Shown piece by piece: positions 1 through 64,000 of a DNA stretch of 64,000 bases. The notes beneath the pieces were generated by a model. That model made no database searches. It worked only from the letters and a program-made list of their open reading frames with translations, and had not been told where the DNA came from. A program made the position numbers and the translations under genes. How positions within the stretch are numbered: position 1 is the first letter of the stretch; every line of letters begins with the position of its first letter. The DNA is from Octopus vulgaris (lineage: Eukaryota): assembly GCA_951406725.2 (NCBI GenBank), contig OX597824.1:12400001-12464000 (forward strand). Direction: 5' to 3'.

Positions 1-276
1 AGATCTTGACCCCCGTGACTATTGGTTGTTCCCCAAGGTGAAGAAGAAACTAGAGGCAGTCGTTTTGACGGCGAATGAGGCTGTGATAAAGGGTCCTGGA
101 CACCTTCACCTTGAAGGACTTTTATGGGGGCCTTCATGAAGTGGCTGAAGCACTACAACAAATACATTGATGTCAGAGACCCCCTACTTTGACGGAGATT
201 AGAATTTTGTACTTCTTTCAAATTAATAAATGTCTCTTGTGAAAAATATCTGAAAATTTCTGGAATTCCCCATGTA
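1..276 (+). mobile_element. mariner transposase 3' remnant with right TIR
   Basis: Translates DLDPRDYWLFPKVKKKL (cf. mariner YSPDLAPSDF.LF..LK) and then, frameshifted, GAFMKWLKHYNKYIDVR; ends in a TIR-like sequence plus TA. Confidence 0.7.
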
Positions 277-311
277 TGTATGTATGTATGCATGCGCGTG
301 CTTGTGTGTGT

Positions 312-351
<40 letters not shown>

Positions 352-1304
352 ATTTGTGTGTGTGTGTTTGTGTGTGAGGCAGTGCGAGATAGAAGGTAAA
401 AAAATAATGCATTACAAAATAAATCGGATTGAGGGGAAAAAGAAAGAACAAAAGCCCCCTCTATAACCACAATCTTATACCCCCCCCACACACACAACAT
501 ATATATGATACATTATCGTACATCCGGTACTTATATATCAGAAATGATAATAAGGTATGATGACCCACAGACAAAGAAAAAAATGCAAATATATAATGTA
601 AAGTTCAACAGCATTGAACGTAAGCCATTGGTATACTCGTGTAGGCTTAAGCTTAGGCTTACATGAATGCATGTGTCTCTGTCGGTTTCAATTTACTAGT
701 TATTGACTTATAACTCGTGTTAGTATGAAAGTGGCTGAATTGGATACACAAACACGCATATACTTAATGTAATCCTTAGGGAGTATCAATGTAACCCGCT
801 ACGTAACAAAACTAGCCCTTAGAATCAGAATCACAGATATAGTTCATTCGATGGATTTTCCATGTAATTTTCATCCAATTTCATTCTAGGGTTTGGATCC
901 ATCTCAGATCATGCTAAATGACACATCTCCAATTTAGGAGCAAATTCCTTAACTCGACGTCAGTGCCTCCGCTCAACTAAACTATAATGAATGAAAGCTG
1001 CTTATTGATTTGATTGAAACCTTTACAAAAAGAAAGCAACTTTTAAAGGCTTGGCTGTCTGGAAAAGATTTTAGATATTTTTATCAAAATGGGGTTTTGT
1101 GGTTTCTTTTATCATTGAATACTTCAAGTAGTGCTTCAATTACAAATTTTATTCAATGCGACATTTCAATTTACTGTGTGATAGTTTAACACTTGTTCAT
1201 ACTTCTGAAGATATAAAAGTTGTCTAAATATTTGCAACCGCTATCTTACATATTCAGAGTTAAAATGACCGAGTCATTTAGAGACAAAATAAGCGTAATA
1301 ATAG

Positions 1305-1535
1305 TTTCAAATTTTGGTACAAGGTGAGTAAATTTTAATGGGAGGAGGTAATTTAATTAAATCGACTACCACACCCAAATGACACTTATTTTATCATCAC
1401 TGAAAAGATGAAAGGCAAAGTCAACCGCGGTGGTATTTGAATTCAGAAAATAAAAAGCTGGAAGAAAAGGTGAAAATAAGTATAATAATCGCTGACATAA
1501 TGCAGTGGCTTTGGCTTGCTGCGAACTACCGATCT
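1305..1535 (-). mobile_element. old MetaSINE-type copy
   Basis: Degenerate aagatgaaaggcaaagtcaaccgcggtggtatttgaattcagaa matches the reverse complement of the young SINE at 12860. Confidence 0.7.
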
Positions 1536-2048
1536 TTCTATCCACTTGGCTATTCACTCTTTCCCACGGGTAACTAGGGGTTAAAAATATATTTAAAAAA
1601 GTTATACTTAAAATATTGTTCGAAATTCTTTTTGAAAAAGAAATAAAATGAGATTAACGTTAAAGTAGACTTTCATTAGACAACAATATAAGAAAACCAG
1701 ATTTTACACATGCCAATTCAGTAATAAAGAAGATTTTGAAGTGACAAAAATATTTATTCTTTTCAGATTGAAGAAAAGAACTGTTCATTCGTAAAATACG
1801 ATTAGTCTGAGTAAGTCGTGAGGAGATGTTAGTTCAAAGGTTTCATGCAAGACAGGTCTAAATGTCAGAACACACCTCACCTCACAATAAATAAACTTAT
1901 TCTATAAAAATTACAACCTGTTCTCTCCCTCGTCCCGTGTGTGTGTGTGTGTGTGCTTTACCTTTGCAGGCCGTCATAACTTTACCAGAACATTTGGTTC
2001 TATGATTCTTTCGACATCTTGTCATTGTGGTTAAATTCTAAGTAATTC

Positions 2049-2049
<1 letters not shown>

Positions 2050-2083
<34 letters not shown>

Positions 2084-2700
2084 AATTATTCTATACAGTG
2101 CAAAGGTGCACCACAACTTGTCAAAAGAGCTTATAAAGCATCTGCAGTAATATATAAATGTCTGGAAAGTGAACAGTGTATGAGTTAGAAACATGCTTGC
2201 GTGTGTATGGAGGAGAGAAAATCAGGTGTAGTGTTGGCGAATCTCAGGAAGCATAGAAGTTTTGAAGGATGCAGTGCTTTGACAACTAACAACTGATGCC
2301 AGCAGTTTGTTCCATGCTTCAGCAACTCTTAGCGTGAAAAATGTTTCCGAAAGTCATGAGAGCTGTGCTGTTTTTCTGACTTTGTAAACATGTCCACGGG
2401 TGTTAGACAGGTGGAGTTTGAAAAGGTGCTCAGAGTTATTGTTTGTACGATGGTTAATAATTTTATGGCTGTCTGCCAAGTCAGCTGCCAGACGTCGGAG
2501 TTTCAATGTGTCCATGCCCAGGGAAGTAAGGCGTTCAGAATATGGCAAATGCCTGATGGAGGGTATTCTCTTGGTTGCACGTCGCTGAACGGTTTCCAGA
2601 ACGATTAATATCTTGGGCAAGATAGGGTTCCAGACTGGTGATGCAAATTCCAGGTGAGGCCGCACCATAGCTATATAAAGCCTCAGGTAGATAGCCAATT
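2050..2700 (-). mobile_element. 5'-truncated CR1/L2-like LINE (RT C-terminus, 3'UTR and simple-repeat tail)
   Basis: ORF 2354-2713 reads LYIAMVRPHLEFASPVWNP..LETVQRRATKRIP..LPYSERL..L..RRL..DL, the typical CR1-group post-RT region; ends at (TAA)n; homologues at 30400 and 51570. Confidence 0.9.
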
Positions 2701-2704
2701 TGTT

Positions 2705-2911
2705 TTCTTTCACTTGTTTCAGTCATTGGCTGCAGCCATGCAGAGGTACCGTCATTAAGAGATTTCAGACGAATAAACCAACCCCAGTACTTATTTATAC
2801 AAAAATCTTGTACTTATTCTATCGGTCTCTTTTGAACTGCTAGGTTACGAGTATGTAAACAGACTAGCACTGATTGTTAAGCTGTTGTGGGACAAACACA
2901 AACAGAAACAG

Positions 2912-2969
<58 letters not shown>

Positions 2970-2971
2970 AC

Positions 2972-3031
<60 letters not shown>
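2705..3031 (-). mobile_element. CORE-like long SINE, 3' half (diverged)
   Basis: acttgtttcagtcatt...gtacttattctatcggtctctttt...gggacaaacaca-(CA)n matches the family copy at 18373. Confidence 0.8.
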
Positions 3032-3033
<2 letters not shown>

Positions 3034-3159
3034 CTTACTTTTTGTCGAAAGTACTTGCATCGTGAAAGAAACGGAATTATTTCAGCTGAGGCTGATCTAG
3101 TTACCAATTCCTATCCTTCAAACCCACGAAATTTGTGATTTTTGCTAATGTCATAAATT

Positions 3160-3350
3160 ATTATTATTATTATTATTATTGAGTGGGAGAGCAGTGCATG
3201 CCATCAAAGTTACACTGGGGTAAAATATACGAAGCCCGGTATACCCATCATGACTACCCGTCTGATAAGGGTACACTAGGCACATGCATCACAAGCATAT
3301 GTGCGCGACATGGTGATCTCATATCAAGATAAACAACGCATGACCTGCGG
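3160..3350 (-). mobile_element. (TAA)n-associated retroposon end fragment
   Basis: Near-identical to 24262-24435; abuts (ATT)n. Confidence 0.75.
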
Positions 3351-3917
3351 GGTCCATCTAAATGACTGGCCCCCTCCACCAAAATTTCGGGCCTTGTGCC
3401 TAGAATAGAAAAGAACAGTGGACAGGACAGTATCACGTTAGTAAGGAGACTACACAACAGCTTTGGTTGTTACTATGGAAACAGGCACCAATATCTCGGT
3501 GACTTTCGATTGGCTAAAATTACATAAAATTCGCCAACTTTAAAAGCAGTCAACGTTTTATTTATTAATTTACGGCAAAAAGGAATTTCATATCCATACA
3601 AAAATACATTAATACACCAAATCTGAAATGAATTGGAACAAAATTGAAGGAAAATCAAACAGAAAAAAATCCGGTAGCGCTAGTAGTAGTAGTAATAGTG
3701 TTGGTGGTGGTGGTGATGGTGGGGTAGAGTAGTAGCTGAAGCTGTTACAAGGATATGAAATGTCATCGCCACCAAAATACTTTGACACTAACTGCTACCA
3801 CTGACGAAATAACGCCACACAAAAAATATTTGCAAACATTTGATGGTTTGATGTTGTTTTAGTCGTTTCTCCTCGTTGTCGATGCTGTTGCTGTTGTTGT
3901 TACCGTTGTTGTTGCTT

Positions 3918-3948
<31 letters not shown>

Positions 3949-4089
3949 CGACGTTGTTGACATGATGTGCCTTTGAACATTTGCACTTTCATGCGGCAAG
4001 GTTCAACTTTGTCACTCCAGTAATTAGAGACGATCCCATATATATTCATTCACGCATACACCGGCAAATACGCTTGCATAGACGCTCAC

Positions 4090-4132
4090 ACACACATAAA
4101 CACACACCACACACAGCACACACACATGTATA

Positions 4133-4166
<34 letters not shown>

Positions 4167-4325
4167 AATACATATATATATATGTATATATATATATGTA
4201 TGTATGTATCTATCTATCTATATATATATATATGCATATATACATATATATATAAATACATATATATATATGTATATATATATATATATGCATACATACA
4301 TATATATACATATATAAATACATAC

Positions 4326-4386
<61 letters not shown>

Positions 4387-4499
4387 GCAACAATGCATCA
4401 GCTTATCTATTAAGCTACATGGAAACTTTATATTCATATATACATACACACACACATATATATCATATACATATAGAGAGTTATACACACATAGACGCA

Positions 4500-4581
<82 letters not shown>

Positions 4582-4664
4582 ATCTGGCAAACTATGACAT
4601 TTCATGTGTCATTCAGGTTAGAAACAAATTACCATCTGTAGATCATTCCCGTGAGCTAGTGAAT

Positions 4665-4697
<33 letters not shown>

Positions 4698-4840
4698 GTG
4701 TGTGTGTGTGTGTGTTGGCTATTGTATATCATGCACATATCTAAGTGCTCTGAGTGTGTTTGCGTATGTGTACTGTTTAAGTATGTATGTCAATGGTATG
4801 TGTGAGTGGTATTAAGTGAGAGCGTCAGAGAGACCGAGAG

Positions 4841-4883
<43 letters not shown>

Positions 4884-4902
4884 CAGATAGACAGATAGAT
4901 AA

Positions 4903-4934
<32 letters not shown>

Positions 4935-4964
4935 GGGTAGGTATATATATATATATATATATAT

Positions 4965-5045
<81 letters not shown>
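4090..5045. repeat. compound microsatellite block (TA, CA, GACA, GATA)
   Basis: Directly visible. Confidence 0.95.
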
Positions 5046-5046
<1 letters not shown>

Positions 5047-5238
5047 TGGTAGGACTTCCTCGTTAAGATATGGAGCTATGGAGCAGCTGAACGCATTATT
5101 TTATGCTATCTCCCTGTTGCTAAAGGTTAAGACCATCTGCATTTGGGAGGTCATTTATCAAACATTGTTACGAGGCAGTCCGATGCTTTAATCCGGTGTT
5201 TTACAATTTCAGTGTTAGTTATGTAGACTCAAAATGTA

Positions 5239-5269
<31 letters not shown>

Positions 5270-5415
5270 TGTTGATGTCATAAGGGTTTTTATAAACTTT
5301 GAGAGAATGTGAATTAATTCTTCTTTTCTGGATTGCTGGATCTCGTAACAAATAAAGGTATGAATAATAGTATATAAATAATAGGTTTAATAAGCTCATT
5401 GGGACTGAAACTCAC

Positions 5416-6400
5416 ACCTGACAAAGAAAACTGACAACGAACCAACGCTGAACAGACGCAACAAGGAAAAACAAAGGGAAAAAAAGAAAGGAAGAAAGAA
5501 AGAAAGACCAACAATTGAACCAATAAATTTTGAATGTGCAATTTACAAAAAAAAAATGTTTTTTTTTGTTTTTTTTTTGTTTGTACTGTGTGCACAGAGA
5601 ATAGAAAAAAAATTCTTTTCTTTTTTTTGTTTTTACCAACCTTCGTCGCGTTTTAATCGAGAAAAAAAATTTCTTCTCTTTTTTTTTTTTTCGTGCGTGA
5701 GTGCAGATGAAGAAACAAACTGTTGAAAGTGACTGGAAAACAGGTTGGTTGTGTTTCAGACTTGGCAGAAAAACTGGATTTTTTTCTTTTTTTTTTTTTG
5801 TTGAGTGTTCTCTGGAACTTCGGGGTCACCACTGTAAGGAAATGTGAATATCTTCTCCTGACCTTTTGGGGGTGCGAGAAGCAATCACTTTCCGTTGCTT
5901 TTATATCCAGACTCTATCAGTCAAAGAAACACAAAACGCAGACGTAAAAAATAGATATACTTTATTGTTTTATGGTGAGAGATCAGTGGTATATCTGATA
6001 TCCTTGGTTCTGGGCGCGCAAGGCTGAAAGTTAATCGATTGTAATATTTACAATGTTCAGCCGCTAAAAACAGAACGGGTTAAAGATGGCCGCCGAATAT
6101 GAAGACGATGTTGTCCGCAACAATTTGGTAAAAACCTTCGGCCGACTGCTATCAAAGCTGGACAGAGAGAAATATACGTCTGCTTGTATCAAAGGCCTTC
6201 TGCTGTCTCTGCTGGACGCTGTCTCTCGTCAAGGTTTTTGCGTTCCCTTGCCTCTTTTCTAAGGGTCGCTTTTCCTAGCCAATCAGCTAATTCCACGATA
6301 GCAATATTTCCTCTTGGTGATGAAAACACGCGCGAATCAGAAAAGGGCGTTGCGCGCGCGCGCTGTTGTATAGCGTCACTACAGTTCTCTTGTCATGTTT
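5416..6400 (-). promoter_or_regulatory. candidate promoter and non-coding first exon (TE-free, CpG-enriched island)
   Basis: TATAAAAG on minus strand (5898-5905), AGCCAATCAG CCAAT box (6277-6286), YY1-like AAGATGGCCGCC (6083-6094), (GC)6 run at 6352-6363, minus-strand donor GTGAGT (5410-5415); no recognisable repeats. Confidence 0.5.
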
Positions 6401-6764
6401 GCTTTACCAAAGCCACAAATTTCTCGCTAGTAAGTTTCTAAAATAGATAGGGAGATTTGAAGGGTTGCTTTTAACCAACGCCTCTCATATCACGCACCAC
6501 TACACCTTAAACCACCATACCACACAACTCATCACATCATAACACACCACCACACACACATCAGCACTGACCTCTTCCCAGACCCACATTTTCACAGCTA
6601 CACACACACACACACACACGCACTCGTCAAGATCACCAGCCCACTTCCACACGCACATACACACTCTCCTATACACACGCACGCTCATCTTCATTTTGGA
6701 ATCACCACTACTTTATTATCCCCCCTTCTCCCTAGCTCTTCTGTACGGCCTTTGCCATGATAGA

Positions 6765-6955
6765 TCGCTAGCCGCTACACATTCTTTATTTTCTCTCCTT
6801 GTTTCTTTCTGTGTTCCTTTCTGTAGAAGAGCGTAGGCTCGAAACGTTAAAGACTTTTTCACTTCCCGAGCGTTATACTAATACATCTGTTTGTTGCCTA
6901 CAACACCTGTCTTCCTCTTTTGGTTTTTTTTTTGTGAATTCTCCCTATATATATA
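6765..6955 (+). mobile_element. Penelope-like pLTR remnant with hammerhead-like motif
   Basis: CTGTAGA-A-GAGCgtagGCTC-GAAA-CG-TT-AAAGA at 6821-6853; ends in (TA)n; copies at 49380(-) and 63010(+). Confidence 0.65.
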
Positions 6956-7121
6956 TCGTGAAGTATATTTGCCACCTAAATGTAGCAGACCCATAGGGGA
7001 CGATGTTACTGTTATTTATAATCCCAGGAAGACATCTCATCCAGCTGGTTAACGACACACTGAGTCCGATTAGTACCTGCGAAGGGAAATCATCGTTCCC
7101 ATCTCTAGACTTACGTGATAC

Positions 7122-7162
7122 CACAGACCCGGGTTTCTGAATAGTAACCCATCATCAGTGTG
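7122..7162 (-). ncRNA. minimal type-I hammerhead ribozyme (canonical core)
   Basis: Minus strand CACA-CTGATGA-TGGGT(tact)ATTCA-GAAA-C(CCGG)G-TC-TGTG: stem I CACA/TGTG, intact core, GUC site, palindromic loop III. Confidence 0.75.
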
Positions 7163-7295
7163 TGATAATCACCAGCTCACCAGCTAGCATTACGCTTGAA
7201 AGTCAATTTATCAACGAATTTGTATCAAAGTGTCTTGATTCATGTAACTCTAAATAAATTTGTTGGGTGCCCTTCTTTCGTTTGTCCATTCACCC

Positions 7296-7331
<36 letters not shown>

Positions 7332-7351
7332 CATCTATATATATATATATA

Positions 7352-7650
7352 TATCACCGTGACCAGGCAGGCTATCAGATGTTGCTACACATCGCTGGTC
7401 ACAATGCACTTCATATTGTTTTAGCCTTCAAATGACGCCACCCCGCTGGCTCAGCGAGGAGGCCAACAGAAGAAAGAGTGAGAGAAAGTTGTGGCGAAAG
7501 AGTACAGCGGGGTTCACCACCCTTCCCGCCGGAGCCTCTTGGAGCTTAGGAGTTTTTGCTCAATAAACACTCACAATGCCCGGTCTGGGAATCGAAACCG
7601 CATTCTTACGACCGCGAGTCTGCCCTAACCACTGGGCCATTGTGCCTCCA
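7352..7650 (-). mobile_element. tRNA-derived SINE, head type A
   Basis: Reverse complement of ggaggcacaatggcccagtggttagggcagactcgcggtcg...ggtttcgattcccagaccggg (A and B boxes); homologous to 48572. Confidence 0.85.
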
Positions 7651-7744
7651 CAAGGTGGTGCTGTAGAAACTTTGGCCACATCTAGCTATGTTACGTCATT
7701 AGTCTAAAGTTGATGTGTGTCTTTTTTCATTGTTATTAAAAGTG

Positions 7745-8060
7745 TGAATACGCTGACTTAGTGGTTAATGTATTCGGCTCACGATTCTAAGGTTGTGAGT
7801 TCAATTCCCGGCGGCGTGTTGTGTCCTTGAGCAAGACACTTTATTTCACGTTGCTCCAGTCCACCCAGCTGGCAAAATTGGGTGGTACCTGTAATTCAAA
7901 GGGCCATCCTTGTCACACTCTGTGTCACGCTGAATCTCCCTGAGAACTATATTAAGGGTATGTGTGTGTCTGTAGAGTGCTTGCACGTTAATTTCACGGG
8001 CAAGCCGTTCCATTGATTGGATCAACTGGAACCCTCATCGTCGTAACCGACGGAATGCTA
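7745..8060 (+). mobile_element. tRNA-derived SINE, head type B with tail X
   Basis: cttagtggtta..gagttcaattccc..gtgtccttgagcaagacactttatttcacgttgctccag; homologous to 9653. Confidence 0.85.
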
Positions 8061-9211
8061 GTTTTGTTATTAAAAAGTACCATTCATAACTGCGTCGATC
8101 TCCATGCAAATAAACATTGAAGACTCTGGTGATTGCAGGAACTTGTTTGGGAGCCTTCTGTTTGAAGATAATCGAAGAAACATCGTCAAGAACAGTTGCC
8201 TTGCTGGTCGGGTAAAAAGGTAAAATATTTCTATTGTATACTGGTAGATTTAGGCATGCAACCTTGCAGTATTGCAACACAGCATTTTTAAACACCAGCG
8301 TGGGTTCCCAAACAAATATCTAATATCCTTTTCGCTACTGAAAATCGAGTGATTCTGGTAGATAAAGGAGACCACCCACCGATACGTAGGAGCAGAACAA
8401 TGTGTTTAGATATTAAGAAAAAAGAAAATTATAGAAACGTATCACTTGTCGTTGATATTCAGCAGTATATTTTTCTGGCCGAACTGACAAAAATATGCAT
8501 AAAACGGGAACAAATGCTAAATTAGCGTTAACATGTTTCATGAACGGAGCTTTAAAAGCTAACTGGAAATAATTATGCGATAAAGAAATATGTATATAAT
8601 GGTATAAAAGACGCACAAGTAATAATGGGTACACCCTGAATTTCAGCAGCGCATATTCAGGACAAAGAAAGTTTTTTTTATTAGTGCATTAAAGCTTAAT
8701 GGAGGCCAACATTCGGATGTAGGATTCCGGGTAATCCTTTTGAGACATTTTATTTGGGGAAAAAGTACGTCTTATACGTTGTCAAATACATTGTAATATT
8801 TCCAAATGATGAATTTACTATGCATTTAAATATTTTGTTTTAACCAGTACGGCAGAAAATTGCGAACGTGTTTCGATGTCATTAAATAACTTTGCACAAT
8901 ATTGTACATTTGTTGACGCAGAAGATAGAATTGTTTTAAGATTAAATAATTCATAAACTATAAATCATGCGAGTAGGATAGTCATTACTTTAAATACTAT
9001 ATATCAACATAGACCATATTGAAATATGAAATATTTATCAAGATAAAATAATGATTTGATTTTTCAAATGTCATGTATTTAGTATTACTTGAATCGTAGA
9101 ATCCTTTCACATATGCAACATGAGATCTCAGGAAGTACAGGATCCGTAGCATATGCTATATTTGATTGCTGCTATGATTATCTACCCCTGGACATTGTGG
9201 GTTAGTAGATC

Positions 9212-9381
9212 CACCAGCGTAGCTGGGGGTGGGGGGTAGAAGGGGCGGTCCACCCCGGGCGGTAGTTTTAAAGGAGCAGTACTTTTGGGTCTGCTGTAGG
9301 TAATACGTGTTTTTTTGTGGGGTATGAGGGCGGCAAACAGAAGGACCACCCCGGGTGGCACACACTCTAGCTATGATGGTG
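9212..9381. mobile_element. hAT-type MITE
   Basis: Imperfect TIRs caccagcgtagct/agctatgatggtg; 8-bp TSD agtagatc at 9204-9211 and 9382-9389. Confidence 0.75.
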
Positions 9382-9652
9382 AGTAGATCATTACCTTTTA
9401 CTGTAGCCAACGAGTGAGCAACAACGTAGCCACTTTCAACCTGTTGTAACAGCCATCTGTTCCTCAAATAACCCCTTATCGTTCTAAAAAAGGGAAGAGC
9501 ACGTTAGGTCACATAGTCTTAAGTACTCCTAAAATGACAGACTGGTCGTGGCTGGAACGCTTCTGTTCGTACGTCTACTCAATCTGAATTGACCTGGGAT
9601 TAAACAATACTAACACCAAACTCTTACACAAAGGCAATATGCTAGTAGAGTG

Positions 9653-9975
9653 AAGGTGCGTGGCTTAGCAGTTAGGGCTATTCGGTTCACTATCGTAAGA
9701 TCGTGAGTTCAATTCCTGGCAGCTCGTTGTGTCCTTAAGCAAGATACTTTATTTCACATTGCTCCAGTCTACTCAGCTGGCAAAAATGAGTTGCACTTGT
9801 AAATCAAAACCCCAGCCTTGTCACACTCTGTGTCACACCGAATGACCCTGGGAACTACGTTACGGATACATGTGTCTGTGGAGTGCTCAGCCACTTGCAT
9901 ATTAATTTCACGAGCAGGCCATTCCGTTGATTGGATCAACTGGAACACTCGTCAACGTAACCGACAGAGTGCCAG
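9653..9975 (+). mobile_element. tRNA-derived SINE, head type B with tail X
   Basis: Full-length homology to 7745-8060. Confidence 0.85.
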
Positions 9976-10044
9976 TAAAAAGGCTACGGGCAGTGGTAAG
10001 TTATGGGGGCCGTAAACAAAGCAACACTAGTTGTCAACCGACAG

Positions 10045-10094
<50 letters not shown>

Positions 10095-10135
10095 TTAATA
10101 TATACATATACACGACTGGCTTCCACTCAGTTACC

Positions 10136-10367
10136 TATTTCTTTATTACCCACAAGGGGCTAAACATAGAGGGGACAAACAAGGACAGACATAGGTTTTA
10201 AGTCGATTATATCGACCCCAGTGCGTAACTGGTACTTAATGTATCGACCCCGAAAGGATGAAAGGCAAAGGTCGACCTCGGCGGAATTTGAACCCAGAAT
10301 GTAACGGCAGACGAAATACGGCTACGCACTTCGTCCGGCGTGCTAACGTTTCTGCCAGCTCGCCGCC
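10136..10367 (-). mobile_element. young MetaSINE-type monomer
   Basis: tRNA-like head plus gcctttcatcctttcggggtcgat..aagtacc domain; 15-bp TSD ttccactcagttacc (10121-10135, 10368-10382). Confidence 0.9.
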
Positions 10368-10988
10368 TTCCACTCAGTTACCGTCCACCAAATTGACTCA
10401 CTAGAGATTGGTCAGCCTGGATTTATTGTAGAACACTCTGGCCCAAGATGCTAGCCAACGAAGACTATCACAAATTTTGTGGAATTCCACTGCGTCACCA
10501 CCATGACGGACTTTCTAGCATGCTATTAACTGTAGACGAGTGTTTGCACTCTTGTGCTGGTTGCAGTAATCGGGCTTTGATCTCTTACGTAGCTGGAACA
10601 GGTTTGTACAGTAAACAACAAACTGCATTTACGAAACATTGCCTTCTGTAGACAATTTGCTATTCAGACAACAATACAAATAAATCATACGACGAGGCGT
10701 GACAAAATATGTTCTGCATGAGTTCTGTAAAGGCGTTGATGAAAAAAATGTTGTTGAATCGGTTTAGTCGTTCTTGCCCACGCAAAATGATTTGAGAAAA
10801 GAAACAAAGAAAGAACGTTCGAACTCTGTTTAATTTGACATGACTTCACCGTGGTAACCTATAAACCACTCGTACCTTATCTGTCGAACATCAGATCTTT
10901 ACGTACTAATAACCAGACCAACAATAAGTAAGTAAAAATCACGAGTATTTTTAAAAAGGATATTTCACGTAACAAATGTAAGTAAAGC

Positions 10989-10992
<4 letters not shown>

Positions 10993-11074
<82 letters not shown>

Positions 11075-11401
11075 GAGAGAGAGAGGAGAGAGAGGGGAGA
11101 GAGAGACGGGGGAGACAGAGAGAATTACAAATTCCATAAATTCTTATTTACGAACTTATAAAGAAGTATATATTAAAAAAATAATTTCATGAACCAGCGA
11201 AATCGATAGTACTGCGTCTTAAATGCCAACTGTTGCCGTCCTATTGTGCCTCCTTCTCCTCCTCCTCCTCCTCCTCATCATCATCATCACCACCACCACC
11301 GCCACAATCATCATCACCATCACCACCACCACCACTACCACCACCGCCACCACCACCGCCACAAACACCACCACCACCACCACCACCACCACCACTACCA
11401 C

Positions 11402-11439
<38 letters not shown>

Positions 11440-11460
11440 CCATCACCATCATCATCATCA
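10993..11460. repeat. (GA)n and (CCT/CAT/CAC)n microsatellites
   Basis: Directly visible; source of the poly-His/Thr/Pro ORFs. Confidence 0.9.
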
Positions 11461-11496
11461 ACTATTGAACATTGCTGTATTGAGTCTTAGAACTCA

Positions 11497-11740
11497 TAGG
11501 GCCGGTTTCTCGGTTTCGATGATGTATAAAGTAACCGAAAGATCACGCCATTCCCCCCGCATCCCTGAACGGGACGCCAACCAGTCACAGGTTTACTCAC
11601 TCCCAGCCGAGTAGGTTGGAGCAACTTGGAACGAAATTTTTCCCTCAAGAATATAACGCACTACCCGGTCCGGGAATCGAAGCTGTGATCTTGCAACTGT
11701 AAATGCAACACCTTAACCACTAGGCCGTACGCTTTCACCC
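11497..11740 (-). mobile_element. tRNA-derived SINE, head type B with tail Y (diverged)
   Basis: Reverse-complement homology to 59537-59790. Confidence 0.7.
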
Positions 11741-11875
11741 CTATTTTACAGATGAGAGATAAATCTCCTCTCGGTTAGGAAACTAACCCTACCACTGTTA
11801 GCCTTACTGGTCATGTAAGTTAACTATTCTGTTCCTCACAGCTGTAGTATATTATTTGTATATTATATAAACGAA

Positions 11876-12013
11876 GTACTTGCTTACCAGCCACATGGTT
11901 CTGGGTTCAGTCCCACTGCGTGGCACCTTGGGCAAGTGTCTTCTACTATAGCCTCGGGCCGACCAAAGCCTTGTGTGTGGATTTGGTAGACAGAAACTAA
12001 AAGAAGCCCGTCG

Positions 12014-12047
<34 letters not shown>

Positions 12048-12081
12048 TGTATGTATGTATGTATGTATGTATGTATGTATG

Positions 12082-12114
<33 letters not shown>

Positions 12115-12272
12115 GTATGCATATGTTTGTGTGTCTGTGTTTGTCCCCCCAACATCGCTTGACAACCGATGCTGGTGTGTTTACGTCCCCGTAACTTAGC
12201 TGTTCGGCAAAAGAGACCGATAGAATAAGTACTAGGCTTACAAAGAATAAGTCCTGCGGTCGATTTGCTCGA
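11876..12272 (+). mobile_element. CORE-like long SINE with internal microsatellite
   Basis: ccacatggttctgggttcagtcccactgcgtggcaccttgggcaagtg..(TATG)n..tgtttgtccccccaacatcg..ggtcgatttgctcgac. Confidence 0.9.
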
Positions 12273-12617
12273 CCTGCTAGATGTGACAACCAAATTTCCC
12301 TCAATTTTCCCCAGTTACACCCCATAGTTTTCCATCAATTCCTTTTTACATCCCATAGTTTTCAAACTGGAGGGATTCATTGGATAATGTAGTAAATATA
12401 AAGTCACAGTGTTTGAGAGATGGACGGGGTGATCATGGCTGGAATGCCTACGGACATAGGTATACTTAGCCAGACTAAGCTGGTACTAAACAACAACAAC
12501 AAAATAAAAAGGAAAACAGTAACATCAAATCTTTCACACCATAAAGTGGTATACCACGATAAACGTAGCCAGATAGGATTTGATTGGCGTAAAAACATCC
12601 TCCCAAACAACTTCTAT

Positions 12618-12822
12618 ACTGGTTTCAAATTTGACAAACGACCAGTAATATTATGGGGGATGGGGGAAGTCGATTACATCGACCTCCAATCTTCAATTGG
12701 TACTTTATTTTATCAGTCTCCGAAAGAACGAAAAGCAAAGTCGTCTTGGCGGAATTTGAACTCAGAACGTAAAGAATCGGAAGCATTTTGTCCGACGCGC
12801 TAACGATTCTGCCAGTTCGCCA
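12618..12822 (-). mobile_element. older MetaSINE-type copy
   Basis: Reverse-complement homology to 12860-13082. Confidence 0.75.
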
Positions 12823-12859
12823 TTTGGGTTACGTCTCTATGACAGTATAAGGGTTTCAT

Positions 12860-13082
12860 AAGGCGGCGAGCTAGCAGAAACGGTAGCACGCCGGGCGAAA
12901 TGCTTAGCAGTATTTCGTCTGCCGCTACGTTCTGAGTTCAAATTCCGTCGAGGTCGACTTTGCTTTTCATCCTTTCGGGGTCGATTAAATAAGTACCAGT
13001 TACGTACTGGGGTCTAGGGTCGATCTAATCGACTGGCCCCCTCCCCCCAAATTTCGGGCCTTGTGCCTAGAGTAGAAAGGAA
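12860..13082 (+). mobile_element. MetaSINE-type monomer, alternative 3' tail
   Basis: TSD tataagggtttc (12846-12857, 13083-13094); tail ccccaaatttcgggccttgtgcctagagtagaaagg. Confidence 0.9.
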
Positions 13083-13094
13083 TATAAGGGTTTC

Positions 13095-13310
13095 TTCCCG
13101 AGTCATTTAGTTTCTATGGTGTACATATTCCCCACTGAGCGGGACACCAGTCCGTCGTTGGAATATTCATTTTGCCCGCTGAGTTGCTTGGAACAGCGTG
13201 AAATGAAGCGTTTTGCTTAAAAACACAACGTATCGCCCGGTCCAGGAATCGAAAGTACAATTTTACAATGATGAGTGCAACACTCTAACCACAAAGCTAC
13301 GTCCTTTCAC
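13095..13310 (-). mobile_element. tRNA-derived SINE, head type B (diverged)
   Basis: Reverse-complement homology to 59537-59790. Confidence 0.7.
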
Positions 13311-13719
13311 ATATATGGCAATATAAGCGTACGTGTAAATACAAATGCGAGTTGGATTGTTAATGGTGGATCTATTTTAAGAATCGAGGACTCAGCCTAC
13401 GCCCATGCCTATGTCAACAACGATATACATGTTAGCTAACACCTACAAGAAACGAAAAAGGTCACCCACCTAACTGATAAGTAGATCGTCGATCACAAAC
13501 AAATGTTCAGGCCATTGTTGAAATGTAACCAATAGCCTGTTCTATATTACGATACTATACTATTTTTACTAACTGGAATTTGTGTCACCTTCTTTCTAAA
13601 ACTACAGCTAGCCACACAAATAGAAAAGGAGCTTCTATGTAAACGACAGATCTTGCTCGAAATAGTAACCAAATTTCCCCCAAATCACACTACACCGTTC
13701 AAAAATGACAAAAAAAAAA

Positions 13720-14090
13720 GGAGTGGTTGTGTGGTAAGTAGCTTTCTTACGAACCACATGGTTCCGGGTTCAGTCCCACTGCGTGGCACCTTGGGCAAGT
13801 GTCTTCTACTATAGCCTCGGGTCGACCAAAGCCTTGTAAGTGAATTTGGTAGACGGAAATGTATGTGCTTGTAAATGTGTATCTGTGTTTGTCCCCTCAA
13901 CATCGCTTGACAACAAATGCTGGTGTGTTTATGTCCCCGTAAATTAGCGGTTCGGCAAAAGAGACCGATAGAATAAGTAGTAGGCTTACAAAGAATAAGT
14001 CCTGGGGTCGATTTTATTCGACTAAAGGCGGTGCTCCAGCATGGCCGCAGTCAAATGACTGAAACAAGTAAGAGAGTAAAAGAGAGTGAG
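13720..14090 (+). mobile_element. CORE-like long SINE (internal deletion)
   Basis: Homology to 17429-17835. Confidence 0.9.
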
Positions 14091-14509
14091 AGATACAGTG
14101 ATCAGTTTAGTCCTAGATATACAATCAAACATGGCAGAAATATCGTTGATTATATTTTTGCTCCAGCAAGGCTGAACTTGGACAAAAGAATAATAACGAT
14201 AAGATATGAACTAAATAAGGGAACCACTATATGATCTAGGGGTAAAGAATGGACTATTAAGGGTTGACAGATTGGGCTGGGTATGAACAGGACTACGCGC
14301 TGTTTTTTTTAATCTGGGCAACTTGTCACGTTAGAATTATAATTTTCCAAGGTAAAAATTCTATTTTAATATATTAAATTATTAACTAAGTTAAATAGAA
14401 ATGCCCCATAGATTAGACACGTAGATTACACATTAGACACACGCATACATATACGCACTCGTGTACACGCTTTCACATATAAACTAACATACATTCTAAC
14501 ACACATATA

Positions 14510-14995
14510 GTATTTTATTGAAGCTAAAAAGATTCACGAGTTGTTACTCAGAGTTTCATGAAAGACCGATCATCAGACAGTCATTGCACTCGAATGTCCG
14601 GTGATCGGTGACGTAAAACTGAGTAACCGTTTGTGCAGTCTTTTTAACTCCATTAAAATACTATTTTACACTAACTTCGGTATTCGAGTATTATTTTTTC
14701 CCACCTATTGCACCTAAGTGGTCACACTTGTATGTGTGTCTGTGTGTCTGTGTGCTTGTGTATGTGTGTGTGTGTGTGTATATGTGGATTTATCTATGTG
14801 TGTGAGTGTATATATATATATGTGTGTGTGTGTGTATGTATAATTTAGAGAAAGACCTCTATTAAACAATTCAATAAAAAATGATGTTATTCACAGCATA
14901 TAGAAAACATATACTACAACTATTTTATTGAAGCTAAAAATATTAACGAGTTGTTACTCAGAGTTTCATGGAAAAACCAATCATCAGACAATCCT
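14510..14995 (-). mobile_element. Penelope-like remnants with two hammerhead motifs (14541-14580, 14951-14991)
   Basis: Minus strand TTGT-CTGATGA-tTGG(ttttt)CCAt-GAAA-CTCtGAG-TA-ACAA; an approximately 70-bp segment is duplicated, plus a diverged inverted arm at 14590-14665. Confidence 0.6.
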
Positions 14996-15082
14996 TGTAA
15001 GTTTGGAATTATATTCCAAATTTGATTTAATATTTCTAAATTGAATTTTTCCCTGTAAGTTTGGAATAATATTCCCTCATAT

Positions 15083-15138
<56 letters not shown>

Positions 15139-15159
15139 TCATCATCATCATCATCATCA

Positions 15160-15196
<37 letters not shown>

Positions 15197-15202
15197 AAAT
15201 TA

Positions 15203-15249
<47 letters not shown>

Positions 15250-15251
<2 letters not shown>

Positions 15252-15960
15252 TGAAATAAGGAAGAAGACATTGAAGAATGCAGTCAATATACGCAATGTC
15301 TGAATGTATAGGATGGTCATGAGTGGAAGCTTTTGCACCGATCATAGATATGACCTGATGACCTACTGCTAAATAAAAACACCACACGGTTAACTTTACA
15401 AACACCAGATTTCTTAGAAACACCCCGGTTTAGGTAGATGCCATGGTGGGAACTTTTAGGTTCATTCACATTTAAAACTTCTTTATGGTAAGAATATCAT
15501 AATAGCTCTCAAGACCACCATCCGAATCGCGAAGTATCTTTAGTTTATCAGTCCAATTGCAAGCTCTCCTGCTTTCCTAAATTGAGACCGATATTTCTGA
15601 TCTTGTGCCAAAATTCAACTTTGCGGATTCCCACCCCATCCGCAATCTCTGCTTCTCAACTAACATGTTTCAATAAACAGTATACTTCCACAGAGAAAGC
15701 CTCATACATTTATTGCTCGTTTTATAACCTACTTGGCATCGCGTAAGTAAATCTTCTCTAAATCTATCCCTTCATATTCCATGAAACTGACCACCACATA
15801 CATGTACATCCCGAATGCGAAAACAGTTCCTGTCGCTTCAGGCTAAGAAAATCACTGGTCTGACAATGTTCTTTTAAGATTAACCCCGAACACTGTGTCT
15901 CAGAGTTAGTTCCTATCTCGAAGACGACGGTATTCTAATAAAGTTACGTTTATTGACTGA
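15250..15960 (-). mobile_element. possible ancient LINE RT remnant
   Basis: Weak motif resemblance only (SKKSGV cf. ASKKLG; QVISMIGA...LPYF cf. post-RT region). Confidence 0.3.
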
Positions 15961-15984
15961 AACTTCCACATCCAGGAACAACAC

Positions 15985-16390
15985 AATGGCCCAATGGTTA
16001 GGGCAGCGGACTCGCGGTCGGAGGATCGCGGTTTCGATTCCCAGACCGGGCATTGTGTGTGTTTATTGAGCGAAAACACCTAAAGTTCCACGAGGCTCCG
16101 GCAGGGGGTGGTGGCGACCCCTGTTGTACTCTTTCGCTCCAACTTTCTCTCACTCTTTCTTCCTGTTTCTTATCCCCGACTTCCTACGTAACCGCTGAGC
16201 CTGGATGCGCATTCATCCATCCGTCGATGCTCTCGGTATTCGGGGGTTGACCTGCTTTCTCTTCTGCGCGTCTTACGAATAACAAAGGACCACGTTTCGG
16301 ACTTCTCCCATCTTGCGAGTTCTGGGACGAAGACCGTTCGCTCAACAGCAACAGCAACAGCAGCAACAAAAACAAAAGCGAACAACAGGA
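15985..16390 (+). mobile_element. tRNA-derived SINE, head type A with a third tail ending in (CAA/CAG)n
   Basis: Head homologous to 48572-48770. Confidence 0.8.
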
Positions 16391-16406
16391 GCGGGCTTTC
16401 TCTTTA

Positions 16407-16625
16407 TACGAGTAAGTGCCGAAAATTTCCTGACTATAAGGGTGTCGCGAAAGGCCTGGTTGGAGGCCCAACCTTCCGAGTTCTTTTACAGGGCTTAAAA
16501 AAAACTGAAGGACCGCTGCAATAAATGTGTGAACCTGAGAGGGGAATATGTTGAATAAAATCAAAATTAAATCCTGCTGTATTCTCTTTTACCCAAAGTC
16601 AGGAACTTTTCAGCACCTCCTCGTA
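16407..16625 (+). mobile_element. mariner-derived MITE (about 220 bp)
   Basis: TA-cgag...ctcg-TA termini; copies at 39204-39424 and 47015-47244, partial copy at 63473-63527. Confidence 0.85.
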
Positions 16626-16657
16626 TAATAATTACGAAAGAAGCAATACAGCATGAA

Positions 16658-17404
16658 TCTCTCTCTATATAAAAGGCAGTTTGTCTGTCTGTGTGTCTGT
16701 CAGGTTGTACCCTCACCCTGACCACGGCTTTCAACCGATTCTGATGAAACTTGACACACACATAGCCCAATGTCATAATTCAAAACTAACGCAGCGAAAA
16801 TTTTGAAAAGTTCCCCCAGTTCTGAAAAAAATCGATAAATTCGACATGGGGTCGAGAATCTAAGCTTATCATATGCAACACATTTTCCGTTGTAGTTTTC
16901 GCAACTTGCAATCGATTTTCACCAAACTCATGGTGAAGCTTAATGTTACCCTAAGGAACTTAATTCTGACGTTAGTTTTCCATGCAATACCTTACCATCA
17001 GAAAAAATCGATAAAATCATGCCATTTTGGGAAATCGCGTTCAAATTCAAGATGACATATTTTCAACAATATCTTTAACAAATTGGCAGGAATCTTTTTT
17101 GAAATTCACAGCGTGCAACCTTATCACCTCTGCCTGTCAAACTCCCAACCCATGCGTTCCCGTCGCGACACTGATCCCGCAGAACTGGGTTGGGTGTGCT
17201 AAACAAAGCCAGAAAATGCACTTTGACTGTCATAGATTTTCTTCATGCATGCAAGGGAACGGTGCCTTGAATGCCTTAATGCATTCTAGGCTTCATTTTA
17301 CAAAATAACGGTTCAGTGAGTACAAAAAAGGGTAAAAAGGTAAAGGGCATTGCTTATCGACAAAGTTTCTTACATACCCGGGCAACGCCGGGCTATGCTG
17401 CTAG
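16658..17404 (+). mobile_element. complete non-autonomous Helitron
   Basis: A|TC 5' end, (TCTG)n near the 5' end, 3' hairpin cccgggcaacgccggg (17377-17392), CTAG|T 3' end, no TSD. Confidence 0.85.
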
Positions 17405-17428
17405 TTATGAATAAATATATGGATATAT

Positions 17429-17835
17429 CGGCGCAGGAGTGGCTGTGTGGTAAGTAGCTTGTTTACCAACCACATGGTTCCGGGTTCAGTCCCACTGCGT
17501 GGCACCTTGGGCAAGTGTCTTCTACTATAGCCTCGGGCCGACCAAAGCCTTGTGAGTGGATTTGGTAGACAGAAACTGAAAGAAGCCCGTCGTATATATG
17601 TATATGTATATATATATGTGCGTGTGTGTGTCTGTGTTTGTCCCCCTAGCATTGCTTGACAACCGATGCTGGTGTGCTTATGTCCCCGTTACTTAGCGGT
17701 TCGGCAAAAGAGACCGATAGAATAAGTACTGGGCTTACAAAAGAATAAGTCCCGGGGTCGAGTTGCTCGATTAAAGGCGGTGCTCCAGCATGGCCGCAGT
17801 CAAATGACTGAAATAAGTAAAAGAGTAAAAGAGTA
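17429..17835 (+). mobile_element. full-length CORE-like long SINE
   Basis: ggcgcaggagtggctgtgtggtaag head, accttgggcaagt core, internal (TA/TG)n, (gtaaaaga)n tail. Confidence 0.92.
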
Positions 17836-18372
17836 ATATGGGATCATATGTATATGTTTATAGTCTCGATGTAAACTTAAACCTCACAAGTGCTTTTCAG
17901 AGTCTTGAGATAATAATGGAACCAACTAGTTTTACCATTATTATAGACCTTGTTTACATTACCATACTTTTTTTCTATTTACTAATCTGTGTAAGCATGT
18001 CCACAACGGAAACGACAATAATAACTACGGTTTTATTCTTACTTTAATTAGATCTTATCTTCATCGTAAATTTTTACACCCGAACCAAGTGTTCTGTAGA
18101 ATAAGAAACTTTAGCACATTTTTCAGAAATGCATTAGTATTCAAATCGAAATGTTATTGTCTTGATAATTAATACAATGCGGTATGATTATCGACCAACA
18201 ATTCATAATAACTGCCATTGTAGTCGATCCAGTTGTGAATATTCATATAATCTTTTATGATGCATTAATCTCTTGTGAATTCTAGAAATAAAGGATTAGA
18301 ATGAAGTAGTCTCGTGTCTAGGGAGAGAATTAGTTACGGTCTTTTGTCCGAATCATAACGAAATATGATATA

Positions 18373-18589
18373 CTCTTTAACTCTTTTACTTGTTTCAGTC
18401 ATTTGATTGTGGCCATGCTGGAGCACCGCCTTTTAGTCGAGAAGAATCGAGCCCCGGACTTATTCTTTGTAAGCCTAGTATTTATTCTATCGGTCTCTTT
18501 TGCTGAACCGTTAAGTTACGGGGACGTAAACACGCCAGCATCGGTTGTCAAGCGATGTTGGGAGGACAAACACAGACACACAATCATGT

Positions 18590-18686
<97 letters not shown>

Positions 18687-18862
18687 TATACATATATACG
18701 ATGGGCTTCTTTCAGTTTCCGTTTACCAGATCCACTCACAAGGCTTTGGTCGGCCCGAGGTTATAGTAGAAGACATTTGCCCAAGGTGCCATGCAGTGGG
18801 ACTAAACCCGGAACCATGTGGTTCGTAAGCAAGCTACTTACCACACAGCCACTCCTACGCCT
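18373..18862 (-). mobile_element. full-length CORE-like long SINE
   Basis: Reverse complement of the 17429-17835 family. Confidence 0.92.
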
Positions 18863-19351
18863 ATAGTTCTTGTGACAAAGAAATTTTTTTTAAATATTGT
18901 TTTGCTCTGGGGGAAGAGGCTGTGTCTATAGGTCTCACCGACTTTCGGGTACTGATGCGATTGGCGGCGAACATCTTGAATTGGTGTAAGTCAAATGCTG
19001 CAAGAATACCTGCACAGGTTGGTAGCCTTGTTTGTGCGAAGCGACCTGTGCTTTCGCATTTGATGTCTCTGTGTACGCGGAGGTTGGTACTTTTCATGAT
19101 CCCAATAATAAAGTAATTTCCTCGAATGATGATTAATTGCATTGACACAAGATCTCAAATTTTAGGGAATGTGTTAATTGGTATTAATAGGTTTCTGGCT
19201 ATGTTTTCACTTTATCGATCCCAGAAAGATGAAAGGCAAGCTGACATCGGCTGCATTTGCTGGGGCAATAAAATATACTAAAAAACACAGAAATAAAGTA
19301 ACAAATGAAGAAGGAGAGCTTCTAACAATGCGAAAAGGGAAGTTGAGTAAT

Positions 19352-19391
19352 CTTTATATATTTCGGGCACAAAGGCCCATCATCAGTAAGG
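19352..19391 (-). ncRNA. minimal hammerhead-like motif
   Basis: Minus strand TTA-CTGATGA-T-GGGC(ctttgt)GCCC-GAAA-TA-TA-TAA; intact core, short stem I. Confidence 0.55.
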
Positions 19392-20536
19392 AACTGTTTA
19401 GAAATGTGAGTTTAAGTAAATCCTGCCATTTTGAATGTCAAACGGGTAATGACCCCACTTTGCCGAATGTGACAGCAGCAGCAGCCGTTCAAGAATTTGG
19501 ACCTGGAGATCCCCATTTTCAGCGGCTTCGAGGGTCACTTCCCAGTGGTGTCGGGCGTCAACGAAGAGCCCTCGACTACAACAAGACGACCAAAGTTTTT
19601 CTTTTTTTTTCTCCAAGGTCTGGGGTCTCTCGTCCCAAAGCCCTAGACCATCACCTAATCACCCTTACCCGTCTTGTTGCTTAATAACACCACCACCACC
19701 ACCACCACCACCACCACCACAACAACAACAGCAGCAAAATGATATCCCCCAAAATGATGTTGTTGGTGGCCGTAGAGGTCATAATAGGAGCGGAGGTGGA
19801 TGGCTCAAAACTACTATTATTCGTTGAGCTAATATTGTATTTTCTTCACAGCTTAATTGCTTTTAATCAGCTTTGAGCACTCATTGCACTAAACATGTTA
19901 ATGCAAATATGGTTACTGAAACAAAGCGAAAGGATTTCGTTTCCTCTAAGACTGATGAACTGACATTATAAGATAGAAAAAATTGAGAGCAAGATCATAT
20001 CGCCTTCTAGAAAAAACAAGCTTATTTTTTGTTGTTGTTGGGCTGCAAATAGATTGACATCACAACACATTCGATGTAACTGAGACGGTTATTTGAGTTG
20101 TTAGAAAGTCTTCCTGATTAACTCACCAGACAAATATAATTATACTCAGTAGAATTTATGATCATATTTCGAATTAGATGATTATCAGCATCCAACTGGT
20201 AGAAGCAACGTCCTCGGTTTTACATATACGTTGTTAGAATATGTTATTCGCTCATGACCACAAACACACATACAAACGTATGCATACCCGCACAAGCACA
20301 CACACAAATTTAAATTCGTACACATACATACATGCGCACATATTTATATATACGCACACACATATGCATAATAGTACAGATATCCCAAGTGACTGAGCGA
20401 AGGTGGTTGCAAGTATTAATAAAAAGCAGACAACGCGTTCGAGTGTTAGAGTTTGTTATTTTATATTACAAAGTTACAACTTGGAAGTATCTATAACATC
20501 AATTAAACACATTCACGTGCGCACGCATGCACACAC

Positions 20537-20620
<84 letters not shown>

Positions 20621-20696
20621 CGATATGAATGTTGTTTGCTTGATTTTCCTTGTCACACCATACATCCCATAGGGAGAGTGGAAGAGAGGCTGTAAA

Positions 20697-20748
<52 letters not shown>

Positions 20749-20863
20749 AATAGTAAAAAATGAAAGAACTACAGAAGGCTTGTTTTAAAAGGTTAAAAAT
20801 ATATATATTTGAGTCAATATGTCTGAAGAATGTTATCAATTTTTTTCTTACAATGACATAGTT

Positions 20864-20923
<60 letters not shown>

Positions 20924-21331
20924 TTAACACAAGAGGTGGAGGTTGAGTGTAGATACAAAGCATGGTAGCTGGAAATGAGTAAAAGTACGCTTTATATATA
21001 CACACACACATACATATACACATATATACACAGTGTGGAATCAAGACTCATAGAAACACAGAAGGAAGAGACGTAGTAATGAAAGAATAATTATAGCAGA
21101 GATTAGGCAGATGAAAAATGTTTTATTTAACTTTATTGTAAGAAAATAAAGTATTTCTTGGTCGAAAATTATTATTCATTTCACAATTTCTTTTTATAAA
21201 CACTAAGTCATTTGATAAAAGTTACATTATAATTATTGCATGTGTGTCATATTTTTTGATATTACCCATATTGGCTATGTTGCCAAAAGTATATTTTGAA
21301 AGTTACCTGACTGACATATTACAGGTAACAC

Positions 21332-21334
<3 letters not shown>

Positions 21335-21363
<29 letters not shown>

Positions 21364-21620
21364 TGTATGTATGTATGTATGTATGTATGTATGTACGTAC
21401 GTATGTATGTATGTATGTATGTATGTATGTATGTATGTATGTATGTATGTATGTACGTATGTATGTATGTATGTATGTATGTATGTATGTATTTTTGTAT
21501 GTATGTATGTACGTATGTATTTATGTATGTACGTATGTGTTTATCTATGTATGTACGTATGTATGTATGTATGTATGTATGTATGCATGTATTTATATAT
21601 GTATGCATGTACGTATGGTA
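21335..21620. repeat. (TATG)n microsatellite
   Basis: Directly visible. Confidence 0.95.
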
Positions 21621-21683
21621 CTTAAGTTGAAGGCACCAGAATTTAGTATGGTATTATCCATACAATTTAAAATGAGGTGATAA

Positions 21684-21800
21684 TACTCAAAATAAGCAAC
21701 AAGAATATCCAGAGGTAATGCAGTACGATCGTTTCATTTAAATGGAATCGCATGAAACGATCGTACTACATTACCTCTGGATATCTTTGTTGCTATTTTG

Positions 21801-21804
<4 letters not shown>
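21684..21804. repeat. imperfect palindrome, deletion derivative of the 62004-62272 HHR family
   Basis: Arms share gaggtaatgcagtacgatcgtttcat / atgaaacgatcgtactacattacctc with the 62-kb element. Confidence 0.8.
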
Positions 21805-21881
<77 letters not shown>

Positions 21882-22542
21882 TTTATATGCATGTATACAC
21901 ATACACTCACTTGTACATATCTAGCTACGTACATAAATGGACATAACTACATAAAAGTACATCAATACAATTACATACTAACATTCATGTATGTGTGTGT
22001 GTGTATATATACATGCACACATACAACATACATGCATACATAAATACACGCACACACATGCATATATTCATACATACATTCGTACACGGAAATAGCTACA
22101 TATGCTTAACTGTGATCATTCTTACACATAAACATACACACGCAAACTCATACACCCGCGCACATACACATATATTTACAGTGGAACCTTGTATAATTTC
22201 TGCATGAAGTGAATATTGACATTCTCGTTTACAGTATAACATACATTCGCATTTATTTATTAGTTAGTATTGGCATACTCTCAAAATGTCAGCTGTTTTA
22301 CGTTTGCCAAGATATTTTCCTGAAGATTATGTCATCTGTTATGGATGTCTTCTCCAGTAGAGACGAGATGCATATGAAACTACACGTACGTATGGCTGCA
22401 TGGTTAAGAAGTTTGCTTCGCAATCATGTGGTTTCGGGTCCGAATTCACTTCGCGGTGCTGTGGCTTCGATGTGTCCATAGCCATATGTGTAAAATGTAG
22501 TAAACGGTAAAAGTCTGTAAAAGACCATTTATAGAAACTGTT

Positions 22543-22985
22543 AGGCGGAGGTGAGCTGGCAGAAACGTTAGCACGCCGGGCGAAATGCTTAGCGGTACTT
22601 CGTCTGTCGTTACGTTGTGAGTTCAAATTCCACCGAGGTCGACTTTACCTTTCATCCTTTCGGGATCGATTAAGCAAGTACCAGTTACGCACTGGGGTCG
22701 ATGTACGACTTGATCCCCTTGTTTGTCCCCTCTATGTTTAGCTCTCTTGAGGGCAATAAAGAAATAAATATTGATATCCAATTTTGGCCAAAGGTCAGTA
22801 ACTTCAGAGGAGGGGGTAAGTCGATTATATCGACCCCAGTACTCAACTGGTACTTATTTTATCGATCCGAAAGGATAAAAAGCAAATCGACCTTGGCGGG
22901 ATTTGATCTCAGAATGTTAAAACGGACGAAATTTCACTAAGCATTTCGCCGGGCACAGTATCGATTCTGCTATCTCGCCGCTTTA
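22543..22985. mobile_element. two MetaSINE-type copies tail-to-tail (22543-22767 +, 22775-22985 -)
   Basis: Family homology. Confidence 0.85.
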
Positions 22986-23789
22986 AAGAGACCGTTAATA
23001 TTGCCGGTTCGTTGTCTTAATTCGTTAACTGGTTTTAAAACCACAACATGGTTCTTAGCGTGCTTTTAGACGGGGCCATTTTATTGCAAACATTCAAGTC
23101 ACTCTTCAGGATACCAAGAGAAAAGGGTCATAAGCGTTTCCCTTCTCTCTAGTGATTCTAAAGGGATAAGAAAAATTTTTAAAAAGCAATGACAGGTACA
23201 GGCATGTTTTCAATTTTTGTGAGAGTTTTTGGTATAACTTTTTAAAGGGGGCCCTCCAAATTTCATGTAACTCCGGTACTGACTCATTTCAACCGCTTTC
23301 TCTTGCACATATTGATGGAGTGCAACATAGACAAGTGTTGGGAGGCAGCAAGAGTTTTCAGGTTGCAGCTTAATTATGTGTCTATGTAAATACGCCTACT
23401 ATTTCTGTTTTCTCGGTGTGGGGCATTTTTACGTTGTTGAGTGTGGTGGGTGGTTGTCTTTGATATTCGCAAGTTGTTAGTAAGAAGGCGGGAGAGCAAT
23501 AGCGATGCTATGAGTGGGGACCTGGGAGGGGCGGGAACGGATCGCCCCAGGTAACACTTTTAATGAGAGCAGCATTTTGAAGCCTGTTGTATATATATAT
23601 ATATCTATATAAGCTTATGGCGGCCTGGAGGAAAGGACTGGAGGAAAGGACGGCTTACTCATGGGCTGTTCTGGGCGGCACTCACTTTAGCTATACAACC
23701 GTGAAAGATGCATTTGTAAGATGCCATTCAATTTTATCGTATTTTTGTCTATCTTTACTTCCCTTGGATTTATGTTAGGTGATAGAATA

Positions 23790-23985
23790 GCTAGGCGGTC
23801 GGACAAAATGCTTAACGGCATGTTTTCCGGCTTTACATTTTGAGTTCAAATGTTTCCGAGGTCGAAGTTGCCTTTCATCCTTTCGGGGTTCGATGAAATA
23901 AGTACCAGTCGAGCACTGGGATCTATGTAATCAACTGACTCCCTGTGCCTAAATTTCAGGCCTTGTGTCTATAGTAGAAAGAATG
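23790..23985 (+). mobile_element. older MetaSINE-type copy
   Basis: gcctttcatcctttcggggttcgatgaaataagtacc domain. Confidence 0.8.
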
Positions 23986-24006
23986 AAAGAATTATTATTA
24001 TTATTA

Positions 24007-24059
<53 letters not shown>

Positions 24060-24176
24060 GTTTTTTTCCTTTTCTTCAAATTTTCTTCCATTTCTCGCCG
24101 TGTGTTTCCCGTACACCTAGGACAGAGAAGCTCATTGTATGCGTTCCCAGATTACATAAGCAAATTCACAGGTAAA

Positions 24177-24207
<31 letters not shown>

Positions 24208-24256
24208 TGTATGTATGTATGTATGTATGTATGTATGTATGTATATATGTATTATC

Positions 24257-24816
24257 ATTATTATTTAGTGAGAGAGCAGTGCATGCCATCAAAGTGACAC
24301 TGGGATAAAATATACGAAACCCAGTATACCCATCATGACTACCCGTCTGATAAGGGTACACCAGGCACATGCATCACAACCATATGTGCGCAACATAGTG
24401 ATCTCATATCAAGATAAACAGCACATGACCTTGCAGGTGGGGGCCCAGTTAGAATTTTCTTCTGGTCGAGTAACCCTGAAAGGTCCCTGAATAAGGGTTG
24501 TTTAAGGATGTTGAACGAAACACCCACGTTTCCAAAGGTGAATTATCCAAACTTCTAAGAATTCCTTTCAACACACGGCTATGATGCTCCCCCACTACTT
24601 CTCCTCGTGATCAGAGATGCGCATATCGTCAGCCACTAAGGGACATGCTCAACTGGTTAAGGTCAACCAACTGACAAGCAATTCTGTGGTATTGAGCAGA
24701 ATATTTGCTGTAGGCCATCTTTTATACCAAGACAAAACAATGTACATGATAACACTTCCAATCAGTTAAGATCAGAAGTCATGAGAGCCACTGTCTGGTA
24801 CTGCATCAAGGCATTT

Positions 24817-24817
<1 letters not shown>
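24257..24817 (-). mobile_element. about 560-bp non-coding retroposon flanked by (TAA)n-type repeats
   Basis: ATT-type repeats on both sides; second partial copy at 3160-3350. Confidence 0.7.
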
Positions 24818-25312
<495 letters not shown>

Positions 25313-25800
25313 ATACATCTGATATCATTATTGATTTGCTTGTACGAGTAGTTGTTGGATTTTATAACTTGTGTGCTAACTTTATTTATAGATCGCTTGA
25401 TAGACTTTGCAGACACCATTGCAGCCTTTGTCTCTCTGTATCTTCTCTACCGTTGGTTTTAATATCCTGTTTTAAGTCTCACGACAATCGTCTTTTTCTA
25501 CTCTCTATTCTTACTTTTTGTTGTTATTGTAGTCAATACATGAATCAAAAAATATAAAACGGAAAAAAAAAAGAAAGAAAAAGACTTCACTGTAGTGTTA
25601 TTAATACTCACCGAAGTTCATTATTGAACATTTGCAGCACAAATATGTACCTAGGCGCAGACATGGCTGTGTAGCTTAAGAAGCTTCCTTTGCAACTACG
25701 TGGGTTTGGTTTCGGTCCCACAGCGCAGCAGCTTGAGCAAATGTCTTCTAATTTTACCTAGGGCCTACCAATGCCTTGTGAGTGAATTTGGTAACCTACT

Positions 25801-25841
<41 letters not shown>

Positions 25842-25849
<8 letters not shown>

Positions 25850-25974
25850 AATATAAGAGAGTGACCACTATATGGTCGACTCTTGCGCTAAAAATAGATC
25901 CGTTATACCATAGCGGATCTATTTTTAGCGCAAGAGTCGACCATATAGTGGTCACTCTCTTATATTTGTGTATA
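25842..25974. repeat. near-perfect palindrome (65-bp arms, 3-nt loop)
   Basis: tatacacaaatataagagagtgaccactatatggtcgactcttgcgctaaaaatagatccg and its exact reverse complement. Confidence 0.95.
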
Positions 25975-26689
25975 AATTTTTATTGTATCCCTGTTTTTTA
26001 TGCGCTAAGCCACTTGGTATTAAATTGATGGTATTATTAAATTAATATCCAATTTTTCACCCTTATTTTTGATATATATATATATGTATGTATATATAAA
26101 GAAAACAGAAAATGGAGCAATATCGATGACCAACAATTGACTCCATCAAATACTATTTATTAATTCAATACAAATAGACTGCATTCCATCTAACAGCTGT
26201 TTCTGCTTCCAGTGTTGTATGGTATTGACATTGATACTATAATTTATGAGCATTATATGCTTGTATATGGATGCCCATGGTTAAACATAGGTAATATACT
26301 GGTAGTGTAATAAATACTTCTATCCCTTAAACGGTTATTTTAACCCCTAACTCAGCTAACCCCATCTCTCTCTCTCTGTATATATGTGTGAGTGTGAGTG
26401 TGTGTGTGTTTGTGTGTTCTGTAAAGAACTTAGTAGATTACAGTATAGGGCTCGTCCACCTTCAAATTTACCCTGTGCTATTCTGTAGTAGTATTATACA
26501 TACTTCCAGGTTTGCGTTTGAGCATTTGTCGTGTGTGAACAGGTAATTGAAGAAATTGGAGTCAACAAGAAGGGGTACGGTTGGACATTTAGTGATTAGA
26601 AATTGAATGCCCAACCGTACCCCTTCGTGTTGGCTCCAATTATACATATTCATATGCGATCTTCATTAAAAATTCAAACTAAATGTGAC

Positions 26690-27390
26690 ATCGGTGCATA
26701 TGTACTCCACTTTTCCTGCCATTCATTTTTTTTTCATCTGGATATAAACAACAAAGACTTCCAGTTGATCTAGCTCAACATCTCTCAGCACCAAATGCAT
26801 CTCCTTCCTCTACCGCCCTCAGACACCTCATACTACTAACAGCTCTTCAATGATAATTATTCTTACATCGAAGATATCTAATTTCAACCATAAATCTTCC
26901 TGCATCGAGGATATCTCTCTTACTTCACCGCATCTCTTCCTGCATCGAGGCTATCTCTCTCACTTCACCACGTCTCTTCTTGCGTCGAGGATATCTTTCT
27001 CACTTTATCATATATCTTCCTCCATCGAAGATCTCTCTCTCACGTCACACCTTCCGAATTCTTCGTGTTCGCTGATTTCATTGCTCACAACGCGTCTTGG
27101 CTTTCACGCTCATCCAATGAATTATGACACCCTTGAAGGTACCGGGCACCTTGAAATCTTCAACTCTCTACAACAACTATAATAGTTCCACCACCTGCAT
27201 GTATCCCTGACCGACACACAGACACTCAAAGTAATTTAGATGTCTTTCTTCATATCCAAACTTCCAGCAGTCTACAACTGTCTCTACAGTTACAGGGTGG
27301 GCAAAATTTGAACCTTATTGCATAGATCTTGCTGCCCACCCACATAGTCTGGAACACCTTCCTCTCTCGGACCTACGGCATTTCAGATCA
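26690..27390 (+). mobile_element. decayed LINE APE-endonuclease region
   Basis: Fragments FLYRPQ, LGFHAH, QQL, CIPDR..SNLDVFL resemble APE motifs YRPP, GDFNAH, PTRIPD..LDLFL in the expected order. Confidence 0.5.
26866..27050. repeat. 40-bp minisatellite, about 4.5 copies
   Basis: catcga(a/g)g-like anchors at 26866, 26903, 26943, 26983, 27023. Confidence 0.85.
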
Positions 27391-27398
27391 GCTAATTC

Positions 27399-27667
27399 CT
27401 TGGTTCCCAAACTTTTTCAGACTGCCGCCCCCTTGGCATCAAGGCCACAGTCCTAGCGCTCCACCCACTCACCACCACAAACGTAGACCCTTCTCTGCTT
27501 CAAATTCAAAACAATAGTATTTTACAAATAAAACTTAATCTAATTATCCCATTATCTAGTTGTTTTAACATCCATCAATCTATTTTCACCGCCCTATTAT
27601 CACCCCCATTCCACTGGATCTTTCCACTGCTCTCAGGGGACAGTACCACTCGCTTTAGGAACCACAA
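27399..27667. mobile_element. hAT/Charlie-like MITE remnant
   Basis: Termini tggttcccaaacttttt ... tttaggaacca. Confidence 0.55.
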
Positions 27668-27960
27668 AGCTAACTGGTCGGAGCTCCCCAGTTCTATGGT
27701 TTAATTATCACTGGTGGTAGATAAACTTCAACGTTGATCCGTCAGAAATGCTTAGATAGGTTGGTAACGGCGACCATCTGCTGAGACGTTTCTATTTTCT
27801 CCACACCCTCCCACTTTTGCCACACACAACTAACAACCACCACACAACTAACAACTCCCAGCACACAACTAATAACTCCCACCACCACCACCACCACCAC
27901 ACAACTAACAACTCCCAGCTCCAAGACTTCTAAGCTGTTCCATTATAGATGAACAAGCTC

Positions 27961-28330
27961 AAGAAGAAGAAGGGGCGGAGGAGGAGAAAGAGGAGGAAGA
28001 AGAAAAAGAGGAAGGCTAAGAGGATGAGAAAGAAAGAGGAGAAAGAAGAGAAGAAGGAGAAGGGAGACGCAAAGAAGAAGGAGGAAAAGAACAAGAGGAG
28101 AAAAGGGAAAAGAAGGAGGAGAAGACGAAAAGAAAAAGAAAAGAAGAGGTGGAAAAAGAGAAGAAAGAAGAAAAGAAGAATAAGGAGGAAAAGAACGAAG
28201 AGAAGAAAGAAGAGGAGAAGAAAAAGAAGACGAAGAAGAAGAAGAAGAAGAATAGGAAAAAGAAGAGGGAGAAGACGAAGACAGCAACACTAAAATAACA
28301 AAAAGGAAAAAAAAAAAAAAAAAAGAGAAT
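27961..28330. repeat. near-homopurine (GAA/GAG) tract
   Basis: Directly visible. Confidence 0.9.
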
Positions 28331-28646
28331 ACTTTTTAACTAAGTAAATAGGTGTAAAGCAGGTGAGAGACATTTATAAAATAGTCAAACACCAACAGTT
28401 AAATCCGACTCTACCACACTCCCGAATGTGGTGTGCGTGGCTTTGGGCTTCTATTATGAAAGCATAAACTTAAAAATACATATTTCTTGATCGTACAGCT
28501 TGGTTTGTCTGGCACGTTCTCTAGCGTTGCATACCGAAAACTGACTCGTGTGCAAAAGTAATTTTGCACGCGTACTGCTTAGAATTATTTATTTTCATTC
28601 CTCACAGCTGACATATGCAACCAGCGAAGAATTAGGTGCGACTGTT

Positions 28647-29075
28647 GGATCTTTTTCGGTTTGAACGGCAGTTTTTAACATAATTTCCACGTAACTAAAC
28701 ACTTTTAAACTTCGTATACTGGTAGAATGTGTTTATAAAACATCTTTTTCTCTTGGCTTTATTGAGAAAATTCTATAGATTGTAAGATATTTGTTGTTTT
28801 TTTTATCTTCAATTTCTGCAATTTCAACCAATCAATGACGTCTATTGAAGTAAAAACATTCTGTGCCGTATGAATATGTCCCTCGTTTAAGAAACAGATT
28901 GGGTTTATTTACATTTCTGAAGAAAAAAAGATACCCTCCCCCCCACCCCTAACCCTAACTAACCATAACCCTAAAACAGATTGAATTGCAATAGATCGAT
29001 ACTAGGGTCATAATTATGGGTGACAATTTCATATGACACCGCTAGAAAAAACTGCCGTTCAAACCGAAAAGATCC
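28647..29075. mobile_element. MITE with about 30-bp TIRs and 9-bp TSD (Mutator- or Merlin-like)
   Basis: TIRs ggatctttttcggtttgaacggcagttttt / aaaaactgccgttcaaaccgaaaagatcc; TSD gcgactgtt at 28638-28646 and 29076-29084. Confidence 0.9.
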
Positions 29076-29094
29076 GCGACTGTTTTTTTTTCTG

Positions 29095-30145
29095 TGGGAG
29101 CCAGGTTTGCTTGATTGGTTGTATCGGCTTCAGTCCTCATGCGCAGCACCTTGGGTAAGAGGCTTCAACTATAACCACGGGACAACCGATGCTTTGAGAG
29201 TGAATTTGGGAGACGGAAACTGCCTGGAGCCCTGTCGTAAATATAGCTGTAAAGGCGGCGAGCTGGCAGAAACGTTAGCACGCCGGGCGTAATGCTTAGC
29301 GGTATCTCGTCTGCCGCTACGTTGTGAGTTCAAATTCCACCGATGTCGACTTTGCCTTTCATCCTTTCGGGATCGATTAAATTAAGTACTAATTACGCAC
29401 TGGGGTCGATGTAATCGACTTAATCCGTTTGTCTGTCCTTGTTTGTCTCCTCTGTGTTTAGCCCCTTGTGGGTAATAAAGAAATAGGTATTTCGTCCGCC
29501 GCTACGTTCTGAGTTCAAATTCCACCGAGGTCGACTTTGCCTTTCATCCTTTCGGGATCGATTAAATTAAGTACTAATTACGCACTGGGGTCGATGTAAT
29601 CGACTTAATCCGTTTGTCTGTCCTTGTTTGTCCTCTCTGTGTTTAGCTCCTTGTGGGTAGTAAAGAAATACGTATTTCGTCCGCCGCTACGTTCTGAGTT
29701 CAAATTCCACCGAGATCGACTTTGCCTTTCATCCTTTCGGGGTCGATTAAATAAGTACCAGTTACGCACTGGGGTCGATGTAATCGACTTAATCCGTTTG
29801 TCTGTCCTTGTTTGTCCCCTCTGTGTTTAGCCCCTTGTGGGTAGTAAAGAAATATATAGCTGTGTGAGCACGCGCGCGTGTATGTGTGTGTATGTGTGTG
29901 TCTGTGTGTATGTGCATTATGTAAGTGTGTCTTTGTGTGTATGTTTGTTACCTCCCTCACTCGACAACCGGTGTTGATTTGTTTACGTTCTTATAACTTA
30001 GCGGTTCGGTTATTAGATACCGATAAAATAGGTACCAGGCTTTAAGCGTAAAATAAGTTCTAGGGTCGATTTGTTCCACTAACCCTTCAAGACGATGCTC
30101 TAGCATGGCCCCTGTCCAAGTCTTAACCATTTAAAAGATAAAAAA
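29095..30145 (+). mobile_element. old CORE-like SINE interrupted by a MetaSINE trimer
   Basis: Head 29095-29240 and tail 29865-30145 are collinear with the family. Confidence 0.8.
29251..29853 (+). mobile_element. MetaSINE-type trimer (185-bp period)
   Basis: Units start at 29301, 29486, 29671; TSD atatagctgt (29241-29250, 29854-29863). Confidence 0.92.
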
Positions 30146-30292
30146 AGCTGTAAGTTACATAAAATTGCTTTTATTTCTTCCTTTCTTTAAAGTCATTTGA
30201 ACTTACATGACTCAGTTCTAATTCGATACAGTACAGGGTGAGTGATGTGTGGAAAATTAAGAAAAATCAAATTCGTCACACAAAAAAATTGA

Positions 30293-30294
<2 letters not shown>

Positions 30295-30343
<49 letters not shown>

Positions 30344-30761
30344 TAATAATAATAATCGTAATAATAATAATCGTAATAATAATAATAATGAAATAATAAT
30401 AGTGAAATTATTGTTTACAGTGCTCAGGTGCACCACAACTTGTCAGAAAGTGCATATAAAGTACATGCAGTAATGTACAAATGTCTGGAGAGTGAACAGT
30501 GTATGAGTCAGATATATGCTTGCGTGTGTATGGAGGGGAGAAAATCAGGTGTAGTGTTGGCGAATCTCAGGAAGCATGGAAGTTTTGAAGGATGCAGTGC
30601 TCTGACAACTAACAACTGATGCTGGCAGTTTGTTCTATGCTTCAGCAACTCTTAGTGTGAAAAAATGTTTCCGAAAGTCATGGGAGCTGTGTTGTTTTCT
30701 GACTTTGTAAACATGTCCACGGGTGTTAGACAGGTGGAGTTTGAAAAGGTGCTCAGAGTTG
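30295..30761 (-). mobile_element. CR1-like LINE 3' fragment with (TAA)n
   Basis: Homologous to 2050-2440. Confidence 0.9.
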
Positions 30762-30772
30762 ACAGAAATATA

Positions 30773-31660
30773 TACGAGGTTCGATTAATAAGTATCCGGA
30801 CTGTTACCATACTAACGAGGCTAAAGTGTGCAGAGTGAAGCCGCTTGGCAAAGATTGACCTTGAACTCTGTTGTGCATGCGCACTAAGTTTTAACGTTCT
30901 TGCTAACTTCCGCTGTTTACAGCAGTGCTTGGAAGGAAGTTGTGTAGCGTGTGATCGTCGCATTGACCATGACAGAGAAAGTTGTCATGGTGATACCTGT
31001 TCAGAGGCCTATGCAGAAAGTGTATGGAGAGGAGTGTATGAGCCACAAGTGTACGAAGGGCTTAGAGTTTTCCAAGATGGCCGAAAAAATGTCAACATTG
31101 ACGAACGTTCAGTGAGACCCGCAACCAGTAGACCCGAGAAGAACATCGCAGATATGCGTGCAGTAGTGATGGGAAATCATCAAACCACCATCCGTGAGTT
31201 ATGAGAGGATGTGCAAATTAGTTACGGTTCAGTTTAGTCCATTAACACTGAAGATTTGGGTATGAGACGCGTGTCTGCAAAGTTTGTGTCAAAAACTGCT
31301 TTCACTTGACCAAAAGGACACTCGGGTTTCAGTTGCACAAGATCTCCTTGACTGTGTCGAGAACGATAAAAACTTTTTGAAAACTTTACGTAGGCCTCTG
31401 AGCAGGTGTCGCCAAGTTTTTGGCAAAATTTGATGCAGATTTTCTGCTCAACTTTCTCTGTCGCGGTCAATGTGATGATCACACGCTACACACCTTACTT
31501 CAAAGCACTGCTGTAAACGACACAAGTGAGGTAGAACGCTAAAACTTGGTGCGTATGTACAGCAGAGTTCAAGATCAGTCTGTGCCAAGCCGCTTCACTC
31601 TACAAGCTTTGACTTTGTTACTCTGGCAACGGTCCGGATACTTATTGATCAGATCACTTA
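30773..31660. mobile_element. mariner-derived non-autonomous element with two inverted 5' ends
   Basis: About 240-bp inverted arms; transposase N-terminal fragments EQKICIKFCQKLG(-) and FQDGRKNVNIDERSVRP..TIREL..LGMRRVSAKFV(+). Confidence 0.85.
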
Positions 31661-31923
31661 CTCCTCACATACAACAAATATATACTCACACAATGCCTGT
31701 CAGATATTGACAGCTACTATAGTTATTAGAGCAAAACATTCCCATATACATGTACCCCATCATGCATGGGGTGAACTATACCCACACATACATAGAAACA
31801 CTATCTTTCGAATATTGGCGGTTATAATAGTTAGTTTAAGAGTGCAAATTACATTAAAACATTGATCACGAATACACAAAGAAATACATTCATATGCATA
31901 GATGCATAATACTATATTTTCCA

Positions 31924-32322
31924 GAAACGTTAGCGCGCCGGGCGAAATGCTTAGCGGTATTTCGTCTGCGTTACGTTGTGAGTTCGAATTCTGCCGTGGT
32001 AGACTTTGCCTTTCATCCTTTCGGGGTCGATAAATTAAGTACCAGTTACGCACTGGGGTCGATGTAATCGACTTAATACCTATGTCTGTCCTTGTTTGTC
32101 CCCTCTGTGTTTAGCCCCTTGTGGGTAATAAAGAAATAGGTATTTCGTCTGACGTTACGTTCTGAGTTCAAATTCTGCCGTGGTAGACTTTGCCTTTCAT
32201 CTTTTCGGGGTCGATAAATAAAGTACCAGTTTCGCACTGGGGTCGATGTAATCGACGTAATCCGTTTGTCTGTTCTTGTTTGTCCTCTCTATGTTTAGCC
32301 CCTTGTGGATAGTAAAGAAATA
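31924..32322 (+). mobile_element. MetaSINE-type dimer
   Basis: Junction gaaata|ggtatttc at 32139; TSD tatattttcca (31913-31923, 32323-32333). Confidence 0.9.
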
Positions 32323-32845
32323 TATATTTTCCAAATACTGGTGGTTATGATGATGATTATTAATGTAAATTATACTGGTTTCAAATTTAGCACAAGGCCA
32401 GCAATTTCGGAGGAGGGGTAATTCGATTAGATCCACCCCAGTGCTCGACTCGTACTTATTTTATTAACCCCGAACGGACGAAATGCAAAGACGACCCCTG
32501 CAAAATGCTGCTGCTTGGCATTTTTAACCAGCACAGTAACGATTTTGCTAAGCTCGCCGCCTTATTAATGTTAATTATATTTGAGACTGCTTCAGTTGTC
32601 TCGATACAAAATCAATGGACACGATTCTGTCATGTGATGTGTTTCACTATCACAGCCTTTGTTATTTAAGCTTACGTTTATTATTACGTCTATTATTTAC
32701 GCTTAGGTTGATCCTATTTACTTAATTGACTTTATCAGGTGACGTTAGATATACATAGACTCATTGCTGCGGGTTGACTCTTTTCGTCTTAGCACGCTTA
32801 CTGTGGGACAGACGGTTCATTTTGCATCGTGGACAATTGAAGTTA

Positions 32846-33480
<635 letters not shown>

Positions 33481-33714
33481 AAAGCGAAAAGCAAATAAAT
33501 AAACTTTTGATAACTAAAAACATGGGTTTCCGTTTTACAATTTTTTTCTCTTTTGCACGAGGACATGAGACATTTTTGTCTTTCTTGGATTTTTGCCGCA
33601 AAAATATAAGACTTTCCCCGAAAATAAACCCTAGTGCATTATAACGATATGCAAATTTTATTCAATCTGCAGCCATTGCATAGATTTCCCATGCCATGGT
33701 TAATTATTTTTACT

Positions 33715-33922
33715 CTAGGCACAAGGTCTTAAAAACTTTTTTCGGGAAGGGGGGGGTAGTCTATTACATCGACCCCAGTGCGTAACTAGTACTTATTTCA
33801 TCGACCACCGAAAGGATGGAAGGCAACGACCTCGGCGGAATTTGAACTCAGAACGTAGTAGCAGACGAAATACCGCAAAGCATTTTGCTCGGTGTGCTAA
33901 CGATTCTGCCAGTTCGCCGCCC
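33715..33922 (-). mobile_element. MetaSINE-type copy
   Basis: Family homology. Confidence 0.85.
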
Positions 33923-34025
33923 TCACGTCGTTTACTATTTTCGTAGTTCAGCGTTAGAAAGATCGACTTGAACTTGTGGTATTCTTCGCTGTTTCTGCCA
34001 TTGAACTACACGACAATAAAAGATT

Positions 34026-34406
34026 GTGTATGTATGTATGTATGTATGTATGTATGTATGTATGTATGTATGTATGTATGTATGTATGTATGTATGTATG
34101 TGTGTGTATGTGTGCATGTGTGTAAGTGTGTGTGTGTATGCATGTATGTATGTATGTATGTATGTATGTGCGTGTGTATGTATGCATGTATGTATGTATG
34201 TGTGTATGTATATACGTACGTATGTATGTATATATGTATGTGTGTGCGTAAGTGTGTGTGTATGTATGTATATATGTATGTGTGTGAGTGTAAGTTTGTG
34301 TGTATGCATGTATGTATGTATGATGTATGTATGTATGTATGTATGTATGTATGTATGTATGTATGTATGTATGTATGAATGAATGTATATATGTATGAAT
34401 GTATGT

Positions 34407-34458
<52 letters not shown>
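34026..34458. repeat. (TATG)n/(TG)n microsatellite
   Basis: Directly visible. Confidence 0.95.
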
Positions 34459-34462
<4 letters not shown>

Positions 34463-34849
34463 GATAGGATAATATGACAGAGCAAGCTGCTTGGCGTAGT
34501 GATTTAATAATGGAATCGACAGACATTTAATGACTAAAATCTGTAATGTGCCATGAATGACAAGGCGTGCAATAAAGAATTAAAATACTTATGGTTAGGG
34601 TGTATGGAGGCAGTTGTGTTTTCCGATTCAGTGTTGTACCAGCCAGTTTACTTGCTTCTCGCATCAGAGAAGTAGACATTTTTTTTGTCTCCCAATATTT
34701 AGATTATTCATGTGAATGATATTGCATCAGCGTATGAGACCAAGTTAGTCTTTGTTGTTCTTTTCATTTAAAAAAGGTAAAATGTTTATTGCTTAAATTA
34801 TCAAATTATCGTACCTGGGCAAACTTTCTTTTTGCCACGTGACAGCACA

Positions 34850-34924
<75 letters not shown>

Positions 34925-35299
34925 ATGTTTATATAAAACTGCAATTCATTTTATTTCGTTTTTGGATTTGGATTTTACCGGTGAGTGTGTTACATAATAA
35001 GGCACAAAAAGAAAATGTGTCTCCCCAGACACAACCGAATATGCAATTCATTTGAATTGACAGTAAAAAATGAAGTTTTTGCTCTGTTCTAGTTCTCTGT
35101 TTTTTATAGAACTGAAGGTTTGTTCGCCAAAGATAGATTTCAAAAAATGCTATAACTACACACACACACTCACACTCACACACAACCCCCAAATAAGCAA
35201 AGAAATTTTGTATGCAATGTCACAATTCTTTAAAGTCGGCGACCCGGATAAAATAACGGTACAGGCTGATCTGTTTGTTCCTTCACGAGTCACACCTGG

Positions 35300-35573
35300 C
35301 TCATAAGCGCTGGGTTCCCGGTTTCTTGGGCGTATAGGTTCCCCACCTGGACGGGAAGCCGGTCCGTCGCAGGTGAACTGCAAGATGCAGGAGGAAAAAG
35401 TGAGAGAAAGTTGTGGCGAAAAAGTCAGGAGAAGTTCGCCATTACCTTCTGCCGGAGCCGCGTTGAGCTTAGGTGTTTCGCTCATAAACACACACATCGC
35501 CTGGTCGGAGATTCGAACCCGCGATCCTTCGACCGCAAGTCCGCTGCTTTAACCTCTAGGCCTTGTGCCTTCA
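35300..35573 (-). mobile_element. tRNA-derived SINE, head type A with tail Y
   Basis: Reverse-complement homology to 52171-52454. Confidence 0.8.
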
Positions 35574-35974
35574 CTACAGGCTAATTTAAATCGTATGTAA
35601 TTCTTAGAATCCTAGCTTAGGCTCATGTTGCTGTTGCATGTGTTGAAACAAAGTTCCATTAGAAAATTTGTCTGCTCCAGCATGGCCTCGAACTATGGCT
35701 GAAACCACTAGAAGATAAAAGATCGTTTGTAACACCAACATTTTTGAAGAATAAAACTTTCTGACCCTTTACTCTAATTAGTATCTTTAATTAACCGTTT
35801 CAATACCTTCCATTTCATTTTCACGCTTGACCGACCACTGACCTCTTTTCCCTTAATTTTTAATTCATAAATACAAATTCCCGTTTATTTATTTTTTTAT
35901 TTTCTATTTATTTATACTTTCTACCCATTATAACCCTTTATTAGCTCTATATTTACCAGTTCATATTTTCGATT

Positions 35975-36113
35975 TGCTTACCAACCACATGGTTCCGGGT
36001 TCAGTCCCACTGCGTGGCACCTTGGGCAAGTGTCTTCTACTATAGCCTCGGGCCGACCAAAGCCTCGTGAGTGGATTTGGTAGGCGGAAACTGAAAGAAG
36101 CCCGTCGTATATT

Positions 36114-36154
<41 letters not shown>

Positions 36155-36296
36155 CGGGCTTCTTTCAGTTTCTGTCTACCAAATCCACTCACGAGGCTTT
36201 GGTCGGCCCGAGGCTATAGTAGAAGACACTTGCCCAAGGTGCCACGCAGTGGGACTGAACCCGGAACCATGTGGTTCGCAGACAAGCTACTTACCG
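35975..36296. mobile_element. two CORE-like SINE 5' halves inverted around (TA)n
   Basis: 35982-36107 is the near-exact reverse complement of 36153-36276. Confidence 0.9.
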
Positions 36297-37007
36297 TTTT
36301 TGAATTTAATTTCAAATTGCAGTCAATCAGGATCATGGTTGTGTGGTTAGGAATCTTGCTTTCCAGCAACGTGGGTTCGGGTTTCGTGTTCACTCTCATT
36401 GTGCAACATCAAGGACAAGTGTCTAGCTATTGCGCTATCTTCTTCAGAATCTGCTTTTGCAAAGTGTTTCTGTATCACAGTGGTCGAAGTTGATCAAGTG
36501 ATTTTAGATTTGCGGTCATGATAATTTTTATACACTGCTTTACGGCTAAAACACCCACATAATCATCTTTAAAGACAACTCTGCAAATAATGCATTTTGT
36601 GGATTATTTTATTAATTGCTGCCAACCAGTTATTATCCGTTTGCTAATTTTTTTTATATGAACATAATCGCTTTCTTTGGACTTGCAATCGTTAACTGAA
36701 ATTATCGAATTAATAGCGTTTGTTTGTATGCGGTGTAAAACTTAAAAGCGATAATTACGTGACATTTAATAATACAGTAAAATTTAAGCGAGCGATTAAT
36801 TTCATCATAAAATAAGCTTTGTAAATTCCATCTCCTTATAAAGAAACATAATCCTTGCTTTTTCATTGGAAGAAAATTGAATGAATATATTCCATAAATA
36901 TTGATACGAAGAACACAAGGGAATCAATCGAAATGAACAGTTCAGTTACATTAAATCACCTTATATGTGGTATCTTATCTATTAAATAATATTATTTTCC
37001 CTTAACA

Positions 37008-37730
37008 AAGGCAGCGAGCTGGCAGAAACGTTAGCACGACGGGTGAAATACTTAGCGGTATTTCGTCTGTCACTATGTTCTGAGTTCAAATTCCGCCGAG
37101 GTCGACTTTGCCTTTCATCCTTTCGGGGTCGATTAAATAAGTACCAGTTACGCACTGGGGTCGATATAATCGACTTAATCCGTTTGTCTGTCCTTGTTTG
37201 TCCTCCCTGTGTTTAGCCCCTTGTGGGTAGTAAAGAAATAGGTATTTCGGCTGCTGCTACGTTCTGAGTTCAAATTCAGCCGAGGTCGACTTTGCCTTTC
37301 CTCCTTTCGGGGTCGATAAATTAAGTACCAGTTACGCACTGGGGTCGATATAATCGACTTAATCCGTTTGTCTGTCCTTGTTTGTCCTCTCTGTGTTTAG
37401 CCCCTTGTGGGTAGTAAAGAAATAGGTATTTCGGCTGCTGCTACGTTCTGAGTTCAAATTCAGCCGAGGTCGACTTTGCCTTTCATCCTTTTGGGGTCGA
37501 TAAATTAAGTACCAGTTACGCACTGGGGTCGATGTAATCGACTTAATCCGCTTGTCTGTCCTCGTTTGTCCCCTCTGAGTGTAGCTCCTTGTGGGTAGTA
37601 AAGAAATAAGAATCGTTAGCGTGCCGGGAAAAATGCTTAGCGGCATTTCATCCTTTACATTCCGAGTTCAAATTTCGCTGAGGTCGACTTTGCCTTTCAT
37701 CCTTTCGGGGTCGATAAAATAAGTACGAGT
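37008..37730 (+). mobile_element. MetaSINE-type trimer (184-bp period) followed by an older partial copy
   Basis: Units at 37057, 37241, 37425; older copy 37609-37730. Confidence 0.92.
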
Positions 37731-38074
37731 GGAACATTAACATTTGTACTTTTATAAACAGAGTTGGCTATACGTAGTGTTACGACCAGAGTGATGTCTG
37801 CTATACAGTGAGAGTACATTACTAAGTAAAACATCATGTGATGCTAGATTTTGTTTGAATCTGTTGTCCCACCATACTATGAAAGAAGCTGGCAACATCT
37901 CCTGCAATTCCAACTCCGGCTGCACCGCTTTTCCTGTTTCTAAAGTCTATTGTTACACTTGAAAATGTGGCTATTTAGTAATGCTTTTAGGTTTGCACCA
38001 GCAGCATATGCAATGGCTGTCCTACTGCTGTTTATCCATACGTACGTACGTACATACATACATACATATATTCA

Positions 38075-38342
38075 TACACAACCTCAGCTATAGTCGACGC
38101 ACCATCTGACTTCCACCCATTTCCAACCCTAAAGTCTTTTTTGAAGTGGAAGCAATTTTCAGATTTCGGGGGTTAAGTCTAGGCTCTAGACACAACCTAC
38201 CGACTTCTACAGACGCGGTCTTCATATCTGAATAAAGCGATGGGAGAAGTGTGTCACCATTGCACGTGGTTGTATAGAGAAGGACTAATAATAATGCCAA
38301 GTCGTTGGGAAGTGGTTAAGGAGAAATCTTTAATGAACACCC

Positions 38343-38348
<6 letters not shown>
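38075..38348 (+). mobile_element. mariner transposase 3' remnant
   Basis: APSDFHPFPTLKSFL..F and FYRRGLHI*IKRWEKCVTIARGCIEKD*; TIR-like end tttaatgaacacccctcata. Confidence 0.8.
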
Positions 38349-38438
<90 letters not shown>

Positions 38439-38858
38439 ACATATATACATACAAAATTTAGAGGAATGACCACTAAAGTGGACATCCTTTATGCTAAGCA
38501 TAGACGTCAAATCGTCATTACCACGAAGAATGTGTTCTCAAAAGAAATTTCAGCAAAAAAAACAAAATGTAAAAATAAGCAAGACAAATGAAAATATACG
38601 AAATAAAAAAAGATTACCTATGTGCCATTGGTTTCACTTGTTAATATTTACGTTTATGGACACGCTTATATCTGCAAGATCATCAGCATAGTCTGTCGTT
38701 TACAAAACATAATTTCCAGAACTAGATACAGAACGCTCAACCAAAATCCATTATGTATAAAGTTCTACAAATTATGTTTAGGTGTATCTTTTAAATGCCT
38801 TCACTTTGGCGCGCTGAGATCGGAAATTACTCTGCACATATACATATACATGCATATA

Positions 38859-38909
<51 letters not shown>

Positions 38910-38928
38910 ATATATATAAATATATTTT

Positions 38929-39057
38929 ATAGATAAATGCCACATGCTAGGAGGGACTTTTAAAGTCAAAACTACCAAAATAAATAAACACAGTTTATTT
39001 ATTTATTTTGGTAGTTTTGACTTTAAGAGTCCCTCCTAGCGTGTGGTATTTATGTAT
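38929..39057. repeat. imperfect palindrome (about 60-bp arms)
   Basis: ccacatgctaggagggacttttaaagtcaaaactaccaaaataaataaa and its reverse complement; related single arm at 61637-61686. Confidence 0.9.
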
Positions 39058-39203
39058 AGTAATGCCATCAATATAGTATAAATAAATATATTTAAGAGAA
39101 AAATTGATGGATTTTTCTCTTATGACGTTTTTCACGCTAACTACTTGATAAATTCTTATAAAGATTTTATCCTATTTTTAAATTGTATATAAATATATAT
39201 GTA

Positions 39204-39424
39204 TACATAGGGATGGTGAAGAGTTCCTAGCTCTAAGAGTACTGCGAAAGGCCTTGTTTGAGGTCCCACCTTTCGAGTTCTTTTACATGACTTAGAAAAA
39301 TTGAAGGACCGCTGCAATAAGTGTGAACCTGAGAAGAGAATATGTTGAATAGAATCATAATTAACTGATTCTCTTGTATTTTTTTTTTTACCCAGACTCA
39401 GGAGCTTTTCAGTACCTCCACGTA
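39204..39424 (+). mobile_element. mariner-derived MITE
   Basis: Homologous to 16407-16625. Confidence 0.85.
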
Positions 39425-39589
39425 AATATGCATGCATGTATGTATGTATGTATGTATGTATGTATGTATGTATGTATGTATGTATATATGTATGTATGTA
39501 TGATGTTTATATATATTATATATTTATATTGTGAAATTCGATTTAATACTAAATTGAAATTTTTCCTGTAAGTTTGGAGTTATACTCCC

Positions 39590-39655
<66 letters not shown>

Positions 39656-40203
39656 GTATGTATGTATGTATGTATGTATGTATGTATGTATGTATGTATG
39701 TATGTATGTATGTATGCATGTATATATGTATGTATGTATGTGTGTGTGTGTGCATGTGTGTGTATACATATTACACACACACATACTGATATATTTATCC
39801 CCCATTATGGAATATACATCACTAAGGCCCCAATATTCTTCGCTTCACTGCAAATGACAGAGATACTTAACCTCTTGTAAACACACTGTTTAATGATGTA
39901 ATTGCTTAATTACTGATCAAGCAACATCTTAGTCATTTGTCATTTTCTTGGAAATAATTATGTCACTTTTGATTTTTTTCTTTTTTTTTAGAAAAAGTTG
40001 AATTTAATTCAATCAAAACATTTCACAAACATCAAAACATGTCCACTACTTAATTACCGGATATTTTTGTAAACTGCAGTCTTATTAAAACAACGATCCG
40101 TCTCGACAACAAGTGCAGGAAATTATAAATCAAAGTAGATTAAGTAAAGAAGGAAATTCACAATTTGCACGCCACTGTAGTTGTGTTATTTATTAAGGCG
40201 TTA

Positions 40204-40618
40204 AGGCTTTGAGCTGGTGGAATCGTTAGCACGCCGGGCGTAATGCTTAGCGGTGTTTCGTCTGTCTTTACGTTCTGAGTTCAAATTCGACCGAGTCGAC
40301 TTTGCCTTTCATCCTTTCGGGGTTGATAAATTAAGTACCAGTTACGCACTGGGGTCGATATAATCGACTTAATCCGTTTGTCTGTCCTTGTTTGTTCTCT
40401 CTGTGTTTACCCACTTGTGGGTAGTAAAGAAATAGGTATTTCGTCTGCCGTTACGTTCTGAGCTCAGATTCTGCCGAGGTCGACTTTGCCTGTCATCCTT
40501 TCGGGGTCGATAAATTAAGTACCAGTTGCGCACTGGGGTCGATGTAATCGACTTAATTCGTTTGTCTGTCCTTGTTTGTCCTCTCTGTGTTTATCCCCTT
40601 GTGGCTAGTAAAGAAATA
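40204..40618 (+). mobile_element. MetaSINE-type dimer
   Basis: Junction gaaata|ggtatttc at 40435. Confidence 0.9.
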
Positions 40619-40858
40619 GGTAGTATCTTGATCCGAAAAAACACAGTTCTGCATTCTCTCACTGGACAAGCTGCACAAATGATTCGTTTATAGTGATAAA
40701 ATGTTTGTGATGTGCAGCAGTTACCTCCCTCTATCAAATAGATGTTGCCTCTAAAAGTACAACGGTGTCAAGTGTCGAAGTGATCGCAGAGCAACGTAAG
40801 GCGACGTGTTTTACTTATGAACACAGGTACACGCACGAATTCATATATACACACATAC

Positions 40859-40890
<32 letters not shown>

Positions 40891-41818
40891 TATGATACAT
40901 CTTTAGTTCTGAGTTCTTAGTTTGAGGTATGAGCTGCTCAAATGATCATTGCAAGCCACCGGAGAGCAGCCAGAACAATCAAGCAATTTAGCAATACATA
41001 AAGACATATGAACGACGATAATAATAAACATACATGCTGAAGGGAATTCTGAGAGGGGCAATGACTTTGTTCTCCACTTCTAAGAGGGACGACAATGGAT
41101 TGGGTAGAATGGTTATTAGAGGCGTAGGAGGCGAGGTACAGTAGGAGGAGACACAAGAAAGAAAGCCAGCTGTGCCTGGGAGAGGAAAGCAACGTGTTTC
41201 AGGAAAACAAAAATACCATTGAGAACGTTCGTGAGTAAATAGGTCAACGAACTGATGCATGTCTCGCTTACTCGGGTTTATGCTTAGAGGTTGGAGCATT
41301 GCTTCGTTTGTGTAATCAATTACGTGTCAATGACATGCCGAGCAAACGCGTGAGCCATATAAGGTGGTCGTAAGATCTGCTGGAGATGGCAACCAAATCG
41401 TCCTCAGAACATACACTATGTATGTATGTATGTATGTATGTATGTATGTATGTATGTATGTATGTATGTATGTATGTATGTATGTATGTTTGTGTATGTA
41501 TGTATGTATGTATGTATGTATGTATGTATGTATGTATGTATGCATGTATGTATGTATGTGTGTATGTATGTATGTATGTTTGTATGTATGTATGTATGTA
41601 TGTTTGTATGTATGTATGTATGTATGTATGTATGTTTGTATGTATGTATGTATGTTTGTATGTATGCATGTATGTATGTTTGTATGTATGTATGTATGTA
41701 TGTATGTATGTATGTATGTATGTATGTATGTTTGTATGTATGTATGTATGTATGTATGTATGCATGTATGCATGTATGTTTGTATGTATGTATGTATGTA
41801 TGTATGTATGTATGTATG

Positions 41819-42830
41819 TCCAAATTTGTATGTTTTATGTATGTATTCTCATGCATATAGTTGCATATATAGATATGTTCATATATATCTGGAGAGTTTT
41901 ACATATTTTTACAGTTCCAGTGATGGATTGGATCTGTAGTCTTCGAATCAGCTTTCCCCTTTCTGGTTTTGAGAAGCCTAATTTCACAAGATTGATATTT
42001 AGGAAATGTGTTAAATTCCCCAGAGGCCCAATAATTACAGGTATACACCTGAGCTTGTAACCTGGATAGAGTAACTGCAGATTTCTCAATAGTTCAGCAT
42101 AAGTGTTCTCTTTTTCACTGATCTTCAGGTTTATGTTAACACCCGCTGGGCAGCTAATTTCCACAACTGTGCACAGTTTCTCTTCTCTGTCCCAAACCAT
42201 TATACCAGGTTTGTTGTGCTTACATTTTATTGAGGTCTTCACAGGTACATTCCACGAGTATTTCCATTTATTATGAGTGGCTATGGCTTCTACCATATTG
42301 TGGGTTCTTATTTCTTTGTCCTCGGGGTCATTCTTCCGACGGATTTCATTATAGGGTGTCCTAGCTACAACATCATGTCTCGTCGGAGGATAATACCGTG
42401 ATGACAACTGCTTATGATGTGGGGGGGGTATTATCTTCAGCATGAACTCCACGAAGTCTACATCGGTCGTCACATTTTACTGCTTTTTCTGCTTCTCTAT
42501 CCCTTTTGTGCATCAGGTACATGGTTGATATTTCCTGTTCCTGGATTGCAAATACATACCCTTCATAGTGGGAGGTAGTAATCCAGCTATTGGTCAATGA
42601 TAAACTGCTTTGATGATCGATGTTACTATCGACACTTCGTGGTTAAAAGACACTGCTGAAGGGATATGATTCGACAAGCAAAGGCATCTTGGATCGATGT
42701 TGAGCCTCTGCCGCCTTCTTTTCGTTTTAGGTAGAGACTGTCTACGTTACTGTTTATGCGTAAATTATGTATGGTTGTTGGTATTTTTCGGGTTTTCACA
42801 TCGGGTTTCCACATTAATGGCTCGGGTCTC
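41819..42830 (-). mobile_element. 5'-truncated R4/Dong-like non-LTR retrotransposon (RLE domain), frameshifted
   Basis: [24 protein letters not shown] zinc-knuckle remnant, RHDVVA, HNKP(G)IMVWD..VVEISCP..EKENTY..IPVIIGPLG; (TATG)n on both sides. Confidence 0.88.
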
Positions 42831-44750
<1,920 letters not shown>

Positions 44751-44769
44751 TTGAAATATTTTAACAGAG

Positions 44770-45920
44770 GGTGATGGGACGCATCTGGTGCAGTAGTATT
44801 TGCTTTACACTCACTGCTGCTCGTTCGCCTTTGCAGTGATTGGGGGAAACTGCTTTAACATGTAAAACCTCTTTGCCAGTACCCAGCTTCTCTCTCCATC
44901 ACCTAGACTCCTGCCGAGCCTCGCAGCAGTTTCATACAGTAACCGGGTTCTTTGCAGCTTCATGCTATCTCAGCAAGGGTTCTTGACGGAAACAGTGGCT
45001 TCTAGAGATACAGTGCGCATGCCTACACTGCTGGATTCAACCTGATGTTTACTAATTACTGCACTACTACTTGCTTGTACTTGTGGCGGCATTCACCCTG
45101 GGCGGGTTGAGTCGGCTTCTTCCTTGGAAGAAGTTTCGTGGGAATATGTGGATTTCACAAGCGGTCCCCAACAATCCCGCATGTAGAGACATCCTGTTTG
45201 CCGCAGATTGTCCGCAGACACAAGGGCAGAACGACTGAGGAGCTGCCGAGGATTTGTGGCCCTGGGCGGGTTGAGTCGGCTTCTTCCTTGGAAGAAGTTT
45301 CGTGGGAATATGTGGATTTCACAAGCGGTCCCCAACAATCCCGCATGTAGAGACATCCTGTTTGCCGCAGATTGTCCGCAGACACAAGGGCAGAGCGACT
45401 GAGGAGCCGCCGAGGATTTGTGGCCCTGGGCGGGTTGAGTTGGTTTCTTCCTTGGAAGAAGTTTCGTGGGAATATGTGGATTTCACAAGCGGTCCCCAAC
45501 AATCTCGCATGTAGAGACATCCTGTTTGCCGCAGATTGTCCGCAGACGCAGGGACAGAACGACCGAGGAGCCGCCGGTTGCCGAAACAGGACACTCCGAG
45601 GATTTTTCACCAGAGCCCCGTCTGCCGGGTTGTGGCCCTAATGCCACTCGGTGTCAGACCAATCCGCCTTGGGTGGCCCTACCAGGAACCGAAGTTCCCG
45701 ACGGCATAGCTCTGACACTACCCGTTGCCAGTGTCCCCACCACGGTGAGGAGGGGATGGACTTTGGGGACGCAATTAGTGCACTAGTACCCAGTGAATAA
45801 ATCCTTCAAAACAAAGGCTGATGGGAGTAAATAAATTGTTGCAGTCAGCTTTTAGGTAGTTTCCAAGAGAAACTGCAGCCTCCAACTGCATCCTCCGGCC
45901 GTTGGGTGGCGCTAGCAGTC
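44770..45920 (-). mobile_element. GC-rich element resembling the 5'UTR of an RTE-clade LINE
   Basis: Minus strand ccgtggtgggg..agagctatgccgtcgggaacTTCGgttcctggtagggccacccaaggcgga resembles, from recall, the conserved RTE/BovB 5'UTR motif gagctatgcc..tagggccacccaag. Confidence 0.55.
45096..45575. repeat. 164-bp tandem repeat, about 2.9 near-identical copies
   Basis: ccctgggcgggttgagt at 45096, 45260, 45424. Confidence 0.95.
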
Positions 45921-46125
45921 GTTTATCTTTTATCATGTATTGTTTACTCATTTCAGTCATTGGAGTGCGACCATGCTGGGGCACTGCCTTAAAGGGTTTT
46001 GGCAGAACAAATTGTTCTCCGCCTCCTTGCCGTATTCATTTTTAAAGTTTGGTACTTATTCTGTCGTTCTTTTATTATTTTTTTTACCGAACCGCTAATT
46101 TAATGGACGTAAACAAATCGATACC

Positions 46126-46910
46126 CATTTCTTTAGTACCCACAAGGGGCTAAACACAGAGAGGACAAACAAAGACAGACGAACGGATTAAGTCGATTAC
46201 ATCGACCCCAGTGCGTAACTGGTACTTATTTAATCGACCTCGATAGAATGAAAGGCAAAGTCGACCTCGGCGGAATTTGAACTCAGAACGTAACGGCAGA
46301 CGAAATACCTATTTCTTTACTACCCACAAGGGGCTAATCACAGAGGGGACAAACAAGGACAGACGAACGGATTAAGTCGATTACATCGACCCCAGTGCGT
46401 AACTGGTACTTACTTAATCGACCTCGAAAGAATGAAAGGCAAAATCGACCTCGGCGGGATTTGAACTCAGAACGTAACGGCAGACGAAATACCTATTTCT
46501 TTACTACCCACAAGGGGCTAAACACAGAGGGGACAAACAAGGACAGACGAACGGATTAAGTCGATTACATCGACCCCAGTGCGTAATTGGTACTTACTTA
46601 ATCGACCTCGAAAGGATGAAAGGCAAAGTCAACCTCGGCGGAATTTGAACTCAGAACGTAACGGCAGACGAAATACCTATTTCTTTACTACCCACAAGGG
46701 GCTAAACACAGAGGGGACAAACAAGGACAGACGAACGGATTAAGTCGATTACATCGACCCCAGTGCGTAACTGGTACTTAATTTATCGACCTCGAAAGGA
46801 TGAAAGGCAAAGTCGACCTCGGCGGAATTTGAACTCAGAATGTAACGGCAGACGAAATACCGCTAAGCATCTCGCCCGGCGTGCTAACGCTTCTGCCAGC
46901 TCGCCGCCTA
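46126..46910 (-). mobile_element. MetaSINE-type tetramer (184-bp period)
   Basis: Unit ends at 46127, 46311, 46495, 46679; 17-bp TSD gtaa(a/g)caaatcgatacc (46109-46125, 46912-46928). Confidence 0.93.
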
Positions 46911-47014
46911 TGTAAGCAAATCGATACCGTTGTCAATTGGCGAGTGTGGACAAAGAAAGATGCACGCACGTGCGTATACACACGTAAGCACATACACAAA
47001 CTCACGCGCACATT

Positions 47015-47244
47015 TACGAGGAGGGTGGGTGCTACAAAGTTCTTGGCTTTAAGAGTATCGCGAAAGGTCTGGCTGGAGGTCCAACCTTCTGAGTTTTTTT
47101 TTTTTACGGGGCTTAGAAAAACTGAAGGATCACTGCAATTAGTGTGTGAATCTGAGACAGGTACATCTTAAATAAAATCACAATTAACCGATCCACCTGT
47201 ATTTTCTTTTACCCAAAGCCAGGACTTTTCAGCACTCCCTCCTA
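47015..47244 (+). mobile_element. mariner-derived MITE
   Basis: Homologous to 16407-16625. Confidence 0.85.
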
Positions 47245-47291
47245 CGACGGTCTTCTTTCTTTTTCCGCTACCAGATCCACTTACAAGGCTT

Positions 47292-47522
47292 TATTTCTTT
47301 ACTGCCCACAAGGGGCTAAACATAGAGGGGACAAACAAGGACAGACAAAGGGATTAAGTCGATTACATCGACCCCAGTGCGAAACTGGTACTTTATTTAT
47401 CGACCCCGAAAGGACGAAAGGCAAAGTCGACCTCGGTGGAATTTGAACTCAGAACGTAACGGAAGACGAAATACCGCTAAGCATATCGCTCGGCGTGCTA
47501 ACGTTTCTGCCAGCTCGCCGCC
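47292..47522 (-). mobile_element. MetaSINE-type monomer
   Basis: Family homology; imperfect TSD ttacaag..ctt. Confidence 0.9.
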
Positions 47523-48088
47523 TTTACAAGACCTTGGTCGGCCCAGAGATGTCGTCGATCAATGACGGAGATCCATCTTATCTCCAGACAAAAAAATGAA
47601 TAAATAAATTAATTAAAAAAACCTGTCATTTTCTTTAATGACAATTCGACTTTGGAGAATTCTTGATTCTTGTGATTATCTCCCCTTCTCAAATGGAACT
47701 GGTCTTAATCGCCAGTTGGCAATTATAATATATCTTCTAGAGGCAGAGATGCTTTTAATAAACCATGCATTTATGTTGTAGCGTATTTGATATACCTGTA
47801 TTTGTCAATATTGTTCCAGTACATGACTGGCCGCTCTGCTATTGCTCATAGTTCATTTTATTTACGCACACATATACACACTCACATATATATATATATT
47901 TATAAGTCTCTGTTCGTGTGTGTATGTATGTGCGTGTGCGAGTGTATGTATGAGTGTGTGTGTGTGTATACAGATATACATCTACAGTATTTTAATACAT
48001 TAATCCACATTAGAACAGCAGATAATAGTTTTAACATAGATTTATACATTCATACACACACACACATGCACTCATATATATGTATACA

Positions 48089-48162
<74 letters not shown>

Positions 48163-48187
48163 CATACACACACATACATATACACAC

Positions 48188-48247
<60 letters not shown>

Positions 48248-48571
48248 GTGTGTGTATGTGTGTGTGTGTATGTATGTGTGTATGTATGTATTTATGTATG
48301 TATGTGTGTGTAGAAATTTATACATTTGTATATGTATGCATGTGTTCGTGCAAGTACATTGCAGACACAATAAATTCCTATCGATATGTAGGTTATATGT
48401 TAAGTTCTAGACTCAGAGTCTCTCTATAAACCCCTTGAAATTAATGCGATCCTTTGATGTGAGGTATCTTGTATTTGAAATCAAACCGTCTCCATGAAGG
48501 TTTATACTCCTTAATATCCATTCCTCAAATTCATCCAAAGATTTATAAACACCACCGTACATTTACTCATG

Positions 48572-48952
48572 GTGGAGGCGCAATGGCCCAGTGGTTAGGG
48601 CAGCGGACTCGCGGTCATAGGATCGCGGTTTCGATTCCCAGACCGGGCGTTGTGAGTGTTTATTGAGCGAAAACACCTAAAGCTCCACGAGGCTCCGGCA
48701 GGGGATGGTGGTGATCCCTGCTGTACTCTTTCACCACAACTTTCTCTCACTCTTACTTCCTGTTTCTGTTGTACCTGTATTTCAAAGGGACCAGCCTTGT
48801 CACTCTCTGTGTCACGCTGAATATCCCCCGAGAACTACGTTAAGGGTACACGTGTCTGTGGAGTGCTCAGCCACTTACACGTTAATTCCACGAGCAGGCT
48901 GTTCCGTTGATCGTATCAGCTGGGACCCTCATCGTCGCAACCGACGGAGTGC
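48572..48952 (+). mobile_element. tRNA-derived SINE, head type A with tail X
   Basis: A/B boxes tggcccagtggtta and ggtttcgattccc; tail shared with 7885-8060. Confidence 0.9.
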
Positions 48953-49298
48953 TTCCACTACATTTACTCATCTCTTATGTTATCTCGTACGAATCTGTTT
49001 CCGTGGTTAATAGTTTTCCATAATACGCTGTATATACTTAACTTACTGCAATACAACCTTGTGTAACTGCATCTCCTTTCTACTCCTCTCTGCTTCTCTT
49101 TATTACTACTATAAATATCATAAAATACTCTGATATAGGTTATGATAGCATTAGTTTTATTATTTTGTCTTCTGAAGATGTGGAACTTAGAACGGCTCTA
49201 ACGTAATTAATTATGTAATACACATAACGGAGGTAATGAGCGACAGGAAAGAATGAAATGATTAAATTAACCGATTGCTTAATTTACCATTTAATCGT

Positions 49299-49379
<81 letters not shown>

Positions 49380-49589
49380 TTTACGAAAAAAACAACAAAA
49401 GACGAAGACAGGTGGTGAACAAAACAAACAGATGTATTAGTATAACGCTCAGGAATAGAAAAAGTCTTTTACGTTTCGAGCCTACGCTCTTCTACAGAAA
49501 GGGACACAGAAAAAACAAGGAGAGAAACAAGGAGAGAAACAAGGAGAGAAAAAAAATGTGTGTAGTGGCTAACGATCTATCATGGCGAT

Positions 49590-49590
<1 letters not shown>
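49380..49590 (-). mobile_element. Penelope-like pLTR remnant with hammerhead-like motif (49465-49502)
   Basis: Reverse-complement homologue of 6765-6955; GUA site. Confidence 0.65.
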
Positions 49591-49646
<56 letters not shown>

Positions 49647-49967
49647 TGTATCTTTTACTTGTTTTAATCATTGGACTGCAGCCATGCTGGAGTGCAGCCT
49701 TGAAGGGTTTATAGTCGAACAAATTGACCCCAGTACATAGTTTTAAACTTGGTACTTATTCCACCGCTTCCTTCTGCCGAACCGCTAGCGTTACGCGTGC
49801 ACACACACTACAAATACACACACAGATAAATATATGTTTGTCTTTCTGTTAAGTTATTTATAAAACCATTTCGATATTAAACTGAAGGATAACTCGATAC
49901 TCTTTTTTTGTTTTTTTTTTATAGAATAGTTCATATTTGTTATGTCTTACAAGGAAAATGTCGACAG

Positions 49968-50370
49968 TGCGCAGGAGCGGCTGTGTGGTAAGTAGCTTGC
50001 TAACCAACCACATGGTTCCGGGTTCAGTCCCACTGCGTGGCATCTTGGGCAAGTGTCTTCTGCTATAGCCCCGGGCCGACCAATGCCTTGTGGGTGGATT
50101 TGGTAGACGGAAACTGAAAGAAGCCTGTCGTATATATGTATATATATGTATGTGTGTGTTTGCTTGTGTGTCTGTGTTTGTCCCCCGAGCATTGCTTGAC
50201 AACTGATGCTGGTGTGTTTACGTCCCCGTGACTTAGCGGTTCGGCAAAAGAGACCGATAGAATAAGTACTGGGCTTACAAAAAAGAATAAGTCCCGGGGT
50301 CGATTTGCTCGACTTAAGGCGGTGCTCCAGCATGGCCGCAGTTAAATGACTGAAACAAGTAAACGAGTAA
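49968..50370 (+). mobile_element. full-length CORE-like long SINE
   Basis: Family homology. Confidence 0.92.
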
Positions 50371-50629
50371 CGAGAGTGACTGCGAAGTTGCGAAATCTGA
50401 CGAAAGGGAGCAAACCAAGACTTCAAAGTCATTCTTGTGTTGAAACTGTGGTGAAGCTGGCGATTGGCAAAATTTTTGTGAGTTGGCTATTTTGTGTATG
50501 CGTGTATGTACACTCAGCAACGACTCCATCGAAAGCAGACATTACCCAAATGCTAACTGGTTTTATGTGGCGAGAAACAACCTACAAGTCAGTGATGCTG
50601 AATATCCACCTTCATCCATGCGGTGTTTA

Positions 50630-50820
50630 TATTTGTTTCAGTCATTTGACTTCGGCCATGCTGGAGCACCGCCTTTAGTCGAGCAAATCGACCCCGGAAC
50701 TTATTCTTTTTTTGTAAGCCCAGTACTTATTCTATCGGGCTCTTTTGCAAAACCGCTAAGTGACGGGGACGTAAACGCACCAGCATCGGTTGTCAAGCAA
50801 TGCTAGGGGGACAAACACAG

Positions 50821-50854
<34 letters not shown>

Positions 50855-50869
50855 GTATATATATATATA

Positions 50870-50909
<40 letters not shown>

Positions 50910-51075
50910 TACGACAGGCTTCTTTCAGTTTCCATCTACCAAATCCACTCACAAGGTATTGGTAGGCCCGGGGCTATAGCAGAAGACACTTGCCCAAGAT
51001 GCCACGCAGTGGAACTGAACCCGGAACCATGTGGTTGGTAAGCAAGCTATTTACCACACAGCCACTCCTGCGCCT
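50630..51075 (-). mobile_element. full-length CORE-like long SINE
   Basis: Family homology. Confidence 0.92.
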
Positions 51076-51278
51076 AACTGGTATTTTTCCGTACAGCTGA
51101 TGTAATGATGCAGATTGATTATCTGGTGGCTTTTGCATGCAATGGAGTTTTGTTGTATGAGCTACATGAAACGTACATATGGAGGAGGGTCATCTACATA
51201 AATATTTCAAATAGATCAAATAACAATAGGGAGATGTACTTGCATAGAAAGTGACCTGATCGTGTGCTGGAACGAAAA

Positions 51279-51555
51279 CAATTGCAGCGTGGAAGGTGTT
51301 TATAAGCAATTTAAGAAACACACAAAAACCATTAGATTCACTTCAACATTTAAATTTAATTTGTCAAAATATTTTCGTCGCTTTGAGTCCGCGACCTGTT
51401 CACTGACAAAATTCCAAGATGCAGCACGAAGTTTTGTCAGTGAACAGGTCGCGGTCTCAAAGCGACGAAAATATTTTGACAAATTAAATTTAAATGTTGA
51501 AGTGAATCTAACGGCTTTTGTGTGATTCTTAAATGGAATGGCTTCCACGCTGCAA
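51279..51555. repeat. long inverted repeat carrying one variant hammerhead per strand
   Basis: Arms about 51279-51410 and 51432-51555; HHR-like fold at 51433-51483(+) and 51360-51410(-). Confidence 0.85.
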
Positions 51556-51569
51556 TAATAATAAGGAAA

Positions 51570-51950
51570 TTAGTATATACAGTGCAAAGGTGCACCGCAA
51601 CTTGTCAAAAGTGCGTATAAAGCATATGCAGTAATGCACAAATGTCTGGAAAGTGAACAGTGTATGAGTCGGATACATGCTTGCGTGTGTATGGAGGGGA
51701 GAAAGTCAGGTGTAGTGTTGGCGAATCTCAGGAAGCATGGAAGTTTTGAAGGATGCAGTGCTCCGACAACTAACAACTGATGCCGGCAGTTTGTTCCATA
51801 CTTCAGCAAGTCTTTGCGCGAAAAAATGTTTCCGAAAGTCATGGGAGCTGTGCTGTTTTCTGACTTTGTAAATATGTCCACGGGTGTTAGACGGGTGGAG
51901 TTTGAAAAGGTGCTCAGAGTTATTGTTATTAAGATGGTTAATAAGATTCA
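51570..51950 (-). mobile_element. CR1-like LINE 3' fragment
   Basis: SEHLFKLHPSNTRGHIYKV..RKHFFAQRLAEVWNKLP; homologous to 2085-2465. Confidence 0.9.
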
Positions 51951-52170
51951 AGGTTGAACCAAATTTGCTGTGAAGAGAAATCGGCTTAAGGTTGGCAGAG
52001 CGTCGTTCAGTTTGCTAACTAACTGGTTACCAGAGGTTTCTGAGGAGATTTTATGCAATGAAAAGATCAAGTGTTGTAATTTGATTACGTAGTAGTTTGG
52101 TGATGCATCGTGTGAAGACAAAGTGATGGGTGTGTAAAGGTTGCATTTAGAGCTGTGTACGAGGTTAACA

Positions 52171-52454
52171 TCGCGGTCGGAGGATTGCGGTTTCAATTCC
52201 CAGACCGGGTGTTGTGAGTTTTTTTGGGCGAAAACACCTAAAGATTCGCGAGGCTCCGACAGAGGATGGTGGCGACCCCTGTTGTACTCTTTCGCCCCAA
52301 CTTTCTCTCACTCTTTTTTCCTGTTTCTTGAGTAACGCTGCGATAGACTGCCGTCACGTCCAGCTGGGAGGGGGGGGCACACATACGCCACAGAAACCGG
52401 GATCCGGGCCCATGAGACTGACTAGGCTTGAAAAGGGCGCATAAATAAATGAAA
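52171..52454 (+). mobile_element. 5'-truncated SINE, head type A with tail Y
   Basis: TSD acgaggttaaca (52159-52170, 52455-52466). Confidence 0.85.
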
Positions 52455-52628
52455 ACGAGGTTAACAGAGCTTAAAGTGTTTGTATGTCAGCCAGAGAAAC
52501 GGGTACATATTGGTACGAACTGTTAAACACGGTTCTAGAATGCAAAATATTCGGCGGCCTCTGCAGCAAGAACATTGGTGTTAAAGAACTGTAAGAGCCA
52601 TGAAGAATCACTTCAGAGATTGGTCATA

Positions 52629-52707
<79 letters not shown>

Positions 52708-52873
52708 AGGAAGGAAGAATGTTTTCAATGCACGATGCTTGGGGAAGGTGGGATTGATGCGAGGTAGACATAACAGATTTGAGATGATAAGGAAGAGTAA
52801 TTGAAATCTTTATTATTTGATATCCAGAAGGGAGAAGTGAGTGGTGGCAGAACGGATTCTGCATATGTTCAGA

Positions 52874-53046
<173 letters not shown>

Positions 53047-53579
53047 GTCTGTCTGTCTCTCTCTCCCCCCCTCTCTCTCTCTCCCTCTCTCTCTCTCTCT
53101 ATCTATCTCTGCATTCGTGTGTATGTACGGATACAGAAGATATGAAATGCGAACGTGTTTTCGTGTGGTTTCTAGCAGCAGGGGTTTATTGGTTGTAAAT
53201 AAAACCCTGAGTACTTCATAAACTTAAAAATAACCAAAAGAAAAATCAGTTTCATACAAAAAAGGAAGTTCTGCTGTCTATACGAAGTGTTACATGGATA
53301 TACGATACACAATATCGAAATCTAAATTTCCACCTTATTTCCTGTAACACTAATCTGCACAGTTACAATATCATTTACATTTGTGAACAGAAATCTCATT
53401 AGAAAGATAAATTTTTCAGTTTTGTATGAAACTGATTTCTCGCAGGTTATTTTAAGTTGATTCAAACATTCTGTGGGGTATTTATGTTCAGCTCCACAGA
53501 AACCCAACACTAACCAAGGTTTGTGTTTGGCATTAAAAAGAAAAAAAAAGCATGAGCACTCACGCCCACTCACATACAT

Positions 53580-53777
53580 TTGTATGTATGTATGTATGTA
53601 TGTATGTATGTATGTATGTATGTATGTATGTATGTATGTATGTATGTGTGTATGTGTGTATGTATGTGTGTATGTGTGTATGTAAATATGTATGTATGTA
53701 AATATGTATGTATGCATGTATGCATGTATGTATGTATGTATGCATGCATGCATGTATGTATGTATGTAGGTATGTAA

Positions 53778-53808
<31 letters not shown>

Positions 53809-54101
53809 GGTATGTAAATATGTATGTATGTAAATATGTATGTATGCATGTATGCATGTATGTATGTATGTATGTATGTATGTATGTATGTATGTATGTA
53901 TGTATGTATGTATGTATGTGTGTATGTGTGTATGTATGTGTGTATGTGTGTATGTAAATATGTATGTATGTAAATATGTATGTATGCATGTATGCATGTA
54001 TGTATGTATGTATGCATGCATGCATGTATGTATGTATGTATGTATGTGTGTATGTGTGTATGTATGTGTGTATGTGTGTATGTAAATATGTATGTATGTA
54101 A

Positions 54102-54132
<31 letters not shown>

Positions 54133-54390
54133 TGTATGTATGTATGTATGTATGTATGTATGTATGTATGTATGTATGTATGTATGTATGTATGTATGTA
54201 TGTATGTATGTATGTATGTATGTATGCATGCACGTATGTATGTATGTATGTATGTATTTATTATGTATGTATGTATGTCATTATTCAGTTTATTTCAAGA
54301 TTTCTTGCCAATAGAGAAAGAATCGTTTTCTAACCTAGATCCAAGGCTCCTTCATTGGAATTTCAACTCCAACAACAGGGTATTTTTGTT

Positions 54391-54422
<32 letters not shown>

Positions 54423-54808
54423 TGTATGTATGTATGTATGTATGTATGTATGTATGTACGGATGTGCTGTTTTGTGTGTTTTATGTATGTATATAGTTGC
54501 ATATCTAGACATGCTCATATATATTTAAATGATAAACTTCTGGAAAGTTTTACAGATTTTTACAGTTCCAGTGATGGAGTAGTTTTCGAATTAGTTTTCT
54601 CCTTTCTAGGTTTGAGAAGCATAATTTCTCAAAATTGGTATTTAGGCAGTGTGTTACATATGACAGGGCCCCAATAATTACAGGTATAAACCTGAACTTG
54701 TAATCTGGATAGAGTAGCTACAGATTTCTCAAACGTTCTGCATTCAGCTTCATGTTAACAACCGCTAGGTAGCTAATTTCCGCAACTGTGCACAGTTTCT
54801 TATGTATG

Positions 54809-54842
<34 letters not shown>

Positions 54843-55378
54843 TGTATGTATGTATGTATGTATGTATGTATGTATGTATGTATGTATGTATGTATGTATG
54901 TATGTATGTATGTATGTATGTATGTATGTATGTATGTATGTATGCATGTATGTATGTATGTATGTATGTATGTATGTATGTATGTATGTATGTATGTATG
55001 TATGTATGTATGTATGTATGTATGTATGTATGTATGTATGTATGTATGCATGCATGCATGCATGCATGTATGTATGTATGTTTGTATGTATGTGTGTATG
55101 TATGTATGTATGTATGTATGTATGTATGTATGTATGTGTGTATGTATGCATGTATATATGTATGTATGTATGTATGTTTGTATGCATGTATGCATGTATG
55201 TATGTATGTATGTATGTATGTATGTATGTATGTTAGTATGTATGCATGTATGTATGTATGTATGCATGTATGTATATTTGTATGTATGTATGTATGTATG
55301 TATGTATGTATGTATGTATGTATGTATGTATGTATGTATGTGTGTATATGTGCGTGTATGTAGTTTTGTTTGTTTGTT

Positions 55379-55410
<32 letters not shown>
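53580..55410. repeat. large (TATG)n field
   Basis: Directly visible; interrupted by an R4/Dong-like fragment. Confidence 0.95.
54279..54801 (-). mobile_element. second R4/Dong-like 3' fragment within (TATG)n
   Basis: 54470-54800 is homologous to 41825-42181; 54279-54391 is possibly its distal 3'UTR. Confidence 0.8.
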
Positions 55411-55416
<6 letters not shown>

Positions 55417-55619
55417 AATAGGGATTAAATAAATCCAGGTGAATACTTCTTCAAGCACTCTGTGGAACCAGAACCATGTTAACTAAATTGTCTTTTTAGT
55501 ATCACGGCAATCCGTATTTGTCGTTATTTTTTTCTTGTAACAGTTACGATTAGTAAATTCGATGTAGGACACTAATTATATTCAGTGTATTAATCACAGG
55601 ATATATTAGAAGATAAAAC

Positions 55620-56090
55620 ATGGAGACTGAAGATGCATCATCGATGATTTATTTAGCTTATACGCGTTTCGAATAGCCTGGCAAAATGCAAGTGTTGCAC
55701 ATTGCAGTGTGCATGCTTAATTGATCATTTAAATTGCCAGAAATACAGACCGGTGGTTGTGAAGCTATTGTTTTCAAAGCCAGAATGCTTTTGCCAAATT
55801 TTATATTCATTGAGATGATATGGAAACGGGATTTACAAGTAGTATATACTTGACAGTGGCTTCCATTTTATTGTTCATTGCTTATTTTTTATAGTAAAAG
55901 GAGGTTTACAAAATTTGGGAGAAGCATTGTCGGCTTTGAATAGCTTGGTAGCTGTATTTCTGGCAATTTAATCGAATAAATAAATGATCGATTAGATATG
56001 CATAATGCAACGAGCTGCGCTTGTATTGTGCCAAGCTATTCGAAACGTCTGTAAGGTAAATAAACCTTTGATAATGCAGTTTCAACTTTC
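55620..56090. repeat. diverged long inverted repeat (foldback remnant)
   Basis: cgtttcgaatagcctggca/tgccaagctattcgaaacg and taaattgccagaaatacag/ctgtatttctggcaattta arm pairs. Confidence 0.75.
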
Positions 56091-56782
56091 ATTTATCTTT
56101 TTTTATATTTTGAAATTTGAACAAATTTTGCCTGTTTTCCAGTCATATGACGATGGAGAGTCAAGTAGAAAAACGAAAGGTTTTATCTGACAACTCAATA
56201 TCTTACTAGTGTGTAAGATAATCACTGTTTTGCGGAGTTATCTTTGGAGCACGGATTTAGAACAGATATTAAATACAGTTTACAAATGTAAAAGCACGAA
56301 GTGAGTGTTTTGTTGCGAGTTTATCCCAATGAGACACTATATTTGTCGGCGTATATGGGGCGCTTCTTTTTATTTAAATGTAAATGTATCGAAATGCTGT
56401 CCTGTGTCTAATGCATCCATATCAAGGGTTAGAAAATGTGTTTTGCACGTGGCCTTAGGGAGCCTGATAAGTATAAATCTGCCAGGCCAAATAATTGTTA
56501 CTAATAACAGAATATTGAAAACAAGCCAAATTATCTCAGCCTGTTAGCATAAACTTACGAAAAGATGCTTACAGTACTCTAGCACTTATGTAGGAAGATC
56601 ACATAACTTCATCATACTCTCTTCCCCAGTGTACATAACCCACTGCTGATATATGTCATACTTTATTTAATTACTGTTATATTTAGGAAAACATTTTTCT
56701 AATATACATGAAAATTCTCCTTGAAAGATGATTGCAATATTAAACTTTCATCCATGGATTAGCTATTTGCAATGAATGGATG

Positions 56783-58381
56783 ACATACCCTTTCGAAGAT
56801 CCGCTCGTAACTAACAGTGCCAACAAACCCAAATAAGCAAGCGAAGAATTTCTGTTCTCCCCTTTCCACCAGCGTGGGTTAAAATCATCAAACACTATGC
56901 TTATTTCGGTAAAATCCGAAGCATTAATTAGAGGGAGATTAATTATAATTTCAACAATTGAGGGTAAAATTAATTAATTATTAATCAATTTCACCAAGTG
57001 TTCAGTATGCAAAGGGACCATTTAAGGCGAATTCAAATTATTACATTATATAAAAGGGCTTAGTAAAATAAATTACTTTGCCGCATACTGAACTCATTAG
57101 AAATAGCAGCTAAAAAACTTTTTTAAAGCTATTTCTAATACTTAAAGAAAATCTCTCTCATATATAGTGTTTGCTTAATTCAACTCACAAAAGTTTGGGG
57201 GTAAGGACATCAAAAAATCGAATGCTAAGGTTATTTGAGAACGTACGTTTCAAGATTAGTCAAAACAACATTTCTATCATCAGCTCAGAAACTCCTTGGT
57301 TTGGATTTGGAAACACTGAAAGTAAGAACATACCCTTTCGAAGATCCGCTCGTAACTAACAGTGCCAACAAACCCAAATAAGCAAGCGAAGAATTTCTGT
57401 TCTCCCCTTTCCACCAGCGTGGGTTAAAATCATTAAACACTATGCTTATTTCGGTAAAATCCGAAGCATTAATTAGAGGGAGATTAATTAGAGAGAGTTT
57501 CTGAGCTGATGATAGAAATGTTGTTTTGACTAATCTTGAAACGTACGTTCTCAAATAACCTTAGCATTCGATTTTTTGATGTCCTTACCCCAAACTTTTG
57601 TGAGTTGAATTAAGCAAACACTATATATGAGAGAGATTTTCTTTAAGTATTAGAAATAGCTTTAAAAAAGTTTTTTAGCTGCTATTTCTAATGAGTTCAG
57701 TATGCGGCAAAGTAATTTATTTTACTAAGCCCTTTTATATAATGTAATAATTTGAATTCGCCTTAAATGGTCCCTTTGCATACTGAACACTTGGTGAAAT
57801 TGATTAATAATTAATTAATTTTACCCTCAATTGTTGAAATTATAATTAATCTCCCTCTAATTAATGCTTCGGATTTTACCGAAATAAGCATAGTGTTTGA
57901 TGATTTTAACCCACGCTGGTGGAAAGGGGAGAACAGAAATTCTTCGCTTGCTTATTTGGGTTTGTTGGCACTGTTAGTTACGAGCGGATCTTCGAAAGGG
58001 TATGTTCTTACTTTCAGTGTTTCCAAATCCAAACCAAGGAGTTTCTGAGCTGATGATAGAAATGTTGTTTTGACTAATCTTGAAACGTACGTTCTCAAAT
58101 AACCTTAGCATTCGATTTTTTGATGTCCTTACCCCCAAACTTTTGTGAGTTGAATTAAGCAAACACTATATATGAGAGAGATTTTCTTTAAGTATTAGAA
58201 ATAGCTTTAAAAAAGTTTTTTAGCTGCTATTTCTAATGAGTTCAGTATGCGGCAAAGTAATTTATTTTACTAAGCCCTTTTATATAATGTAATAATTTGA
58301 ATTCGCCTTAAATGGTCCCTTTGCATACTGAACACTTGGTGAAATTGATTAATAATTAATTAATTTTACCCTCAATTGTTG

Positions 58382-58387
<6 letters not shown>
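56783..58387. mobile_element. young Penelope/retrozyme-like 545-bp monomer in tandem and inverted arrangement with three hammerheads
   Basis: A(56783-56945)B(56946-57294)C(57295-57327)A(57328-57490), then rcB(57495-57842)rcA(57843-58005)rcC(58006-58038)rcB(58039-58387), then (TA)n; HHRs at 57236-57287(-), 57502-57553(+), 58046-58097(+). Confidence 0.8.
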
Positions 58388-58389
<2 letters not shown>

Positions 58390-58437
<48 letters not shown>

Positions 58438-58645
58438 CGTGTGTATGTGTTTGTCTCCCCAACATCGCTCAACAACCGATGCTGGTGTGTTTACGTCCCC
58501 GTAACTTAGCGGTTCGGCAAAAGAGACTGAAAGAATAAGTACTAGGCTTACAAAGAATAAGTCCTGGGGTCGATTTGCTCAACTAAAGGCGGTGCTCTAG
58601 CTTGATCGCAGCCAAATGACTGAAACAAGTAAAAGAGCAAAAGAA
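58390..58645 (+). mobile_element. CORE-like SINE 3' half
   Basis: Family homology. Confidence 0.9.
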
Positions 58646-59139
58646 CTACCAAGCAAAGTAGAGCTTTTCTTTTTGGGAAGAAGAGAAGCGGAAAAAAGTG
58701 GGGGACGAATTCCGATCAAAAGGGATCGTGAAAAAAATTAAAGTGGGGCCGATCAATAGGGATCGTGAAGTCAATAGTACACACGACATCCGTCATTTTC
58801 ATTTTGTCTGAAAATATTTTTATGGCGCGGTGTTGATAGTTACAAAATATGAAAGCTAATATACAGACTATCTGAATAGGATCTCTGGTAAACTTTCATA
58901 AATGTATTACTTTAATCCCTGTGTACTGGAATGATAAGATGATAATGTATTTTATACAAAGTAATGATAACCCTTAATTAGCTAATGGAATTAACTTCTC
59001 TGGCTTTTTATTTTCATTTGCAAACAACTGAGTTTTCTCTTCTTCAATACATGTTGAAGTTCGCTAGAAGATCTGTCGGCTGATATCACTTTAGCTGGAA
59101 CAATCAACAATATTCTCAAATTAGCTTTTATGTTTTATA

Positions 59140-59495
59140 TTTCATTTGGTTTCCGCCATTGAACTGCTGCCATGCTAAGGCACGGCCTTGAACGGTTTTT
59201 TGTTGAAAATATTTGAAAACCCGAATCCAGTACTTATTTGAAAGTCTACTGCTTATCAGGCTCTTTTGTTAAACCGCTAAATTACAGAGACGTAAACAGA
59301 CCAACACAACACCGGTTGTCAAGAAATAACGGGGGCCAAACATACGTACACACACATGCATGAATGTACATACGGCGGGTTTCTACACAGTTTCCGTCTA
59401 TCAAATTTACTTACAAGATTCTGATCAATCCGAGGATGAGAAGACTCGCGGGACGACTCGAAACCGCTTGATTGCAAACTGAGCTTCTTAACCTG
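59140..59495 (-). mobile_element. old CORE-like SINE
   Basis: Diverged family homology. Confidence 0.65.
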
Positions 59496-59536
59496 AAATA
59501 TGTTACCTAATTTGCAGTTAGTTCATAAATTCAACG

Positions 59537-59790
59537 TGGAGGCGCGTGGCTTAGTGGTTAGGGTGTCAGCACCGTGATCGTAAGATTGTGGTTTCGGTTC
59601 CTGGACCGTGCAATGCGTTGTGTTCTTGAGCAAAACACTTCATTTCACGTTGCTCCAGTCCACTCAGCTGGCAAAAATGAGTAACGCTGCGATGGACTGG
59701 CGTCCCATCCAGCTGGAGAAAACATACGCCACTGAACCCGGGAAACCGGGCCCATGAGCCTGGCTAGGTTTTAAAAGGGCGCATTTATTT
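59537..59790 (+). mobile_element. tRNA-derived SINE, head type B with tail Y (V-domain-like)
   Basis: ggaggcgcgtggcttagtggttaggg head; ctgcgatggactggcgtcccatccag; (TTTA)n tail. Confidence 0.88.
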
Positions 59791-60383
59791 TATTTATTAT
59801 TAATAAATTCAACAATTCTAAAGGTTTCAGTTTCGGTTTTTCAAAATTTGATTTATACACTGCCAGTTACTATAGACATTGCATTCCCGTTTCAAAATCA
59901 TAAGTGGAAACGTCTGTAGAATACCAGTACGCCGACGCTTCCAATTTTCTTTCTTGACTCACTTTTAGCCATTGTGGAAAAATTCCAAAACAAATCAAAA
60001 TATGAAGCTCTTTTTATTTCCGGGAAGGTGAGACTTTACCTGGTAGAGATGAGTTATCTCTCTTAAAATGTAAAAAAATATACGGATAAATGTAATTAAA
60101 AAAAAAATGAAACGATAAAGAAAAAGGATCGATAAAAGAATAATGAAAAAATCGAAGATTAAAAGAAATAACTGAAAATTAGAATAAATGTAGATACGAG
60201 AGAGATCGATGACTCAATAATAAGAAACAGAACAAACGGAGACCAAGGAGAGAGTAACGCAAAGAGATCGATTGCTTATATTCACTACTCGTCCTTCTAT
60301 TATCGATGTATCGATCTTGAGATTACATTGTACTTACTTCGCCCTATTTTCAATTATCCTTCTTCGATTTACCCTTCTACCCT

Positions 60384-60578
60384 TTTACTTGTTTCAGTCA
60401 TTTGACTGCGGCCATGCTGGGGCACCGCCTTTAATCGAGCAACTCGAACCCGGGACTTATTCTTTTGTAAGCCCAGTACTTATTCTATCGGTCTCTTTTG
60501 CCGAACCGCTAAGTGACGGGGACATAAACACACCAGCATCGATTGTCAAGCAATGCTAGGGGGACAAACACAGACACA

Positions 60579-60656
<78 letters not shown>

Positions 60657-60755
60657 CATATATACGATAGGCTTCTTTCAGGTTCCGTCTACCAAATCCA
60701 TTCACAAGGCTTTGGTCGGCCTGAGGTTATAGTAGAAGACACTTACCCAAGGTGT
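60384..60755 (-). mobile_element. CORE-like long SINE (5'-truncated)
   Basis: Family homology. Confidence 0.9.
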
Positions 60756-61065
60756 TTCATTATCTTTTAAATTTCTTTTCATTTTCTTGTCATTGACAGT
60801 TCAGACATTTAAGGGGAAATAACTTGTCACTCCCACTTAAGAACTGTGTATGAATATTAAACAGTTCACTATTTTTATGAACTATATTTTCAAGACATGA
60901 TTGAATAAACCAAGTCATGGCCTGATTAAATACTGTTATAGCAAGAAAGTAATAGTATCCACGATGGATAATCTTCAATTTGTATTACTTTATCTATCTC
61001 TCTCTCTTTCTTTTTTATTTCCCTTTTATTTAATTTTCTTTTATTAACTAAGTAAGGCATGACAG

Positions 61066-61332
61066 TGAAGGCGTATGGCTCAGTGGTTAGATCGTCGGGC
61101 TCACGATCATGAAGTAGTGAGTTCGATTCCCGGACCGGGCTGTGAGTTGTGTTCTTGAGCAAGACACTTTATTTCACGTTGCTCCATTTCACCCAGCTGC
61201 AGAAATGAGTTACGACGTCACAGGTGCCAAGATGTATCAGCCCTTTGCCTTTACCATGGATAACATCAGGGGCATTAGGAGGGGAAGCTGGTATGCATGG
61301 GCGACTGCTGGTCTTCTATAAACAACCTAGCC
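61066..61332 (+). mobile_element. tRNA-derived SINE, head type B with another tail
   Basis: Head and core homologous to 59537-59680. Confidence 0.82.
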
Positions 61333-61398
61333 CGTCCACTCTAGTGGAGTCTTCAAATTGAACTGCAGTTCAATTTGAAGACTCCACTAGAGTGGACG
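61333..61398. repeat. perfect 66-bp palindrome, no spacer
   Basis: cgtccactctagtggagtcttcaaattgaactg|cagttcaatttgaagactccactagagtggacg. Confidence 0.95.
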
Positions 61399-61535
61399 AA
61401 AGCGCCAATATATGATATATGATTTATAAGAACATGTAACATACTACGAAATATCTGTAAATATAAAACCACCCAGATTTCTGAGTACCTCATTTCTTCT
61501 AATATATAATACCTGTACATCATCTCCAAACCTTG

Positions 61536-61602
<67 letters not shown>

Positions 61603-61919
61603 TATATATATTATATTGAGGGTACTACTATTCGTAGATACCACACGCTAAGAGGGACCAATGCGGTCAAAACTACTAAAATAAACAAAATTTTACCGAA
61701 TGCAAAACTTCAAAGCAAATCATTTAAAAAAAGAATTTAGTTACATATCATCTGTGATTTCGCAAATTAATGCAGAATATGCATTCCATGTTCATCAGTG
61801 CAACAAACTCAAGATATATAATAAAAAACATAACGTTACAAGCTCGATAGCCAACCGTAGGATTCGTCGTAGCATGTACGAATGTTTATCTTTACATATC
61901 TATGAAAATGGCGGGCTTA

Positions 61920-61988
<69 letters not shown>

Positions 61989-62003
61989 ATGAATTAGGTA
62001 CTT

Positions 62004-62272
62004 GAGGTAGTAATGCAGTACGATCGTTTCATGCAACTCGATTTAATTGAACAATGTAATCATTACATCAATTTAAATGCGGAGCAATCCTCAGCTGCAT
62101 AAATACATAGAATTAAACAAATGGATTAATTCAATTTAATTTTCTGTCTTTATACAACTGAGGATTGCTCTGCATTGAAATTGATGTAATGATTGCACTG
62201 TTCAATTAAATGGAGTTGCTTGAAACGATTGCACTGCATTACCTCTGTATATCCTTGTTGCTTAGTTTGATT
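62004..62272. mobile_element. inverted Penelope-like repeat with hammerheads (intact 62014-62099 -, decayed 62153-62238 +)
   Basis: Minus strand TGCAG-CTGAGGA-tTGC..long stem II..GCAt-GAAA-C(GATC)G-TA-CTGCA. Confidence 0.75.
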
Positions 62273-62292
62273 ATATATATATATATATATAT

Positions 62293-62807
62293 TTCTGCCC
62301 TCTTTCTCCCTCCCTCTTCCCCTTCCCTCTGCTCCCTCACTCCCTCTCTCCCCTTCTCTCTCCCCCTCTCCCTCCCCCTCTCCCTCCCCCTCTCCCTCTT
62401 TCCTCCTTCATCCCCCTCCTCCCCAATCCTCTCCTCTTCCCCCTCTCCTCCCCCTCTTCTTCCCCTCCCCTTCTCTCCCCCCTCTTCTCCCCCCCCTCTT
62501 CTCCCCCCTCTTCTCCTCACTACACCACATGACTTTACACATCACATCACATATGATGTGCCATACTAATACACACACCAACTAATACATACTAATACGT
62601 ACTAATACATACTAGTACATACTAATACATACACCAACCCTATACATACACACGTCCAGACCCCGCATACGCACTTATACTCTCTCATACACACACACAC
62701 ACACTTATACATACCAATACGTACTAATACATACTAATACCTACTAATACATACACCAACCCCATACATACGCACGTCCAGACCAATCCTACGCACTAAT
62801 ACTCTCT

Positions 62808-62844
<37 letters not shown>

Positions 62845-62905
62845 ATACATACTAATACATACACCAACCCTATACATACACACATCCAGACCCCTCCTAC
62901 GCACT
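62293..62905. repeat. pyrimidine-rich tract followed by a degenerate about 120-bp minisatellite (3 copies)
   Basis: C/T tract 62293-62520; atacatacaccaaccc..tccagacc repeated near 62625, 62746 and 62855. Confidence 0.8.
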
Positions 62906-63009
62906 ATTAGCTGGTCCCTCAACCCTTTTATCCACCCTATTATCTCCCCTTATTTCGCTCTCGCGTCTCATGTTTGATCTTTGACCTCTGGCCGAAATCA
63001 GATCGCCAT

Positions 63010-63211
63010 GTTGATTCGTTAGCTACTGCACGCATTTTTTTCTCTCCTTCTTTCTGTGTTTTTCTCTCTCTGTGTATCTTTCTGTTGAAGAGCGTAGGCT
63101 CGAAACGTTAAAGACTTGTTTTATTTATATTTCCTGAGCGCCATACTAATACAATTGTTCGTTTGTTTTCCACCTGCCTTCGTCTTTTGTTTATTTTCAT
63201 AAAGCTTTCCG

Positions 63212-63215
<4 letters not shown>
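63010..63215 (+). mobile_element. Penelope-like pLTR remnant with hammerhead-like motif (63077-63114)
   Basis: TCTTT-CTGTTGA-A-GAGC(gtag)GCTC-GAAA-CG-TT-AAAGA; ends at (TA)n. Confidence 0.65.
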
Positions 63216-63250
<35 letters not shown>

Positions 63251-63253
63251 TAT

Positions 63254-63475
63254 AGGCGTAGGAGTGGCTGTGTGGTAAGTAGCTTGCTTATCAATCACAT
63301 GGTTCTGGGTTCAGTCCCACTGCGTGGCACCTTCGGCAAGCGTCTTCTACTATAGCCTCGAGCCGACCAAAGCCTTGTGAGTGGATTTGGTAGACGAAAA
63401 CTGAAAAGAAGCCCGTCGTATATATGTATGTATATGTGTGTGTATGTGTATGTTTGTGTGTCTGTGTTTTGTCCT
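63254..63475 (+). mobile_element. CORE-like SINE 5' half
   Basis: Family homology; joined to a mariner MITE end at 63473-63527. Confidence 0.9.
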
Positions 63476-63532
63476 CCTGTATTTTCTTTTAACCAAAGCC
63501 AGGAACTTTTCAGCATCCCCTCGTGTGTATAC

Positions 63533-63611
<79 letters not shown>

Positions 63612-63622
63612 TATATATATAT

Positions 63623-63681
<59 letters not shown>

Positions 63682-63745
63682 ATGCGGATAAACAAATTAA
63701 ATATATTAAATATAATAGCTTGGGTATGAAATGCAATATATATAT

Positions 63746-64000
63746 GGAGTGGCTGTGTGGTAAGTAGCTTATTTACCAACCACATGGTTCCGGGTTCAGT
63801 CCCACTGCGTGGCATCTTGGGCAAGTGTCTTCTACTATAGCCTCGGGCCGACCAAAGCCTTGTGAGTGGATTTGGTAGACGGAAACTGAAAGAAGCTCGT
63901 CGTATATATGTATATATATATATGCGTGTGTGTGTTTGTGTGTCTGTGTTTGTCCCCCCAACATCGCTTGACAACCGATGCAGGTGTGTTTACGTCCCCG
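63746..64000 (+). mobile_element. CORE-like long SINE (runs off the window)
   Basis: Family homology. Confidence 0.9.

Follow-up and report, generated by a model that had tools for sequence, protein, structure and literature searches.

Organization of the locus

The DNA analysed here (the window) comprises 64,000 nucleotides of Octopus vulgaris contig OX597824.1 (assembly GCA_951406725.2, positions 12,400,001 to 12,464,000 of the forward strand), and at 56783-58387 it holds a block of two outward-facing arms built from a 545-nt unit, the left arm on the minus strand and the right arm on the plus strand (Table 1). Unit positions are counted from 57843 (position 1) to 58387 (position 545). The layout described in the earlier note, A-B-C-A followed by the reverse complement of B-C-A-B, was reproduced: read on the plus strand, the left half (56783-57490) consists of A (163 nt), B (349 nt), C (33 nt) and A again with a period of 545, and the right half (57495-58387), the reverse complement of B-C-A-B, has 2 nt in common with the TA run. 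The 4-nt linker at the centre, absent from that note, was added to the layout and would represent a templated or microhomology join. At the other extreme of the left arm, the flank contigs of two sequencing runs (X1 and X2) suggest that the outermost 3 nt are likely a microhomology between target and element.

Table 1. Features of the repeat block, with positions in the window
Feature	Position	Strand	Remarks
Left arm, 708 nt	56783..57490	-	Unit positions 1-545 then 1-163, leftward from 57490; putative inverted 5' part of a trimer
Outer end of inverted arm	56783..56785		3 nt; X1/X2 flank contigs match up to 56785 and diverge beyond
Hammerhead copy 1	57236..57287	-	C3 at 57283
Inversion junction	57468..57494	+	Linker GAGA (57491-57494) within an 11-nt direct repeat (57468, 57483)
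Right arm, 893 nt	57495..58387	+	Unit positions 197-545 followed by 1-545; pLTR-like partial tandem
Hammerhead copy 2	57502..57553	+	C3 at 57506; predicted cut after 57549
Complete 545-nt unit	57843..58387	+	33% GC, without coding match
Segment C (unit positions 164-196)	58006..58038	+	33 nt absent between left-arm outer and right-arm inner ends
Hammerhead copy 3	58046..58097	+	C3 at 58050; predicted cut after 58093
Structured 3' region	58194..58370	+	Two hairpins (58194-58237 and, with 15 bp, 58338-58370) and an 11-bp long-range stem (58240-58250/58323-58333); possible binding signal for the reverse transcriptase
(TA)n run at 3' end	58386..58434	+	Putative target

Only one substitution (57434) and one single-base gap in a C/G run near 57590 separate the three A, three B and two C copies, exactly the two differences counted previously, and the gaaatta/taattaat junction between the end and the start of the unit was likewise found in both arms (56945/56946 and 57842/57843). 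No further copy of the unit occurs elsewhere in the 64-kb window, and no target-site duplication was found, the longest word common to both flanks being 5 nt.

Five reading frames of the unit gave no significant Pfam family (best E 0.069), and searches with its 77-aa and 47-aa frames retrieved no longer homologues, which is weak evidence. The unit contains no open reading frame for a reverse transcriptase or a GIY-YIG endonuclease, and clade membership therefore cannot be assigned. The classes Helitron and MITE were ruled out by eye, as there are no TC...CTRR ends and no terminal inverted repeats. Read-through transcription of 56783-58387 would produce a perfect RNA duplex exceeding 500 bp, which editing or small-RNA pathways could use as a substrate.

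The surroundings are repetitive as well. The left flank holds moderately repeated pieces (56475-56579 and 56685-56785, about 10-170 times the flank depth), so that the insertion appears to have landed in an older repeat. On the 3' side of the TA run, 58434-58643 belongs to an abundant dispersed repeat of about 200 nt; the window holds at least 8 relatives, which are 74-91% identical, and the one at 60374-60584 is inverted. Farther away, a 213-aa frame at 41838-42476 (minus strand) has five homologues at E<=1e-10, of which the two that are named come from Octopus bimaculoides (73% and 59%); we take it to resemble the restriction-like endonuclease end of a non-LTR retrotransposon. The frame at 2354-2722 (minus strand) resembles the C-terminal part of a CR1/L2-type LINE protein.

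The hammerhead motif

Each unit carries a type I hammerhead motif with a palindromic helix III, as the earlier note had recognized, composed of a 4-bp helix I, the core CUGAUGA with an extra U, an interrupted helix II, a further extra U with GAAA, the palindromic helix III and a GUU site. The two plus-strand copies lie 544 nt apart, and the predicted cuts fall where they had been placed before (Table 1). In unit coordinates the cut would follow position 251, and this site is crossed intact in all three copies.

Of 3000 dinucleotide-shuffled versions of the unit, one was matched by a loose hammerhead descriptor, which also found two further weak matches in the 64-kb window, while Rfam gave no hammerhead family at the block at E<=1 or E<=10 and motif pattern scans returned no match in metagenome contigs and none in viral contigs. 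The unconstrained fold (-10.4 kcal/mol, range -7.5 to -12.9) is not hammerhead-shaped and the constrained hammerhead reaches only -2.0 kcal/mol, where Li et al. apply a threshold of free energy below -5 kcal/mol to retrozyme hammerheads in the available text (bioRxiv 10.64898/2026.07.22.740005). The self-dimer duplex of helix III is predicted at -9.8 kcal/mol.

As for conservation within the family, two divergent relatives among the listed loose contig ends of run X14 retain CUGANGA, with changes only at N7 or at the extra base. Variants at conserved ribozyme positions numbered 0 of 24 among the substitutions listed (40 of 67 variant rows), which is not significant (P = 0.30). By eye, common family variants at 57267 and 57271 in helix II would pair better than the window copy. 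A reading of the U.U flanks of helix II and the GUU site as decay was rejected, both being normal in Hydra-clade hammerheads (File S2 of PMC8557442).

Geometry of a linear trimer

When the left arm is un-flipped, its 708 nt, the 33 nt skipped and the 893 nt of the right arm sum to 1634 nt, compared with 1635 for three units of 545, so that the block reads as a linear trimer running from position 1 to position 545, of which the 5'-most 708 nt are inverted. At the unit boundary the left arm's inner end and the right arm's outer end coincide, and 33 nt separate position 163, where the left arm ends on its outer side, from position 197, the innermost of the right arm. The joint chance of both coincidences is about 0.1-0.2% for random ends, computed post hoc, and the 33-nt gap taken alone has a chance of 9-19%.

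This geometry revises two descriptions of the unit given in the earlier note. The monomer had been called circularly permuted, and the arms were seen to start at different points of the unit; these differing starts are accounted for by the 5' inversion of a linear trimer with loss of 33 nt. It had also been called hammerhead-delimited, and the arm ends lie at unit positions 1, 163, 197 and 545 with all three motifs intact; as no end falls at position 251, the unit is not delimited by the ribozyme in DNA and a circle is not needed.

A comparable arrangement arises in L1 elements, whose 5' inversions form when priming by the second target end takes place within that RNA too; microhomologies mark their ends (PMC2912911). 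On our reading, the legend of Fig. 2 in PMC8557442 gives Penelope-like elements (PLEs) a tail of 30-40 nt and places the inverted copy at the canonical 3' end or within that tail. The octopus locus departs from this layout, as its left arm ends 163 nt beyond the junction; the 33-nt gap does equal the length of such a tail, and a PLE-specific resolution step may accordingly stand in place of twin priming.

The family in public sequencing runs

At least half of the words of the unit were present in 20 of the 24 runs listed, which cover 10 studies and three organism labels and of which none is on record as RNA. Coverage was compared in four runs (X1, X2, X14 and X6, the last possibly RNA) against 56300-57327, a segment that contains one unit. 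The summed contig depth of the unit against that of the flank was 2.7e5-1.6e6 against 56 in X1, 5e4-4e5 against 15 in X2 and 9e4-1.1e6 against 25 in X14, so that in each of the three DNA runs the unit exceeds the flank roughly 10^4-fold, the step at 56783 being sharp; this depth ratio is not equivalent to a copy number. The pieces of X1 fall into identity bins of 99% and above, 95-99%, 90-95% and below 90% with 1733, 1601, 1021 and 229 members, indicating a heterogeneous family. Against this background, the base at 57220 is common to all three local copies and absent from about 99.9% of the depth; sharing this rare base and differing at only two sites, the three copies point to one template or one source locus.

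Depth stays high across the head-to-tail junction, and three contigs among the pieces listed (32 of 7679) cross it, with a short side of only 11-28 nt, under the 31-nt rule. In X6, two contigs pass from the junction (56944 and 56951) into TA/CA repeats, and since the flank of one is unlike the present locus, the TA-adjacent 3' end recurs at other sites. The question raised in the earlier note, whether the junction is unique to this locus, is thereby answered in the negative, both junction and TA-adjacent end reappearing in contigs of public runs, the former by those short crossings.

The very abundant family with head-to-tail junctions, the repeat-templated central linker and the missing target-site duplication would also suit an event at the DNA level, in which a piece of a tandem satellite-like array was captured or rearranged during break repair and a template switch produced the inversion. 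Repair is not expected to begin and end at one unit boundary, nor to finish on a TA run as other copies do, and we consider such an origin improbable.

In X1, X2 and X14 the match of the flank contigs breaks off at 56782-56785 without continuing into the element, which fits a young polymorphic insertion, the locus being known from one assembly. The same observation bears on the suspicion that the inversion is an assembly or chimeric-read artefact, either a fold-back or a collapsed repeat: the copies are near-identical, no independent contig joins the element to the present flank or spans the central inversion (no strand switch occurs among the loose ends listed, 24 of 462), and PLE inversions are known to trouble assemblies, as stated in the consulted portion of PMC8557442. 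A fold-back would produce mirrored flanks, whereas the two flanks here are different; the arms have unequal lengths and are shifted relative to each other, with a linker gained and 33 nt lost. Absence from other individuals is predicted by a young polymorphic insertion as well, and the family is real regardless, so that an artefact is very improbable.

Two variants of the family were also observed. A subfamily in X1, X6 and X14 has a different, longer C/A boundary at 56783-56800 and 57320-57327, so unit length varies. One X6 contig joins 56931 to 57321, that is, a copy extending about 14 nt past the junction and then, in the sense of the element, a 5'-truncated copy; this join amounts to a partial tandem with a short tail.

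Origin of the insertion

On balance, the locus probably goes back to one recent event in which a non-autonomous Penelope-type retroelement was inserted, with twin priming on its uncut multimeric RNA. The geometry, the motif, the abundant heterogeneous family and the TA-adjacent 3' ends are observed, while the following scheme makes suppositions about transcription, the enzyme involved, the activity of the ribozyme and the sequence of steps. A tandem source locus would be transcribed from about unit position 1, and its RNA would be left uncut, since cleavage by so weak a hammerhead probably depends on a protein or on a partner copy. A PLE reverse transcriptase/GIY-YIG endonuclease, plausibly of the Hydra clade, would then cut (TA)n and copy back 893 nt from position 545, while the other target end would prime within the RNA, near position 163 of its middle unit, and copy 708 nt to the 5' end of the RNA. 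Joining of the two cDNAs through the short templated linker would be accompanied by the loss of 33 nt. As a variant of the same scheme, repeated template jumps on monomers of one source could give identical DNA. The behaviour in vitro of an Anolis PLE, for which the available text of PMC11167929 describes internal start of reverse transcription, extension of both strands and a preference for uncut RNA, fits internal priming on an uncut template. The trimer geometry itself rests on one locus.

The main competitor invokes circular RNA: the hammerhead would cut multimers into 545-nt monomers that are ligated into circles, and a PLE reverse transcriptase would copy more than one round from each target end. 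Such a template would explain why both arms exceed one unit, why the cut site is crossed intact and why all copies share one haplotype. The monomer is also highly structured, its fold of -146 kcal/mol comparing with -105.5 +/- 6.9 in 40 shuffles (z = -5.9); this score reflects local hairpins, however, and does not favour a circle. Circles have been shown for retrozymes of coral, mussel and axolotl (PMC7229834) and proposed for PLEs (PMC4209133), in the sections of these papers at hand. What copying from a circle leaves unexplained is the sum of the arms to 3.0 units, the stop of the left arm at position 1 on its second pass and the 33-nt adjacency; in addition, the motif is of the weak PLE type rather than the canonical type of known circular RNAs, and eight of nine Xenopus retrozymes tested showed no cleavage in the accessible part of bioRxiv 10.64898/2026.07.22.740005. 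Taken together, we regard a circular intermediate as rather unlikely.

Twin priming on a multimer thus remains the preferred reading. The earlier proposal of copying from a circular or multimeric RNA holds up for the multimer, and the circle is unneeded for the layout. Its wider classification of the block, as a young non-coding hammerhead-bearing element of the PLE/non-LTR-retrozyme kind, is supported.

Significance

The mechanism behind tandem and inverted PLE insertions and the function of the hammerheads in these elements were posed as open questions in PMC8557442, and in vitro work has answered them only partly (PMC11167929). The block bears on whether animal retrozymes move via circles or as plain non-autonomous PLEs. 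Twin priming predicts that inversion breakpoints are adjacent on the linear multimer of positions 1-545 and not tied to the ribozyme cut, and the abundance of the family would let this be counted genome-wide.

A broader and more tentative generalization, possible though short of probable, is that the octopus genome harbours an active, undescribed mini-PLE family of about 10^4 copies whose inverted insertions arise by twin priming on uncut multimeric RNA. If true, this would provide a general mechanism for the tandem and inverted structures of PLEs and show that copying bypasses the hammerhead; one genome would offer thousands of junctions as its test, and any circles would constitute an abundant unrecognized cephalopod RNA.

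Judged by the titles listed, a literature search that lay largely outside subscription papers and Repbase/Dfam found nothing on the octopus hammerhead family, and one of mostly open-access coverage found nothing on twin priming in PLEs or in PLE-type insertion. In O. vulgaris, PLEs make up 6.83% of the genome and fall into 190 families, of which 31 have been active recently (PMC13282606), and the present family may already be catalogued among these 190 in the supplement of that paper. The block is real and young and its kind is already known, while the octopus family and a twin-priming geometry in a PLE-type insertion were not found in print.

Comparison with known elements

The putative inverted 5' segment adjoins a non-inverted 3' segment, presumably of the same RNA, and bears a likely microhomology at its outer end, as in L1 twin priming (Kojima 2010, PMC2912911, consulted in part). 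Unlike L1 insertions, the block has no poly(A) or target-site duplication, its template would be a non-coding multimer and a PLE enzyme is presumed.

Among PLEs, a partial tandem (pLTR) with an adjoining inverted copy is typical according to the available portion of PMC8557442, and both the partial tandem and the inverted 5' copy are present in the block. Minimal PLE hammerheads, as far as PMC4209133 was accessible, share with the octopus motif the core CUGANGA/GAAA/UH, the extra base after A9, the 4-bp helix I and a palindromic helix III able to dimerise; opposite-strand pairs 100-700 bp apart were noted there in 2014, and here the distance is 223 bp. In contrast to those ribozymes, which have a G10.1-C11.1 pair and a helix II of 7-8 bp, the octopus motif has an A-U first pair and an interrupted helix II of 3+3 bp.

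Judged from the motif itself, the hammerhead seems to fit the Hydra clade better than the minimal type. The comparison with this clade was made by eye and by our own count in File S2 of PMC8557442 (2021). Hydra-clade elements have a sense hammerhead upstream of the 3' end in which helices I and III are short, helix II is flanked on either side by an extra U in 14 of 25 families and U stands at the cut in 10 of 25, all as in the octopus unit, and many of these elements likewise lack a G-C first pair in helix II. A (TA)n target is given for 26 of the 27 families listed, one of which has a 5' inverted copy and one of which comes from Octopus bimaculoides; a (TA)n preference is also found in octopus Naiads and is not diagnostic alone. 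The unit differs in having no open reading frame, a length of 545 nt against 2-3 kb and an interrupted helix II. Neither inspection by eye nor a word search in the supplement of PMC8557442 revealed homology to a described PLE family. The O. bimaculoides family, Hydra-1_Obim, has a different hammerhead and, by eye, a 3' end about 30 nt past it, compared with 294 nt from the cut to the 3' end here; its ends do not match the unit save for one 13-nt word, and it does not appear to be the parent of the unit. That word (about 57998-58010 on the plus strand, unit positions about 156-168) agrees at 12 of 13 positions with the start of the Hydra-1_Obim consensus by eye and sits at the outer end of the left arm, which could be chance or a common signal.

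The non-autonomous Chlamys PLEs (for example MRC1) resemble the octopus element in being non-autonomous and having pLTRs and multicopy insertions arranged head-to-tail, and differ in their green algal hosts and in that most have no canonical hammerheads, in the part of PMC8557442 available.

Closest in composition are the animal non-LTR retrozymes, which are built of non-coding units poor in GC, arranged head-to-tail and each bearing a single type I hammerhead, and which occur in thousands of copies (PMC7229834; bioRxiv 10.64898/2026.07.22.740005). LTR, PBS and PPT are lacking from elements of this class. The block has the two or more tandem units that define retrozymes, two on the plus strand and a third on the minus strand, each with a type I hammerhead, and is likewise non-coding, low in GC and multicopy. 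The length of its unit lies between the 51 and 972 bp that Li, Clavereau and Pollet 2026 give as the range; these authors derive animal retrozymes from the pLTRs of PLEs, and their sample of 31 vertebrates, three insects and one coral is unlikely to have included the octopus family (bioRxiv 10.64898/2026.07.22.740005). The circles of Cervera and de la Pena 2020 measure 170-400 nt, which the unit exceeds, and the hammerhead of the unit is of PLE type rather than canonical (PMC7229834); the inverted 5' part of the block is also a feature unlike animal non-LTR retrozymes. The element works like a non-autonomous PLE derivative of this non-LTR-retrozyme kind and probably is one.
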